DNA of 64,000 bases from an uncultured Thermoproteaceae archaeon (lineage in GTDB: Archaea; Thermoproteota; Thermoprotei; Thermoproteales; Thermocladiaceae): NCBI GenBank assembly GCA_964575955.1, contig CAZNTG010000006.1, forward strand, positions 224,001 to 288,000, in the 5' to 3' direction. The translations under genes and the position numbers were made by a program. Positions 1 through 64,000 of this stretch are shown here, in pieces. Within the stretch, counting starts at the first letter, position 1. The number at the start of each line of letters is the position of its first letter. A model generated the notes under the pieces. It saw nothing but the letters and a program-made list of their open reading frames with translations. It did no database searches and was not told where the DNA came from.

Positions 1-1
1 A

Positions 2-238
2 GTAGATGAACATGTTAAAAATATACTTAATTTAGAAGAACCTACACATGTAGTATATAGAAGATTTATATATGGTAGTGATAAGATGTTTGAAGGATTA
101 TACTTAATGATTCACGCTGTGTGTAGAGATGTAGTTCAAGATTTTATACGTAGAAACTTACAGAAGTATAAGTTTCAAATTATTTATAGTTGTAGAAATC
201 TGCTACCATCAATGCCTCATGATATAGAATATACCTAA
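2..238 (+). CDS. 3' fragment of siroheme decarboxylase (AhbA/AhbB, Lrp/AsnC-like fold), runs in from window edge
   Basis: Manual translation ...LEEPTHVVYRRFIYGSDKMFEGLYLMIHAVCRD...HDIEYT*; THxxxR and LYxMIHA motifs typical of AhbA/B; AhbC-like gene nearby. Confidence 0.6.
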   Translation, partial: VDEHVKNILNLEEPTHVVYRRFIYGSDKMFEGLYLMIHAVCRDVVQDFIRRNLQKYKFQIIYSCRNLLPSMPHDIEYT

Positions 239-248
239 GCACGATGTG

Positions 249-965
249 TCATGTTAAGTATTTACAACTTTCACACTCTTTCAATCTATCTATTCTGAAT
301 GTTCTAAGAGTAGGTTTTTCCAAATCTACAAATATCGCTCTAGGCTCCTTACGACCTTTAACATACTCTAAAAATTCTCTAACCTGTAATGATGCAGTTA
401 ATGAACATGTAAATGCCAATACTTCAACTCTACGAACTCTAGAAGTTCTAAGTATGCATCTTAGACATGGACCATCTCCAGGTAGAAATATTACCTGTCC
501 TCTTAACTCCGATACACCACCATGAATCATGGGCTTTCTATATCTTAGACATAGATCATTAATAACTAGTCTAGAATCTATATTATCCAAACAGTCAAAA
601 ATAATATCAACTTTCTTCACAATCTCATGTATTAATCCACTATCTTCAAATATCTTAGTATTTATACAACATATAGATGTATCATTTACAAATTTCGACA
701 ATTTTCTGTAGGCTATAATAGTTTTATAAATACCAACACTCTGATAATCATATAGTATTTGTCTATTTAAATCTGGAATACTTACTCTATCAAAATCTAC
801 AAGTACTAGCTCTCCAACTCCAAGACAGGTTAATAGATATGAAACGTAAGATCCAAGACCACCTATTCCAAATATCGCAACCTTATAATGTCTAATTCTT
901 CTCTGTAACTCTTCTCCAATTATTCTCAATTGTCTTTCAAATCTTGTTAAGTTCAAATTAACCAC
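249..965 (-). CDS. ThiF/MoeB/UbaA family E1-like adenylyltransferase
   Basis: GIGGLG nucleotide-binding motif, DFDRVSIPDLNRQ, DCLDN, CLRC and CESC zinc pairs. Confidence 0.9.
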   Translation of the reverse strand: MVNLNLTRFERQLRIIGEELQRRIRHYKVAIFGIGGLGSYVSYLLTCLGVGELVLVDFDRVSIPDLNRQILYDYQSVGIYKTIIAYRKLSKFVNDTSICCINTKIFEDSGLIHEIVKKVDIIFDCLDNIDSRLVINDLCLRYRKPMIHGGVSELRGQVIFLPGDGPCLRCILRTSRVRRVEVLAFTCSLTASLQVREFLEYVKGRKEPRAIFVDLEKPTLRTFRIDRLKECESCKYLT

Positions 966-1203
966 CTAATACTGAGTCTATAATTTCTACCTCTATATCT
1001 TCACAAATTTTATAGGGTAGTGGTAGAATTCTATCATTTGATAATACTATTAGCGAATCTTTATCTAAATTAGGATATTTACTACATAACAATTCTAATA
1101 ACTCTCTAATAGTTACACACTTATCTAAAAATATCTCAACTTTATCCACACCAACTCTCTCACTTAAATACTTTCCAAATCTAACTATAGCCTTAACACC
1201 CAT
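958..1203 (-). CDS. MoaD/ThiS-family ubiquitin-like small archaeal modifier (SAMP)
   Basis: 81 aa, beta-grasp pattern, C-terminal di-glycine (VLGG), overlaps the E1 gene. Confidence 0.85.
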   Translation of the reverse strand: MGVKAIVRFGKYLSERVGVDKVEIFLDKCVTIRELLELLCSKYPNLDKDSLIVLSNDRILPLPYKICEDIEVEIIDSVLGG

Positions 1204-1206
1204 ACT

Positions 1207-2325
1207 CTATGTAGAAAATATTTCTTCAAGAAGTTTAATTTTCCAATCATCAATATTTAATCTAGCACTAACAGCTAGAGTATATAATCCATACAGTGTG
1301 CAATCTTTATCAAATCTCTCTACAACTCTAATACTACATCCTCTACAGTATTCATATAATCTACATCTAGTACAGTAAGAATGTTCGTACCTTTTAGATA
1401 GTATATCTTCAATACTTTCATAAATTAAATTCCCTAAAGATTTACTATTATTGAATTGACATGGATATACTGTACAGTCTGGGTATATTGATATTATTGA
1501 TCTTCCTGCACTACATCTACATCTTCTATAGAATCTACCTATGGTATCTTCAAATTCTCTCTTTGAATTAGATGATAGTAGTGCTATAGTTAGGAAGTCT
1601 GAAGGTTCTGTTACAGTTAGTACATCTATATTTTTATAATATTTGACAAGTTTCATTAGATAGTTCAGGAATAATGTTTCAATTTCTCTACTAGGCTTTA
1701 ATTTTGAGTACGTATCTACACCTCTTCCTGATGGTGCTAGATGATATATACATAGTCTATGTATACCATATTTAGAGCATAGTTTAAACATGTCTTCTAT
1801 AGTGTACATAGATGTCCATGTTAAAGTCATTCTTATACCAACATTGATCTTATTATTAACTAACATCCTTATACTCTCAACTATTTTATCAAAATTTGAA
1901 CCAACTCTAATTTTTGAATCATATCTAGATGGTATGTCTAGACTAATACCTATATAGTCTACATCATACTTCTTCAACATGTCTACATGTCTATCACTTA
2001 TAAACATTCCACTACTACTAATTACGAATTTAATATTATTATCATTCAACATTTGAAATACATATTCAATAGTTGGATATAGTAATGGTTCACCACCACT
2101 CAATATTACAAGTCTTGGATTTATTTTAGATATTTCTTTAATGACTTTACTAACATTCTCTAACGACATTTCTAATCCTGTTATTGTTGATGAGCTATAA
2201 CAGTATACGCATCTTAATGCACATTTTTGAGATATGTTTAATACTACAATACCTTTACCATGTCTAGTTCCGATACTCCTACTTATGGTGACTTCTCCAT
2301 TAACAATTTCAGATATTGGAATCAC
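1207..2325 (-). CDS. Radical SAM/SPASM protein, AhbC/NirJ-like (alternative heme biosynthesis)
   Basis: CALRCVYC, SGGEPLL, YHLAPSGRG, VLTVTEPSD, C-terminal SPASM cysteines. Confidence 0.7.
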   Translation of the reverse strand: MIPISEIVNGEVTISRSIGTRHGKGIVVLNISQKCALRCVYCYSSSTITGLEMSLENVSKVIKEISKINPRLVILSGGEPLLYPTIEYVFQMLNDNNIKFVISSSGMFISDRHVDMLKKYDVDYIGISLDIPSRYDSKIRVGSNFDKIVESIRMLVNNKINVGIRMTLTWTSMYTIEDMFKLCSKYGIHRLCIYHLAPSGRGVDTYSKLKPSREIETLFLNYLMKLVKYYKNIDVLTVTEPSDFLTIALLSSNSKREFEDTIGRFYRRCRCSAGRSIISIYPDCTVYPCQFNNSKSLGNLIYESIEDILSKRYEHSYCTRCRLYEYCRGCSIRVVERFDKDCTLYGLYTLAVSARLNIDDWKIKLLEEIFST

Positions 2326-2377
2326 ACTAACACACCTACATCAAACTTATTAAGTAATCACATGCACTACTAGATGT

Positions 2378-2707
2378 ATGGCAAGTACAGCCTCAGCACT
2401 TGAAAGTGTGTATGAGTTAATGAAGAAGATTGATCAATATGTTGATGAGGTATATAAGGCTAAGGCAAGAGCTGAAGAAGATATTAGAAAGAAAGTTGAA
2501 GCTGCAAAACAGGAAGTACAAAAGCAACTAGAGGCTTTTATTAATGAACTTCTACAAAAGTATAAACAGGAACTTGAGAAGATGATAGAAGAGGATGTCT
2601 CAAAGTATAGACAATCATTAGAGTCAAAATTGTCAGACTTCACATCTAAAGTTGAGTCTAGATTTGAGAAAGTTGTTGAAGAAGTATTAAAAATGTTAGG
2701 ATTCTAA
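2378..2707 (+). CDS. Probable A/V-type ATP synthase peripheral stalk subunit H/G
   Basis: 109 aa highly charged coiled coil (KAKARAEEDIRKK), ends VLKMLGF, next to ATPase subunit D. Confidence 0.5.
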   Translation: MASTASALESVYELMKKIDQYVDEVYKAKARAEEDIRKKVEAAKQEVQKQLEAFINELLQKYKQELEKMIEEDVSKYRQSLESKLSDFTSKVESRFEKVVEEVLKMLGF

Positions 2708-2730
2708 GTTTTAAAAAGAGTAGAGTTGTA

Positions 2731-2877
2731 CTATCTAATTTGTTCTCTTATTCTATTAACCATCTCTAGAAGTTGTTTATGATATCTATCAATTTCCTGT
2801 GCTATATCATTCATGTATTTACTTACTAGTTCTTTCATCTTATCTTCAATCTGTTCTCTTAATCCTCTCTGTGACAT
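2731..2877 (-). CDS. Unannotated 48-aa coiled-coil protein downstream of ATPase subunit D
   Basis: MSQRGLREQIEDKMKELVSKYMNDIAQEIDRYHKQLLEMVNRIREQIR*; ATG 9 nt after the subunit D stop, fills the gap. Confidence 0.55.
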   Translation of the reverse strand: MSQRGLREQIEDKMKELVSKYMNDIAQEIDRYHKQLLEMVNRIREQIR

Positions 2878-2886
2878 GGTTTAACC

Positions 2887-3504
2887 TTATCCTCCTAGGA
2901 TTATTTGTATTACCTTTCTTCTAACAAATTCCTCTCTCTCCTCTTCATCTAATGCAAGTCTTAAATTCTTAATAGCTTCTTCTAGTCTGGGTAGTATTAC
3001 GTAATCTATAGCGTTTATCATTCTCTGATACTCTTTTGCTCTTGATAGTAGTGTGTAGAATATATTTTCAAGATTTAGAAGTTCTAGTAGTTTGTCAATA
3101 GTCTTATAGAGCAAGTTCATAGACATGTCAAATTCTGGAGGTATACTTACGATACTATAGTTTGGTGCTGATATTCCTACAAATTTTGCACTTTGAAACT
3201 TAACACCTTCATACTCTCTAACTTCATACTCTACATGTACAGTTGGTGGAACCATCTCGCCTAGCTTACCAACTTCATCAATTCCAGCTCTTGCAATTCC
3301 AAGTTTTAACCAGTCTGATACTTGTTGTAGTTGTTCATATACTACTTTTCTAGTTTCTTCAAGTTTTGGAATAATTACTCTAATTTTCTGTATTGTTGCA
3401 TTTCTAGCATCTTCAATAGTTTTTCTAACTCTCTTATACAATCTTTCACTCATTCTAAATCTCAGTAATGTTAATCTAGACTTTACATAGCTTGCAACTG
3501 CCAT
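2887..3504 (-). CDS. atpD: A/V-type ATP synthase subunit D
   Basis: C-terminal QRMINAIDYVILPRLEEAIKNLRLALDEEEREEFVRRK is the subunit D signature. Confidence 0.85.
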   Translation of the reverse strand: MAVASYVKSRLTLLRFRMSERLYKRVRKTIEDARNATIQKIRVIIPKLEETRKVVYEQLQQVSDWLKLGIARAGIDEVGKLGEMVPPTVHVEYEVREYEGVKFQSAKFVGISAPNYSIVSIPPEFDMSMNLLYKTIDKLLELLNLENIFYTLLSRAKEYQRMINAIDYVILPRLEEAIKNLRLALDEEEREEFVRRKVIQIILGG

Positions 3505-3546
3505 TATATGTACCTATGTTAGTTTAAGTGAAAAGTTTTACTTTCC

Positions 3547-4434
3547 TTAAAATATGTGGAATATTAACATTGCTGTGAAGATTATTGCTAGTAGTGGATA
3601 TGTGAGTTTGTAGCATATAAATGTCAACTTCTTACTACTTCTCCAATCTTTTAACCCAATCCTAATCATAAGATATATCTCAGACATAAATACTACAAGT
3701 ATTACAGGAACGTATAGTGGAGATACTAGTCCTAATAATGGTGGTGTTAATGCTAGTAGACATGTTGCTAATAGTGCAATAAATGTTGCAAGATATGGTA
3801 TCCATGGTTTTCTCCAAAATCTCACAGTTATAGTTGGAACTCCAGCAAGTGCATAATCTTCAGCCCAGTGCATTGCTACAGCCCATAGATGTGTTAATAC
3901 CCAGAAATATCCCATAAGTGCTATAACTATTCCTGAAATTGTTATGAGACCAGTAGCTACATACCATGCATGTAGTATAACACATACATATGCTAATGCT
4001 GCTACTAGTATGCTAGTCCAAGACTTTCTCTTCAATAATGCCGTATATAGATAGACATATGTCAACATTGCAAATGTGTAGAGTAGTGGTGTCATATAGT
4101 CTCTCAATAGTACTGAAACTATAATCATGAATAGTGTTGACACTATACCAAATATTTTACAGAATTTCTTAGCTTCATCATATGATAAGTCTCCTCTAGC
4201 AAGTACCCTCCTATATCTAGTTCTTCTCATAATCTCATCTATATCTTTATCAAGTAGATTATTCATTGCATTTCCCCAAGATATTCCAAGAATTATTACA
4301 ATACTTTCAAGAATAAATTTAACATAGTTAAAACATCCTGATAGTGCTACTAGAAATGCTATAAGCCATGTATAGTATACACTTGCAGTTACGTGAGGTT
4401 TTGTTAGTAGTAGATATGCCTTTAATTTACGCAT
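3547..4434 (-). CDS. cyoE: Protoheme IX farnesyltransferase (heme o synthase), UbiA family
   Basis: LLTKP, NNLLDKDIDEIMRRTRYR, FWVLTHLWAVA, EDYALAGVP; multiple TM segments. Confidence 0.8.
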   Translation of the reverse strand: MRKLKAYLLLTKPHVTASVYYTWLIAFLVALSGCFNYVKFILESIVIILGISWGNAMNNLLDKDIDEIMRRTRYRRVLARGDLSYDEAKKFCKIFGIVSTLFMIIVSVLLRDYMTPLLYTFAMLTYVYLYTALLKRKSWTSILVAALAYVCVILHAWYVATGLITISGIVIALMGYFWVLTHLWAVAMHWAEDYALAGVPTITVRFWRKPWIPYLATFIALLATCLLALTPPLLGLVSPLYVPVILVVFMSEIYLMIRIGLKDWRSSKKLTFICYKLTYPLLAIIFTAMLIFHIF

Positions 4435-4497
4435 ACTTGAGAAAATTATGTACAGTCTGTTTTTTAACTTAGACCTATACCTACTAGATTTAAAGTA

Positions 4498-5319
4498 ATG
4501 AGAATTAGCATATCTGAAGCATGGAGAAGAGTTAGGAGAGTGTTAGAAGATTCTGATCTAGTACTTGAAATTGCTGATGCTAGAGAACCATTAGAGACTA
4601 GAAATGTCAGAATTGAACAGCTTGCGTCAAAACTTGGAAAGCCAATAATACTAGTATTAAATAAGTGTGATCTTGTACCATTTGAAATATTAGAGAAGTG
4701 GAAGAAGTTTTTAGAAAGAGAAATTCCAACAGTATTTCTAAGTGCTAAATATAGACTTGGAACTAGAAAACTGATACTCTACATAAAGAAGTATGCACCA
4801 AGACTACCTGTAAGAGTTGCAGTTGTAGGATATCCAAATGTTGGAAAATCAACAATAATAAACTATCTAAAAGGTAAACATGTAGCACAGACAAGTCCAG
4901 TACCTGGATGGACTAAGGGAGAGCAGATTGTTAAAGCAAAATCATGGCTATACGTAATAGATACTCCAGGTGTAATACCTGTAGAGGAAGTTAAAGATGA
5001 GGCACTTCTCATAATTAAAGGTGCTATAGATCCAGGAAGACTCCAAGATCCTGTATATCCAGCTGTTAAGCTTATAGAGAGAATATTGAAGTATAATCCA
5101 ACAGCATTTTTAGAGAGGTACGGAATTGAAGATAGAGATCCTGAGAAGATAATTGAAAATGTTGCTAAAAAGAGAGGACTACTACTGAAAGGTGCAAAAC
5201 CAAACATTGAAGAAGCTGCAAGAGCAATAATTAAAGATTGGATTGAGGGAAGAATAACCTATTATAGAGAGCCTGAGGAGTACTATGTCAATGTTGAGAA
5301 GAGCGAGACCATTAGTTGA
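4498..5319 (+). CDS. Circularly permuted ribosome-biogenesis GTPase, YlqF/RbgA family
   Basis: DAREP, NKCD (G4) precedes GYPNVGKS (G1) and DTPG (G3). Confidence 0.9.
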   Translation: MRISISEAWRRVRRVLEDSDLVLEIADAREPLETRNVRIEQLASKLGKPIILVLNKCDLVPFEILEKWKKFLEREIPTVFLSAKYRLGTRKLILYIKKYAPRLPVRVAVVGYPNVGKSTIINYLKGKHVAQTSPVPGWTKGEQIVKAKSWLYVIDTPGVIPVEEVKDEALLIIKGAIDPGRLQDPVYPAVKLIERILKYNPTAFLERYGIEDRDPEKIIENVAKKRGLLLKGAKPNIEEAARAIIKDWIEGRITYYREPEEYYVNVEKSETIS

Positions 5320-6199
5320 ATTTCCAGATACGGATCCTGTAAAGTATTATGCTAGAGTAGCTAGATATATGATGAAAGTTGTTGAAGAGCGTAGATTAGC
5401 AGCAATAGTTCAAAAGAATTCAGATGTTAGACTTGTAAGATCTATAAGGTATAAATCTGGAATTAGAAGACCAATAATAGTCACGAAAGATAGTCAAATA
5501 CCATCAATGGCTAAGAGAGGTGTTGTAGATATAATGTTTTCAGTAACTAAGATTAAAGAAGAACTACCTGATGTATTTGTTGTAGATATAAAAGCAGATA
5601 AGTATGTATGGATTCATGAAAATAATTGGTACATATTCGACCTAGTTGTACAGATTGTATGTAACTTCCTCAAATATATGGATATTGACAACTATATAGT
5701 ATGCTTTGATGGTATGAATGGTTATAAAGTCATAACACTATTAGATGTAGATAATGCAAAATCATATGTAAAAGAGAGACAGCAATATATGAAGATACTT
5801 TCAAAGTGTATAGAATTGTTAAAAGATGTTGCAGTTAGAGTAGCAAAACACTACAAATCAGTCTATTCAGGACTTGACCTATTTTCACACATGTTGATTA
5901 GCGGTAATACAACATTGAAGATTGGTCTATGTAGAGTACCATTCTCACTACACTGGTCAACAAAATTAGTAGCTCTACCACTACAAACACCTGTTAGAGA
6001 GTTCTCAGTAATGAAAGCACTACCTTCAAGAGTTATGGATAAAGCTGAGAACTATGGTCAGGTTATAGAGCAGAGATGGAGATATTCAAAGGTTGATAAA
6101 CTGATTAAGACAATTGAAGAGTGTATGAAAGGTCAATATGTAGAACATGTATATAAAGCTAAAGCATACATAATGTCTCACATAAGCTTAGAATCTTGA
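5285..6199 (+). CDS. AEP primase / LigD-polymerase-like protein with altered catalytic motifs
   Basis: PDVFVVDIK (motif I-like), FDGMNGYKV (motif II-like), RVPFSLHWSTKLVALP (AEP C-terminal motif). Confidence 0.5.
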   Translation: MSMLRRARPLVEFPDTDPVKYYARVARYMMKVVEERRLAAIVQKNSDVRLVRSIRYKSGIRRPIIVTKDSQIPSMAKRGVVDIMFSVTKIKEELPDVFVVDIKADKYVWIHENNWYIFDLVVQIVCNFLKYMDIDNYIVCFDGMNGYKVITLLDVDNAKSYVKERQQYMKILSKCIELLKDVAVRVAKHYKSVYSGLDLFSHMLISGNTTLKIGLCRVPFSLHWSTKLVALPLQTPVREFSVMKALPSRVMDKAENYGQVIEQRWRYSKVDKLIKTIEECMKGQYVEHVYKAKAYIMSHISLES

Positions 6200-6208
6200 G
6201 AATATATA

Positions 6209-6781
6209 ATGAATATTGCTAAATCTATACTACACTACATTTTAAGTATCGAAATACTATTACCAACAACATTAGTATTACTACTATTATTTCAAACTAT
6301 ATTAAACTTCAAGTACTACATAGTTCTAGATCTATATTGTAAATCTTCAACAGTGATAAAAATACCTATCCTACTGTCAAATGTTGTTATTGACTGTTCT
6401 AGAGATAGCATATATGTGTGTGATATCTGCAGTATACTACCATACATATTTATACCATTGGTAGTTTTAACATATGTCCTATATAGGAGGTTTTTATATA
6501 GAAGTTCTATCTTTACAATATTTACAAAGTGTTTAACTTATAGTAGTATTATACTGCTAATACCATTACCACTCTACTACAATATAGGTACTGTATCTTT
6601 TACATTAATAATTTCAAATCCACTACTATCATCATGTATATACATTATGCAAATTCCAGCTATATTTCTATCTAGAGTATTTCCAGAAGATATGCAAATT
6701 ACAGAGATATTTGTAAGTATAGATGAGTTAACTGAAGATACTATAACTATTCATGAAGAAGAATCTGAGCAAGAATCTTAA
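6209..6781 (+). CDS. Hypothetical membrane protein with acidic C-terminus
   Basis: Several hydrophobic segments, E/D-rich tail. Confidence 0.55.
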   Translation: MNIAKSILHYILSIEILLPTTLVLLLLFQTILNFKYYIVLDLYCKSSTVIKIPILLSNVVIDCSRDSIYVCDICSILPYIFIPLVVLTYVLYRRFLYRSSIFTIFTKCLTYSSIILLIPLPLYYNIGTVSFTLIISNPLLSSCIYIMQIPAIFLSRVFPEDMQITEIFVSIDELTEDTITIHEEESEQES

Positions 6782-6824
6782 TTTAACGAAATGTTTATTA
6801 ACACTTTAAGCATTTATTATTAAA

Positions 6825-7646
6825 GTGAGTAGTGAGTTAGTTAGAGGTTTATCTAAATTTTCTACAGCATCACTACTAGAGTTTATAGCTATAATATTGC
6901 TATTAGCTGGTTCTGGAGTAATGATTAGTATTGCAAGTTACTACTACAAGTTTTTAGAGATTGCTCAAAAACTATCTCTACACCTAATATCTCCAAGCCA
7001 GATACCTTCATGGTTTTACACTGTTGCAACATATATGACTATAGGCTCAGCATTAATAATACTATTCCTAATAATTTCAGCTGTTTCAGCATATGCATTC
7101 CTATGGCCTGCATTTTCAGCATTTTCAAGACATGATAAGAAATTCTATATACCAAATCTACTAGTTAAAATTGGAATTGTTGGATATACTGTAATGTTTA
7201 TATCATCTATAGCTCTCTCAACATATTTCACAACAGTACTAATCCGCTCAATACATAAGATGAGTCCTATCGGCATACTATTATACATTAAGAGTCTTAC
7301 AATGAAGATACTTCCAATAGCTTTAACATTAGGAATATTGTTAACTATATTTCATATATTAACTCTATGTGGAATATGTATTGGATTATACTATCTTAGA
7401 AGTTATGGTCTTTCAGGACTATTTACAATATCCATGATCTTGCTCATAATAGATATAGTACTTATAATTGTTACAACTCCTGGAATTCATACAACATTAT
7501 CAATGTTTAGAATGGCTACAGCTGTATCAAGTATTACGAGTCTTATCCAACCAATACCTGGATTAATAGCCTGTATACTGATATTTATAGCTTGTAGAAT
7601 TTTGAAATCTAGAATTGAGAAAGAGGAAACTGTTACTCAAGTTTAA
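6825..7646 (+). CDS. Polytopic membrane protein (DUF973-like)
   Basis: About 6 TM helices; resembles crenarchaeal membrane families. Confidence 0.55.
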   Translation: MSSELVRGLSKFSTASLLEFIAIILLLAGSGVMISIASYYYKFLEIAQKLSLHLISPSQIPSWFYTVATYMTIGSALIILFLIISAVSAYAFLWPAFSAFSRHDKKFYIPNLLVKIGIVGYTVMFISSIALSTYFTTVLIRSIHKMSPIGILLYIKSLTMKILPIALTLGILLTIFHILTLCGICIGLYYLRSYGLSGLFTISMILLIIDIVLIIVTTPGIHTTLSMFRMATAVSSITSLIQPIPGLIACILIFIACRILKSRIEKEETVTQV

Positions 7647-9492
7647 TACCCATACTTCTCAAATTTTCAATAACATCATCTAGACCAAGTTTCTTCAAAG
7701 TCTCAACCTTCGGTATTCCATTATCATCCCAACCTCTCATCCTGTAGTAGTATGTCAACATCTTGTCAAACATCTCTCTATCAATTTTAGAACCTGCCTT
7801 CGGCCCTCTACTTAATGGTTCATTAAACCATCTTTCTGGTGGATAATCATATTCTCTTTTCCAATGTCCAAACTCTCTAATCCAGAAGCATCTAATAACG
7901 TTATATATCCTATCTGCAACTTCAAATAGATATTCTATAGAATATTCTCGACCTGTTGCAGCTTTAAGAGCTTTTATATAAAATTCTAAATCTAGACCAA
8001 ACTCAACCCACTGTAATCTACATGTTCCAATACATTCAAATATTCCACCTCTAATATTTTGCATCCATATTAATTTACTAACTCTCTCTTCTATACTCAT
8101 ACTGGGATTCTTAAGTTCAATCGATATAAACCACGCATCTTTATGATGTGCACCTATTGGACTTGTAGAGTATGCTAATGCCATTCCAGGAGCTATGTGA
8201 CAATCGTATGCTGATATTTCAACACCTTTACAATGCATTGCTATCTTACTTACTTCAGGTCCATAATATTCTGCTATTTTTGAAACACCTTCTGCAAGTA
8301 TGTTACCTATACCTTTTCTATATGCAATCATCTCAATCATTCGTGTAGCGGCTTCAGCATTTCCAAATCTCAGCTCTATACCTTCTGTATCTTTCTTAGT
8401 TATTATACCTTTCTCGTACAGTTCCATTGCAAGTCCGATAACATTTCCTAGAGAGATTGAATCTATTCCATATTCATCACTAAGCTTTATCATATATGCT
8501 ATGGAGAGTATGTCGTCTATACCTAAATTCGATCCAAGCATTGCAACCTGCTCATAATCAATCTCAACTACATGCTTACCAAATCTACAGATATTTCCAC
8601 ATGGTGTAGGACAGGAATAGCATCCTCTAGTTCTATATTTTAGAAACTTCTCAATAACATCTCCAGAGATCTTATATGCATGTTCAAAATATGCTTCTTT
8701 AAAATTATGAACTGGTAAACAACTATTCTCATTACTCCACAAAACTGTTATCATTGTTCCCTGTCTAGTCCAAGTATTGTAAAGTTGAGTATTTTTTAAG
8801 AAATTTATAGCATCTTTCAACAATTCTATAAGTCTATCAAGATCATGTACAGGTATATCTCTACTACCTTTAACAACTATAGCCTTAACCCTCTTAGAAC
8901 CAAGTACAGCACCAATACCTGGTCTACCTCCAGCTCTACCAAAATCGTGAATTATATTTGCATACTTTACCAAATTTTCACCAGCTGGACCTATAGTAAC
9001 TACAGCACATTCATATCCATGTCTTTCCTTTAAAATTCTCTCACATTCTGATGTTTTTAATCCCCATAAATCATATGCATCAAAGATTTCACATTTACCA
9101 TCTTCAACATATATATACACTGGTTTCTCTGATCTACCCTCAATTATCAACATGTCAAAACCTGCAAATTTCAACATAGGTCCAAAATATCCTCCAAAAT
9201 TACCATCACAATAACCTCCAGATTCTGGAGATTTACAACCAACAACACATTTACCACTTCCAGGTATTGGTAATCCTGTTAATGGTCCTGTAGCAAATAT
9301 AACCTTATTATCAGGTCCTAGAGGATCTACGCCTCTATATAATTCTTCAAAAAGTATCTTACATATAAAACCTCTACCACCAACAAACTTTTCAATAAGA
9401 TCTTTTCTCAAATCTTCGATAACATACTTACGTTTACTTAAATTCACTCTTAAAACTTTACCACAATATCCCTTAATATTATCCAGAGACAT
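7633..9492 (-). CDS. aor: Tungsten-containing aldehyde:ferredoxin oxidoreductase family protein
   Basis: GYCGKVLRVNLS, GGRG, DPLGPDN, TIGPAGEN, GAVLGSK, CYSCPTPC, YYRMRGWD. Confidence 0.92.
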   Translation of the reverse strand: MSLDNIKGYCGKVLRVNLSKRKYVIEDLRKDLIEKFVGGRGFICKILFEELYRGVDPLGPDNKVIFATGPLTGLPIPGSGKCVVGCKSPESGGYCDGNFGGYFGPMLKFAGFDMLIIEGRSEKPVYIYVEDGKCEIFDAYDLWGLKTSECERILKERHGYECAVVTIGPAGENLVKYANIIHDFGRAGGRPGIGAVLGSKRVKAIVVKGSRDIPVHDLDRLIELLKDAINFLKNTQLYNTWTRQGTMITVLWSNENSCLPVHNFKEAYFEHAYKISGDVIEKFLKYRTRGCYSCPTPCGNICRFGKHVVEIDYEQVAMLGSNLGIDDILSIAYMIKLSDEYGIDSISLGNVIGLAMELYEKGIITKKDTEGIELRFGNAEAATRMIEMIAYRKGIGNILAEGVSKIAEYYGPEVSKIAMHCKGVEISAYDCHIAPGMALAYSTSPIGAHHKDAWFISIELKNPSMSIEERVSKLIWMQNIRGGIFECIGTCRLQWVEFGLDLEFYIKALKAATGREYSIEYLFEVADRIYNVIRCFWIREFGHWKREYDYPPERWFNEPLSRGPKAGSKIDREMFDKMLTYYYRMRGWDDNGIPKVETLKKLGLDDVIENLRSMGIKLE

Positions 9493-9886
9493 ATCTAATA
9501 GCACCTGTAGGACAGATTTTTACACATTTTGGATCTCCATTACATAAGTCACATTTTATAGGAAATTTAATATCAGGATGTTTAAATATTGAACCGTAAG
9601 GACATGCTTTAATACAATCTCCACAACCTGTACATCTATCAACAATAAGTTTAACAATACCATTCTTATACACTAGAGCATCATATTCACATACACGAGC
9701 ACATTGAGGTTTATCACACTGTTTACAACATTTTACAATTATGTCAAGATTATTAGCTGTGAAATATACTACAACTCTAATACCTGACTTAGAAATATTG
9801 ACAGTACCGAAGTGATATATAGAACATACAAGCTCACATAAATGACATCCAACACATTTAGAAACGTCAATCTCAATTCTAGGCAT
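9479..9886 (-). CDS. 4Fe-4S dicluster electron-transfer subunit of the AOR
   Basis: CVGCHLCELVC, CKQC..C...C, CTGCGDCIKACP, KCDLC...PKCVKICP. Confidence 0.88.
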   Translation of the reverse strand: MPRIEIDVSKCVGCHLCELVCSIYHFGTVNISKSGIRVVVYFTANNLDIIVKCCKQCDKPQCARVCEYDALVYKNGIVKLIVDRCTGCGDCIKACPYGSIFKHPDIKFPIKCDLCNGDPKCVKICPTGAIRYVSG

Positions 9887-9969
9887 CTCTAGATAAATGT
9901 CCTTCCAAATTTATCAATTATCTCAACAAGCTGGAATATGTGTAGCATAGTTTCAATAGTGTAGAGACG

Positions 9970-10018
9970 TCAGTGCTCGTGCCCTTCTTCATAATTCTGA
10001 CAGAACTCCACTCATCAT
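9970..10018 (-). ncRNA. Box C/D guide sRNA
   Basis: Minus strand ATGATGA-GTGGAGTTCTGT-CAGA-att-ATGAAGA-AGGGCACGAGCA-CTGA; canonical C/D'/C'/D spacing with 12-nt guides. Confidence 0.85.
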
Positions 10019-10023
10019 CAATA

Positions 10024-10887
10024 TTAGACTAGTAGAAATCTACTATAAGCATTTACTACATGTTTAACAAGTTGCTCAGATACGGTTTCTGATATGAATC
10101 TAGTATTGTCAGATGAGTATATATTCAAAAATTTGAGTATTGATTTACAAAATCTTATGAGATTGATACCTGAAAGCTTATTATAGATATTAAGAAGTTC
10201 TCTGTATAGACCTACATTACCATGAATTATATCTCTAAAAATTTTTGGTATTATATTTAGAAGAATATCAACTACACCATAACCTCCAGCTTCAATAAAT
10301 GGTAAAGCTAGATATCCATTTCCAATATATACAACAACACTCCTACCAACATCTTTTAAAGAGTATAAGATGTTTAATATATACTTAAAATCTCTCGAAG
10401 TTATTTTAAATCCAACTATATTTGAATACTCATATACTAGCTTAAATATCCAATCTACAGGTACTTCATAACCTTGAACGTTAGTGTATAGGTATACTAA
10501 GATCATGTTATCAAATATTTTACATATCTCTTCATAATACCTCAAGAATTGTCTAAATGTTGGTTTATAGTATAGTGGAGGTAGAGATATTATGTATTTA
10601 ATACTTAAATCTTTACAAACTCTTACCATACTATACACATCTTTAAGCGATATAGAGTGTACACCTACTACAAGCCTATCTGGATTATAGATATTTGATA
10701 CATACTCTACTAGTCTTATCTTCTCATTAATATTAAGACATGGCCATTCTCCAGATGTGCCTAGTATGAATATATTATCTACATGATATTTTAACAAATC
10801 TACATGTTTTGCTAGAGAGTTGTAATCTATCTCAAGATTATTATCAAATGGTGTTAGTAGAGGTATAACAAGTCTTCCTAAACTCAT
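10024..10887 (-). CDS. Dihydrodipicolinate synthase family aldolase (KDG aldolase-like)
   Basis: PLLTPF, LGTSGE, LPPLYY, LYLY, Schiff-base Lys in GFKIT. Confidence 0.8.
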   Translation of the reverse strand: MSLGRLVIPLLTPFDNNLEIDYNSLAKHVDLLKYHVDNIFILGTSGEWPCLNINEKIRLVEYVSNIYNPDRLVVGVHSISLKDVYSMVRVCKDLSIKYIISLPPLYYKPTFRQFLRYYEEICKIFDNMILVYLYTNVQGYEVPVDWIFKLVYEYSNIVGFKITSRDFKYILNILYSLKDVGRSVVVYIGNGYLALPFIEAGGYGVVDILLNIIPKIFRDIIHGNVGLYRELLNIYNKLSGINLIRFCKSILKFLNIYSSDNTRFISETVSEQLVKHVVNAYSRFLLV

Positions 10888-10945
10888 ATTTATTAATTAA
10901 AATTTAAGGATTTTAAAAGAGAGACAGTATATGTTTAGTATTTTA

Positions 10946-11629
10946 TTAACCTCTCTGTTTTACCAATGGTATGTGTAGTATATCTTTTACTATATCAAAC
11001 CTATTTACAATGTAGTCAAATAGTGCTACATTAACTATACCATCTATGAGTGATATTGGAAATTGTACTGGCATGTATAGCATGAATATTGTCCCTATGA
11101 GATGTAGTATGTTTATTAATGTGTGTCCCCAAGCTAGTGCTAATTCTATCGATGTTACTAAATACACTCCTAAATCTCCTACAACTCCACTTACGAAGAG
11201 TATTGTTGTTCTAGATGGAGATTTAGACATCTTAATTATAACTCTCCTAACGAGAAAGCTTAGAACTGCCGGTATTAATGCTAGTGATAGTGTATTTGCT
11301 CCAAGTGTTGTAAATCCTCCATGTCCGTAAAGTGCCTGTAGTATTAATACACAGAATGACATTAAGAATATCTCAGGTATTGAAAGTATTAGACCTGCTA
11401 ATGGAGTTCCACATGGATGTGAACATGAACCAGCAACAGGTACAGGTATATGCCAGCCACTTAACACGAATACTATAGCCATGAGTAGTAGAAACAGTTT
11501 TACATACTCAATACCGTACTGTCTAACATTATTCCTAAGTTTGTATATTCCATAGAATACTATTGGTAGAACTATTGCAAAGTATATCACACAGTGTAGT
11601 GGTGGTAGTGTACCATCTGCAAGATGCAT
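10946..11629 (-). CDS. cbiM: ECF cobalt/nickel transporter substrate-binding subunit CbiM
   Basis: N-terminal MHLADG, GSCSHPCG, HGGFTTLGAN. Confidence 0.9.
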   Translation of the reverse strand: MHLADGTLPPLHCVIYFAIVLPIVFYGIYKLRNNVRQYGIEYVKLFLLLMAIVFVLSGWHIPVPVAGSCSHPCGTPLAGLILSIPEIFLMSFCVLILQALYGHGGFTTLGANTLSLALIPAVLSFLVRRVIIKMSKSPSRTTILFVSGVVGDLGVYLVTSIELALAWGHTLINILHLIGTIFMLYMPVQFPISLIDGIVNVALFDYIVNRFDIVKDILHIPLVKQRG

Positions 11630-11644
11630 AGTTATCTACCCATG

Positions 11645-11710
11645 GTTTCAAGTTTTAACATTTTTAATATTTTACAGTTACAAATTATGAAAAACGTTAA
11701 AACTTGAGAC
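11645..11710. promoter_or_regulatory. Mirror-image bidirectional promoter between cbiM and cbiNQO
   Basis: 25-bp inverted repeat arms (22/25 identical, perfect core TCAAGTTTTAAC/GTTAAAACTTGA), 16-bp spacer; each arm places GTTAAAAC about 22 nt before an ATG. Confidence 0.7.
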
Positions 11711-11725
11711 TGAGCAATTACACAC

Positions 11726-11971
11726 ATGCAAAAGGGTAGAAAAGCAATACTCTTAATGTTTGGTATAATAGCACTAATAACAGCAATAATAGTAACAGCA
11801 CTTGGACTAGCTGGTATAAGTTTAGAAGAGCCAGAAGATATAGCAGCAACAAAGATACTACACCTAAAGATATTTCAAGTAATACCTGACCCAGTAGCTG
11901 ACTTTATAGCAATAGTACTTCCACTCATAGTTGGTATAGTGATAGGATATATAATAGGTGATAAGTTATGA
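11726..11971 (+). CDS. CbiN/PDGLE-like small membrane subunit
   Basis: Two TM helices flanking SLEEPED; first gene of cbiQO unit. Confidence 0.6.
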   Translation: MQKGRKAILLMFGIIALITAIIVTALGLAGISLEEPEDIAATKILHLKIFQVIPDPVADFIAIVLPLIVGIVIGYIIGDKL

Positions 11972-12741
11972 CGTTCGTGATAGATTACGATCAACTAGTA
12001 CCAATAATGTTCTTTATAGGAGTTGGTATAGGATATGTGTTAAGAAAGATAGTTAAGAGAAGAAGTGCCATTCTTGCAAGAGCAATACTATTCTTACTAA
12101 TATTTGTAATAATATTCTTAACAACATGTAAGATGTTTTTACTAGGACTATCAGCAATATCTCTCACAACCGCATTTTCGATAGTGTCATCTCATAGAGA
12201 GAGGGAGAGATATTTAGCATATATGGGTACTATAGGATTAACATTGTCAGCAATAGCTATATCAATGCTACTATGTGGATTATATACTGAGACACAATTA
12301 CTCATACTTAGAGTCTTAACAATAGGTATGTTATACATATCTCTAATACTTACACTACCCGTAACATCTCTAGCATATATGGTAAGACTATTCTTCGGAA
12401 ATTCATTGACAATGATGTTCTTAACAACATACTTAATATTTAGAAAAGTTGTAAGTATAATTGAAGAATTTACAACAAGCTTAAAGATTCATGAACAATA
12501 TATAAGAGGGATAATTAACAAGGTGAAATTTTCAATAGATGTGTTGAAGAGACGTGTAGTACCAATTTTAGAGAAAGCTATTGATGATATAACAGCATCA
12601 TTATGCTCGAGAGGTATAGACATAACAGGATGTAATGTGAAAATACCATTACAGGTAAAATTTACGAGAGATGATGCACTACTACTTACATCATTCACAG
12701 TACCAATACTACTACTTGCAGTACTATGTCACCTATTATAG
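11968..12741 (+). CDS. ECF transporter transmembrane T component (CbiQ-like)
   Basis: Hydrophobic, SLCSRG coupling-helix motif, precedes the ATPase. Confidence 0.7.
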   Translation: MTFVIDYDQLVPIMFFIGVGIGYVLRKIVKRRSAILARAILFLLIFVIIFLTTCKMFLLGLSAISLTTAFSIVSSHRERERYLAYMGTIGLTLSAIAISMLLCGLYTETQLLILRVLTIGMLYISLILTLPVTSLAYMVRLFFGNSLTMMFLTTYLIFRKVVSIIEEFTTSLKIHEQYIRGIINKVKFSIDVLKRRVVPILEKAIDDITASLCSRGIDITGCNVKIPLQVKFTRDDALLLTSFTVPILLLAVLCHLL

Positions 12742-13574
12742 AGGTTGAAGATATGTACTTCAGGTATAGGTCAGGAGAAGATTGGATACTTAAAGGAATA
12801 AATATGAGTATTGAAGAAGGATCTATTGTAACAATATTAGGCATGAATGGATCCGGAAAAACTACTCTACTTAAAATATTGTCAGGTATTTTAATACCTC
12901 AAAGAGGTAGAGTGAAGATATGTGATGTAGAGCTTAGTAAGAGAACTGCAGGAAAGGTTAGAGAGATTGTTGGATTAGTACTTCAAGATCCTGATACCCA
13001 TCTTCTAATGCCTACAGTTAGAGAAGAACTATCAATACCATTAATATCTAGAGGTTTTAGAGAAGAAGAGGTTTATAGGCGTGTGGAGTATATATCGAAA
13101 CTTGTAGGTATTCAAGACATACTCGATAAGAGTGTTGATGAGCTTAGCTTCGGTCAGAAGAAGAGGGTATCTATAGCATCAATACTCATAGCAGAGCCTA
13201 AGATACTATTGCTAGATGAGCCTACTCTAGGTCTAGATCCAATTACCTGCATATCACTTATGGACTTGGTTGTTGATATAGCTAAGAGAAAGAGAATGAC
13301 AGTAATATTCTCAACACAAGATCTCGATATTGCGGCACTATATGCAGAGTATGTATATGTTATGAGAGATGGTAAGATCGTTGCTTCAGGTTCTAGAGAT
13401 GATGTTCTTAGAAATTTTGAATTAATGAGAAATGTATGTGGACTTAGACTTACAAGGATTGGACATCTATTTGAGATTGCTAGTAAGAGAGGTCTAGTTA
13501 AGATTGATAGAATACCATTAACAATATCTGAAGCATTGAAAGTATTAGAGAGAAATCAGCTAGGGGATTATTAA
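12726..13574 (+). CDS. cbiO: ECF transporter ATPase CbiO
   Basis: GMNGSGKT, LQDPD, LSFGQKKR, LLLDEPT. Confidence 0.9.
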   Translation: MSPIIEVEDMYFRYRSGEDWILKGINMSIEEGSIVTILGMNGSGKTTLLKILSGILIPQRGRVKICDVELSKRTAGKVREIVGLVLQDPDTHLLMPTVREELSIPLISRGFREEEVYRRVEYISKLVGIQDILDKSVDELSFGQKKRVSIASILIAEPKILLLDEPTLGLDPITCISLMDLVVDIAKRKRMTVIFSTQDLDIAALYAEYVYVMRDGKIVASGSRDDVLRNFELMRNVCGLRLTRIGHLFEIASKRGLVKIDRIPLTISEALKVLERNQLGDY

Positions 13575-13605
13575 TCATCTATCATACCCAGCTGTAATTC
13601 ATCAT
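13556..13605 (-). ncRNA. Box C/D guide sRNA (probable 16S rRNA guide), overlaps cbiO 3' end antisense
   Basis: Minus strand ATGATGA-ATTACAGCTGGGT-ATGA-tag-ATGATTA-ATAATCCCCTAG-CTGA; TTACAGCTGGG complements the archaeal 16S motif CCCAGCUGUAA (recalled consensus). Confidence 0.75.
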
Positions 13606-13646
13606 TCATAAAAATATATGTACTAGACTATTTATAACTAATCTAG

Positions 13647-13697
13647 ATGATGTGAGAACTCCCCGACCTGAATTGATGAAGATGACCCTCTTGCTGA
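13647..13697 (+). ncRNA. Box C/D guide sRNA
   Basis: ATGATGT-GAGAACTCCCCGAC-CTGA-attg-ATGAAGA-TGACCCTCTTG-CTGA; C box one mismatch. Confidence 0.75.
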
Positions 13698-14696
13698 TTA
13701 CTTCTCAAATTCTTCTCTAAATATCATCTGTCTAATCTTTCTCCCAACCTGCTCTATCATATGATTACTCAACTCATCAAGTAGTTTTCTAAGTGTTGGA
13801 CAGCCATTCTCATACTCCTGTAACCATTCTTTAGCAAATTCTCCATTAATAACTCTCTGTGCAGCTTTTCTAATATTCTCTCTAACATGCTCATCAATTA
13901 CTTTAGGACCTACTGTAAGTCCTCCATATTTAGCTGTTTCACTAACAATCTGTAGCATTCCTGTTAGACCACCTCTCCATATTAGATCTACAATAAGCTT
14001 TAACTCATGTAGAACTTCAAAATAGCATACTTCGGGTTGATATCCAAGTTCTATCAATACTTCAAAAGCCTTCTTTATAAGTTCCATAACACCACCAACA
14101 AGAACACACTGCTCACCTATCAAGTCTGTCTCTGTCTCTTCTTTAAAACTTGAAAGTATTACTCCAGCTCTTGTAAATCCGTTAGCTTTAGCTATTGCAA
14201 GTGCGTAGTCTAGAGCTTTTTTAGAATAATCTTGATGTACTGCTACAAGTGCAGGTACGCCAAAACCTTTCAAATATAGTTCACGTACAGCAGATCCAGG
14301 ACCTTTAGGTGCTACGAGTACTACATCTACAAATTCTGGAGGTCTTATTAAGCCGTAATGTATTGTGAAGCCATGTGCAAAACATATTACCTGTCCAGGT
14401 TTTAGATTCTTCTCAATCTTCTCTTTCCAAACTTTTGGCTGAACCATGTCTGGTATTAGCATTACTATGACATCAGCTTTCTTAGAAGCTTCATCAATTT
14501 CATATACTTCAAAACCTTCTCTACTAGCTTCAGACCAACTTTTACCATCTCTTCTAAGACCAACGATAACGTTTAGACCACTATCTCTCATATTATAAGC
14601 CCATGCACGACCTTGAGAACCATATCCAATTATTGCTATAGTCTTATCTTTTAGAAGTGTTAGATCTGCATCTCGATCTGTGAATATCTTTGCCAT
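13698..14696 (-). CDS. ilvC: Ketol-acid reductoisomerase
   Basis: [37 protein letters not shown]. Confidence 0.96.
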
Positions 14697-14755
14697 ACTT
14701 TTAGAAGATTTGTTTAATACTCTTTAAATTATTACTCACATTTTGAATATTTTTA

Positions 14756-14998
14756 TTAAGTAGAATCTTGAACAATCATCTCCTGAATTTCATATATTGA
14801 ACTTAGCTTACTTGTAAACCACTCTGGTTCTTGTGTATCAACCTTCAATTCTACCTGAACGACAGTACCGTTAAGTCTAAACTTCATCTCTCTAACTTCA
14901 GCTTTAGTACTACACTTCCTCAATACAGTTATTAATCTAGCAACAGCATCTAAACCACCTATTAGCTCCATGTGTAGAGTTAAGATTTTGCTACTCAT
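14756..14998 (-). CDS. ilvN: ACT-domain acetolactate synthase small subunit
   Basis: 80 aa ACT-like fold, between ilvB and ilvC, start overlaps ilvB stop. Confidence 0.65.
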   Translation of the reverse strand: MSSKILTLHMELIGGLDAVARLITVLRKCSTKAEVREMKFRLNGTVVQVELKVDTQEPEWFTSKLSSIYEIQEMIVQDST

Positions 14999-16719
14999 GT
15001 TCTCACCTCAGGAAACTTCATATCAATCTTCAACTCGCCTGGAAGCATGATTTCAGTAAGCCACTTCCCTGGTAGTACCCATGGCTTGACCATCTCAAAC
15101 TCCTTATCTATAGTTACATCAACTATTAGTGGTGTTCTATTTCTTATAGCTCTCCTAACAGCAATTTCAAGATCTCTATAACTTTCAGGTCTAACACCCT
15201 CAATTCCAAATGCTTCGGCAAACTTCACGAAGTCTGGATTACCATAGAAGTCAACTGCAATAATTCTACCACTATACATGACACGTTGCCACTGTCTAAC
15301 CATCTGTAGTGCACTATTGTTAAATATTGTAACTATGATATCTAAATTCCACTCACGTACAACACATAGATTTTGACAAGTCATTAGGAAGCTTCCATCA
15401 CCATCAATATCTAATACTGGTCTTTCAGGTCTTGCAAATTTTGCACCAATAGCTGCAGGTAGTCCAAATCCCATAGTTCCCAATCCTGCACTTGTGATAA
15501 ATGTTCCAGGTTTGATAACTTTCCAATGAATTTCACACCACATCTGATGTGCTCCAACACCTGTAGTAACTATCGCGTCTGGAGGTATGACATCTCTCAA
15601 ACATTTCAATACTTTCCAAGGTACTAGACCAGGAACATCATTACCATACTTAGATATGTAATCTTCAAACTTTCTTCTAATATCTTTCAACCATCTTACA
15701 AATTTATCATCTCTCTTTAATGCCCCAGGAATGTACTTTATCAACATCTCTAAGAATTCTCTAACATCACCTGCAATTGCTATTGTCGGTTTAACATTCT
15801 TACCAAGCTCTCCAGGATCAATATCTACATGAATTATCTTTCTACCCTTACTAAATTCAGAGTAGTTACATACTGTTCTATCTGAAAATCTTGTTCCAAG
15901 TGCAAGTACTACATCAGAATTTGCTAATGCTGCATTAGCTTCAGGTCTACCATGCATACCTGCAACACCCATAACTAGTGGATGATCTCCAGGTACTGCA
16001 TTCTTTCCTGGAAGTGTTGTAACTATTGGTGCTAATATCATCTCTGCAACTTTCAAAACTAGATCCCAAGCACCACTCCAATATACACCACCACCGACAA
16101 GTATTACAGGTCTTTCAGCTTCTACAAGTAGTTTAGCTGCTTGAGCAACCTTAGAAGGATCAGGTCTTGGTATTTCTCTGAAAACTCCAGGTATGTAAAA
16201 TTCCTCTTCTCTCTCAACCTTACCTGTCTGTGCATCTCTTGGAAAATCTATTAATACAGGTCCTGGTCTTCCATGCATTGCTATTCTGTAAGCCATTTTG
16301 AATATTGAACCAGCCTTATTTGGATCTCTAATAACTATGTTAAACTTAGTAACTGTAAATGTTGAACCAACCATATCTGTCTCCTGAAATGCGTCTTTAC
16401 CAAACATTGATAGTGGTACCTGACCTGTAATTGCTACTACAGGTGATGAATCCATATAAGCATTTGCAAGACCGGTAAATAGGTTTGTAGCACCTGGACC
16501 AGACGTTACAATTGTAACTCCTGGTCTTCTTAATACTCTAGCATATGAATCTGCTGCATGTATAGCACCTTGCTCATGTCTAAACAAGACTATCTTAATC
16601 CTATCCTTAACATTGTACAGTGCGTCATATACTGGCAATATTGCACCTCCAGGTATTCCAAATATTACATCAACACCACACTCGACTATTGCTTTAACTA
16701 GTGATTCAGCACCAATCAT
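14995..16719 (-). CDS. ilvB: Acetolactate synthase large subunit
   Basis: FGIPGG, RHEQGA, TSGPGATN, DAFQE, GLGTMGFG, GDGSF TPP motif. Confidence 0.96.
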   Translation of the reverse strand: MIGAESLVKAIVECGVDVIFGIPGGAILPVYDALYNVKDRIKIVLFRHEQGAIHAADSYARVLRRPGVTIVTSGPGATNLFTGLANAYMDSSPVVAITGQVPLSMFGKDAFQETDMVGSTFTVTKFNIVIRDPNKAGSIFKMAYRIAMHGRPGPVLIDFPRDAQTGKVEREEEFYIPGVFREIPRPDPSKVAQAAKLLVEAERPVILVGGGVYWSGAWDLVLKVAEMILAPIVTTLPGKNAVPGDHPLVMGVAGMHGRPEANAALANSDVVLALGTRFSDRTVCNYSEFSKGRKIIHVDIDPGELGKNVKPTIAIAGDVREFLEMLIKYIPGALKRDDKFVRWLKDIRRKFEDYISKYGNDVPGLVPWKVLKCLRDVIPPDAIVTTGVGAHQMWCEIHWKVIKPGTFITSAGLGTMGFGLPAAIGAKFARPERPVLDIDGDGSFLMTCQNLCVVREWNLDIIVTIFNNSALQMVRQWQRVMYSGRIIAVDFYGNPDFVKFAEAFGIEGVRPESYRDLEIAVRRAIRNRTPLIVDVTIDKEFEMVKPWVLPGKWLTEIMLPGELKIDMKFPEVRT

Positions 16720-16723
16720 ATTC

Positions 16724-16837
16724 TCACCTTAATGCACTTTTTAGAAGCTCTTGCACAGGTTCTACATATTTTGATGAGTATGTCCTTATTAGACTGATTG
16801 CTCTCTCTTGTCTGTCTAGTTCTACTACTATTTTCAA
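16724..16837 (-). CDS. Unannotated 37-aa ORF immediately upstream of ilvB
   Basis: TTG start, MKIVVELDRQERAISLIRTYSSKYVEPVQELLKSALR*; stop lies within GGTGA Shine-Dalgarno of ilvB; genome-typical codons. Confidence 0.45.
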   Translation of the reverse strand: MKIVVELDRQERAISLIRTYSSKYVEPVQELLKSALR

Positions 16838-16984
16838 CGTACCCGGCGACTCTTCTTGATAGGACAGAGAAGACTCATCCCGATCCAGAATGTACGGATG
16901 GTCTATCTTTTTAAGCGTTACCTATGGTTCATCAAAGAACCGCTAAGTAGGGAAATGTTTATAAGAGTTTATCTACGCAGTCAA

Positions 16985-18163
16985 TTGGGATCTTACATTG
17001 CTCAGCATTCAGATGTTAAATATGTCAGGATACTGGACACAACGTTGAGAGATGGTGAGCAAACTCCAGGTCTTGCTTTAAAACCTGAAGATAAGCTTAA
17101 GATTGCTCTCCTCTTAGAAGAATTGAATGTTGACTCGATAGAGGCTGGATTTCCAGCAGTTAGTCAAGGTGAGAGAATTGCAATTAAGATGATTACTAGA
17201 GAAGTTTCAAACTCTGAAATTGTAGCACTATGCAGATGTAATAAATCTGACATCGATATGGCTATTGACTGTGATGTAGATGCTGTTCACCTATTCATAG
17301 CAACATCAGACATACATCTGAAATATAAGTTGAAAATTACACGTGAAGAAGCACTTAGAAGAGCTATAGAATCTGTAGAATATGCAAAATCTCATGGGTT
17401 AACAGTAGAGTTCAGCGCTGAAGATTCAACAAGAACAGAATGGTCATGGTTAGCAAAATTCTTTCAAGCAGTTGTAGATGCTGGCGCTGATAGGATAGAT
17501 ATTGCAGATACTGTAGGTGTTATGTGGCCTTCAAAAATGTACTCACTTGTCAAGTACATAATAGAGAATGTTAAAGGAAGATACATACTAAGTGTACATT
17601 GTCATAACGATTTTGGAATGGCAACAGCAAACAGCATAGCAGCAGTTGAAGCAGGAGCAGGACAGGTACATGTGACAATTGCAGGATTAGGTGAGAGAGC
17701 TGGAAATGCACCACTTGAGGAAGTTGTAACAGCACTACACTTCCTACTAAACTACAGGACTAGGATAAGATTTGAAAAATTGAAGGAGGTCTGTGATCGT
17801 GTTTTAGAAATTACAAAATTCACAATATCACCAAACAAGCCTATAATAGGAATAAACGCATTTAGTCATGAATCAGGAATACATGTACATGGAGTTATAG
17901 AAAATCCACAGACATACGAACCAATACCACCAGAACTGATAGGTGCTAGAAGAAGAATTGTACTTGGAAAACATAGTGGAAGACATGCAGTAGAATTCAT
18001 ATTAAAGAGCATGGGAATAGAGCCAAAACCTGACATAGTTGAGAAAGTATTGTTAAAAATAAAAGAGCTTGGAGATCAGGGAGTTAAGATTGAGGATAGT
18101 GATATTAGAAGAATAATTGAGGAAATTCTAAATATTAAGAGTGAAAGAGCATGTCCAACATAG
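16985..18163 (+). CDS. leuA: 2-isopropylmalate synthase-like DRE-TIM enzyme lacking the C-terminal regulatory domain
   Basis: DTTLRDGEQ, HCHNDFG, GLGERAGN, HESGIH, LGKHSG; TTG start chosen about 20 nt after TTTATAA; divergent from ilvBNC. Homocitrate or citramalate synthase not excluded. Confidence 0.75.
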   Translation: MGSYIAQHSDVKYVRILDTTLRDGEQTPGLALKPEDKLKIALLLEELNVDSIEAGFPAVSQGERIAIKMITREVSNSEIVALCRCNKSDIDMAIDCDVDAVHLFIATSDIHLKYKLKITREEALRRAIESVEYAKSHGLTVEFSAEDSTRTEWSWLAKFFQAVVDAGADRIDIADTVGVMWPSKMYSLVKYIIENVKGRYILSVHCHNDFGMATANSIAAVEAGAGQVHVTIAGLGERAGNAPLEEVVTALHFLLNYRTRIRFEKLKEVCDRVLEITKFTISPNKPIIGINAFSHESGIHVHGVIENPQTYEPIPPELIGARRRIVLGKHSGRHAVEFILKSMGIEPKPDIVEKVLLKIKELGDQGVKIEDSDIRRIIEEILNIKSERACPT

Positions 18164-18636
18164 CAGAACTATTATCAACATGGGTTAAATATGAGAAAAT
18201 TAGAGATAAAACAATTGTAATATGTTCAAAATGTCTTAAAGATAGTGAGGAGTGGAGAGAAATAACTAAGCTAGGAGATATAGTACTACTAGCATGTCCT
18301 GAACAGGAGAAAGATACATACTTTGGAAAGATAGCAACAATAATAAGATGTTCTAAACCTAGAAGAATAATAGTCATAACGAGAGAAGGAAGTCCACATT
18401 GCTACCTACTACATGCAGCAATTAATCAAGCACTATTCATAACTAATGAGAAGATACTTATAGAACACTACGTTGTATATAATAGACAAATATTGAAAAT
18501 TAGTATTGAAGCAGTACAAGTATCTAGATACTTACACATAGTTGAAAAACTCATTAGAAATAATCCACATATAGTAGATGAATTGAGAAGAGTTAGTCTA
18601 GAAGCATCAAAACTATCTAACAAGTCTAATCTCTGA
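18151..18636 (+). CDS. Small putative Fe-S protein
   Basis: ICSKC, LACPE, GSPHC motifs. Confidence 0.5.
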   Translation: MSNIAELLSTWVKYEKIRDKTIVICSKCLKDSEEWREITKLGDIVLLACPEQEKDTYFGKIATIIRCSKPRRIIVITREGSPHCYLLHAAINQALFITNEKILIEHYVVYNRQILKISIEAVQVSRYLHIVEKLIRNNPHIVDELRRVSLEASKLSNKSNL

Positions 18637-19680
18637 AATATAAGATGTGTATAGACCTCTCCTAGACGTAATTGTGAGATAGTAACATCCATTCTTTCTA
18701 ATTTTAAACTTTGGTTTAAACTGTATCACTATAACCTCATATTCACCAGGTTTAACAGTACTAGTATATGTATACTTCACAGTTACATACTTATAATATT
18801 TAGAAACTATAAATTTTGGAATTATCCTGTATACAGTATCGTTAATTCTATAAACTATATCTTTTAATGAAAATGTTACATCTTTAAAATCGAATGGTGT
18901 TAATATCAACGGTGTAGAGGATAATGTACCAAGAAATGTTGTTAACCTATATCTCAAAACTTCTAAATTATCTAAATAACTTGTGAAGATAAGATTGTTT
19001 GTAAGTATGCTACTTCTAGTAAATGTTGCAGATATGTTATATGTATGTACTCCACTTCCTACATTAAGTGTTGAAATGTCTAGTATAACTCCCTGACCTG
19101 TAGCTGTCACACCATATACCATGAATATAGCGTTTATTTGACCTGTGTTAACTACGTCCAGTATTATGCATAGGTAATCAAATATTTGAATTGTGTAACC
19201 TGTAATTACTATAATATTAGAGAGACATATATATGACAGCGTGTAGCCATTAGAACTCATAGATATGATTTTGAGACTATTTATCTGAATGCTAGCATTA
19301 ACTCCATAAAGAACTGCAGATATTACTTGTCTTGTAGAATTTAAGACTAGAGTTCTATTATACATAACTTCTCTCCTCCTTACTATCACTGTCTCATTCT
19401 TTGGACACTCTAGAACCTGTAGGACAGCCCCATTACAATCATGTATTATTATGGACTCTAAAGTTACATTTTGAGAACCCATGTTTAGAACTTTCAGGTA
19501 TAGTCTAGCCCTTCCACTAGATGTGTTGTACTCTAATTCTGAATTTATTTGTAATGGTTGAATCTGTGGTACACTATTGTCTAGTGAGGACTGTTGACTT
19601 GACATTATGAACATGTATATGAATATTGAAGCTATAGCAATTATACATATGAGTACTATGGTGGCGGCTATATTCACCAT
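18613..19680 (-). CDS. Archaeal pilin/flagellin-like surface protein with large insertion
   Basis: Hydrophobic N-terminal helix, LYLKVLNMGSQNVTL...VKPGE...YYLTITSRRG pilin-type pattern. Confidence 0.45.
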   Translation of the reverse strand: MVNIAATIVLICIIAIASIFIYMFIMSSQQSSLDNSVPQIQPLQINSELEYNTSSGRARLYLKVLNMGSQNVTLESIIIHDCNGAVLQVLECPKNETVIVRRREVMYNRTLVLNSTRQVISAVLYGVNASIQINSLKIISMSSNGYTLSYICLSNIIVITGYTIQIFDYLCIILDVVNTGQINAIFMVYGVTATGQGVILDISTLNVGSGVHTYNISATFTRSSILTNNLIFTSYLDNLEVLRYRLTTFLGTLSSTPLILTPFDFKDVTFSLKDIVYRINDTVYRIIPKFIVSKYYKYVTVKYTYTSTVKPGEYEVIVIQFKPKFKIRKNGCYYLTITSRRGLYTSYISEIRLVR

Positions 19681-19769
19681 AGCTTGACTCGTCAGGATAC
19701 ATACTATTCTACATTTTTAAACACTTTCTCAGTAGTAATATATTATAAGGTGTTTTCATACTAAGATTT

Positions 19770-20747
19770 GTGTCGAGTATAAAACTATACAAGTCTATTA
19801 AGGAACTTCCTCGTGAAGAGAAGTTTGCTCCAGGTCATGCAATGTGTGCTGGTTGTGGTGCTGCGATTGCCATGAGATGGCTTAATAAGGTTGTATCTGA
19901 CAATACTATATTTGTAATAGCTACTGGATGTGTTGAAGTTACAACAACAGCATGTCCATACACAGCATGGTTAAGACCTTGCATACATGTAGCATTTGAA
20001 AATGCTGCTGCAGTAGCTTCAGGAATTGAAGCAGCCATAAAAGTTCTTAAGAGAAAGGGAATGTTGAATAAGGATATTAAAGTTGTAGCAATTGCAGGTG
20101 ATGGAGGAACTGTAGATATTGGACTACAAGCACTCAGCGGAATGCTTGAACGTGGACATAACGTAATGTATGTACTATACGACAATGAGGCATACATGAA
20201 CACTGGTATTCAGAGAAGTGGTGCAACACCATTTAGAGCATGGACAACAACAACACCTGTAGGTAGAGTATTGAAAGGAAAATTACAACATAAGAAGGAT
20301 ATTGATGGAATAGTTATGGCACACAGACCTAGATATATGGCAACAACAACAATAGCATACATACTAGACATGGTTAACAAATTCAAAAAAGCTTACGAAT
20401 ACTCAAGTGAAGGACCAACATTCGTACATGTACTATGTCCATGTGTTCCAGGTTGGAGAATAGATCCACACATGACTGTAAAATTATCAAGACTTGCAGT
20501 AGAGACAGGAATGTGGATAAACTATGAAGTAGAGGATGGTAAGTTTAGAGTAACTACAAGAGTACCAAAAAGAAAACCAGTCTCAGAATACTTAAGACCG
20601 CAAGGAAGATTTAGACATCTAACAGATGAAGATATACAAATAATACAGAAGTATGTTGATGAACAGGTAGAGAAGATAAATAGAATGGTTGGAGAAACAG
20701 TGATAGGACCTGTAGTTATCGAGAAGAAATCAGAAGAAAAAGAATAA
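19770..20747 (+). CDS. porB: Pyruvate/2-ketoisovalerate:ferredoxin oxidoreductase beta subunit
   Basis: GHAMCAGCG, ATGC, FENAAA, GDGG, DNEAYMNTGIQRS, CPCVPGW. Confidence 0.92.
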   Translation: MSSIKLYKSIKELPREEKFAPGHAMCAGCGAAIAMRWLNKVVSDNTIFVIATGCVEVTTTACPYTAWLRPCIHVAFENAAAVASGIEAAIKVLKRKGMLNKDIKVVAIAGDGGTVDIGLQALSGMLERGHNVMYVLYDNEAYMNTGIQRSGATPFRAWTTTTPVGRVLKGKLQHKKDIDGIVMAHRPRYMATTTIAYILDMVNKFKKAYEYSSEGPTFVHVLCPCVPGWRIDPHMTVKLSRLAVETGMWINYEVEDGKFRVTTRVPKRKPVSEYLRPQGRFRHLTDEDIQIIQKYVDEQVEKINRMVGETVIGPVVIEKKSEEKE

Positions 20748-20771
20748 ATACAGAAACGATATGGAAAATAT

Positions 20772-20841
20772 GAGGGACCTCGGAGACGCCCGTGCAGCCC
20801 ACGGGTGCATGATCCCGAGGTCCTCCGGAGCGGCTACAATA
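20772..20841 (+). ncRNA. K-turn hairpin with 3' ACA: H/ACA-like pseudouridylation guide sRNA
   Basis: GGACCTCGG/CCGAGGTCC stem, GA / CAT-GA K-turn, apical CGCCCGTG/CACGGGTG stem, ACA at 20836-20838; GC-rich island. Confidence 0.65.
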
Positions 20842-20858
20842 CTTAGAAATTTCAACAA

Positions 20859-20906
20859 ATGATGATATAGGCCCGACAGACTAATGAAGAGGCTATACTA
20901 AACTGA
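20859..20906 (+). ncRNA. Box C/D guide sRNA, predicted tRNA guide
   Basis: ATGATGA-TATAGGCCCGA-CAGA-cta-ATGAAGA-GGCTATACTAAA-CTGA; GGCTATACTA complements tRNA-Glu nt 8-17. Confidence 0.85.
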
Positions 20907-20912
20907 GACTTA

Positions 20913-21518
20913 ATGGAGAAAGTATTTACCTGTCTAAGATGTGCAAAATGTTGTCTTTCAAATCTTCTAATACCATTAACATTACAAGATTTCTATAATT
21001 GGTTTTCAAATAGATGTTATCTACCAATAATACTAACAGTTAGAGAATGTAATGAATATACAGATCTTGCAAATATAGACTGGGTATATACCTTAATATC
21101 GAGTAGACACGACACATATATGAAAGTTAGAGAGATACTTAATAGATATGGTATAAAACTTCCAAAACATGGTTGTTCTCTACTAAACGATAGATATATG
21201 ACATGTAGAGTATATAACTTGAGACCTCTAATATGTAGAATATTTCCATTCGATATAGATTTAAAGATCTCTGACTGGGCTTTAAATAATTGTGAAGCTA
21301 TTAAGAGAGGTTTTATAAAACCTCCGGAGAGCTATAGAGATATTGCTATTGAATATTCTAAAAATGTTGAATATACATATAGTAGAGTTGAAAATGTTGA
21401 GAAGATTGAGAAAATTAGACTGTACGTATTTGAAAATTTTATTAAAAGAATTGTAAAGGATAGATATGACTTAGAAACTTTAAGATATATACTATTCAAC
21501 ATAGTTGAATATGGTTAA
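20913..21518 (+). CDS. YkgJ family cysteine-cluster protein
   Basis: FTCLRCAKCC, CSLL, CRVYNLRPLICRIFPF. Confidence 0.8.
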   Translation: MEKVFTCLRCAKCCLSNLLIPLTLQDFYNWFSNRCYLPIILTVRECNEYTDLANIDWVYTLISSRHDTYMKVREILNRYGIKLPKHGCSLLNDRYMTCRVYNLRPLICRIFPFDIDLKISDWALNNCEAIKRGFIKPPESYRDIAIEYSKNVEYTYSRVENVEKIEKIRLYVFENFIKRIVKDRYDLETLRYILFNIVEYG

Positions 21519-21771
21519 GAAAGCTACATGGAGAAAATTTAGAGAATTTAGAATTGGTAGATATAGGATAGTCCTATATAGGGAAAGAGAGAATGCATCA
21601 ATATTTAGGATAGAGACTCTAGATAGCATTACAGGTACCTACTGCGGTGATATTTATACACATTTTAATGATGAATTAACAATAATATCAACAACAGGAT
21701 CTTTAACTAGTAATGAAATTTTAAAAATTGTATCAATTATAGAAGATTATCTTCAGAAAATGAGAGAGTAG
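21505..21771 (+). CDS. Hypothetical protein
   Basis: 88-aa ORF overlapping the YkgJ stop, abuts convergent nadX. Confidence 0.5.
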   Translation: MNMVKKATWRKFREFRIGRYRIVLYRERENASIFRIETLDSITGTYCGDIYTHFNDELTIISTTGSLTSNEILKIVSIIEDYLQKMRE

Positions 21772-22566
21772 TCATGTTCCTACATTTATATAGTTTTCCT
21801 CAACTAATTGCTTTAGTGTGAATATAGTTGAAAATACGGCTATATAGCTTGTTCTCGGATTCCATGGTGATGGCATGTTTTTCAATATAATTTTTACATT
21901 TGAAATTTTTGAAATTATCTCAATTTCATGAATATTTTCACTAACATCAGGATCTGCAATAACTTCAACTTCTGGTTCAATATTTGTTACTATTGCTATA
22001 CTTGCAACAATATTTACATTAAGTGGAAACTTCTTAACAGCTTCACTTGCAGGTCCTCTATAAATCACTTCTGGTTTATCTATCTTTCCTGTGATTGGTA
22101 GTGCTTTCACAGGTTTTCTAGTTCTCACAATAATCTTCTCGATACCTACTACAGAGAGTGCCTTAAGACCATCAAAGCCACAGATAGCACCTGAAGGAAT
22201 GTATATTTTACCACCATACTTCTTACATAACTCTATCAATCTCTCTCTAAAATCTTTATCAATTAGTGCACCTGAACTTAAAATTATGAATATCTTTCCA
22301 CGAGATAATACTTTATCTGCATATTCTCTAACAGCTTCAGGACTTGCAACTTCAAGTACAATGTCTGGATCTGTATCTAATAATTCGTCAATACTGTTAC
22401 AAATCTTGACATTAGTAATACCGTATTCATATACTATTTTTCTACATTTCTCTAAATCTCTATCCATTAGAGAAACTATTTCAACATTATTTATAATACC
22501 TCTACAGATTGCTTCTACAACACCTCTACATATAGCTCCACATCCAATAATTGCTAATTTCTTCAT
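21772..22566 (-). CDS. nadX: L-aspartate dehydrogenase
   Basis: IIGCGAI, EVAS, PSGAICGFD, FPLNVN, NPRTSY; in nad operon. Confidence 0.9.
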   Translation of the reverse strand: MKKLAIIGCGAICRGVVEAICRGIINNVEIVSLMDRDLEKCRKIVYEYGITNVKICNSIDELLDTDPDIVLEVASPEAVREYADKVLSRGKIFIILSSGALIDKDFRERLIELCKKYGGKIYIPSGAICGFDGLKALSVVGIEKIIVRTRKPVKALPITGKIDKPEVIYRGPASEAVKKFPLNVNIVASIAIVTNIEPEVEVIADPDVSENIHEIEIISKISNVKIILKNMPSPWNPRTSYIAVFSTIFTLKQLVEENYINVGT

Positions 22567-22568
22567 AG

Positions 22569-23408
22569 CTACTCTACCTCTAAACTCATATCTACAATTT
22601 CTGGTCTCATAGTTATGTAGCTAGTACTGATTATGTCTGGTCCTGCTTTAGCATATTCTACGATATTGTCTGGATTTATACCACCACTAACTTCAATAAT
22701 TACCTTATCTCTAAAACCTTCAACTTCTAATAACTTGACAGTCTTCTCAACTTCTTCAGGAGTAACATTATCTAACATAATGATATCAGCACCTGCTTTA
22801 GCAGCTTCAAGTGCATCATGTGCATTCGATACTTCAACTTCAACTTTATGAATAAAACTTACACCTCTCTTAGCAATCTCTACAGCCTTTCTAACACTTC
22901 CAATCAACTTGATATGATTATCTTTTATTAAAACTGCATCACTTAAAGAAAATCTATGAGTATCACCACCACCAATCTTCACAGCTTTTTTAACGAGATA
23001 TCTAAGACCGGGTAATATCTTTCTTGTAGCTGCAACTCTAACATTAGGATTAACACTTCTAACAAGTTCAACAAGTCTTCTTGTTGTTGTCGCAACACCA
23101 GATAAGTACATTAGTAAGTTGAGGATCGTTCTCTCTACTAGTAGAATTTTGTGTAGAGATCCTCTCAATCTTGCGATAACACTACCCTTAGAGATAGTTT
23201 TGCCACTATGTATATATACTTCACATTTAATTCCAAACTTTTCCAATACTTCACATATATCTTCAATACATGCAATTAAGCCTTCTGATTTAGATATTAT
23301 TAATGCAGATATGTCTCTACTATCATTTTTAAATAATATCTCTGTCGTATAGTCTCCAAATGGTGAATCTTCCTTAATCCATCTATAGAAATCTTCTAGA
23401 TTAATCAT
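22569..23408 (-). CDS. nadC: Nicotinate-nucleotide pyrophosphorylase
   Basis: ERTILN, ATRK, HRFSLSD, LIKDNH, EVEV, MLDN, SGGI. Confidence 0.95.
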   Translation of the reverse strand: MINLEDFYRWIKEDSPFGDYTTEILFKNDSRDISALIISKSEGLIACIEDICEVLEKFGIKCEVYIHSGKTISKGSVIARLRGSLHKILLVERTILNLLMYLSGVATTTRRLVELVRSVNPNVRVAATRKILPGLRYLVKKAVKIGGGDTHRFSLSDAVLIKDNHIKLIGSVRKAVEIAKRGVSFIHKVEVEVSNAHDALEAAKAGADIIMLDNVTPEEVEKTVKLLEVEGFRDKVIIEVSGGINPDNIVEYAKAGPDIISTSYITMRPEIVDMSLEVE

Positions 23409-23409
23409 A

Positions 23410-24336
23410 TTAGCTTCTCATAAGTTCTATACTTCTCTCAATAATATCTTTAACTTTTTTAATCTTTTCAATATCTATAACAACTCTATACTTCATATTT
23501 TCAAGACTCTTTAATATGTTTAATAGATTTATCTTCTTCATATCGATACATACAGCTAGCGGATTTGCTGGATATATCTTATAGTCTGTATATAGTTTTC
23601 TAGCTCTATATGTTAATCCTTCTTCTGTTGCTAATATTATTGGCTTATCTTTATCTAAATTTTTAATAATTTTCAACATCTGACTTGTACTTCCAATATA
23701 GTTTGAAATTTTTCTAACACATCTAGGTACTTCAGGATGTGATATCAATATAGCATCTCTATACTGTTCTAAGCACCTTCTAATATAGTATATTGACAAT
23801 GCATATTCATGAACTGGACAATGACCATATGGAGGTACTGTAATTATCTCTTTACCTGTCTTCTCTCTAACATAATCTGCAAGATTTTTATCAGGACCAA
23901 ACATCACAACATCATCTTCAAGTTTTTCAATTAATCTAACAGCACCTGCACTTGTAACTACATAATCTGCATATACTTTAGAATCTAGTAGTGAGTTTAC
24001 GTATAGTACAAGTGGTGCTCTTGGATATCTAGATTTGTATTCTCTAGCTTGATGTGGAGGTAAGTATTCAGCTAGTGGACATGTTGCTGATGGTTCAGGA
24101 TGTAGAACTACCTTATCTGGATTGAGTACTGCAGCCATCTCAGCCATAAATGAAACTCCAGCAAAAACTATGACATCTGCATCACTTTCTAAAGCTTTTA
24201 TTGCAAGTTCTAGACTATCACCAACATAATCTGCAACATCTTGCACTTCAGGTATCTGGTAGTTATGTGCTAATATGATAGCTCTCCTCTCCTTCTTCAA
24301 TTTCTCAATTTTCAATTTAAGCTCTTCAATAATCAT
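23410..24336 (-). CDS. nadA: Quinolinate synthase
   Basis: ILAHNYQ, GDSLEL, ATCPLA, YVNS, HCPVH, SHPE, GST, CIDMK. Confidence 0.95.
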
Positions 24337-24782
24337 GCTCTACACTCACAATCTACAAGACCTGCTAATTTCAAGATTCTACATGCTAATAATGCAGCAT
24401 TTACAGGATTATCAATACCAACAACAGCTACAGGAACACCTCTAGGCATTTGAACCATACTTAGAAGTGCGTCAAGACCCATTAATGATACTGAGAGTGG
24501 AACTCCAATAACAGGCTTTTCAGTTCTAGACGCTATAAATCCAGGTAATGCAGCTGAAAGACCAGCCATAGCTATGAAAATCTTAACATCACTCTCACGA
24601 ACATATTTATCAAGCTCTTCAGGATTTCTATGAGCACTAAGTACATGTATCTCATATGGAATATTCAACTTCTTCAACACATCAGCAGCTTTTCTAGCAT
24701 GTTCAAGATCTCTCTCACTACCAACAACTATAGCTACCAGCGGTTTATCACCAAACTTCTCGATAAGAACCATATTAAACAC
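24333..24782 (-). CDS. purE: N5-CAIR mutase
   Basis: [35 protein letters not shown]. Confidence 0.93.
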
Positions 24783-25511
24783 CTAAATCTTGCTTAACTT
24801 TATTGGCTTAATCTCAATACCTAAGATATTCATTAACTTCCTATAATTTCTAACTAGAACTTCAGGACTTGCACCTCTCCTATAACATTCCTTGTCAAGA
24901 TGATTACCTGAAGAGTCAATAACTCTAAATGTATCACCACTAATCTCATCTATCAAAATTATACTATCTCCTCTTCTACCAAACTCTAACTTCATATCAA
25001 TAAACTTCAAACCTCTACCTTCAAAAAGTCTAGATAATATTTCATTAACCTTAAGTGCAACACTCTTAACATATTCCAACTCGTCTCTTGATAGTAATCT
25101 AGATTCAATAATATCGTCTTCAAGTATTAAAGGATCGTGAAGTTTATCAGACTTATAATGAAATTCTACTATAGGTTTCTCAAATTTTTGTAATGGTTTA
25201 AGAAGTGGCATTCTCTTAAGTTGTGATCCATATGCATAATTTCTAACAATAACTTCGATAGGTATTAGCTCTGTCTTCAAAACTTTCAATCTTCTATCAC
25301 CATCATACTCTACAAAGTGTGTATTAATACCATTATCTTCAAGATACTTAAAAAACCATGCACTCATAGCTGCTGCAAGTCTACCCTTTTCAGGAGCTTG
25401 ATCTCTTTTAGCACCATCAAATGCTGTCAACTCATCTTTAAACTCCAAAATCAAGAAGTCATTATCAACTTCATACACATTCTTAGCCTTACCACTATAT
25501 ACTAACTTCAT
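24783..25511 (-). CDS. purC: SAICAR synthase
   Basis: YSGKAK, FKDELTAFD, PIEVIVRN, DMKLEFG, DEISGDTFR; start at second Met. Confidence 0.93.
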   Translation of the reverse strand: MKLVYSGKAKNVYEVDNDFLILEFKDELTAFDGAKRDQAPEKGRLAAAMSAWFFKYLEDNGINTHFVEYDGDRRLKVLKTELIPIEVIVRNYAYGSQLKRMPLLKPLQKFEKPIVEFHYKSDKLHDPLILEDDIIESRLLSRDELEYVKSVALKVNEILSRLFEGRGLKFIDMKLEFGRRGDSIILIDEISGDTFRVIDSSGNHLDKECYRRGASPEVLVRNYRKLMNILGIEIKPIKLSKI

Positions 25512-25645
25512 GCAGAAAGTCCATGAAATTAAACATTTAAACATTTCACTAAGTAGATACTACACCTCAAGACTTAATATTTAACAAATCATTTAAATGG
25601 TTTTTGAAAGTAATAGTTATACTTAGAATCATAGTGATGATGTAA

Positions 25646-26452
25646 GTGAAGATTGAAGATGTTAAAGTACTCATAGTTAGAGCACCTGGAACAAATTGTG
25701 ATTATGAGACTGCACAAGCATTTAAGGATTTGGGAACTAGAGTCGAAATTGTTCCAATATACAGGATATTTAATAGAAATGTCAAGATATTAGACTACGA
25801 TATCTTAGTCTTTCCAGGAGGATTTAGTTATGGAGATTTTATTAGAGCAGGAGCAGTACTCGGCAAGAAGTTAATAGCAAAAATTGAGAAAGATATTAAA
25901 GAATTTATAAAAGATGGAAGACCAATATTAGGAATATGTAATGGTTTTCAAATACTTGTAGAAGCTGGTCTAATACCTGGAATTGAAAATGTTAAAATTG
26001 CATTAACTACAAATCTAAGTTTAAGATATGAATGTAGATGGACAATATTAAAATTTGAAAATAATAGATCAATACTCTCAAATTATATAAACATTGGAGA
26101 GATGTTGAAAATACCAATAGGTCATGGAGAAGGAAGACTTATTGTAAGTTCTGAAAAAGACCTTAAAGAACTTATAGATAATAACTTGATAGTTTTCAGA
26201 TATGTAAAGCCTAATGGTGAATATGCTAATGGTGAATATCCATGGAATCCTAATGGTTCTATATACGACATAGCTGGACTATGCAATATCTATGGTAATG
26301 TTATTGGAATGATGCCACATCCTGAGAGAGCATTCTATAGATGGCAATTTCCAGACTGGACCAGAGATAGAGGTAAAATATATATTGAAGTGTATGGAGA
26401 TGGTTATAAGATAATTAAGGGAATTATAGATTATGTATGTTCAAAATTTTGA
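25646..26452 (+). CDS. purQ: FGAM synthase glutaminase subunit
   Basis: PGTNC, PGGFSYGD, GICNGFQ, HGEG, NPNGS, MPHPER. Confidence 0.95.
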   Translation: MKIEDVKVLIVRAPGTNCDYETAQAFKDLGTRVEIVPIYRIFNRNVKILDYDILVFPGGFSYGDFIRAGAVLGKKLIAKIEKDIKEFIKDGRPILGICNGFQILVEAGLIPGIENVKIALTTNLSLRYECRWTILKFENNRSILSNYINIGEMLKIPIGHGEGRLIVSSEKDLKELIDNNLIVFRYVKPNGEYANGEYPWNPNGSIYDIAGLCNIYGNVIGMMPHPERAFYRWQFPDWTRDRGKIYIEVYGDGYKIIKGIIDYVCSKF

Positions 26453-26957
26453 AAATTATATACTTAATATCTAACAATCTATCTCTCATAAATCTACGCA
26501 GATATAGTGGATGATAATGTTTTACAACAGGTATACCAACATTCAACTCTTCTACACTTCTCCAAGCTACTTTACCTAGAGCAATCAGATACTCAGGATT
26601 TAGAACATCTATCTCAATCTTTAAAATTTTCAAACATTTTCTTCTCATTCTCTCAATATATGACTTATCTATAGGTCTACACTTAACAGCTGTTGTCCAA
26701 AATATTCTTAATTTCTTTAATAGACTTGGTATTAGATTATCATCAATATTAAATATTTGAGATAGAGTACTTCTAAGTCTATCCTTCCTATTTAAGTTAT
26801 ATATAAAATCTTCCTTATCTCCAGGAGGTGGTGATTCACTTATAATCAATATCTTCACTCTATCTGGCAGGTATTTTCTATATACTTCAAACTTTACATA
26901 TGGCTTATCTACTACTCTACATTCTTCACATCTCTCTATTAAGTCTTCAATAATCAT
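26424..26957 (-). CDS. Uracil-DNA glycosylase superfamily protein
   Basis: IISESPP, TAVKCRP, IALGKVA, HYHP motifs. Confidence 0.75.
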   Translation of the reverse strand: MIIEDLIERCEECRVVDKPYVKFEVYRKYLPDRVKILIISESPPPGDKEDFIYNLNRKDRLRSTLSQIFNIDDNLIPSLLKKLRIFWTTAVKCRPIDKSYIERMRRKCLKILKIEIDVLNPEYLIALGKVAWRSVEELNVGIPVVKHYHPLYLRRFMRDRLLDIKYIIFKILNIHNL

Positions 26958-28375
26958 CTTTTCAATATCTTCGATATTATATTACTAATCTTCTTCATAG
27001 TTTCCTCATCTGGTTTAACATCTTCAGGATATTTTTCACCACCATATTCTTCAGGTAATTTTCTTGTTGCATCAATACCCACCTTAGATCCATATCCAAC
27101 TATCGGTGTTGAAGGATCTAGCTCTTCTGTTGGATATCTAGGGATTATAACTATATCACGTTGTGGATCTACATGTGCAGCAATCATGTACATTACCTGA
27201 TTTAGATCTCTAACATTTACATCACTATCAACAACTATTACTATCTTACCTAAAACAGGTACTAGAGACCATAATAGCATCATTACACGTTTTGCCTGTC
27301 CTGGATATTTCTTACGTATAGATACTATGTATACATATCCAAGACCTGATGGTGGTATATGAAGATCTACAATTTCAGAAGCTATACATTTCAATAAATT
27401 CTTAACAACTCTCTCACCAAAAATCATCATATACCCATCTTCAAGTATTGGCTTTCCTGTTACTGTGACAGGTATTATTGGGTCATCTCTAGAGAAGATT
27501 GCTCTAACTTCAACAATGGGATATTTAAGTACTGGAGAATATACACCAACATGATCTCCAAAGGGACCTTCAGGAACTAGATCTCTCAATTTTACAACAC
27601 CTTCAATAACTAGTTCTGAATTTGCTGGATATACAACATTCTTCACAGATTTACCTTCAACAAAATCTATACCTCTACCTCTCAAAAGTCCTGTAATAAA
27701 CACCTTATCTAGAGGTGACGGTATTGGTACTGAAGCCATGAGCATAGTTATAGGATCAGTACCAAATACAATAGCTACAGGAACTTCATCACTCCACATC
27801 TCAGCAATCTCTCTACTCTTCCTCCATGGCATCCAATGCATTATCATACGTCTCTCATCAACAACCTGAAGTCTATAATATCCAAAATTTATCCTATCAT
27901 CATAAGCTACAAATGTTATACCCATAGTGAAGAATCTAGCTTTCTCACCAGGCCACTGTCTAATAGCGGGTAGTTTAGTAATATCAATATTTTTCCACTC
28001 AACTTCATGTACAGGTCCTGAACCTACCTTCCTGGGAAGAGCTTTACCAACCTTACCAAATTCTGAGATAGTTTTAACAATATCTTGAATACCTCTATAC
28101 CTAGTCTTTAAAATATTTGAAAAATATTCTAATCTTCTAGAAATTTCATCCTCACTTAAAATATTGTCAATCCTATCTAAACTACCAAACAGATTACCAA
28201 CAACTTTAGTTAAACAGTCTTTAACATTCTTAAAAATCACTGCAGGACCATTATTATAACATACCTCTCTTAAAATATGTGCAAGTTCAAGATCAAGACT
28301 AACTTCATCATCAATTTCTACAAGTAGATTATGTCCTCTTAGAAAGTTTAAATATTCTCTAAGATCATTAAACAT
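26954..28375 (-). CDS. UbiD family prFMN-dependent decarboxylase
   Basis: GPAVIF, NFGYYRLQ, EGPFGDH, GKPILED, LDPS, KVGIDAT. Confidence 0.9.
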   Translation of the reverse strand: MFNDLREYLNFLRGHNLLVEIDDEVSLDLELAHILREVCYNNGPAVIFKNVKDCLTKVVGNLFGSLDRIDNILSEDEISRRLEYFSNILKTRYRGIQDIVKTISEFGKVGKALPRKVGSGPVHEVEWKNIDITKLPAIRQWPGEKARFFTMGITFVAYDDRINFGYYRLQVVDERRMIMHWMPWRKSREIAEMWSDEVPVAIVFGTDPITMLMASVPIPSPLDKVFITGLLRGRGIDFVEGKSVKNVVYPANSELVIEGVVKLRDLVPEGPFGDHVGVYSPVLKYPIVEVRAIFSRDDPIIPVTVTGKPILEDGYMMIFGERVVKNLLKCIASEIVDLHIPPSGLGYVYIVSIRKKYPGQAKRVMMLLWSLVPVLGKIVIVVDSDVNVRDLNQVMYMIAAHVDPQRDIVIIPRYPTEELDPSTPIVGYGSKVGIDATRKLPEEYGGEKYPEDVKPDEETMKKISNIISKILKR

Positions 28376-29251
28376 CTAGTGTAGTATAAATCCTAGACAT
28401 ATAAATGTTGATGTTATACATCTAATAGCAAAGATATAGAATGGATTTCTAACTTTTAAAGAATGTAATGTTAATGGTAGTGTAATATATGTTAAAAGTA
28501 TTATTAAAGATACAGACTTCAAAATTATCAAAACTATTGGAACTAAGTATATTATGAATATGAAGATGTATAGTACATATTTAACATTTTCTAAACCTAA
28601 AACGACAGCTATAGTCTTCTTACCTAACTTCAAATCAACATCATATCTGGCAATTGCAAGCTTTGTTAAAATTATTGTTGTATACATACCATTAGCAAGA
28701 CCTGCAATTATTGAAAGTGTGATACCATATATGTTCAATGTGTTTGATAATACTATGAATGTTCCACATGTAATTAATGGTCCTGTAGCAATACCTGCAA
28801 ATATTTCACCAAAACCTCTATATCTAAGTTTAACTATTGGAGAGCTATATCCAACTCCTATAAAAACTCCTAGAAATACTATTATGAAAACTTCAATAAT
28901 AGATAACGATATTAGAAGTATTGATCCAAGAACTATAGCAATTCCTATCAATATTATTGATATATTTCTAACAAGTTTAGGATCTACATTTAAATCTAAT
29001 ATCATATTAACTCTATGGAGAGTTCTCACTTTTCTATACTCAATATCTATACCTGTAGTATAATCTCTATAATCATTATATAAGTTTACTCCTGAATGTA
29101 TCAATATTAGACATATTATAACTATTGATAACTTTATCAAGTCTACATGTCTAAATATTGAGTATGTTATTGATGCTCCTATAATTGCCGATAATATACT
29201 TGATATGAATGTTATTGGACTTAGAGCTTCTATATATTTTAATAATCTCAT
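28376..29251 (-). CDS. UbiA/MenA-family prenyltransferase
   Basis: NLYNDYRDYTTGID, YRGFGE, DLKLGKKTIAV; multi-TM. Confidence 0.8.
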   Translation of the reverse strand: MRLLKYIEALSPITFISSILSAIIGASITYSIFRHVDLIKLSIVIICLILIHSGVNLYNDYRDYTTGIDIEYRKVRTLHRVNMILDLNVDPKLVRNISIILIGIAIVLGSILLISLSIIEVFIIVFLGVFIGVGYSSPIVKLRYRGFGEIFAGIATGPLITCGTFIVLSNTLNIYGITLSIIAGLANGMYTTIILTKLAIARYDVDLKLGKKTIAVVLGLENVKYVLYIFIFIIYLVPIVLIILKSVSLIILLTYITLPLTLHSLKVRNPFYIFAIRCITSTFICLGFILH

Positions 29252-29889
29252 CTTACTCTATATACATATATTATACATGGTTTATCGTATTCTTCAGGTA
29301 TTTTATCTAGAATTTCTGTATTTATTGATATGTTTTTCACAATCTTAATAGCATATTCATCACCAAGCTTTTGTATTAAAGTTCTAGCTTTTTCAAATGA
29401 TGGCATTAATATTACAAGCATTCCAAGTTCTCTTACAAGTCTTACCATTGTTTCAATATCTTCATCATGTCCATTTACTACAGAGAAACCTCTAATATTT
29501 GGATAGTCTGTTAGTGATATCTCTGCCTCTATAGCACCTGCAGTTATTGATGATACTCCTGGAATAACTTCATAAGGTATATTATGCCTTTTCAATTCCT
29601 CTAACTCCTCTCTAAGATGTGAATATATTGTTGGATCACCATTCTTCAAATGTGCAACTACATAACCTTTCAATGCTCTATCAATAACTATCTTAATAGC
29701 TTCCTTTCTATGTCTTTTAACAATTTTAATCTTCTCAATAGCATTTTTTGCATATTTTTCAACAATTATATCAGGAACTAGATTACCATAAACAACAACT
29801 TGAGCTTTACTTAACCTATCTATAGCTCTCAATGTTAAGAGATCTGGAGCTCCAGGTCCAACACCTATAATATAGACAAAACCTGTCAC
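29248..29889 (-). CDS. cobA: Uroporphyrinogen-III C-methyltransferase (siroheme synthesis, CobA/CysG-A)
   Basis: GVGPGAPDLLTLRA, LKNGDP, VIPGVSS. Confidence 0.82.
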   Translation of the reverse strand: MTGFVYIIGVGPGAPDLLTLRAIDRLSKAQVVVYGNLVPDIIVEKYAKNAIEKIKIVKRHRKEAIKIVIDRALKGYVVAHLKNGDPTIYSHLREELEELKRHNIPYEVIPGVSSITAGAIEAEISLTDYPNIRGFSVVNGHDEDIETMVRLVRELGMLVILMPSFEKARTLIQKLGDEYAIKIVKNISINTEILDKIPEEYDKPCIIYVYRVR

Positions 29890-29965
29890 AGTTGGGTTTA
29901 GATATTTTAAATTTAAATATTAATCTATAATGTTAAAGGTGAGAAAAGTGGAAATATTTCAATTT

Positions 29966-31468
29966 TTATAACTCTAAAGCCCATCCAACTAGGTCTGACA
30001 CTCCCTTACACATTAATTGTCCAGGTATGTGATATTCTATAACTACTGGGAATTGTGCTTTATCGATAGAGCATGGTGTTGTCATTATTTGTGCACCTGT
30101 CTTCCAACAGTCATATACTGATGGCCATCCAGCCCATACTCTTAGTGGTATTACATCATCTCCAAGTAGTCCACTTCCAGCACCGCAGCATAGTGTTCTA
30201 TGTTTATTATGTTCTCTTTCTCTAAATTCTTTAGCAACAGCTCTTAGAATTATTCTAGGTTCTTCAATTAGGTCTCCGGCTCTAGCTAGATTACACGGAT
30301 CGTGATATGTCACAACGTAGTCTAACTTTCTAACTTTCAACTTACCCTTCTTTATAGCCCATGCAACTAGCTGTAGGAAGTGTATTGCCTTAATACCACG
30401 TTTCTCAAGTTCAGGAACTACATAATTCTTAAATGCTCTCCAACCATGACCACACTCTCCAAATATTACAAGTTCAGCACCTATCTTCACAGCTGTCTCC
30501 ACAATTCTATTACCCTGCTTCATTAGGTGGTAATCTGATACGAATAGTCCAAAGTTGCCGATTTCAAATACTTCTGATCTAAATGTATACTTATCCTGTA
30601 GTCCAAGTGCGTACATTACTTTTACAAAGCCTTTCAATGTGTCTATGTTTGTGAATACGTCCGTTGATGATGGTAGGAATAGTATCTTAGCTTTTGGTCT
30701 ATCTAGTGGAATCTTAATATCACGACCAGTCTCCTCCTTCAACTCCTCCTCAACCCAGTCAAATACTGCTTTAATGGCTTTTGGATTTAGGAACATTTGA
30801 TTGCCTGTTAACATTAGTGATCTCACAGTATTGCCAACAAACTCGTAAACCATACCCATCTCAGCAAATATTTGACGTACTGCTCTAGTAATTTCTGCAG
30901 TATCTATACCAAATGGGCAGAAGTATGCACATCTTCTACATTCAGTACATTGGTGGAAGTATATCCAAAGTTCTTCAAGTAGTTGTTCTGTAAGTTCTTT
31001 AGCATCTACAAGCTTACTAAATAGTCTACCTGTAAGCTTATCATAGTACTTGAATATTGATCTTATGAGATCTGCTCTACCTACAGGAGAGTTATGGTAA
31101 TCTCTTGTAGCCATCCACATGTGACATTTATCAATACAGTATCCACAGTGCGTACAATTCTCGAGATATAGTCTGAGTGCTCTATTGTTTCTTAACATCT
31201 CTCTAAACCTATTTATGAAGTATCTAATTCTCTCTTCAGGACTTAGCTTAAACCATAGATCTCTAGTCTTTACAAATCCTCCAGGTATGAACTCAGCTTC
31301 TCTTAAGAATTTTTCAACAACTAGCTTTCTAGCATTAATCCACTTGCTACTTTCAGGAAACTTCTCAGCATACCATTTCTTCCACTCTTCATACTTTGGA
31401 CTCTCTGGTATTGGATCTCTCTTTAATGATGGTATTGGTGGAGGAATCTTCTTCTCAGCCATACTCAC
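29966..31468 (-). CDS. dsrK: DsrK, HdrD-like Fe-S subunit
   Basis: CTHCGYCIDKC, CTECRRCAYFCPFGIDT, ECGHGWR, HDPCN, CCGAG, PCSIDK. Confidence 0.9.
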   Translation of the reverse strand: MSMAEKKIPPPIPSLKRDPIPESPKYEEWKKWYAEKFPESSKWINARKLVVEKFLREAEFIPGGFVKTRDLWFKLSPEERIRYFINRFREMLRNNRALRLYLENCTHCGYCIDKCHMWMATRDYHNSPVGRADLIRSIFKYYDKLTGRLFSKLVDAKELTEQLLEELWIYFHQCTECRRCAYFCPFGIDTAEITRAVRQIFAEMGMVYEFVGNTVRSLMLTGNQMFLNPKAIKAVFDWVEEELKEETGRDIKIPLDRPKAKILFLPSSTDVFTNIDTLKGFVKVMYALGLQDKYTFRSEVFEIGNFGLFVSDYHLMKQGNRIVETAVKIGAELVIFGECGHGWRAFKNYVVPELEKRGIKAIHFLQLVAWAIKKGKLKVRKLDYVVTYHDPCNLARAGDLIEEPRIILRAVAKEFREREHNKHRTLCCGAGSGLLGDDVIPLRVWAGWPSVYDCWKTGAQIMTTPCSIDKAQFPVVIEYHIPGQLMCKGVSDLVGWALEL

Positions 31469-31478
31469 TCACCTAATA

Positions 31479-32480
31479 TTATCTTCTACCCTCGACTATA
31501 TCTATTGCTAGGTTAAGTGCTGTATCTTTATGTTCAAACTTGCCGTAAAGTGCTGGATTGAATGGGAACATGAACATGTGTATCATCTTACTCCAAGGTA
31601 TGTATATTAGGAATAGCTCTGCAAAGAATACATGTACAAGTTCTAGTGGGTGATATATCATCTCTAGATACATTGCCTTAATAGCATGCATTATATGTCC
31701 AGTCATTAAACCTCTAAACCACTCACCAATAAGCATAAACATCACGCTACCATACTCTCTCATAAGCTCATAGACCTGGTGGATATAAGGTGCTAATGGT
31801 CCTGTACTGTAGTGAGATTTCACATATGCTAAAACTGCAGATTCTGTAAATGATGTTGGATATGCAGTTATCTTAGCCGCAAGTCCAAATCCAAGTATTA
31901 TGAGTAGCAGGAATATTAGAAGCCAATCATCTATATAGTTAATCTTAACCTTTGTATGTGCCTGTACATATGCTCTTCTTATAGCTAAGAATATTAGACA
32001 TATAAATGCTAATGCTCCAGCACCAAGACCAAGCCAATACTTCATACTTTCAGGAACATGGAAGTACATACCTACAGCATATGCAATATTATTACCGTGG
32101 AATAGTAGTGTAGACCATATACAATAGTGGAATAGTATTAGACCAAACCAAAAACCTACAGATCTATATCCATAATTCTCCTTCAGTAATGTGTAGAATG
32201 TGAACATTCTAACAAGTATCCAACCAAGAGCTTTCCAATAACTATGAACATTTGGATATAGTGTTAATCTGTATAGACCCCAGTAAAGTCCATTAGGACC
32301 TTTAGGTGTTGCAGCCCATCTAGCAAGTCTATATATTATACCAACTATAAGTACCGCAGTTGCAAAATATGCAAATGCTACATATAGTGCACATATGAAT
32401 ACTGCAGCTCCAAGAGGAACTTTAACACTCTCAACTATTTTCCAAGCAAGCTTCCAGTATATGCTGTATGTACTATCCAT
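31479..32480 (-). CDS. dsrM: DsrM, NarI-like membrane cytochrome b
   Basis: TM helices with heme-ligand His (LFHY...LFHG; VHV...SKMIH), directly upstream of dsrK. Confidence 0.85.
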   Translation of the reverse strand: MDSTYSIYWKLAWKIVESVKVPLGAAVFICALYVAFAYFATAVLIVGIIYRLARWAATPKGPNGLYWGLYRLTLYPNVHSYWKALGWILVRMFTFYTLLKENYGYRSVGFWFGLILFHYCIWSTLLFHGNNIAYAVGMYFHVPESMKYWLGLGAGALAFICLIFLAIRRAYVQAHTKVKINYIDDWLLIFLLLIILGFGLAAKITAYPTSFTESAVLAYVKSHYSTGPLAPYIHQVYELMREYGSVMFMLIGEWFRGLMTGHIMHAIKAMYLEMIYHPLELVHVFFAELFLIYIPWSKMIHMFMFPFNPALYGKFEHKDTALNLAIDIVEGRR

Positions 32481-32650
32481 ACTCTCAAACTGATAGAAAC
32501 TACTAGAATAATAAGTGTTAACTCTAGAAAAACATGAATAGAGAGTTGTAAGATTGAATGTTTTAAAAGTAATTTAGTTTAGAAAAGTAGTGTTTAACCT
32601 AGTTTATAGATTAGAATGTCAAGTTGAGAAGAATGTTTTAAACAGGTTGA

Positions 32651-33055
32651 TTAGACACATCCAGTTGGCTTTGGTGCTCCAGCTACCTTACATGCACCTT
32701 TTGCTGGTCCGTTTGGAAATAGTTCGTGAATTCTCTTTAGGTCTGTCTTAGTTTCTCTAACTAACATTCTTATTGGTGGACAAACTCCATATGTTACATA
32801 GTACTCATGTAGATACTTAACAATCTTCCAATGCTCATCGGTCATTCTCTCTCCATACTTCTCAAACATTGTGAATAGGAACTCTGCAACAAACTCATCC
32901 CATGCCTCTGGGTTCTGCAGGAATCTGTCTTCGTCAAGTATTATCTCCTTACCTGTTTTCTTAAGTCTAAGCTTTACCCATCCTGGTGGCAAGCTTGGGT
33001 CTTGTATAACCTCATATTCAAATTCTGGTGATGGAGGTTTTGGCAATTCTGCCAT
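32651..33055 (-). CDS. dsrC: DsrC sulfur carrier
   Basis: LDEDRFL, MTDEHW, CPPIRML, LFPNGPAKGACKVAGAPKPTGCV with both C-terminal Cys. Confidence 0.93.
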   Translation of the reverse strand: MAELPKPPSPEFEYEVIQDPSLPPGWVKLRLKKTGKEIILDEDRFLQNPEAWDEFVAEFLFTMFEKYGERMTDEHWKIVKYLHEYYVTYGVCPPIRMLVRETKTDLKRIHELFPNGPAKGACKVAGAPKPTGCV

Positions 33056-33072
33056 ACCTAATCTCCGTAATC

Positions 33073-33094
33073 AATAGATACATGAGTATCTATT
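33073..33094. promoter_or_regulatory. Palindromic operator candidate in the dsrC promoter
   Basis: AATAGATAC-atga-GTATCTATT perfect 9-bp inverted repeat about 18 nt upstream of dsrC ATG, overlapping a TATA-like CTTAATA. Confidence 0.5.
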
Positions 33095-33243
33095 AAGCTT
33101 TACCCTCTGTAACTTTATGAATAATTAATGAAGACTGTATGAAATTTTCAAATCTTGATGATATTTAAGTTTTCAAAGATTTGAGAATTATTAAAGTCTG
33201 TGAGAGATTTTTAAAATATTTATCGGAAAGTGTTGTTAAGGAG

Positions 33244-34644
33244 TTATGCAAGTCCTAAAGCTTTCTTTAGAGCTTCAACATATTTCCACTTCTGATCTCT
33301 TGGTATCATTGCGAATGGTATAGCATCTTTGTAGTATGGCTCTGGTGGTGGTTCTTTTCTAATTACTAGGTCAGGTGCTGGATGTTCTACAACTTCTTTA
33401 AGGAACTTCTCCCATGTGTTTCTAATTGATAAGTCTCCAACTCTCTCTCTAACGAATGCTGTATCTGCCCACTTTGCAACAATCTTCTTCTCGACAAGGT
33501 CTAGGAACCAGTTAATTACCTTCTTCTCATTCTCTGGTGTTACTCTTATGAATGGTATTAATACTGAGCCCATCTTTGGACCAACTCTACTCTTAATTGT
33601 TCCACCTATGAGTATTGTTACACCTCTAATTCTTCCAGGTAGTATTGCTGGGTTTGCTCTAATTATACAGTTCATACACTTTACACACTTTCTACCATCA
33701 CACTTCAATTCTAGTGATTGTTCATCCCATGTTAATGCTCCTGTTGGACATGATTCAACAATCTCTTTTGGATCTACCTCTCCTGTCTTAACCATCTTTC
33801 TAAACTCTTCCTGATCTATCTCAGGTGCTCCAAGCCATGTACCAATAACTATGTAGTCTGCACCTACTAAAGCCTTTATACAGTCTAGTGGACATCCCGA
33901 TAGTTTGAACTTTATCTTATATGGGAATTGTGGATATGTTTCCCAGTCTGGGAATCTCCTACCAATCTCACCCCACCATAGTATTGTATCATAACATGCG
34001 AATGGACAGGTTGCTGGTCCTGGACAGCATGTCCACATTCTAAGTACGTCTCCTGAACCTCCAACATCTGTTGGTGTTAGTAGTCTAATAGCCATTACTA
34101 GTCTCTCAACCTTTGCTTGGTCACTCATTATGATTGGCATTGCACCTGTACCACCTCTAAGCTGGAATATGCCCCATCCAAACTTGTCAGTTATCTCACA
34201 TATAGTTCTCATTAAGCTTGTAGACATTATACCTGCTGGTGGTGAGAGTACTCTAGCATGTACCTCATAGACCTTACCTGCATATAGTATACCCCACTCC
34301 TCATACTTCTTATACTCCTCAGGTGCTCCCTCTCTAATTATATGCTCAACAGTTGCGTGGAATACTCTACCTAGAAGTCCACAGTATACTCCAGGTACTG
34401 GAGATGCACCAGTATCCCATGGAGATCTACCAATAGCTACACCAATAGCCCATGCAAGTACTGGATAGAGAGACTTCTCAGCCTCCTTAACAAATGATGG
34501 CCATGGGCCCTTCTTCATCTCCTCAATAATCTGTCTAGCCTTCTCAACAGCCTTCTTAGGATCTTTCATCTCAGGCCATACCTCTTCAGGTGATGGTGCT
34601 GATCCTGTTGGATATCCAAACCTTGATTGAACCTTCCAAGACAT
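33244..34644 (-). CDS. dsrA: Dissimilatory sulfite reductase alpha subunit
   Basis: GPWPSFV, GGSG, CPGPATCPFACYDT, FPYKIKFKLSGCPLDC, CPT...CVKCMNCI, ERVGD. Confidence 0.9.
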   Translation of the reverse strand: MSWKVQSRFGYPTGSAPSPEEVWPEMKDPKKAVEKARQIIEEMKKGPWPSFVKEAEKSLYPVLAWAIGVAIGRSPWDTGASPVPGVYCGLLGRVFHATVEHIIREGAPEEYKKYEEWGILYAGKVYEVHARVLSPPAGIMSTSLMRTICEITDKFGWGIFQLRGGTGAMPIIMSDQAKVERLVMAIRLLTPTDVGGSGDVLRMWTCCPGPATCPFACYDTILWWGEIGRRFPDWETYPQFPYKIKFKLSGCPLDCIKALVGADYIVIGTWLGAPEIDQEEFRKMVKTGEVDPKEIVESCPTGALTWDEQSLELKCDGRKCVKCMNCIIRANPAILPGRIRGVTILIGGTIKSRVGPKMGSVLIPFIRVTPENEKKVINWFLDLVEKKIVAKWADTAFVRERVGDLSIRNTWEKFLKEVVEHPAPDLVIRKEPPPEPYYKDAIPFAMIPRDQKWKYVEALKKALGLA

Positions 34645-34668
34645 CTTAGTTATCAACTATTACCAATG

Positions 34669-34719
34669 CATTTATAAATAGCTATTCTACATCAGTTGTG
34701 AAATAGCTATTTATAAATG
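34669..34719. promoter_or_regulatory. Mirror-image bidirectional promoter driving dsrA and dsrB
   Basis: Perfect 18-bp inverted repeat CATTTATAAATAGCTATT-N15-AATAGCTATTTATAAATG; each arm has TTTATAAA 23-26 nt before a start codon. Confidence 0.8.
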
Positions 34720-34740
34720 GATAACTTTAGGGTAAATTCA

Positions 34741-35991
34741 ATGACAACAACAGTGCAGTCAATACTTGACTGGCTTGCAACAGCACCACTAGACGAGCTT
34801 AGAAAACATCCACTACACCCTCAGAATAGACCAGAAAAACTTTGGAGATATTATCCACCACACTCATGGTTACCACCAATATGTTTGAGAAACTATGGTA
34901 AGTGGATTAAGAGAAGGATTATAGATCCAGGAATTATAGAAGTAACATCTAAGACAGGTGAAAAGCTATACCTTGTCAAGATTATCCTACCTGTAAGAGT
35001 TAGTACAAAGACAATGTACGAACTTCTAGATCTAGCAGATAAGTATGGTATTGGATGGATAGAAGCATCAAAGATGGGTAACCTAATAATAATGTGTGAT
35101 AGTGAGGAAAATGCAAGAGCATTAGCAAAAGAGTTGAGAGAGAAGGGATATCTAGTAGGTGGCTGGGGTAACAGACTCTGGAACATTAAGATATGTTCAA
35201 CATATATCACATGTACAACAGCAGTAATTGATGCTGTAACAGTAGAGAAAGCACTTGGAGATGTATTGATGGAATATACACAGAAAGAATTACCAGCAAA
35301 ACTCACAATTAAAGTATCAGCATGTCCAAATGCTTGTGGTGGAGGATTCGACGCTGCTGACATAGGAATTGTAGGATATCCAGCAAGTGTACCAATGATG
35401 GAAGGTTGGAGAATTAGAGTACTATGCCCACCAAGATCACTACTAGAAGCATGTCCAGTAGGAGACATAAAGATGCTTAAAGATGAGAAAGGAAGACCAA
35501 TAGGAGCAGAGATAAGAGGACAGACATGTATGGCATGTGGAAGATGTCACGACTTCTGTGACGCAATAATATACGATCCAAATGAGATTGGAGTGATGGT
35601 AATGGTTGGTGGTAAATGCGCAAACACAGGAGTAGGACCAGGAATGTCTAGAGTACTAGTACCATTCGTACCAGCAGAACCACCAAGATGGCCAACACTA
35701 GTAGCAGTAATTAAGAGAGTAGTAGATGTATGGGTATCAAATGCAAAGAAGGGTGAAAGACTAAGAGACTTCATAACGAGGATAGGATGGGACAAGTTTG
35801 TAGAATTAACAGGACTACCAAAACCAGAAGACTACATAAAGCCACTAGATAAAGCACCAGGATGGACAAGATATGGATGGCAACCACTATACCTCAGAAG
35901 AACAGATGAAAACAAGAGATACATTGGAACTAGAATTGATAATGATATGATGGCTATAAGTGCAGCACTATTCGAAGACATAATTAAGTAA
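34741..35991 (+). CDS. dsrB: Dissimilatory sulfite reductase beta subunit
   Basis: LPPICLRNYGKW, VGGWG, CSTYITCTT, LPAK, ACPNACGG, CMACGRC, VGGK, EPPRWP, ERLRDFITRIGW. Confidence 0.9.
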   Translation: MTTTVQSILDWLATAPLDELRKHPLHPQNRPEKLWRYYPPHSWLPPICLRNYGKWIKRRIIDPGIIEVTSKTGEKLYLVKIILPVRVSTKTMYELLDLADKYGIGWIEASKMGNLIIMCDSEENARALAKELREKGYLVGGWGNRLWNIKICSTYITCTTAVIDAVTVEKALGDVLMEYTQKELPAKLTIKVSACPNACGGGFDAADIGIVGYPASVPMMEGWRIRVLCPPRSLLEACPVGDIKMLKDEKGRPIGAEIRGQTCMACGRCHDFCDAIIYDPNEIGVMVMVGGKCANTGVGPGMSRVLVPFVPAEPPRWPTLVAVIKRVVDVWVSNAKKGERLRDFITRIGWDKFVELTGLPKPEDYIKPLDKAPGWTRYGWQPLYLRRTDENKRYIGTRIDNDMMAISAALFEDIIK

Positions 35992-36004
35992 GATCTAGAT
36001 ATAA

Positions 36005-36763
36005 CTATAATTCACAAATCTCAATATTTCTATCTCTAAACTTCTTAATTCTATACTTAATCTCTTCAATAGTATTTGTACAGAGATCCATAACATCAAT
36101 CTCATCCTTACCATTATACAGAAGTATCACAGCTTTAGACTTACTACCAGCAATAATTGAAAGCATTCTCAATGTAAATATTACAAAGAAATCATTAAAA
36201 GACTTTATGATAAGTCTCTCACAGTTTTTAACAATTTCAGGATCAACACCTAAAATTTTTGATATAAGTTCTACAAGTGATCTACTGTGTACAGTGTCTG
36301 CAAGTAGGTAGTACATCAGTGGTGTAAATATGTACTTTGCGGTATTTCTAAACTCATCAATATTATCAAGTTGTGATATCGTTATTCCAATTCTTTTTAA
36401 ACTCCTCGCAAACACTATCAGGTATGAGCATAATTCTTCGAATTTAGAATCTACTCTCCATATAAGCTTAATCTTATTTATAAGATATGGTGAATCTTCA
36501 ACATTTTGAGCAATACATTGAAGAAGTCCTTTAACGGTAATTCTGTGAGTATGTAGTGAATCTGACTTTAGAAAACCTAGATCGAGAAGTTTCTTAGCTT
36601 TCTTATAGGTAGTGCTAACTGCAAATCCTGCAAGCATAGAAGCTTTATATAGAGAAATACTACCATAGTAAGAATATACTCGCAAGATTGATAATTCTAT
36701 ATCATCAAGATGTCTATCAATAACTTCTGAAAGTCTTGTTACTAGCTCTTGTAGAATATCCAT
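36005..36763 (-). CDS. Winged-HTH putative transcriptional regulator in dsr cluster
   Basis: SLYKASMLAGFAVSTTYKKAKKLLDLGFL HTH followed by RITVKG wing. Confidence 0.65.
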   Translation of the reverse strand: MDILQELVTRLSEVIDRHLDDIELSILRVYSYYGSISLYKASMLAGFAVSTTYKKAKKLLDLGFLKSDSLHTHRITVKGLLQCIAQNVEDSPYLINKIKLIWRVDSKFEELCSYLIVFARSLKRIGITISQLDNIDEFRNTAKYIFTPLMYYLLADTVHSRSLVELISKILGVDPEIVKNCERLIIKSFNDFFVIFTLRMLSIIAGSKSKAVILLYNGKDEIDVMDLCTNTIEEIKYRIKKFRDRNIEICEL

Positions 36764-36788
36764 ACAATTATATACTTTATTAAGAGAC

Positions 36789-38198
36789 TTAATTTGATGA
36801 CCCTAGCAACTTGACATTAACAATATAATTAACTATGTGATAAATATGATTGTAAGAGCTAGGATGTATATGAGTATACTGTGCATATGTGTTATATTTT
36901 AGAAGTCCATCTCTACCATCACCAATACCCCTACCTCTATACAACTTTAAACAAATTTTAACATCTCTATCCTTTAGATATATCTTACTATGATGAAATT
37001 CGTGACCTCTAAATATCTTACCAGGAGAGCCTATTGGAATTCTATCAACAATTTCGGCAAGAACATAACCATGACCAACAGGTCTATTAAGCATGTATGT
37101 ACATGCTTCAAATATCTTACACATATCATAACAATCACCACCATACACAATGCAGTCTGTTAAAAACATTAGACCACCACATTCAGCATATATAAAACCA
37201 CCTTTCTCATAAAATTTATACACACTTTTCAAAAATGGTTTATTAGAACTTATATACTCAGCCCAAACTTCAGGAAAACCACCACCTATAACTAGAAGGT
37301 CTACGTCTGTAGGTATTGATGTATTTTCCATAGAGTCTAAAATATACATCTTATTTGAATAGTTTATACAAAGTTCGATAACTTCAGGATAGTAAAATGT
37401 GAATGATTTATCAATTATAATACCAATATTTATCTTCCTTAAAACATTTTCAAAAATCTCAAATTCTCCAATACATCTTAATGTCTCTGCTTCTCTAGCT
37501 ATCTTAACTATCTTATCAATATCTATGAAATCTATAACTTTTTTCAAACTATCATATATTAGATCTCTAGTACCACTTTCAAGTGTTGGTACTAGTCCTA
37601 GATGTCTATACTTGAATAATTCTTCTAACTTACTACTCTTAGGTATGTATCCCAGTATTTCAATATCTTTGAAACTTTTCTCAATTATCTTCTCAATTTT
37701 TCTATATTGAGATTCTTTTACGATATTTGTAATTACTACACCTCTAATATTCATCTTTCCATAATCTTTAAAACCTTTAACTATTGCTGCTATTGATTTA
37801 TTTATTCTTTCTGAGTCTATTACAAGTATTATTGGTGTTTTTAATATTCTTGCTATAATTTCTGTTTCTCCAATCTGTGTTTCTATGTCAGGACTATCAT
37901 ATATTCCAAATACACCTTCTATTAATGCTATATCACTATCTTTTGAATATGTTATAAATCTATTAATAATTTTTTGTGGATTTTGAAGATATGGATCTAA
38001 ATTTCTACACGGTCTTGATGTTATTGTTGAGTGGTATGTTGGATCTATGAAATCTGGACCAATTTTAAATGTCTGTACTTTCAATCCGTACTTCGATATT
38101 AATGCTAGTGCTATTGTTAATGTTGTAATTGTCTTACCTGTCTTACCTCTAGGTGCTGTGATTAGTAGTCTAGGAATGTCTACATCAAGTAGTTTCAT
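36789..38198 (-). CDS. Cobyrinate a,c-diamide synthase homolog (CbiA/CobB; by context DsrN siroheme amidase)
   Basis: GKTGKT, FKIGPDFIDP, IEGVFG, RHLGL, GGGFPE, YAECGG, GHEFH, YTHIH. Confidence 0.85.
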   Translation of the reverse strand: MKLLDVDIPRLLITAPRGKTGKTITTLTIALALISKYGLKVQTFKIGPDFIDPTYHSTITSRPCRNLDPYLQNPQKIINRFITYSKDSDIALIEGVFGIYDSPDIETQIGETEIIARILKTPIILVIDSERINKSIAAIVKGFKDYGKMNIRGVVITNIVKESQYRKIEKIIEKSFKDIEILGYIPKSSKLEELFKYRHLGLVPTLESGTRDLIYDSLKKVIDFIDIDKIVKIAREAETLRCIGEFEIFENVLRKINIGIIIDKSFTFYYPEVIELCINYSNKMYILDSMENTSIPTDVDLLVIGGGFPEVWAEYISSNKPFLKSVYKFYEKGGFIYAECGGLMFLTDCIVYGGDCYDMCKIFEACTYMLNRPVGHGYVLAEIVDRIPIGSPGKIFRGHEFHHSKIYLKDRDVKICLKLYRGRGIGDGRDGLLKYNTYAQYTHIHPSSYNHIYHIVNYIVNVKLLGSSN

Positions 38199-38239
38199 AT
38201 ATTGTTAATGTTTGGAGAAGTTTAAATAGGAGTATTGTC

Positions 38240-38833
38240 TTGACGGTTAGAAAGATGAGTGAGGTTATTCATTGGCCTGGTAGAAATCCACCACAGGTAG
38301 ATGAGGTAGTTGTTGATGCATCAGGATGTGTAGCTGGTAGATTAGCATCTGTCGTAGCTAAGCTAGCTTTAGAAGGTAGGAGAGTTGTCGTTGTTAATGC
38401 TGAGAAGGCTATAATTACAGGAGATTTCAACATGATATTAAACTGGTATAAGAAGAAGATTACTGAATGGAGAACTCACTACAATCCTGAGAAGGTTGGT
38501 CCTAAGATTCCTAGAAGACCTGATAGAATACTTAAGAGAATTATTCGTGGTATGCTTCCTAGGAAGTATTGGAGAGGTAGGAAAGCATTGAAGAGAATTA
38601 GAGTATATATGGGTATTCCACCAGACTACATCAATAAGCCTAGGATAGTGTTTGAAGAGACTGTCTATAGACCAAGACCTGGTGCTAAGTATGTAACACT
38701 TGAAGAAATTTGGAAACATTTAGAACCTCATAAGTGGGAGATGTGGAAGAAGGCTCAAGAAGTTTGGGAGAGATGGTTAAAGTATAAGTTAGAGAAGCAG
38801 AAAGCTAGTAAGGTAGAGTCACAATCTCGGTAA
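38240..38833 (+). CDS. rpl13: 50S ribosomal protein uL13
   Basis: VDASGCVAGRLAS, VNAEKA, PRRPDRILKRIIRGMLP. Confidence 0.95.
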   Translation: MTVRKMSEVIHWPGRNPPQVDEVVVDASGCVAGRLASVVAKLALEGRRVVVVNAEKAIITGDFNMILNWYKKKITEWRTHYNPEKVGPKIPRRPDRILKRIIRGMLPRKYWRGRKALKRIRVYMGIPPDYINKPRIVFEETVYRPRPGAKYVTLEEIWKHLEPHKWEMWKKAQEVWERWLKYKLEKQKASKVESQSR

Positions 38834-38871
38834 AAGCTTTTAAAATTCTTCAAAAATAGTAACAGACCATA

Positions 38872-39348
38872 ATGTCTACTGAACAGGAAGTTGTTAAGAA
38901 ACTTCCAAGAGAGATTCCTGGAGTTGAAGTTAGAGTTGAGAAGGAGTATAAGGTAGTTATTTCTGTAGGTAAGAAGAAGACTGCAATAGCTAGAGCAATA
39001 ATAAGACCTGGAATTGGACGTGTAAAGATTAATGGTGTACCTGTAGAGATTTGGCCTATAGAGATGGCTAGATTGAAAATGATGGAACCACTAATACTTG
39101 CAGGTAGGAATTTAGTATCTAAAGTTGATATTGATGTAAATGTTAGAGGTGGAGGTGTGATGGGACAAGCATCTGCTGTTAGAATGGCCATAGCTAGAGG
39201 TCTTGTAGCATATTTTGAAAGCCCTGAACTTCTAGAACTATACATGAAGTATGACCCATCAATGATTAAGGGTGATCCAAGAAGAACAGAACCTAAGAAG
39301 CCAGGTATTAAACATGCAAGATCTAAAAGACAGAAGGCATATAGATAA
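38872..39348 (+). CDS. rps9: 30S ribosomal protein uS9
   Basis: GKKKTAIARA, GGGVMGQA, DPRRTEPKK, ARSKRQKAYR. Confidence 0.97.
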   Translation: MSTEQEVVKKLPREIPGVEVRVEKEYKVVISVGKKKTAIARAIIRPGIGRVKINGVPVEIWPIEMARLKMMEPLILAGRNLVSKVDIDVNVRGGGVMGQASAVRMAIARGLVAYFESPELLELYMKYDPSMIKGDPRRTEPKKPGIKHARSKRQKAYR

Positions 39349-39395
39349 AAGAGACAACATTTATAACCACAATAACATAGTGGTAGTGACTCGAT

Positions 39396-39983
39396 ATGGG
39401 TGATCCTAAGAAGCCTAGAAAGAAGTGGATTGAAGGTAAACCAATGAAACTATGGAATAAGCAGCTACTAATGGAGGAACTTCAACTAGTAGGTGAGTAT
39501 GGTCTTAGAAATAAGAGAGAACTATGGTTAGCAATGACAATATTGAAGAAGATTAAGAGACGTGCAAGAAACATGCTAGCAATGCCACCTGAAGAGAGAG
39601 CTAAAGTTGAAGGTGAGTTTAAGATGAAACTATACAAGATGGGATATATACCAGATCCAGACGTACCACTAGACTACATACTAGGACTAGATGTACGTGC
39701 AATACTAGAGAGAAGACTACAAACGTTAGTATATAGGAAAGGACTTGCAAGAAGTATACATGAGGCAAGACAACTAATAGTACATAGACACATAGCAGTA
39801 GATGGCAGAGTAGTAAACGCACCAGGATTTTTAGTACCTAGAGATTTAGAAGATAAGATAAGCTATGCACCAACAAGCCCATACTATTGGAGATTTATAA
39901 AAGGAGAACCAGTATTCGGACCAGGACAACCAGCACCAATACAGGTACAATTAGGAATTTTAAAAACAGAACTAACAACCTAA
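39396..39983 (+). CDS. rps4: 30S ribosomal protein uS4
   Basis: MGDPKKPRKKW, YGLRNKRELW, LERRLQT, ARQLIVHRHI. Confidence 0.97.
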   Translation: MGDPKKPRKKWIEGKPMKLWNKQLLMEELQLVGEYGLRNKRELWLAMTILKKIKRRARNMLAMPPEERAKVEGEFKMKLYKMGYIPDPDVPLDYILGLDVRAILERRLQTLVYRKGLARSIHEARQLIVHRHIAVDGRVVNAPGFLVPRDLEDKISYAPTSPYYWRFIKGEPVFGPGQPAPIQVQLGILKTELTT

Positions 39984-41705
39984 CTAACCACCAACAACCT
40001 TTCTAAACAACAGCACAGCATCACCAATATCAAGCCTACCATTATGATTTAAATCACATGGAACATTACTACGGTATAGACCAACAAGAATCTCTAACAA
40101 CAACTTAACATCGTTAAGATCAAGCTTACTATTATGATCAAAATCGCACTCCAGGACAGTAACCTTATGGAACTGTATATGTACAAGATATGTTGAATGT
40201 ATAGCATGGATATCTCTACCAATAACGACAAGCTTCAAACTTCCACTACCGACATATATATGAGACATGTTTTCTAACCTCACAAAACTACCATTGATAT
40301 AGGCGTAAAGTAGAACATCATTCTTAGAAGGAGTACATTCTTCATAACTGTAATCTGCATAGCCAACTTTTTCATATTTAAAACATCTCAAAACACTATA
40401 CTTAACAACGTACATACCCGCACCATCTAGATTAACAGTGTAGTAATTAGCAGCTCTAGAAGAAATATTTACATAGAAGTCTGAACCTTCAACATTAAAC
40501 GAAGGCTTGTATCTTCTTATAGGTTTAAATCCATTAGCCATATCTACATAGGCAGAATATAGTGCAGAAAGTACAGACCTCTCATAGAACGGTGTAGCAT
40601 TAGTATACAACATATACATGGTTTCAGAATTAAGTCCATAGATATCAAATATATACCACACCAACGGTGCATACAGATACGAATAGTCGTACACTTCTGA
40701 GGAACAATAATCATAACATTCTGAAGGATATCTCCCACTGTTTATACACGCCTTATAGCAATTAACAAACTTCGCATATATAAACCAGGCTGGATCTGTA
40801 ACATACATATGATAATACTCCAGATAATCCTGAGACCACCCTTGTAATCCTGGAAATATTGTATGATTCCATACGAAGTATGGTGCAGCAACAGCTCCAC
40901 CTTCAATTAGCCATAAATTATTTAATCCATAATACTGATAATCTAGATACTTATTACTCTTTACATAATAGTCCTGAGCCACATGAAATAGCTCGTGCGT
41001 TATAGTCTCCTTGAGTTGATCCAGTGGATTGTAGCTTATCTGTGTTGTGTTTATTCCTATGCGGTCTATACACACTTTAGTAATCCTTTCAGTAGTTGGG
41101 TAATAATAATATACGTAGTATGTTATCCCGAGTGTTGAACCTCCTAAGTAATGTATCACTATTACGTACTTGTTTCCTATGCATGGTGGTGCTAGTTTTA
41201 TTCCATGTGAGGTGTACCATCTATATGCGTAGTATGCATATTTTGCTAAGTCTTGTATTGTATATCCTTTTGGTTCTTCAATTGCTGCTACTATGAATGG
41301 TCCAATCTGGTATATGTCTGTTTCAACGTTTTTAACAGCAACAATCTCTAGTACAAGTTTGTTACTTGAGTAAGATTCTGCGGATACTACAAGTCTGTAT
41401 AGGCTAGGTCTAGGTATCGATAAGTTTATTAATATTGTCTTCTCCTCATAAGGGCTTAATGTAATCTGTAATGTTTCACTCTGTGCTATTATACTTCTTA
41501 AGACATCTTTCAATACTATGTCTAGTGTTGTTGTTATGTATGTGTCTTCTGTGTTTTGTATTGTTATTGGTATCTGTACATTTCCAATATTCTCGATATA
41601 TATTGTCTTTTCTGATTTTAATACTATGTATGCACTTGCTGTTAATGTTATGGTTAGTGTAAGTATTATGGATATTATCAATATGTAGTGTATAATGTTC
41701 TTCAT
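39984..41705 (-). CDS. Secreted zinc metallopeptidase-like protein with C-terminal dockerin-type repeat
   Basis: Signal peptide, Ig-like region, THELFH (HExxH) plus WLIEG, C-terminal DFDHNSKLDLND / DLNHNGRLDIGD calcium-binding repeats. Confidence 0.7.
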   Translation of the reverse strand: MKNIIHYILIISIILTLTITLTASAYIVLKSEKTIYIENIGNVQIPITIQNTEDTYITTTLDIVLKDVLRSIIAQSETLQITLSPYEEKTILINLSIPRPSLYRLVVSAESYSSNKLVLEIVAVKNVETDIYQIGPFIVAAIEEPKGYTIQDLAKYAYYAYRWYTSHGIKLAPPCIGNKYVIVIHYLGGSTLGITYYVYYYYPTTERITKVCIDRIGINTTQISYNPLDQLKETITHELFHVAQDYYVKSNKYLDYQYYGLNNLWLIEGGAVAAPYFVWNHTIFPGLQGWSQDYLEYYHMYVTDPAWFIYAKFVNCYKACINSGRYPSECYDYCSSEVYDYSYLYAPLVWYIFDIYGLNSETMYMLYTNATPFYERSVLSALYSAYVDMANGFKPIRRYKPSFNVEGSDFYVNISSRAANYYTVNLDGAGMYVVKYSVLRCFKYEKVGYADYSYEECTPSKNDVLLYAYINGSFVRLENMSHIYVGSGSLKLVVIGRDIHAIHSTYLVHIQFHKVTVLECDFDHNSKLDLNDVKLLLEILVGLYRSNVPCDLNHNGRLDIGDAVLLFRKVVGG

Positions 41706-41757
41706 GGGAGGTCTATTCTCAGAAATATTTTTAAGTGTTGTCAATGTGACTACATGT

Positions 41758-42210
41758 ATGAGGTTTTGGTCTCTAATTGGTGTGGTGATTGTTGTTTTGG
41801 GACTTGTAATTTTTGGAGGTTATTTAGCTCTTGTTAAGAGTGTTAAGAATGTGAATGTTAAGTCTAAGATTTCCATGATGGAGGAGTTTGAGAGGTGTGT
41901 TAGTATGGGTGTTAGGGTTAGTGTTGTGCCAAATACTACTATACTAACCGTTAGTCTAGATCCTAAGTATTGTACAGAAGATCTACTTGAGATATACCCT
42001 ATAAGGATTGTTGAGGTATATCTAACACCTCCACATGATGGTAAGATTGTTGTGTGTAGTAGGAAGGTTAATATATCTGTCCCATATGGTGGTGAGGTTT
42101 ATGTTACTCCATGTACACCAAACATTCCTGGTGTTTTTAGGATTTGTGTGAAGTTTAATGTTGGTAAGGTTGTGTGTTTAAATAATACTTTTGTTGGTGT
42201 TTGGAAGTAA
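41758..42210 (+). CDS. Hypothetical membrane-anchored Cys-rich protein
   Basis: N-terminal TM helix, six Cys; divergent from the peptidase. Confidence 0.5.
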   Translation: MRFWSLIGVVIVVLGLVIFGGYLALVKSVKNVNVKSKISMMEEFERCVSMGVRVSVVPNTTILTVSLDPKYCTEDLLEIYPIRIVEVYLTPPHDGKIVVCSRKVNISVPYGGEVYVTPCTPNIPGVFRICVKFNVGKVVCLNNTFVGVWK

Positions 42211-42249
42211 CGACACGTTTAAATATTTCAAATTTTCGATAGGGTTGAC

Positions 42250-42765
42250 ATGTCTTCTGAAGAGAAGATTTCTGAAGCTAGTGTTGAGGAGAAGCCTGGT
42301 GAGGTTAAGGTTGAGGAGAAGCTTCCAATATCTATACAAGTTCCTGAGCTTAGACCTGTACAGACTAGTATTGGTGGTAGAAAGCTTAGATGGGGTATAG
42401 CACACATATATAGTAGCTATAACAACACGATAATCATAATAACAGACCTGACAGGAGCTGAAACAGCAGCTAGAGTAAGTGGTGGTCAAGTAGTTAAAGC
42501 AGACAGAGACAAGCCAAGCCCATACGCAGCAATGATGGCAGCATACAAAGCAGCACAAATAGCAATGGCTAGAGGAATAAACGCAGTACACATAAAAGTA
42601 AGAGCACCAGGAGGATACGGACCAAAAACACCAGGACCAGGAGCAGCAGCAGCAATAAGAGCACTAGCAAGGGCAGGACTAATAATAGGAAGAATAGAAG
42701 ACGTAACACCAATACCACACGACATAATACGGCCGCCTGGCGGAAGGAGGGGTAGAAGGGTGTAA
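42250..42765 (+). CDS. rps11: 30S ribosomal protein uS11
   Basis: [43 protein letters not shown]. Confidence 0.97.
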
Positions 42766-43100
42766 TACGTAATACATACATCAATAATACATTCATGTTC
42801 CTTAGAAGTACTTACTATTATACTTCTCTTACTGCTTTCTCTGTTAACATTCATTTTAATAGTTTAATTATAATGATTTTAAAACTGATAATGCATTTCA
42901 ATTTTGTAACGGTTTATGATACATTGTTAACTGTTAAACGTTTTATTGAGCTTAATATCCCTAGACAATGTGGTAAATTAGTTTGAGAATGAGTTTATTT
43001 TTTAACTATGTTCTTGACAATATAGTTCTTAGGATGGAGACATTAAGTATCTATTTTTAGCTTCCCTATTAATTAGAAGGAGTTGCTGAAGCTAAGACAT

Positions 43101-44954
43101 CTATTTAACATCGATGTCGCTTAACAGTCTCTCTATTTCATTATCTCTACTCTTCAGTTCTTCAAATCTTGCCATTAATATTCTTAGTAGTTGTCCTTGT
43201 AAGTCTTTCAATGTTGCTATTACGTCTTTATCAATCAATCCTAGCTTGAGTAAGATGTATAACAGTTCAATTTTACCTTTCGTGACCTCTACTAATGCTG
43301 ATTTTGTACGTCTTCTTGCACCTAGTCCATGATTTCTAAGTATTTTAACGACCTCATCAGCGATCTTTGCAAGCTTAATGTCTCTGTTACTATATTGGTT
43401 ATTCTTGGAAAATTTTAGGTACACTATAAGTCTCCTCTCGCCTCTACTTTTCCAAATTCCAATCTTTCCCCTAATTGAAACTCCAAGACTTTTTGTAAAT
43501 GCAATTACTTCCTTTATTGCATCGATTACCATCCTTGGATCTACAATCGATTTTTCAATCATATGTGTCGTAATCCTTTCATTAAGTATGCCGATTCTAC
43601 CACGTCTTACAGAATGCTGCATGAGAATGCTTAACGCATATCGAGTCTTGGGAGATAACCACATTGTGACGACAAGTTTCTCATTTTGGAAGCCATTTAT
43701 CTTTATCAGTTTCTTAGCTTCAAGATATTTCAAAAGAAGCAGTGATGCAAATCCCTTCACAGTATATGGTGCAAGTGCTATACCTACACCATAATCATCT
43801 TCTCCTCTCTTTATAACTACACCATCTCCATCGAACTCTCCTGCTAATGCCTTAATTTCATCATTTAAGTAAGTGCTTATCAAGTCCTTAGACTGTTCAG
43901 CCAAGGCATCTATTTCCTCAAAATTGATCTCCCCCTTTATGTACATTGCTCTGAGTGTAGCATTTATATCCTTAACTTTGCCTCCCTGTATTTCAACTCC
44001 GCGAGATTTCAGATAGCTAGCTAGTATACTCTTAGCCAAGCCTAATATCTGCCTAATTCTTCTAATTATGTAGTCTATTTCTGGTATTTCTTGTTTAAAT
44101 AATTCTTGTGCTATGTAGTTGCTGCATGTTGCTACTATGTGTAATTTTCCTGTTTTGTTGTCTTTTCCTGTTATTTTCAGTTTTATGAATCCTAATGCTT
44201 TTGTGATTGTTGTTGGTAGTTCGTGTCTTGTTGTTCCATATTCTAGAATGTCTACGTTGTTTTCTACTATTATGCTTGTTATTCCGTCACATATTGTTAA
44301 CCATGTTATATAGTCGATATTTTCCCGAATTCTTCTCCTAATCTCATCAATTGTTATGGGTAGCTTAATGTAGAGATTTCCAAATTCTTCTTTTAATTCT
44401 TCAATTACTTTCTTCTCATTTTCATATTTCTGTAATAGTTTTTTAAATTTTTCATTTACATACTCTATAAACTTTTTGTAGAATTTTTCTAATTCTTGTT
44501 CAGGTATTTCACAAATTATATAACCCTGCTCTATCTTCCTCAATTCTTTCTCAATACTTTCTCTCACCTTAACAGGTGCTTTATCTGGTATTAACTCTCT
44601 CAAAATACCGAGTTTATATAAAATTACTGCAAGCTCCTCCTTACCTCTTCTAACAGTTATGAAAGTATCTCTACTTCGTACATAAGCTCCATAACCCAAC
44701 CTTCTCAATTCTTCACACACTTCTCTAGCTATTTGAGTAGATGTAACCTTAGGAGATTTAAAATAGATCCTAAGTTCATAATTAACACTCCTACCACCTC
44801 TAACTTTCTGACAAGCCCATCTAGCAAATACAGTAGCACCATACCTACTCACAATATCAGAAAAGATTCTCAAAACATTAACTACACACTCATTATTAAA
44901 TACCTCTCTACAAAAAATCTCAACACTCTCTACCTCATGTAGAGAGTCTCTCAT
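43101..44954 (-). CDS. Large LAGLIDADG-like (homing endonuclease fold) protein
   Basis: ALAGEFDGDGVV motif, degenerate ITWLTICDGI motif, basic flanking repeats such as LRRLGYGAYVR / LRNHGLGARRR. Confidence 0.55.
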   Translation of the reverse strand: MRDSLHEVESVEIFCREVFNNECVVNVLRIFSDIVSRYGATVFARWACQKVRGGRSVNYELRIYFKSPKVTSTQIAREVCEELRRLGYGAYVRSRDTFITVRRGKEELAVILYKLGILRELIPDKAPVKVRESIEKELRKIEQGYIICEIPEQELEKFYKKFIEYVNEKFKKLLQKYENEKKVIEELKEEFGNLYIKLPITIDEIRRRIRENIDYITWLTICDGITSIIVENNVDILEYGTTRHELPTTITKALGFIKLKITGKDNKTGKLHIVATCSNYIAQELFKQEIPEIDYIIRRIRQILGLAKSILASYLKSRGVEIQGGKVKDINATLRAMYIKGEINFEEIDALAEQSKDLISTYLNDEIKALAGEFDGDGVVIKRGEDDYGVGIALAPYTVKGFASLLLLKYLEAKKLIKINGFQNEKLVVTMWLSPKTRYALSILMQHSVRRGRIGILNERITTHMIEKSIVDPRMVIDAIKEVIAFTKSLGVSIRGKIGIWKSRGERRLIVYLKFSKNNQYSNRDIKLAKIADEVVKILRNHGLGARRRTKSALVEVTKGKIELLYILLKLGLIDKDVIATLKDLQGQLLRILMARFEELKSRDNEIERLLSDIDVK

Positions 44955-45218
44955 ATCAATCCAATACTTAAGAAATTAATAAGACCCTACACTTAACTAA
45001 GATACTTCATCATCATTTTATTACGCTGACATAAAGCTAAATTATAACTCAGTAAGAACATTATGTTATTAATTACTATTGAATTAAGTGTGATACTTAA
45101 CATGCTGAATTTTCCTTATTACTCTCTAGCTGCGAGTACAATATCTAAAACTTTCTAAAGTCACTATATTACGAATACCTCAATGCCAAACTTAATAAAC
45201 CTCTAAAGATTTAACGTA

Positions 45219-45269
45219 TCAGTCCCGGGAGAATATTCTTCATCAATCAGTCCCGAGGTATCTCTTCAT
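45219..45269 (-). ncRNA. Box C/D guide sRNA
   Basis: Minus strand ATGAAGA-GATACCTCGGGA-CTGA-ttg-ATGAAGA-ATATTCTCCCGGGA-CTGA. Confidence 0.8.
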
Positions 45270-45285
45270 TAGTACAACTTTAACG

Positions 45286-45335
45286 ATGATGAGACTTCAG
45301 GAGCTCTAAGGTATGATGAAGGTATGGGCGACTGA
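45286..45335 (+). ncRNA. Box C/D guide sRNA
   Basis: ATGATGA-GACTTCAGGAGCT-CTAA-ggt-ATGATGA-AGGTATGGGCGA-CTGA. Confidence 0.82.
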
Positions 45336-45355
45336 AATTTAGAGTACTCTACTCT

Positions 45356-45433
45356 TGGTGCCCCGGCCGGGATTTGAACCCGGGTCACGGGCTCGAAAGG
45401 CCCGCATACTTGACCGGGCTATACTACCGGGGC
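45356..45433 (-). tRNA. tRNA-Glu (TTC), CCA encoded, no intron
   Basis: GCCCCGG...CCGGGGC acceptor stem, CGGGC-CTTTCGA-GCCCG anticodon arm, GGTTCAAATCC T arm. Confidence 0.97.
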
Positions 45434-45494
45434 TTTTTTGTCTATTGTGTATGGTATGTATAAGTTTTTAAGGGTTTCTCTTGTTTTTATTGTT

Positions 45495-46472
45495 ATGGTG
45501 TTTAAGTGTTCTGTTTCTGATTTGTGGATTGTTGAACCTGCTATTCTATGTGTTGGTAATAAGTTTCATCCTTGTGCTGTTCTTGTTCCTCTTGATGATG
45601 ATGTTGGTAGAGAGATTATTAGACATGTAGTTGATATGGGTGTTGCTATTGCAGGTTTTTGTAAGACTGCAAATATCGGTATTGAGAAAGTTATCTGTAA
45701 TGTTCTTGCAAATCCAAATATTAGGTGGATAGTTGTTGCTGGTAATGAAAATCCTGGACATAGATCAGGTAAGGCAATAATAATGCTTCATAGATATGGT
45801 GTTGATCCAAAAACTAGAAGAATAAAATGTGGTGAAGATACAATATGTAGAGATATACCGACAGGATATATACCAAACATACCACTTGAAGCAATAGAAA
45901 GATTTAGAAGACAGGTAAAAATTATAGACATATTGATAGACGGTAGAGAAGTTACAGAAGAAAATGTACTAGAATTAACATGTCTAGCAGTATATGGAAC
46001 AATACAAGAACCAAAAAATATGTATAAAATAAAGATAAAAAATGTAGAATACAAACTATTTGACCCAGGAGCATTCGATACAAAACCATACAAAATAACA
46101 ATAACAGAAAAATGTGAAAAACCGATAGAAATAGTAGGAATAGACCATGCACACATAAGAATATTCGACAAAGAAGAAATAGAGAAAGAACTTAAGAAAA
46201 TTATAAGATATGGAATATGTAGAAACATAGTAATAATATATGGAAAATATGTAGAGAGAGATGTGAAGATTAGAGAGAAAATAATACAAAATAACAACAT
46301 GATAGCATATGTGGAAGAATTTGAAAAACATGTAGATATTAGAGGAGTAGTAATAAGACCACTAAAAATAAACGATATTAAGGAAATTATAGATACATTA
46401 GAAGAGGAGTATAAGGGCAAGGACATACACATTATATTGACAATATCTAAGATATCTAACAATGCCAAATAA
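45495..46472 (+). CDS. Stand-alone MtrA-like corrinoid-binding protein with extra C-terminal domain
   Basis: AIAGFCKTANIGIEKVICNVLANPNIRW, GNENPGHRSG (cobalt-ligand His position), IPNIPLEAIERFRRQV, DPGAF. Confidence 0.8.
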   Translation: MVFKCSVSDLWIVEPAILCVGNKFHPCAVLVPLDDDVGREIIRHVVDMGVAIAGFCKTANIGIEKVICNVLANPNIRWIVVAGNENPGHRSGKAIIMLHRYGVDPKTRRIKCGEDTICRDIPTGYIPNIPLEAIERFRRQVKIIDILIDGREVTEENVLELTCLAVYGTIQEPKNMYKIKIKNVEYKLFDPGAFDTKPYKITITEKCEKPIEIVGIDHAHIRIFDKEEIEKELKKIIRYGICRNIVIIYGKYVERDVKIREKIIQNNNMIAYVEEFEKHVDIRGVVIRPLKINDIKEIIDTLEEEYKGKDIHIILTISKISNNAK

Positions 46473-47301
46473 TTAAAAAGTTATTAACTTTAATAAGCTT
46501 ATCTAGAGATTCTACAATAATACCATCACGAGAGTTTAATTTAGATAACTTACCAAAAATCTTACTTCTACAAATATCTACAATAGATACATAATCAACT
46601 ATAGACAACCTCTCTAATATACTGTAGATGTTGTCAATATTTTCTAAAAATCTTAAAAGAGTCTTCTTAAGATTCCTATATACATATCTAGAAGCTTTAT
46701 CAACATTTTTAACATAACTCTTAACATTACTATACTCATAGTCAAATATTAATAAATCTACAATCTCAGACACTACAATATTTAAATCAAGTATTCTCTT
46801 AAAAAACTCTTCTAAAAATGTATATTCTATCGTATCAACATCTAATGCTATTGATATTGGTTCACTATTAACGATTTGTATATCTACAAACTTACTCAAC
46901 TTGTAGTATAGGTCGATTGAAGCTATTGGATATTTCACAAATTTAACAACTATCTTATTATTCTCAAGAGATAATTCTTCAAATGTTGATATGTATGTTA
47001 GATATTGTGCACATTCTTCATATGTTTCAGGTTGTATATATTCTACAACTATCTTCAATATATGCAATGATATTGGTATCTTTTTAATACTTCTATATAT
47101 ATTAAAAATCTTCTTTATAATTTTAAAAGCTATATTCCATATTGATATTTCAGAATTTTCCTTAAACATTTTTAAGATTTCTAAATCTTCTACATTTGAA
47201 ACTTCTTTAAGAATATCTCTAATCTTTATGGTATTGCTACCCTTCTCCAACTTCTCTATCAATATTTTAGCTATGTTTTGTGTAATTTTATAACTCTCCA
47301 T
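46456..47301 (-). CDS. Hypothetical protein
   Basis: 281-aa ORF, no recognised motif. Confidence 0.5.
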   Translation of the reverse strand: MESYKITQNIAKILIEKLEKGSNTIKIRDILKEVSNVEDLEILKMFKENSEISIWNIAFKIIKKIFNIYRSIKKIPISLHILKIVVEYIQPETYEECAQYLTYISTFEELSLENNKIVVKFVKYPIASIDLYYKLSKFVDIQIVNSEPISIALDVDTIEYTFLEEFFKRILDLNIVVSEIVDLLIFDYEYSNVKSYVKNVDKASRYVYRNLKKTLLRFLENIDNIYSILERLSIVDYVSIVDICRSKIFGKLSKLNSRDGIIVESLDKLIKVNNFLIIWHC

Positions 47302-47362
47302 TTTCTAGAATAGCTCTTTTTAAATGATATTATAGGTAGTTGTCTAGTATTCTTTATCTACA

Positions 47363-47818
47363 CTATTTCGAAAGTTTTGATTTTACTATTCTATCTTTGA
47401 TAACATATTCAACTTCTCTACCATCTCTAGATCTATCTACAATATTTAGAGAATATCCTGATGATAGTTTATCTGTATCTAACTTCAATACTTCTAAATT
47501 TTCTACAACAATCTCCTGATATCTAACATATCTTAATGCTCCTGTTGGACATAAATCAACACATAATTCACAGAATATACATTTTGAATAGTCTATACAG
47601 GGCATGTATATACCTTTAATATATTTTAGATCTATTGCTTTTGCAGGACATATCTTACAACATTGTCTACATCCTACACATTTAACCTTCTCAAAAATTA
47701 TTACACCTCTATAATTTTCTGGTATTCTTCTATACTCATCAGGATAGTTTACACTAATTCTTCTAGGTCTTATTAGGTGTTTTAGTGCTTCTATAAATGG
47801 TCCTACAATATCTTTCAT
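47363..47818 (-). CDS. NuoI/EchF-like 2x[4Fe-4S] subunit
   Basis: SVNYPDE, YRG, CVGCRQCCKICP, CIFCELCVDLCP. Confidence 0.85.
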   Translation of the reverse strand: MKDIVGPFIEALKHLIRPRRISVNYPDEYRRIPENYRGVIIFEKVKCVGCRQCCKICPAKAIDLKYIKGIYMPCIDYSKCIFCELCVDLCPTGALRYVRYQEIVVENLEVLKLDTDKLSSGYSLNIVDRSRDGREVEYVIKDRIVKSKLSK

Positions 47819-47820
47819 AT

Positions 47821-48246
47821 CTAGCTTATAATCTTCCTATATACTTCCTCTAAGTTAATATCTTTCTTAACTACACTACGCCACCAATCTGCAAGTTTTA
47901 TATCTTCAGGTGAGTATCTAGGTATTACATGTACATGTAGATGCATTATCTCTTGATTAGCAGCTTTACCAACATTATGTAAAATATTTACACCAGAAGC
48001 ACCAAGTTTCTCCATTAGTAGTTTAGATACTTTCTGTATAGCAATTATGAGATTTTTTAAAGTTTCTTCATCTGCATTTAAAATATTTTCAACATGTTTT
48101 TTAGTTACTACAAGTGTATGTCCTGGATTTATTGGATTAATATCTAGAAATGCTACACAATAATCGTCTTCATATATTTTATAAGCTTTCAATTCACCAC
48201 GAACAATCTTACAAAATACACACTCAACCATATAGCACAATCTCAC
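47821..48246 (-). CDS. HIT family hydrolase
   Basis: CVFCKI, FLDINP, PGHTLV, HLHVHVIPR. Confidence 0.93.
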   Translation of the reverse strand: MRLCYMVECVFCKIVRGELKAYKIYEDDYCVAFLDINPINPGHTLVVTKKHVENILNADEETLKNLIIAIQKVSKLLMEKLGASGVNILHNVGKAANQEIMHLHVHVIPRYSPEDIKLADWWRSVVKKDINLEEVYRKIIS

Positions 48247-48354
48247 ATTGACACCTATTCAAACTTACCTAGGAAGTACATAGAAACTATAGGTATATGA
48301 TACTAATACTCCCATAAGGATAGGTTTATAAATAGGAGAGTAGTAGTACTACCA

Positions 48355-48699
48355 ATGTTCCTAGATGTTGGAAAGGCTTACATGTTTAGAAGACGTTCAT
48401 GTATGATAGTTAGATTATTAAACACTATAAGTGAGATGATTATCAAATTTGGAAGAGATCCTTATACTCGTGAGGTTTTGAGATGGTTAAGATCGTGGGG
48501 TTATGGACATCAAACATTAAAATTAGCAGAAAAACTAGGACTAATAAACAGATATGAAGGATATCTAATTAGAGGTAAGGCGAAGATTAAAGTAGTATTC
48601 AATACAATTACGGAACTTGGATATGCAATATTAGACATATTTAGAAAAATGAATAAATATGAAGATGATGAAGACAGTGAAAATGATGAAGATAATTGA
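48355..48699 (+). CDS. Small winged-helix-like protein with acidic tail
   Basis: TLKLAEKLGLI...NTITELG pattern. Confidence 0.5.
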   Translation: MFLDVGKAYMFRRRSCMIVRLLNTISEMIIKFGRDPYTREVLRWLRSWGYGHQTLKLAEKLGLINRYEGYLIRGKAKIKVVFNTITELGYAILDIFRKMNKYEDDEDSENDEDN

Positions 48700-48927
48700 A
48701 AGAAAGTATTAGACGAATTCAACTAAAACATGCATAGCTTTCCCTAGCTTATATTCTCAAAAGGTTCTAGAGAACCTTTCAATTATTCGAAATTTTCTTC
48801 TTTTCCTGTTTTTCTTTTGTTTGAGGAGGCGTTTCTAAAGATTGGAAACGCTCTTCACGTTTCGCCTAAAATTCCTGTTAAGCATTTCGATGGGATTATT
48901 TTTATTTTCTCTATGTATTGTTTTTCT

Positions 48928-49683
48928 ATGCCTTATGCTAAGAGGATTATTCCTTGTCTTGATGTTGATAAGGATGTTGTTGTTAAGGGTGTTAAGTTTG
49001 AGAATTTGAGAGTTGTTGGTGATCCTGTTGAGCTTGCTGCTAGGTATGAGGAGGAGGGTGCTGATGAGCTTGTGATTCTTGATGTTACTGCTAGTGTTGA
49101 GGGTAGGAAGACTTTTATTGAGACTGTTCGTAATGTTTGTTCTGTTGTTACTATTCCTGTAACTGTTGGTGGTGGTATTAAGAGTCTTGAAGATGCTTCT
49201 AGATTATTTAATGCAGGTGCTGATAAGGTTAGTATTAATACTGGTGCTGTACAGAGACCTGAACTTATAACTGAGATATCTAGAGAATATGGTAGACAGG
49301 CAACAGTTGTAGCTATAGATGCTAAGAAATGTGGAGATAGTTGGGAAGTATATATAAAGGCAGGTAAAGTACCTACAGGACTAGACGCAATAGAGTGGGC
49401 TATAGAAGCAGTTAAGAGAGGTGCAGGAGAACTACTAGTAACAAGTATAGATGCAGATGGAACAAAACAAGGATACGACATAGAACTATATAAGAGATTG
49501 AAAAATGTCATAACAGTACCAATAATAGCATCAGGAGGTGCAGGAAAAATAGAACACTTCTACGAAGTATTAAAAATAGCAGATGCAGCACTAGCAGCAA
49601 GCCTATTCCACTTCAGGATGATAGAAATACCAAAACTCAAAAAATACCTACAAGAAAAAGGAATACCAATAAGACCAATATAG
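48928..49683 (+). CDS. hisF: Imidazole glycerol phosphate synthase cyclase subunit
   Basis: AKRIIPCLDV, VVKGV, GADEL, VGGGI, SIDADGTKQGYD, IASGGAG. Confidence 0.96.
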   Translation: MPYAKRIIPCLDVDKDVVVKGVKFENLRVVGDPVELAARYEEEGADELVILDVTASVEGRKTFIETVRNVCSVVTIPVTVGGGIKSLEDASRLFNAGADKVSINTGAVQRPELITEISREYGRQATVVAIDAKKCGDSWEVYIKAGKVPTGLDAIEWAIEAVKRGAGELLVTSIDADGTKQGYDIELYKRLKNVITVPIIASGGAGKIEHFYEVLKIADAALAASLFHFRMIEIPKLKKYLQEKGIPIRPI

Positions 49684-49700
49684 AGCTATCATTTCAAAAC

Positions 49701-50572
49701 ATGGTATCTCGAAAACATACGTATATAACTTTATCTAAGCTATTAAGCACTGCAACCAAACGTCTATCTCTATATTTGACATTACCCTCCAGAATTAGAG
49801 ATAAAATATTAATATTTTTCTCAGGATTTCTTAATATATCGTTAACGATTCCAAGCTTAGTTAACAAAGATATTTATCGTGTATATGATTTTCTTTGTAG
49901 AGTAGCATCATCTAGAGTATATATTGAATTTGAAAATTTCATGGTAAGGTCCTGCGATTGTGAGGGAATGCTTGTGTTTCATCCTAACTATGAGTATACA
50001 CTCACGATCACACTTCTACGTCTTTTGAAGAGAGGTTCTATCTTCGTGGATATTGGAGCACATTTAGGAAGATATACTATACTAGCATCAAAAATTGTAG
50101 GTCCTCAAGGACTTGTCATAGCGTTAGAGCCGATACCTGAAACTTACAAAGTGTTAAAGGATAATGTTAAGAAAAATAATCTAAATAACATCATAGTCTT
50201 ACCCCTTGCCGCATGGAACGTTAATACCACTCTTGAATTTACCGTACCTCCGGGTAGAAGTGGTTCTACAGCTAAAAGTTTGAAGCATGTATCAGGTATA
50301 CAACTTAGAGGAAGAAAGGTTCGTGTAAAAGCTACAACGTTAGATATGCTAATTTTAGAGAAATTAAATCTTAAGAGAGTAGATGTTATTAAAATTGATG
50401 TTGAAGGTGCGAGATTGAAGTTTTGGAAGGATCTAAAATGATATTGAGTAGATTTAAACCTAAATTGTTGATTGAGACTAGAGAACAGACATATAGTAAG
50501 GTTATCAACTTTCTTAAAGAATTTGGCTATAAAATTGTTAAGATTGATAAATCGAATATAGCAGCTATCTAG
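49701..50572 (+). pseudogene. FkbM family methyltransferase with -1 frameshift near 50410
   Basis: FVDIGAHLG, LEP, KIDVEGA, then continues in another frame EIEVLEGSKMILSRFKPKLLIE...* to 50572. Confidence 0.75.
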
Positions 50573-50589
50573 ACTATGTGTATAAAATA

Positions 50590-50639
50590 TCAGTCCTTCC
50601 CATCTTCTTCATCTGTTCTGTGTGGGTCTGCTTCATCAT
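50590..50639 (-). ncRNA. Box C/D guide sRNA (probable 23S domain V guide)
   Basis: Minus strand ATGATGA-AGCAGACCCACA-CAGA-acag-ATGAAGA-AGATGGGAAGGA-CTGA. Confidence 0.85.
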
Positions 50640-50678
50640 TAGAAATGTATTTAGTTTTGTCTTCTTGTTATAGTTTCT

Positions 50679-51272
50679 ATGTCTCATTATTTCTCTGAGA
50701 GATCTAGTTATGGTAAGTTGAGAGTTAAGTATTTTGATGTTGTTGTTAGAGGTATATATTTGAGAATTGTTTCAACTCCAGGTGTCTTCTCTTCTTCTCA
50801 TATTGATTCTGGTACTCTTCTTCTTGCTGAGAATATGGTTGTTAGAGATGGTGTACTTGCTCTAGATCTTGGTTGTGGTTATGGTATTCTAGGTATTCTA
50901 TATGCTAAGCTATGTCCTAACTCTACTGTCTATATGGTTGATATTAATGAGAATGCTATATATCTAGCGAAGATGAATGCTAGATTGAATGATGTTAAGA
51001 ATGTTAAAATTAAGAAGAGTAATCTATACTCAAGTATCGATGATTTAAAATTTGATGTTGTTATATGTAATCCACCAATATCTGCAGGCATGAATCTCAA
51101 TATTAGACTTATAGAAGAAACTTATAAGCATTTAAATGATGGTGGTATTTTTCAAGTTGTATATCCATTGAAGATGTCTGATAGATTTTACAATATTTTA
51201 AAGCAATATTTTAAAGATGTTGAAGTACTTGCTAGATCAGGTACTCATAAAGCATTTATAGCATATAGATGA
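50679..51272 (+). CDS. Class I SAM methyltransferase, RsmC/MTS-like
   Basis: HYFS, PGVFS, IDSGT, LDLGCGYG, VDIN, CNPP. Confidence 0.85.
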   Translation: MSHYFSERSSYGKLRVKYFDVVVRGIYLRIVSTPGVFSSSHIDSGTLLLAENMVVRDGVLALDLGCGYGILGILYAKLCPNSTVYMVDINENAIYLAKMNARLNDVKNVKIKKSNLYSSIDDLKFDVVICNPPISAGMNLNIRLIEETYKHLNDGGIFQVVYPLKMSDRFYNILKQYFKDVEVLARSGTHKAFIAYR

Positions 51273-51328
51273 TTTTGAGTGATGTAGTAATGCATTTATC
51301 TCTACCAGTCTAGTCTCTGCGTGTTTAG

Positions 51329-52516
51329 ATGTTGAAGAAGGAGGATATAGTAAATATCGAACTTTCAATACTTTCTCAATATTATAGGAAGAAGAATGTT
51401 GTAATTGTTAGAGGTTGGAGACAGTATGTTTGGGATATTGATGGTAATATGTATCTAGACTGTAATACTGGTTATGGTGTTGCTTTTCTAGGTCATTGTA
51501 ATGAGAAGATTGTTAAAGCAGTTATAGATCAGGTAAGTAGATTAACTATATGCTCATTAACATTTTTTAATGATGCACGTGCAAGATTTTTAAAATCCTT
51601 CTCAAGACTACTGCCTTCAAAATTTGGAAAAGTAGTTATTCAAAATAGTGGTGCTGAAGCTGTTGAAGTTGCTTTAAAAGCTGCTAGAAAGATAACTAAG
51701 AGAAGAGGAATCTTAGCATTCATAGGCTCATTCCATGGTAGAACTATGGGTGCTCTCTCAGTTACAGGTAATGAGAAGTATAGAAGACCATTTGAACCTC
51801 TAATACCTGATGTTAGATTTGCAAGATTTAACGTGGTGCACGAACTTGATAAAGTTGTTACTGAAGATCTTGCAGCTGTTATAGTGGAGCCAATACAGGG
51901 TGAGGGTGGTGTTAATCCTGCAACTAGAGACTTCTTAAGAGAGTTGAGAAGAATTACTCAAGAACGTGGTGTATTGCTAATATTTGATGAAATACAGACA
52001 GGATTTGGAAGAACAGGAAGTATATGGGCTTTCGAAAACTATGGTGTTGAACCGGACATATTTACAGCAGGTAAAGCACTTGGAGGTGGATTTCCAATTG
52101 GAGTTACAGTATTTAGTAAAGAGCTTGGAGATGTATTTGAACCTGGAGAACATGGATCAACATTTGGCGGTAATCCAGTAGTGATGGCTGCTGCAGCTGC
52201 AGCATGTGAACTACTTATTGAAGATGATGTTCCAGGAAAAGCTAAAGAGCTTGGAGAATACATAATGAAGAAGATTAGTGAAGAAATATCAACATCAAAA
52301 TACTACCTACGTGTTAAAGGTATGGGATTGATGATAGGTATAGAACTTAGAAGAGATGCAGAACCATTTGTTGATAAATTAATAAATGAGAAAGTACTAG
52401 CATTATCAGCTGGAAAGACAACATTAAGACTTCTACCACCATACTTAATAACTAGAAGAGATGTAGATGAAGAACTTATACCAGCATTAGTAAATGTTCT
52501 TGAAGTAAAGAAATGA
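51329..52516 (+). CDS. lysJ: Class III PLP aminotransferase, LysJ/ArgD ([LysW]-aminoadipate semialdehyde transaminase)
   Basis: NSGAEAVE, SFHGRT, EPIQGEGG, FDEIQTG, AGKALGGG, HGSTFGGN. Confidence 0.85.
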   Translation: MLKKEDIVNIELSILSQYYRKKNVVIVRGWRQYVWDIDGNMYLDCNTGYGVAFLGHCNEKIVKAVIDQVSRLTICSLTFFNDARARFLKSFSRLLPSKFGKVVIQNSGAEAVEVALKAARKITKRRGILAFIGSFHGRTMGALSVTGNEKYRRPFEPLIPDVRFARFNVVHELDKVVTEDLAAVIVEPIQGEGGVNPATRDFLRELRRITQERGVLLIFDEIQTGFGRTGSIWAFENYGVEPDIFTAGKALGGGFPIGVTVFSKELGDVFEPGEHGSTFGGNPVVMAAAAAACELLIEDDVPGKAKELGEYIMKKISEEISTSKYYLRVKGMGLMIGIELRRDAEPFVDKLINEKVLALSAGKTTLRLLPPYLITRRDVDEELIPALVNVLEVKK

Positions 52517-53235
52517 GTATGAACTACATAATAACAGACGAGCCAAAGAGATTAGAATATTTAATATCTAGAAAACTTGGATTTGAAATTATAAAGTTAG
52601 AAAATGCTGTACTAGATATTGAAGAATTGAAGAATCGTATAGAAAACTCCACAATACTATTAAGAATATATTCACCATACAAACTAATACCAATATCAAT
52701 AATATGTGAAAAATATGCTAAAAAAGTTATAAATAGTAGTAAACTCATAATAACATCACTAATAAGAGAATTACTATATAGAGAATTAGAGAAAAATAAT
52801 ATTCAAACACCTAGAAGATTGTACATATTTGATCTATGTAATGTATCTGACATAGCTAATAAGATTGGTAAAACTAATATGTTATTAACATTTACTAAAA
52901 CAGATATTGAAGGTGTTGTAGAAACAGCACAAGCACTTGTATCACTTATAGAACATAGATACTATATGAGTGCTGAAGATGTGAAAGTAAATTTAGTAAT
53001 TCCAAATATTGAAGATATTAAAAATATACTAGTAGTAGGAAAGGAACCTTCAATAGATATAGACATGGTTAGAAAAGTTGTAGATATACTTGGAGAAGGA
53101 ATATATACTATAACGGTAGGTAAACAGGATGGTAGAGAAGTAGTACTATATATAGATCCAGTACCAAGTATAGAAAATGATGAAGATATTGAAAAAGTTT
53201 TAGAATATTTGAAAAATATTCTAAAACTTAACTAA
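52513..53235 (+). CDS. Shortened, divergent RimK/LysX-like ATP-grasp protein
   Basis: VINS...LYRELEKNNIQTPR and LIEHR segments resemble LysX; coupled to lysJ. Confidence 0.45.
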   Translation: MSMNYIITDEPKRLEYLISRKLGFEIIKLENAVLDIEELKNRIENSTILLRIYSPYKLIPISIICEKYAKKVINSSKLIITSLIRELLYRELEKNNIQTPRRLYIFDLCNVSDIANKIGKTNMLLTFTKTDIEGVVETAQALVSLIEHRYYMSAEDVKVNLVIPNIEDIKNILVVGKEPSIDIDMVRKVVDILGEGIYTITVGKQDGREVVLYIDPVPSIENDEDIEKVLEYLKNILKLN

Positions 53236-54862
53236 CTACTCCAAGATAAATTCTAGAAACTTTACCAGTCTTGTAGTTTACAGCTATACTTACAGGATAG
53301 CCCTTCTCTAACATACAGTACTTATGTGGTGGTATTGGCAATATCTTAACACTATACTTCTCTACACCAAACACTTTACAATTTGTAACTTTTCCACTAA
53401 CTACACTACAGTCAACAGTTACCTTATCTCCTGTAGGTATTTCAAATCCAAATAATACCATTATACATACTGGTTTCCTGTCGTGGGTTACTGCTATTGA
53501 TATTGCTCTTATAGGTGATGTACAGTTATTTATTAATGTAAACTTAATCTCACTCTCGCTAAGTTTAACATTAGCTACATGTACTACACATGTCTTAGCT
53601 GCCTCAACTTTAGGAGGTGATGTCTTAAATGTGTATGTTGTTGCAATATACATCATCTCACTTAGTAGTACTGAGGATAGGAGTGGTTCAGTGCTTGAGT
53701 ATAGTGGTATTGACAGTTCTACTGCCTCTAGTGGAGTTATCTCAGTCTTTTTCAGATGTTCTAATCCTTCCAACTCACTTAAAAGCTCTGTATTTACATA
53801 GTTTGAATATTCTTTATAACCTTCAACTTCCTCTTTCATAGTAACATTAACTTTGAAGAATCCTGTATTTAGATTTCTAACATTTAGATACATGTATAGT
53901 ACTCTTCCACCTTCTGTAATACAGAATTTAGAACTTACATACCACTTATCAAGACCCATCATTGTTAAGAAGATTGAAATACTTGCTAAAGTTCTCATAA
54001 TAGATTCAATCCTACTTTCAGAAATATTCATCTCCAATGTCTTAGTAATATCATTAATTATATCTCTAATTAATGTCTTATTTGACAATATCTTAGATAT
54101 ATCTACAATCTCATTAAGATTATATAGATAGCATTTAGCACCTCCAATCTCTCTAACACCAATATATGTTACATTCTTTAGAAATAGCTCAGTTATATAT
54201 TTGATAATTAATTTACTAAGCTTCTCCATGCTTCTCACCTTGAATGCGAGTGGAACATACTGCATACCATATATCTTTGGTGTATATACTACACATTTAG
54301 ACATCTTTGTAGTATTCCTAAACTTTCCACTCACTATAGTGAATATTCCTGAAATACAAATCTCAGAGCTTCCATTAATTCTTTCAACCATAAGCACTTT
54401 AAAATCTTCACACTTCATAATTCCAGATACATTTTGAACTTTTGAATTTTGAATAATCTTTCCATTAATTACAGCTGTCAAATTTCCAATATATGTATAT
54501 ACTATCATTCCTGTCTTATTTTTTAATAATCCCCATTTGACATCTTTCATATATACATTCTCTACAAAATAAATCTCAGAAGGACCAGATAGACTCTCCT
54601 TCATCTTCTTTACATACAATATGAATGATGTCTTAATACCAGAGTATTCTCTATAGATATTTGTAACATTCTTACTAACACTCTTCATCAATAAATTAAC
54701 TAAGCTTAGAGCTTTCCTACCTACAACAGTAGTAGTCTTCTTATACGGTTTATACATGTAGAAGTAATAATATAATGATCCAGCAATAATTACAGCTATA
54801 ACTATGGCGATTACTGCTGCTAAAATAGACTTCTTCATAGAAATATTGTCACTATTTACCAC
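53228..54862 (-). CDS. Membrane-anchored extracellular hypothetical protein
   Basis: N-terminal TM anchor, many paired Cys, pilin-like C-terminal beta domain. Confidence 0.55.
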   Translation of the reverse strand: MVNSDNISMKKSILAAVIAIVIAVIIAGSLYYYFYMYKPYKKTTTVVGRKALSLVNLLMKSVSKNVTNIYREYSGIKTSFILYVKKMKESLSGPSEIYFVENVYMKDVKWGLLKNKTGMIVYTYIGNLTAVINGKIIQNSKVQNVSGIMKCEDFKVLMVERINGSSEICISGIFTIVSGKFRNTTKMSKCVVYTPKIYGMQYVPLAFKVRSMEKLSKLIIKYITELFLKNVTYIGVREIGGAKCYLYNLNEIVDISKILSNKTLIRDIINDITKTLEMNISESRIESIMRTLASISIFLTMMGLDKWYVSSKFCITEGGRVLYMYLNVRNLNTGFFKVNVTMKEEVEGYKEYSNYVNTELLSELEGLEHLKKTEITPLEAVELSIPLYSSTEPLLSSVLLSEMMYIATTYTFKTSPPKVEAAKTCVVHVANVKLSESEIKFTLINNCTSPIRAISIAVTHDRKPVCIMVLFGFEIPTGDKVTVDCSVVSGKVTNCKVFGVEKYSVKILPIPPHKYCMLEKGYPVSIAVNYKTGKVSRIYLGVVS

Positions 54863-54957
54863 TAATAAATCTTGCTAATTGTAAAACTTCTAGCTATGAA
54901 TTCTATAATTGCGATACGTTTAAAAGGGGTTTCTCAAAACATAGTTATAGACTAATA

Positions 54958-55045
<88 letters not shown>

Positions 55046-55092
55046 AGGAAGGTAGATATACTTCCTATAGACTTATATACTTTGGTGTTTCT

Positions 55093-56007
55093 GTGACTAT
55101 AACAGTAGTATTTCTTGAGCATAGGATTGAGTATTTGAAAGATTTTTATGATCTTGCTGAGCGTGGTGATGTTATAGTTCTTGAAGAACCTGATTTTGGA
55201 ATTTTAGAGCTATTGTGTAGAGGTGTTCTCGATATTGATTTTTATATAGATTTTCTATATTCAGAATTTTCGGAATATTTGAGAGAGCAGTATACGTATG
55301 TTAAGAATCTTCTTGAAAGTGGTAAGCTTGTATTTCAGGTAGAGCCATATTTGACAAAGCTTGTTGAACTTTATCACTTTATTGAACTTAAACTTTTTGA
55401 TAAGGTATTACAATTTGATGATATTTTGAAGTTTGTACATTCTGTAGAAAATTATGTTAGTAAAGCACTTGTAGAATATTATGATACTATCCTTACAGGA
55501 AGTTTTGAAGATGCTGTTAATAGTGTTATTAAGTTTGCTAAAGCTGACGCATTTAGACTATATATTAGAGATTTATTGAGAGCGTTTAAAATATGTGAAA
55601 TTCATTCGAAATATGGTAAAAATCTTAACTATATTGTAGAGGCTGGTCTTATACATAAGACTATCAGTACAATACTTGAAAAGTTTTGTAAAGATTTTGT
55701 ATATAGTGTAGATGTTAAAGATATACGTGCTAGAAAGCTAGGTATCATACTTCCATCACATCCAGGTTATGAATTGACATACATTTTTCTTGAAGGTCAA
55801 CCATATAGTGAAGAGAGGTGTAGACAATTAGCAGCTAGATGTATAGTATATACGTTAATGATTAAGAAGCAGGAATTGAGACCAGGAATTTTACAATATC
55901 CACACCTATTTGATGAATATAGAGTTCTAGATTTTGTAAATAGATTATCATATGATAGTTGTAGAAGAATATTTGAGAAGTATAGAAAGAATATTCTAAA
56001 TTTGTGA
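55093..56007 (+). CDS. Hypothetical protein
   Basis: Long ORF; GTG start chosen because the upstream in-frame start lies inside the tRNA. Confidence 0.6.
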   Translation: MTITVVFLEHRIEYLKDFYDLAERGDVIVLEEPDFGILELLCRGVLDIDFYIDFLYSEFSEYLREQYTYVKNLLESGKLVFQVEPYLTKLVELYHFIELKLFDKVLQFDDILKFVHSVENYVSKALVEYYDTILTGSFEDAVNSVIKFAKADAFRLYIRDLLRAFKICEIHSKYGKNLNYIVEAGLIHKTISTILEKFCKDFVYSVDVKDIRARKLGIILPSHPGYELTYIFLEGQPYSEERCRQLAARCIVYTLMIKKQELRPGILQYPHLFDEYRVLDFVNRLSYDSCRRIFEKYRKNILNL

Positions 56008-56021
56008 GAGAATTTTTACTT

Positions 56022-58241
56022 CTAGTATGGTGGACAGAAGTCTTCTGGTTTTGGTATTTCTTTTGGTAATCCTTTTCTCTCTCTAATCTTCAATATTAAG
56101 TCTGTTAACATTGTTTCAGGTACTGGAGCCCATCTATGGAATTGTAAGCTCCAAAATACTTTACCACTAGCAGCACTTCTCAATTCATCACTTAGTGTGA
56201 ATGATTCTATTACTGGTATTTCACCTCTTATAGTTACCATATACTCTCCCTGTATCATGTCAAGTATCTTACCTCTATGCTTAGTTATTACACCGATAAT
56301 TGCTCCAATATTTTCTGGAGTTGTCTTTGCATCTATTAGTAGTATTGGTTCTAGTAGTGTTGGCTTTGCTGCTAGAAGTCCTGCAAATATTGCATTCTTA
56401 ATTGCAGGCATTATCTGTGCAGGTCCTCTATGTGCTGGATCTTCATGAACTATTGCATCTATTATAACAACCTTAACACCTCTAATAGGTTCTTGACATA
56501 GAGGTCCACCACTACATGCCCATTTGAATCCCTGTATTAGGTAATCTCTAACTTCTTTTAGGTGTTGTACACCTACAGTCTTATTTACAAGAACATTACA
56601 GTTCTGATCATCTACACTCCATATACCACGTGCCTCATCTGTATCCCAACCTGCCTGTTCTCTAAGTATTTTAGCTCTCTCACGTGGATCTTGATCTTCA
56701 TAGATCTCACCTCTCTGTATTAGATTTATTGTCTCCTCATCTAGTGGTTCTACATATACTTTAAACTTGTTATGCTTATTTGGTGATTTACCTTCAAATA
56801 CTGGTGATCTATCTCTACATGTTTCTCTAAATCTTACAAGTGGTTGAGATATTGTGAATTCTAGCTTTGTTCTCTCTTTCAATAGCCATGCAGCAATTTC
56901 TAGATGTAGAAATCCAACACCACTTAGAAGTATCTGTCCTGTCTCTTGATCAATCTTTACTTGTAGTGTTGGATCTTCTACTGATAATTCTTTCAATGCT
57001 TCTACAAGTTTTGCAAGGTCGTTAGGATTCTTAGGCTCTACAGCTACTGTAACTACAGGTTCTGATACATATCTCAACTTTTCAAATGGTACCATTACAT
57101 CCTTATACTTCACATCTACAATTGTCTCACCTGCCTGTGCTTCATCAACTCCTAATAATGCTGCTATGTTACCTGCTGGTATCTCACCAGTCTTTACACG
57201 TGTTGGACCCATGTATAGTGATACTTGTAGTACTCTCTTACTTCTCTTAGCACCTACAAGATATACTTCTTGACCTTCACTGACAATTCCTGATAATACT
57301 CTAACAGTTGCTACCAATCCTGCATGTGGATCTTTAGTCATCTTACTTACAAGCATCACTGTTGGTCCATTTGGATCGCATTCTAACATTGCTTTTCCAA
57401 TCTCACTATTTAGATCACCTTTCCATAGTCTTGGTATTCTATACTTCTGTGCATCTCTTGGACATGGAATATGTTCAATAACTGCTGAGAGTATTGCTTT
57501 ATATAGTGGAAATTCTTGTGCAAGTTCTTCAACATATCCTTTCTCATATGCATCAATTATATTACTAAACTTTAGACCAGCTTTCTGTGCTTGTGGTATT
57601 GTTATACCCCATTTATGTAATGCTGATCCAATAATTACCTGTCCCTTACCTGGATCTATCTTCCACTTATGTTTAAACTCTGGATATGCATATACCTCTA
57701 TGAGATTATTGATCTCCTTAATTATGTCAAGAATTCTCTTCTGAATTTCTTGTGGTTCTAATCTAAGCTCTTTTATCAATCTATCAACCTTGTTTATGAA
57801 GAGTATTGGTCTAACACACTCTTCAAGTGCATGTCTTAGATATGTCTCTGTCTGTGTCATAACTCCTTCAACAGCATCAACAACGAGTATAGCACCATCC
57901 ATAACTCTCAAACTTCTAGCTACATGACCACAGAAGTCTATATGTCCAGGTGTGTCTATTAGATTAATTATGTATGGCTTACCCTCATACTCGAAGTATA
58001 GGCTTATGTTTGCAGCCTTTACAGTGATATTTCTAAGTTGCTCAACCTCATAGTAGTCTAGTACTAGAGCTTTACCTGCAACTTTTGGACTTAGAAGACC
58101 AGCACCCATTAGTAGACTGTCTGTTGTTGTTGTCTTACCATGATCAACATGTGCTAAAGTACCAATATTTCTAACTCTTTCAGGTCTTTTCATTATATCC
58201 AAGACTTCATCTATACGTTTCTCAATAACTCGAAGGGACAT
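56022..58241 (-). CDS. fusA: Translation elongation factor 2
   Basis: [35 protein letters not shown] with diphthamide His. Confidence 0.98.
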
Positions 58242-58300
58242 TACTCTTCTCTCTCAAACATCTAGAGGTATTTATATCTTGCTAATCTTGAACTATAGAT

Positions 58301-59761
58301 CTAAAGACTTATATACTTGTCAATATTTTCACCATAATCAACACACTTACATACATAATCGTCAAATTTTTCATGTATATCATCTACAATTTTCAAGATC
58401 TTATTGTAAAAATCTTCACATATAGCATTCATATTTTTCAATCTCTCAAATTCTTCAAAATCTATAATCCTGACATCTTCGTTAGGTCTCTTCACAATAT
58501 CGATATATAGATCTATGTAGTATATACCACCTCTCACAGGTTCTATTGGAGTATTTATATTGACATATACACCCTTCAATTTCTTATCCTTGTTAAAATA
58601 TGCATGAACTAGATAGTAATTTCCAATACGTGCATGAGTAATAGCATAATCACCACTCTCCTTCTCAACACCAAGACCATCAAGTACACCTCCAGGTTTT
58701 AATCTTCTAAATAGTATAAATTCACCATCATTATACTCTAACACTGTTGCTGGACCTATCTTAATAATCTCACCATTAGGCTTACAATGTCTAATAACTA
58801 TCGAGTACTTCCTACTATATACATAGTCTATGAACGCTCTAGTAATATCATCTCTCCTATCTTGTACATATGATAATATGTGTTCAGTATAGTCTATAAT
58901 TGATGTCTTCTTTAAAAACATCTTAAGTGAGTGGTGATATTTTAATGTAGGTATTACACTATTTCTAACATCATCCATAAATCTTCTAAATTCTAATGAT
59001 GGTAAAATTTCAACAATACATTCACCTTCCTGAATTACTGTATATGGTTCAGATGTGTATGCTATATTTCTAATTTCATTAAATTTTTCAATAGCTTTCT
59101 CAAGTTCTTCAATGAGTTTTACCCTATCTGCATATTGTGCAGAACTTCTCCATTTAATACCATAACCACTCAATTTATCTAAAAACATCATACCTAAACT
59201 TAGAAGTTCTGCTTTTCTTTCATGATCTCTAATATGTCTACTAACATATACTCTACCACCTGGAACTATCGATACATACTCTGTATCAAGTCTTAAATCT
59301 GTACTAAGTATAATCTCTTCATCATCTCTCAATGCAGTTTTAACAACAGTTACAGGTATTACATCACCTTCACGATATAGTGGTGCTGATAGTGTTGGTA
59401 TTATACCTTCAACACCATCTCCAAGATCAACAACAACTCTACTACTTTCAACCTTCTTAACAACACCTCTAACAACTCTATGAAGTGGAATTTTACATTT
59501 CCAAACAATTATCTCACTAGATATTTTGTAGAATATTTTTAAAACCTCTTCAACAGCTTCACATTTTCCTATAAGTGTTAATGCTCCTCTAACATTTTCA
59601 GAATCTTTGATAGTTAAGTCAGGTGGTGAGTAATCTGGATTTTCAATATTAAATCTATCAACAATAACTTGAGATGGTTGTACAATTCTAAATCCACTAT
59701 CTAGTAATAATTTTGTTAATGCTGTTGCATATATTCCTCTAATCCTAACTTTAAATGTCAT
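58301..59761 (-). CDS. fau-1: FAU-1/AubA RNA-binding ribonuclease (DUF402)
   Basis: VRIRGIYATALTKLL, WRSSA, PTLKYHH, YVNINTPIE, YIDLYIDIV. Confidence 0.88.
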   Translation of the reverse strand: MTFKVRIRGIYATALTKLLLDSGFRIVQPSQVIVDRFNIENPDYSPPDLTIKDSENVRGALTLIGKCEAVEEVLKIFYKISSEIIVWKCKIPLHRVVRGVVKKVESSRVVVDLGDGVEGIIPTLSAPLYREGDVIPVTVVKTALRDDEEIILSTDLRLDTEYVSIVPGGRVYVSRHIRDHERKAELLSLGMMFLDKLSGYGIKWRSSAQYADRVKLIEELEKAIEKFNEIRNIAYTSEPYTVIQEGECIVEILPSLEFRRFMDDVRNSVIPTLKYHHSLKMFLKKTSIIDYTEHILSYVQDRRDDITRAFIDYVYSRKYSIVIRHCKPNGEIIKIGPATVLEYNDGEFILFRRLKPGGVLDGLGVEKESGDYAITHARIGNYYLVHAYFNKDKKLKGVYVNINTPIEPVRGGIYYIDLYIDIVKRPNEDVRIIDFEEFERLKNMNAICEDFYNKILKIVDDIHEKFDDYVCKCVDYGENIDKYISL

Positions 59762-59782
59762 AACCTTATTATATTGACACTA

Positions 59783-60853
59783 TTAGACTGGTTTAATAAG
59801 AGTACCTACATCACTAGTCACCTTATAACCTTCAAATCTATCTACTATATCTAGAAGTTCTCTAGATTTTAAAACATCTATAAACTTTTTAATAGAGTCT
59901 TTATTTATAGATTCTAGCCTTATTACAAAATCAAAATTTTCCCATGTAATATGTATGTAGTGTAGTTTATATTGTTCTGCTGCCCATCTAATCGCAATAC
60001 CAACATCTGCTTCTCCTCTAACAATTGCACGTACAACATCTATATGTGTTCTATACTCAGTATCTAGACCTCTAATTCTACTCTTAACTTCATTAAAATC
60101 TAGACCTCTTCTCCTACATTCTCTAGCTAGTACATATTTCAATAATGTTCTACTACCTGTACCTCTCTGTCTACATGCAAGTTTTAACTCACCTCTCAAT
60201 ATACCTTCAATAACTTCATCATATGTTAACGATCTTCTACATACAAATCCAATATCTCTAAGATAGCCTCTCACAAGTATAGCCTTATCCTCAAGCCAAT
60301 ACTTCTCTATGTATGATATATTATACCTACCTGTCTCTGGATCTAGTAGATGTATACCACATATATCAGCTTCTCCTAGAGATAGTGATGCAAGTCCAAG
60401 ACCTGAACCAAGCCATTCTATATGTGTAGTTATTGAATATCTATCTCTCAAAATTCCGAACACATATTCAACAATTGGATCATTACTACCCATATATACA
60501 ATGTCAGGTATTGTTATTTCTAAATCTTCAAAATCTATATCCCTCTTAGTAACATCTCTATAAACTTTAATATATCTATTTAGAAGTTCTTTACCAAAAT
60601 CTGTTAAACATGCACCTCCACCACCTCTACCACCTCTCTTTCTATCAATAATCCTAACTTTCAAAAATCTTTCAATTCTACTAATATACTCCCACGCTCT
60701 TGAATATGGAATACCTAGACGTCTACTAGCAGAGAGTATAGAACCATACTTATCAATGTAGTATAGAAGTCTTGCAATTTTAAGATCAATAATTTCAACA
60801 CCATCAATTTCACAAACAACTTCAACTCTAAATTTCAACCTGTTCTCAATCAT
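59783..60853 (-). CDS. ModE-family HTH regulator fused to PBP domain
   Basis: GSILSASRRLGIPYSRAW, RGGRGGGGACLT, GSND, GIHLLD, RQRGTGSR. Confidence 0.85.
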   Translation of the reverse strand: MIENRLKFRVEVVCEIDGVEIIDLKIARLLYYIDKYGSILSASRRLGIPYSRAWEYISRIERFLKVRIIDRKRGGRGGGGACLTDFGKELLNRYIKVYRDVTKRDIDFEDLEITIPDIVYMGSNDPIVEYVFGILRDRYSITTHIEWLGSGLGLASLSLGEADICGIHLLDPETGRYNISYIEKYWLEDKAILVRGYLRDIGFVCRRSLTYDEVIEGILRGELKLACRQRGTGSRTLLKYVLARECRRRGLDFNEVKSRIRGLDTEYRTHIDVVRAIVRGEADVGIAIRWAAEQYKLHYIHITWENFDFVIRLESINKDSIKKFIDVLKSRELLDIVDRFEGYKVTSDVGTLIKPV

Positions 60854-60906
60854 GAATCAACATTACATATTTCAAATTTAGGAAAATATAAGTATGGAGT
60901 GATATC

Positions 60907-61593
60907 TTGAGATGGAAAACTCACATAAAAATACTTAAACTAGTACTTCAATACTTGAACATTAATATTGATAAAGAATTTTTAAGAGGACTTTTTAGAG
61001 GTATAGTAGATCCAGATATAAGACATGATATAGATATTAAAAATAGAAAAATAGTAAAACAACATAGTGAAAATGTTAAAAAATTAATAAAATACTATAC
61101 ACAACTATCAATACACCTGTATCTTAGAGGCAGGAGAGAGGATGCAGGAATATCTCTTGGAAGAGCTATACACTACGCACATGATATGTTACTAAAGACT
61201 AGAAAATATCTAATACTAGACATACATGATAAAATTGAATATGAGATAGATAGAGAGTGTAATAATGTAGATATGAGATTTGTGAAAGAATGTATAGAAA
61301 AGTCAAGTATAAAGAAGTCAAATGATCCATATAAAGTCCTCTGTTCATCTATAAAGATGACATATGTAATACTAAAATACTTCATAGATAATGTATTTTA
61401 TAGAAAGTGGTTAAGGTATGTAATCTATACAACATGTATATACTCTATGTACATAGTTATATGCTTAACATTTTTAAAATCTATAATATTTACAATACCT
61501 GTAGTATCAGCTATATTTTTAATATTAGTAATGTTGAAAATTAGATTTATATTATTTAAGCCTAGATTAAAAAATATTAAGACTGTGATTTAG
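60907..61593 (+). CDS. Zinc-dependent phospholipase C/P1 nuclease-like protein with C-terminal TM
   Basis: MRWKTH, VDPD, LGRAIHYAHD, IHDKIE. Confidence 0.65.
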   Translation: MRWKTHIKILKLVLQYLNINIDKEFLRGLFRGIVDPDIRHDIDIKNRKIVKQHSENVKKLIKYYTQLSIHLYLRGRREDAGISLGRAIHYAHDMLLKTRKYLILDIHDKIEYEIDRECNNVDMRFVKECIEKSSIKKSNDPYKVLCSSIKMTYVILKYFIDNVFYRKWLRYVIYTTCIYSMYIVICLTFLKSIIFTIPVVSAIFLILVMLKIRFILFKPRLKNIKTVI

Positions 61594-63527
61594 ACTTTCA
61601 AAATCTTTATATTTGGAGTTTCTAAATTTCTAACCTTATCTATTATACTTGGTGCTGGATCTATTATATTTCTAGGTCTTGTATCGTATATTACTATGCT
61701 TGTGCCATGTTTCAATAATTTTTCTATTAGAATAATACAATCCTCCTGTGGATTATTCCATAGTGGTACATTACATTTACCATCAGTTATTATATGAATA
61801 TTTACTCTAGTGTTCTTATCTTTTCTATACCACTTAACTACAATTTCTAATGCTTTAAGTAGTGCTAATGCGAGTGGTGTAGTTCCACCTGAAGGTAGAT
61901 TATCTACAAGATTATATGCATACTCTACATGTCTTGTAGGTTCTAGAAGTATTTTAGCATCTTTCTTTTGAAACACTATTAGGGATATATAACATTTATC
62001 TATATAACTCTTTTCAGCAATTTTCTTAACAACTCCCTTAGCTACTGCAATTCTCTTCATAAAATTCATACTACCACTCAAGTCTAGTAGTATTATGTTT
62101 AGTGATTTAACTTTACTAGATCTAATGCATGTCTTAACATATGTTAAAGGTATTGGAAAACTTATCTGACCACTGTTTAATATTTTACTCTTAATAGTTT
62201 CATATATATCGACATGTTGTGTATATATGTCTTTTATAGGTATTGAATCAATTTTTAAACCATTATCAGATGTTCCAACTACTCTACTTCTAAATCTTCT
62301 ACTTCTATGTCTAGCTTCTAATATTCTAGTCTTAAAATCTTTAAAATATTCGAAATTTAGATCGATATCTTGTATAGGTTTAATATTCATATCTCTACTA
62401 TCTATACCTGTACCTGTAGGTTGTATATTTCTAGATTTTTCTTCAATATTCTTATCTACGTCATCTATATTCTTGATATTTTTTCTTATATTTTCTACAT
62501 CTTTTCCTGAATTATCTTTTCGAAAGGGGGTTTCAGGTTGTGTGAATGGTCTACTCTTAATTCTGTGTGGTAGTGTTAGTTCCATTGCTTTTTTCAAATC
62601 TTCAAATGTTACTTTTCTACGTTCATCTAATGCTGCTATTGCTTTTGCAGCTCTTACTGTCGTTATTTCAGCTCTTGATGTTTTTATTCCGAGTTCTACT
62701 ATTGTCTTTGTTAATATTTTGAGGAGATCTTCATCGATTTCAACTTCTGGTAGTATTTCTCTAGCTTTCTTAATTCTATTTCTCAAATTTTCTATTTCAG
62801 GTTCGTATTTTCTGTAGAAACTCTCTGGATCAGCTTGCCATTCTTCAACTCTTCTAACAATTTCAGCTCTAATATCTGGATCTAGTGGTGCTTCAACATT
62901 TACTACAAGTCCAAACCTGTCTAGTAGTTGTGGTCTTAATTCACCTTCTTCAGGATTCATACTTCCTATAAGTATGAAGCGTGCTGGATGTCTCACTGAT
63001 ACACCTTCACGTTCGACAATGTTCCAACCTGTAGCAGCAACATCGAGTAGTGTATCTACAATATAGTCATCTAGTAGATTTACCTCATCTATATATAGTA
63101 TGTTTCTATTTGCTTCAGCTAGAAGTCCAGGTTTGAAATCTACAACACCTTCTTTCAAAAACTTCTCAATATTTATAGTACCTACAAGTCTTTCAATACT
63201 GATACTTAATGGTAAATCTATAACTCTCATCTTCCTATACGTTATAGGTAGCTCTTCACCACGTACATATCTCTCATAACATCTATCACACATGTATCTA
63301 GGATCGTCAGGATCACATGAAAATATACAGTCAGAAACAGCCTTAATCTCAGGAAGAACATCTGCAAGAGCTCTAACCATTGTAGTCTTACCTGTACCTT
63401 TATCACCTCTAAGAAGAACACCACCAACAGACGGATTTACAGAAGCTATTAGAAGTGCAAGTTTAGCTTTCTCATGACCAACTATAGCTGGAAATGGAAA
63501 TATTGGTCTTCGTCTAAACTCTACCAC
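61590..63527 (-). CDS. ChlI/ChlD-type AAA+ chelatase subunit fused to vWA domain
   Basis: FPFPAIVG, GDKGTGKT, LYIDEVNLL, MNPEEGELRPQLLDRF, DLSGSM, GGTTPL, ITDG. Confidence 0.88.
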   Translation of the reverse strand: MVEFRRRPIFPFPAIVGHEKAKLALLIASVNPSVGGVLLRGDKGTGKTTMVRALADVLPEIKAVSDCIFSCDPDDPRYMCDRCYERYVRGEELPITYRKMRVIDLPLSISIERLVGTINIEKFLKEGVVDFKPGLLAEANRNILYIDEVNLLDDYIVDTLLDVAATGWNIVEREGVSVRHPARFILIGSMNPEEGELRPQLLDRFGLVVNVEAPLDPDIRAEIVRRVEEWQADPESFYRKYEPEIENLRNRIKKAREILPEVEIDEDLLKILTKTIVELGIKTSRAEITTVRAAKAIAALDERRKVTFEDLKKAMELTLPHRIKSRPFTQPETPFRKDNSGKDVENIRKNIKNIDDVDKNIEEKSRNIQPTGTGIDSRDMNIKPIQDIDLNFEYFKDFKTRILEARHRSRRFRSRVVGTSDNGLKIDSIPIKDIYTQHVDIYETIKSKILNSGQISFPIPLTYVKTCIRSSKVKSLNIILLDLSGSMNFMKRIAVAKGVVKKIAEKSYIDKCYISLIVFQKKDAKILLEPTRHVEYAYNLVDNLPSGGTTPLALALLKALEIVVKWYRKDKNTRVNIHIITDGKCNVPLWNNPQEDCIILIEKLLKHGTSIVIYDTRPRNIIDPAPSIIDKVRNLETPNIKILKV

Positions 63528-63545
63528 AAAACAATATAATAAGGA

Positions 63546-63986
63546 CTAACTTAAAAAGTATTGCCTTATCTCAAAAAATCCATCTGACATAGATGAACTA
63601 AGAATAACTATGTCAAACCTGTCAGGAATCGTAAAAATACATTGAGCAACACTACATAAAGCATAATTTAGCAAACTAACTCTATCACTAATATATAGCT
63701 CAATTATTGGATATCTAAGTATAATCTTACCAACGTTACTATCATAGCTATATTTCGTAATTATTAAATCAGCATCTCTAACATTATTAACAAGTTTAAA
63801 ATTAGAGAAATATCTACTAACTATACTACAAATCTTATCACAACCATCTACATATATCTTAAACATTCTCTTCTTAAAAACATCTTTAACATATCTAATA
63901 TCTGAAGAATATTCAATACATAGCTTTAACTTAGCTATGAAGTATTCAATACATTCATAATACTTATCTCTACATGTAGATATCAC
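63546..63986 (-). CDS. Hypothetical protein
   Basis: 146-aa ORF upstream of the chelatase; could extend beyond the window. Confidence 0.5.
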   Translation of the reverse strand: MISTCRDKYYECIEYFIAKLKLCIEYSSDIRYVKDVFKKRMFKIYVDGCDKICSIVSRYFSNFKLVNNVRDADLIITKYSYDSNVGKIILRYPIIELYISDRVSLLNYALCSVAQCIFTIPDRFDIVILSSSMSDGFFEIRQYFLS

Positions 63987-64000
63987 CTTACCTGAATTTA

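Follow-up and report, generated by a model that had tools for sequence, protein, structure and literature searches.

The window, a 64,000-nucleotide stretch of contig CAZNTG010000006.1 from an uncultured Thermoproteaceae archaeon, contains a gene cluster for a dissimilatory-type sulfite reductase, in which the genes for the two subunits are transcribed away from each other. The source organism is known solely as a metagenome-assembled genome, and the activity of DsrAB is assigned from sequence. The genes and features of the cluster are, from left to right:

29248..29889, minus strand: uroporphyrinogen-III methyltransferase-like gene (TP_methylase, 128 bits), for the first step towards siroheme
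29966..31468, minus strand: dsrK (NF045796 DsrK, E 1.2e-104; 350.5 bits, cut-off 400)
31479..32480, minus strand: gene for a dsrM-like membrane subunit (NarI-like, Pfam Nitrate_red_gam, 30.7 bits; the DsrM match is weak, the position beside dsrK conserved)
32651..33055, minus strand: dsrC (TIGR03342, 105.8 bits, above cut-off; Pfam DsrC)
33244..34644, minus strand: dsrA, 466 aa from ATG 34644, alpha subunit of the dissimilatory-type sulfite reductase (TIGR02064, E 1.9e-85; Pfam NIR_SIR)
34645..34740: spacer of 96 bp, read as a bidirectional promoter region
34669..34686: left arm of the inverted repeat, perfect, 18 nt
34671..34678, minus strand: TATA-like box TTTATAAA, putative promoter element of dsrA, 26 nt ahead of ATG 34644
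34683..34705: central dyad, putative operator (TATTCTACAT, CAG, TTGTGAAATA; family consensus TATTYCACAT-N3-ATGTGRAATA)
34702..34719: right arm of the inverted repeat, perfect, 18 nt
34710..34717, plus strand: TATA-like box TTTATAAA, putative promoter element of dsrB, 23 nt ahead of ATG 34741
34741..35991, plus strand: dsrB, 416 aa from ATG 34741, beta subunit (TIGR02066, E 9.4e-100)
36005..36763, minus strand: orf252, candidate regulator gene (winged-helix-like; narrow dsr-linked family)
36789..38198, minus strand: gene for a dsrN-like a,c-diamide synthase (cobB family; TIGR00379, 391.5 bits, above cut-off; Pfam CbiA and GATase_3)

dsrC lies on the same strand as dsrA, 188 nt downstream of it, with GGAG 11 nt ahead of the dsrC ATG. 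orf252 is convergent with dsrB, their stop codons lying 14 nt apart.

The minus-strand ORF scores 287 bits against the NCBIfam dsrA model TIGR02064 (cut-off 392.85) and 108 against the dsrB model; the plus-strand ORF scores 333.9 bits against the dsrB model TIGR02066 (cut-off 341.5) and 112 against the dsrA model. Subunit scores below the curated NCBIfam cut-offs are expected with divergent archaeal forms. Cysteine-rich stretches can be seen by eye in both translations and are covered by Pfam NIR_SIR. The genome has a single dsrA/dsrB pair, with its companions dsrC and dsrMK beside it in conserved synteny, and aprA (1003.5 bits, above cut-off) is found elsewhere. TTG 34656 and ATG 34717 were available in the ORF list as alternative starts; ATG 34644 (MSWK...) and ATG 34741 were chosen because orthologues begin at the matching positions. 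The in-frame ATG 34717 falls within a TATA arm. Loci L004, L005 and L007 lack an in-frame ATG at the corresponding position, and an upstream in-frame ATG is present in L006 and in three loci of genus g2 (genera of relatives are numbered with the prefix g). With the starts fixed by orthologues, dsrA is on the minus strand and dsrB on the plus strand, 96 bp apart, exactly the head-to-head arrangement of the original prediction.

According to Mueller et al. (2015, PMC4351914), dsrA as a rule precedes dsrB in a single operon. The canonical operon, known from sulfate/sulfite reducers and sulfur oxidisers, and the locus described here share an enzyme family with alpha and beta paralogues, and with it dsrC, dsrMK, a dsrN-like gene and a siroheme methyltransferase gene. 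They differ in that dsrA is followed by dsrB on one strand there, as also in genera g5 and g6, whereas here the two genes occupy opposite strands. At some g6 loci the dsrA stop overlaps the dsrB start by 4 nt. With dsrA and dsrB on opposite strands, co-transcription and translational coupling are impossible. The head-to-head order concerns how the genes are arranged and not the enzyme itself, and it marks the variant described here. The original prediction had referred to non-tandem layouts of dsrA and dsrB in some basal archaeal lineages, but no such report was found in the literature searched, nor was any description of head-to-head dsrA/dsrB with a mirrored promoter.

Among 41 related genomes, 29 have a DsrA match, and in 13 of these dsrA and dsrB are head-to-head. 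These belong to genera g1, g2, g3 and g4 and include a closed one-contig genome (G007). In one g2 genome (G020) the sole pair is tandem and g5-like, and it lies on a short contig. The head-to-head order is also found at 9 of 80 metagenome loci; their spacers duplicate those of the genomes, so no new independent sequences are gained from them. Palindromes disturb assembly graphs, and a false inversion of genes that are truly tandem could have arisen at the repeat; the contigs of three close relatives (L023, L024 and L051) stop just past it, their ends lying within a few bases of, or some tens of bases past, the dsrA start codon. The same orientation is nevertheless seen in 13 genomes of four genera and in nine metagenome contigs from other projects, and dsrA is co-oriented with dsrC, dsrM and dsrK on long contigs. 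The junction is also crossed without differences in a second contig assembly: a 16.5-kb contig, assembled separately from run X1, spans 33200-35555 with 0 differences, although it is not independent data because X1 may be the source sample. Contigs from run X2 covered 9 of 30 depth bins, all at the two ends. Misassembly, raised as a possibility in the original prediction, is thus not borne out by a layout that recurs so widely, closed genome included. As far as these data go an assembly artefact is refuted, and we regard it as having next to no chance of being correct.

The head-to-head state is derived. All 55 informative metagenome loci at 38% or lower identity are tandem. In the tree of A and B, genera g5 and g6, both tandem, make up a single clade (SH-aLRT 100 for the A half and 97 for the B half). 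The head-to-head sequences form one clade in the B-half tree (SH-aLRT 82), and their grouping is not rejected in the A-half tree (p-AU 0.60); a single inversion would be compatible with the tree. In g5 the order is K and M leftwards, then A and B rightwards, and inverting dsrA alone in this order gives that of g2 and g4, with K-M-A on one side and B on the other. We suggest that dsrA was inverted in the common ancestor of the four related genera, where it would have come to lead the leftward dsr(C)MK genes.

The two 18-nt arms in the spacer are exact reverse complements with 15 nt between them, and each carries an identical TATA-like octamer; both points had been claimed from the sequence and both hold. 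A repeat search widens the arms to 26 nt at 88% identity (34666-34691 and 34697-34722). Only four perfect inverted repeats with arms of at least 14 nt and a loop of up to 40 nt occur in the 1,521,267 bases of the genome, and with this loop limit the one between dsrA and dsrB is the longest perfect inverted repeat in the whole 1.52-Mb genome. Its arms match at 21 of 25 positions, against a background of 6.8 +/- 2.3 of 25 (maximum 16) in 20,000 random 25+3+25 windows of the same genome. Part of this symmetry is built in, since TTTATAAA and AATAGCTATT are each self-complementary, and as a consequence the two arms are also direct repeats (family D4). The 18-nt repeat is built from the TATA box, the short spacer adjoining it and, of each half-site, the four outermost bases. 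The central dyad is the imperfect inner part of the repeat in this genome, with 2 mismatches to the dyad pattern. A search with the outer palindrome found 11 copies, and those beyond the spacer look coding by eye.

Contrary to one of the refuting conditions set in the original prediction, mirror symmetry was found again at the orthologous loci, the arms matching at 11-25 of 25 positions in all 13 distinct spacers. Each of the 13 has a TATA-like octamer at the matching place. The invariant columns all lie within the left TATA box and the two half-sites (own positions 31-64), joined outside that range by the start codons and a single column at own position 94; the flanks vary freely. Seven columns of the right half-site are invariant, and across the four genera the half-sites outrank the TATA boxes in invariance. 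A TATA box lies about 5 nt outside each half-site, and in every genus TATA box and ATG are 19-26 nt apart on each side. This fits the usual position of the archaeal TATA box, about 26 nt before the transcription start site. The earlier claim of a mirrored promoter is therefore right about TATA-like octamers at archaeal promoter distance, but it missed the best-conserved element, the central dyad.

Paired cells of the aligned spacers are complementary in 72.8% of cases, compared with 35.5-42.2% once the partner has been shifted by 1-3 columns, and 13 of the 25 pairs have changed on both sides. Two-sided changes account for 39 cells against 19.7 +/- 3.5 in shuffles, a value reached by none of 500 shuffles, although such covariation counts overstate independence because the relatives represent few lineages (four genera). 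The g2 genes are equally head-to-head, yet in their arms only 11-14 of 25 positions match and their TATA boxes differ, so identical promoters are not needed for the layout. The idea of the original prediction that identical promoters stand in for operon coupling and yield equimolar transcripts is therefore conjectural.

In relatives the dyad is found again beside the TATA boxes of other genes connected with sulfur or siroheme. With a TATA-like box after it, the dyad lies ahead of cobA-dsrN in G007 and G010. In G010 it also lies ahead of an aprB-containing operon, a Pyr_redox_2/DUF1641 (flavoprotein) pair and dsrC. A weaker copy separates dsrM from its neighbour. Neither the dsrC site nor the dsrM site went into the scoring matrix. 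With a 16-letter search pattern allowing up to 2 mismatches, all four matches in the closed 2.37-Mb genome G010 fall within 15.8 kb around dsrAB, and the same pattern reversed, used as a control, has 2 matches there. The best match in G007 (1 mismatch) is the dsrA/dsrB spacer, and the cobA-dsrN site is one of two 2-mismatch matches. At the same threshold only 3 of 8 matches in G013 and only 1 of 4 in G016 are near dsr.

In the genome described here the dsrA/dsrB dyad has the top matrix score, which is circular because the site itself was used to build the matrix. No second convincing dyad was found in this genome, the next-best matrix site (C9:16847) being inside a 766-aa ORF, and there is nothing convincing near aprA (best score 11.7) or ahead of dsrN. 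A loose dyad pattern (3 mismatches) is not enriched genome-wide, with 37 matches against 35 for the reversed control in G000, 30 against 33 in G007 and 30 against 65 in G008. No motif matching the dyad consensus was found in the literature searched.

We propose that dsrA and dsrB lie head-to-head around a bidirectional archaeal promoter with a shared operator, a reading to which we assign a probability of about 0.7. The symmetry could instead be maintained mainly at the DNA level, by hairpin- or cruciform-templated repair or by template switching between the arms, with promoter likeness as a by-product; such homogenisation could also act together with an operator. It would account for the arms of L006 (genome G005), perfect over 25 nt around a 3-nt centre with mirrored substitutions even outside the half-site and TATA box, and for the spacer between TATA box and half-site, which varies by genus and is mirrored within g1 and g4 (pairs 37-41 with 65-69). 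The arms of g1 also match better within a genome (mean 21.0 of 25) than left and right do between genomes (17.9), but the g1 sample is only five distinct spacers, and these are related. Homogenisation fits poorly with g2, where the outer arms are asymmetric and the half-sites nonetheless kept, and with the loop-adjacent stem in this genome, which is imperfect, the opposite of hairpin-templated correction. Nor can a local process explain the half-sites that recur at unrelated promoters, where a TATA box is present on one side only. We consider it an unlikely main cause of the symmetry.

Less likely again is a pair of strong constitutive TATA promoters, back to back but independent and with no shared regulator, their likeness coming from common descent and from a TATA consensus that is AT-rich and self-complementary, and the central conservation being incidental. 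Some symmetry does come free with the self-complementary TTTATAAA and AATAGCTATT, and both the single clear dyad site in this genome and the lack of genome-wide enrichment of the loose pattern suit such promoters. However, it is the half-sites, not the TATA boxes, that are most invariant over four genera, and the dyad is also found ahead of other dsr, apr and siroheme genes, with the four sites of G010 clustered and sites outside the training set found at dsrC and dsrM. That the repeat is not promoter DNA but encodes a structured RNA (a hairpin, small RNA or terminator) we regard as very improbable. The 59-nt stretch does form a hairpin as a single DNA strand (-16.7 kcal/mol at 37 C); DNA hairpin energies for 75-85 C were set aside, because the value for 85 C was more negative than that for 75 C. 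The genes point away from the repeat, though, which lies upstream of both predicted start sites and has the TATA boxes inside its arms, and the outer arms of g2 do not pair. Rfam returned only two chance-level matches on 34300-35100, the best at 19.2 bits against a gathering score of 60, and hence no family.

On the shared-operator reading, the 96-bp spacer would be a compact bidirectional archaeal promoter with a single dyad operator at its centre. Since the TATA boxes are 23-26 nt from the ATGs, both mRNAs should start at or within a few bases of the ATG, and the dsrA and dsrB transcripts are thus probably leaderless. A search for RNA runs containing 33200-36000 found none. A single regulator dimer in the middle would have an initiation complex on either side and would switch both subunit genes together.

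A winged-helix-like protein of the orf252 type is a plausible regulator at the dyad; we give this assignment an even chance. Homologues of orf252 sit next to dsr clusters in g1, g3 and g5, and in g2, g6 and g8 the homologues in that place are shorter; in the family members of g2, g4, g6 and g8 the match is limited to the N-terminal 100-120 residues. Four g8 genomes with family members have no DsrA match. G010 has two paralogues, whose stops are 9 nt and about 150 nt from a dyad. An apparent pseudogene in G005 was rejected, as its three stops lie beyond the end of a shorter intact ORF (212 aa). orf252 itself has no match in Pfam, nucleotide-binding domains included, and the Pfam matches of its homologues (HTH_24, IclR, F-93 WHD and TrmB) are all sub-threshold.

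The structure model of the orf252 protein (pLDDT 81, pTM 0.77) has at residues 21-75 a helix-helix-helix-strand-strand fold with a two-stranded wing, at pLDDT above 90. Foldseek found no match to this model in the PDB at E 0.001 or better. Weak matches were returned (E 0.014-0.09); of the 36 listed, about two thirds are winged-helix regulators of the MarR, SarS, IclR and MntR/IdeR types. The homodimer prediction scores 0.42 (median of three runs) against 0.00 for the best control, a measure of model confidence only; among proteins of solved structure, 20 of 30 homodimers and 1 of 23 single chains attain the homodimer mark. At least 63% of contacts agree between runs, with a partner pLDDT of at least 80, and the predicted interface is formed by residues 139-250, leaving the N-terminal domains free. 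The protein would act as a homodimer, either activating or repressing.

Regulators that bind a shared site between two TATA boxes are known from archaeal divergent promoters, with winged-helix or Lrp-type proteins in Thermococcales and Sulfolobales. The dsrA/dsrB spacer shares with these the opposite-strand TATA boxes, the dyad between them and a candidate winged-helix dimer encoded nearby. It differs in that the two genes encode subunits of one obligate heterotetramer instead of a regulator and its target, and in that the whole unit is only 96 bp long and nearly mirror-symmetric. In Desulfovibrio, Rex controls sulfate-reduction genes; here too there would be a dimeric regulator and a dyad operator before sulfate-respiration genes, with similar half-site letters. 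The Rex half-sites, however, face the opposite way, and orf252 has no nucleotide-binding Pfam domain.

More tentatively, and with somewhat less than even confidence, we suggest that the dyad and the orf252-type protein constitute an undescribed regulator-operator pair for dsrAB, dsrC, dsrMK, aprBA and cobA-dsrN in this archaeal family, perhaps in the whole order. In the head-to-head genera one central dimer would then fire two leaderless transcripts, replacing operon coupling for subunit balance. No description of the regulation of archaeal sulfur respiration genes was found in the literature searched, and a conserved dyad with a linked gene for a winged-helix-like protein offers a concrete, testable candidate. 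If the proposal is true, the dyad and orf252 would make a natural minimal switch with one operator and two promoters. A 96-bp promoter with two TATA boxes mirrored round one operator would be a compact natural template for asking how one regulator acts on two initiation complexes and how subunits are balanced without an operon.

dsrAB is the marker pair of microbial sulfite and sulfate respiration. Primers, annotation pipelines and evolutionary studies take a fixed A-then-B operon for granted. In a hot-spring archaeal clade with a split pair, operon-based detection and A-to-B amplicon logic fail. The gene order also provides a simple shared derived character that divides two DsrAB lineages in one family. 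The original prediction had held that standard PCR from A to B would miss this organism. The geometry of that claim is right, but the point is moot, as according to Mueller et al. (PMC4351914) common dsrAB primers do not bind archaeal-type dsrAB.

The genome searched (1.52 Mb, 15 contigs) contains a single dsrA/dsrB pair, whose two open reading frames diverge from a short spacer within window positions 34500-34900. Pfam NIR_SIR is present in both proteins, and their best NCBIfam matches are TIGR02064 for DsrA (E 1.9e-85, 287 bits) and TIGR02066 for DsrB (E 9.4e-100, 333.9 bits), each scoring below its curated cut-off (392.85 and 341.5, respectively). Automatic calling proposed starts at TTG 34656 for dsrA and ATG 34717 for dsrB. 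The start residues of orthologues match ATG 34644 and ATG 34741, and an in-frame ATG is missing from the position equivalent to 34717 in the orthologous loci L004, L005 and L007; the spacer is therefore 96 bp long. The original prediction placed the two genes head-to-head around a perfect inverted repeat, and rechecking the sequence, starts and arms confirmed every observed detail. The features are as follows.

33056-33243, minus strand: gap of 188 nt between dsrA and dsrC
33244-34644, minus strand: dsrA, from start ATG 34644 to stop 33244
34669-34686 and 34702-34719: arms of the inverted repeat, exact reverse complements
34671-34678: octamer TTTATAAA on the dsrA side, 26 nt from its ATG
34683-34705: central dyad, a putative operator
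34710-34717: octamer TTTATAAA on the dsrB side, 23 nt from its ATG
34741-35991, plus strand: dsrB, from start ATG 34741 to stop 35991
36005-36763, minus strand: orf252, encoding 252 aa, convergent with dsrB, the stops lying 14 bases apart

In a scan of the whole genome, no other perfect inverted repeat with at most 40 nt of loop was as long as this one, and just four had arms of at least 14 nt. The second longest (53195-53229; 16-nt arms, 3-nt loop) lies at the 3' overlap of two convergent reading frames, 52513-53235 (plus) and 53228-54862 (minus), and may form a terminator-like hairpin that works in both directions.

On the minus strand, dsrA is followed past the gap by dsrC, the NarI-like dsrM, dsrK, a uroporphyrinogen methyltransferase gene, and MenA-like and UbiD-like genes. 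No companion gene accompanies dsrB. A gene for a dsrN-like a,c-diamide synthase precedes orf252 on the latter's strand, and aprA is found elsewhere on the same contig. From this content the locus is a normal archaeal Dsr gene set, save for the orientation of dsrA and dsrB. Within the dsrA-dsrC gap are a 9-nt inverted repeat and, 11 nt ahead of the dsrC start, a GGAG; judged from these motifs dsrC seems to carry a leader that includes a ribosome-binding site, in contrast to dsrA and dsrB.

DsrA matches were found in 29 of 41 related genomes searched. The pair is head-to-head in 13 of these, which fall into g1, the window's own genus (G000, the window's genome, with G003, G005 and G006), and the related genera g2 (G007, G011, G014, G017, G022), g3 (G008) and g4 (G009, G012, G015). 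It is tandem in 15, namely genera g5, g6 and g8 together with the g2 genome G020, and the remaining genome (G018) has a broken dsrA only. A metagenome scan kept 80 loci (9 head-to-head, 55 tandem and 16 uninformative), in which every head-to-head locus shares at least 48% identity with the window's DsrB and every tandem locus at most 38%. A misassembled inversion at the repeat would also produce the layout seen in the window. This explanation was not borne out, since the 13 genomes agree, among them G007, a one-contig genome of 2,077,567 bases, and so does a second contig assembled from sequencing run X1, possibly the source sample of the window's genome, which spans 33200-35555 with 0 differences and no alternative joint. 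That the layout and its symmetry are real and conserved is practically certain.

Several loci depart from this picture. Contigs of close relatives (L023 1-111, L024 1-111 and L051 1-203) stop just beyond the palindrome, a few bases from the dsrA ATG or tens of bases past it, and two further g1 genomes, G001 and G002, have the orf252 gene and no DsrA match; assemblies may be interrupted at dsrA by the palindrome or by strain variation, so that bins can lose the gene. The sole pair in G020 (G020:C110:63-1912) is tandem and g5-like, lies on a short contig and differs from the other five g2 genomes; misbinning, gene transfer or a second type of dsr could account for it. The dsrA match in the 47%-complete g4 genome G018 (G018:C35:12036-13345) is fragmented, with internal TGA and TAG stops; gene decay or misassembly may explain it.

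The spacers were aligned as 13 distinct sequences (five from g1, one from g3, four from g2 and three from g4). All consist of a TATA-like box, about 5 nt, TATTYCACAT, N3, ATGTGRAATA, about 5 nt and a second TATA-like box, the centre of the dyad being N2 in g4 and N3 elsewhere. Each start codon lies 19-26 nt past its TATA-like box. Besides the start codons and position 94 (spacer's own numbering), invariant columns are confined to positions 31-64, where the left TATA box has three, the left half-site five and the right half-site seven; the TATA-to-ATG stretches, 25-30 nt each, vary freely. The invariant parts of this mirror-symmetric 96-bp region are the two TATA-like boxes and the central dyad. 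The window has imperfect inner half-sites (TATTCTACAT and TTGTGAAATA), and its outer 18 nt are perfect.

The symmetry claimed for the window is also present at orthologous loci, where 11-25 of 25 arm positions match in the 13 spacers, against a genome background of 6.8 +/- 2.3 and a maximum of 16 in 20,000 windows. Complementary bases fill 72.8% of paired cells, compared with 35.5-42.2% when the partner is slid by 1-3 columns. Changes on both sides occur in 13 of 25 position pairs and in 39 cells, versus 19.7 +/- 3.5 after shuffling (reached in 0 of 500 shuffles), counts that overstate independence because only four lineages are sampled. The mirrored changes fall mainly between TATA box and half-site, a stretch that differs among genera and is mirrored inside g1 and g4. 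G005 is the extreme, with perfect 25-nt arms and mirrored substitutions, and the outer arms of g2 are unlike each other (11-14 of 25).

The dyad also occurs at other genes. Four closed genomes were searched with its 16-letter pattern at up to two mismatches, the reversed pattern serving as control.

Matches to the dyad pattern in closed genomes
G010 (g5): 4 matches (control 2), all within 1960215-1975984, around dsrAB
G007 (g2): 3 matches (control 3), the best in the dsrA/dsrB spacer, another before a methyltransferase and dsrN-like operon
G013: 8 matches (control 1), 3 near dsr
G016: 4 matches (control 0), 1 near dsr

Allowing three mismatches removes any excess of the pattern over the reversed control. 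In G010 the sites lie before an operon encoding a membrane protein and AprB, a methyltransferase and dsrN-like operon, a Pyr_redox_2 and DUF1641 pair, and dsrC. Between dsrM and the gene diverging from it there is a further, weaker copy. The scoring matrix was built without the dsrC and dsrM sites. Most of the sites have a TATA-like box past the half-site at the same short spacing as in the dsrA/dsrB spacer. In relatives, other sulfur-respiration and siroheme genes also carry the dyad-plus-TATA unit. A matrix scan and inspection of the window's own genome found no convincing second site.

In archaeal promoters transcription starts about 26 nt downstream of the TATA box, and leaderless mRNAs are common in this phylum. 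By this geometry initiation from each TATA box would fall on the neighbouring ATG or no more than about 5 nt from it, so that the dsrA and dsrB mRNAs would both be leaderless. We propose that the spacer is a bidirectional promoter with a shared operator (probability about 0.75), in which one dimeric regulator bound to the dyad would act on both promoters. Seen from either TATA box the dyad lies upstream, next to the TFB contact position, a location that makes activation and repression both possible; we lean slightly towards activation. Equal promoters that balance the DsrA and DsrB subunits, in keeping with the equimolar transcripts of the original prediction, would be a reasonable reading for g1. 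Such equality is unnecessary for the head-to-head layout itself, because the g2 promoters differ. In g1 the perfect symmetry may owe something to local homogenisation of the arms.

The candidate regulator gene orf252 has no match in Pfam or NCBIfam and just seven in a large protein collection, this genome's own protein included. Its position is kept in g1 and g3, and it is homologous to a 268-aa reading frame just 3' of dsrK in G010 (pairwise E 8e-11). A family profile built from ten members finds full-length relatives in every g5 genome and N-terminal matches adjoining dsr clusters in g2, g6 and g8. The link of the family to dsr is not strict, as four g8 genomes that lack a DsrA match also have members. 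G010 encodes two paralogues: one stops 9 nt from the cobA-dsrN dyad, the other about 150 nt from the apr dyad. These paralogues (L030:2996-3802 and L041:1527-2321) have a cysteine-rich C-terminal stretch, absent from the g1 proteins, that may be a metal or redox-sensing site.

Homologues of orf252 give sub-threshold matches to winged-helix Pfam families. In the AlphaFold model (pLDDT 81.2, pTM 0.77), residues 21-75 adopt a winged-helix topology. Foldseek gave weak matches throughout (E 0.014 or worse), and of those listed about two thirds are winged-helix regulators. Homodimer prediction gave a model score of 0.42 (median of three runs; best control 0.00), a mark that 20 of 30 homodimers and 1 of 23 single chains of solved structure also attained, with at least 63% contact agreement between runs and partner pLDDT of at least 80. 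The predicted interface, residues 139-250, fits a dimer with both N-terminal DNA-binding domains free. We give orf252 an even chance of being the regulator that binds the dyad.

Passages compared from PMC10504309, PMC7174415, PMC4351914, PMC3189178, PMC10591310 and PMC12948486 formed part of a full-text literature search, which returned no description of divergent dsrA/dsrB or of an archaeal dsr regulator or operator; gene maps in figures or supplements may show the layout. As the closed genome G007 is public, the arrangement itself is visible to any observer. A clade-wide head-to-head trait with a conserved symmetric promoter and operator appears to be undescribed, and it offers a different dsr gene organisation together with a testable regulatory hypothesis.

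Head-to-head order is the derived state, because every more distant relative examined is tandem. The gene orders are:

g5: dsrK, dsrM leftwards; then dsrA, dsrB rightwards
g2 and g4: dsrK, dsrM, dsrA leftwards; dsrB rightwards
g1 and g3: dsrK, dsrM, dsrC, dsrA leftwards; dsrB rightwards

Judged by synteny, inversion of dsrA alone with its upstream region would convert the g5 order into that of g2 and g4. In a paralogue-rooted tree of DsrA and DsrB (44 rows, quick search), tandem g5 and g6 form one clade in both the A and B halves (SH-aLRT 100 and 97). The head-to-head genera fall into two groups, g1+g3 and g2+g4, joined as one clade in the B half only (SH-aLRT 82); the A half leaves their grouping without resolution. 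Constraining the 14 head-to-head DsrA rows together was not rejected (p-AU 0.60, 0.85 log-likelihood units better), and the trees are compatible with a single origin of the layout. Passages of a 2026 paper (PMC12948486), which contain nothing on dsrA/dsrB orientation, split reductive archaeal DsrAB into clades, two of them in this family, in agreement with the two DsrAB lineages in our tree. The DsrAB of g5, which belongs to the same family as the window's genome, clusters with g6 of another family and not with g1-g4, a grouping that may point to transfer or to an old division of dsr into two lineages inside the family.

The g8 genome G038 (G038:C1:382857-387546) has two tandem dsrA-dsrB pairs back to back, whose dsrA genes point away from each other across about 200 nt of spacer, so that whole pairs are divergent. 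In g6 the dsrA stop and dsrB start overlap by 4 nt (L015 2724-2727, also L016-L018), which suggests translational coupling, a solution opposite to that of the window.
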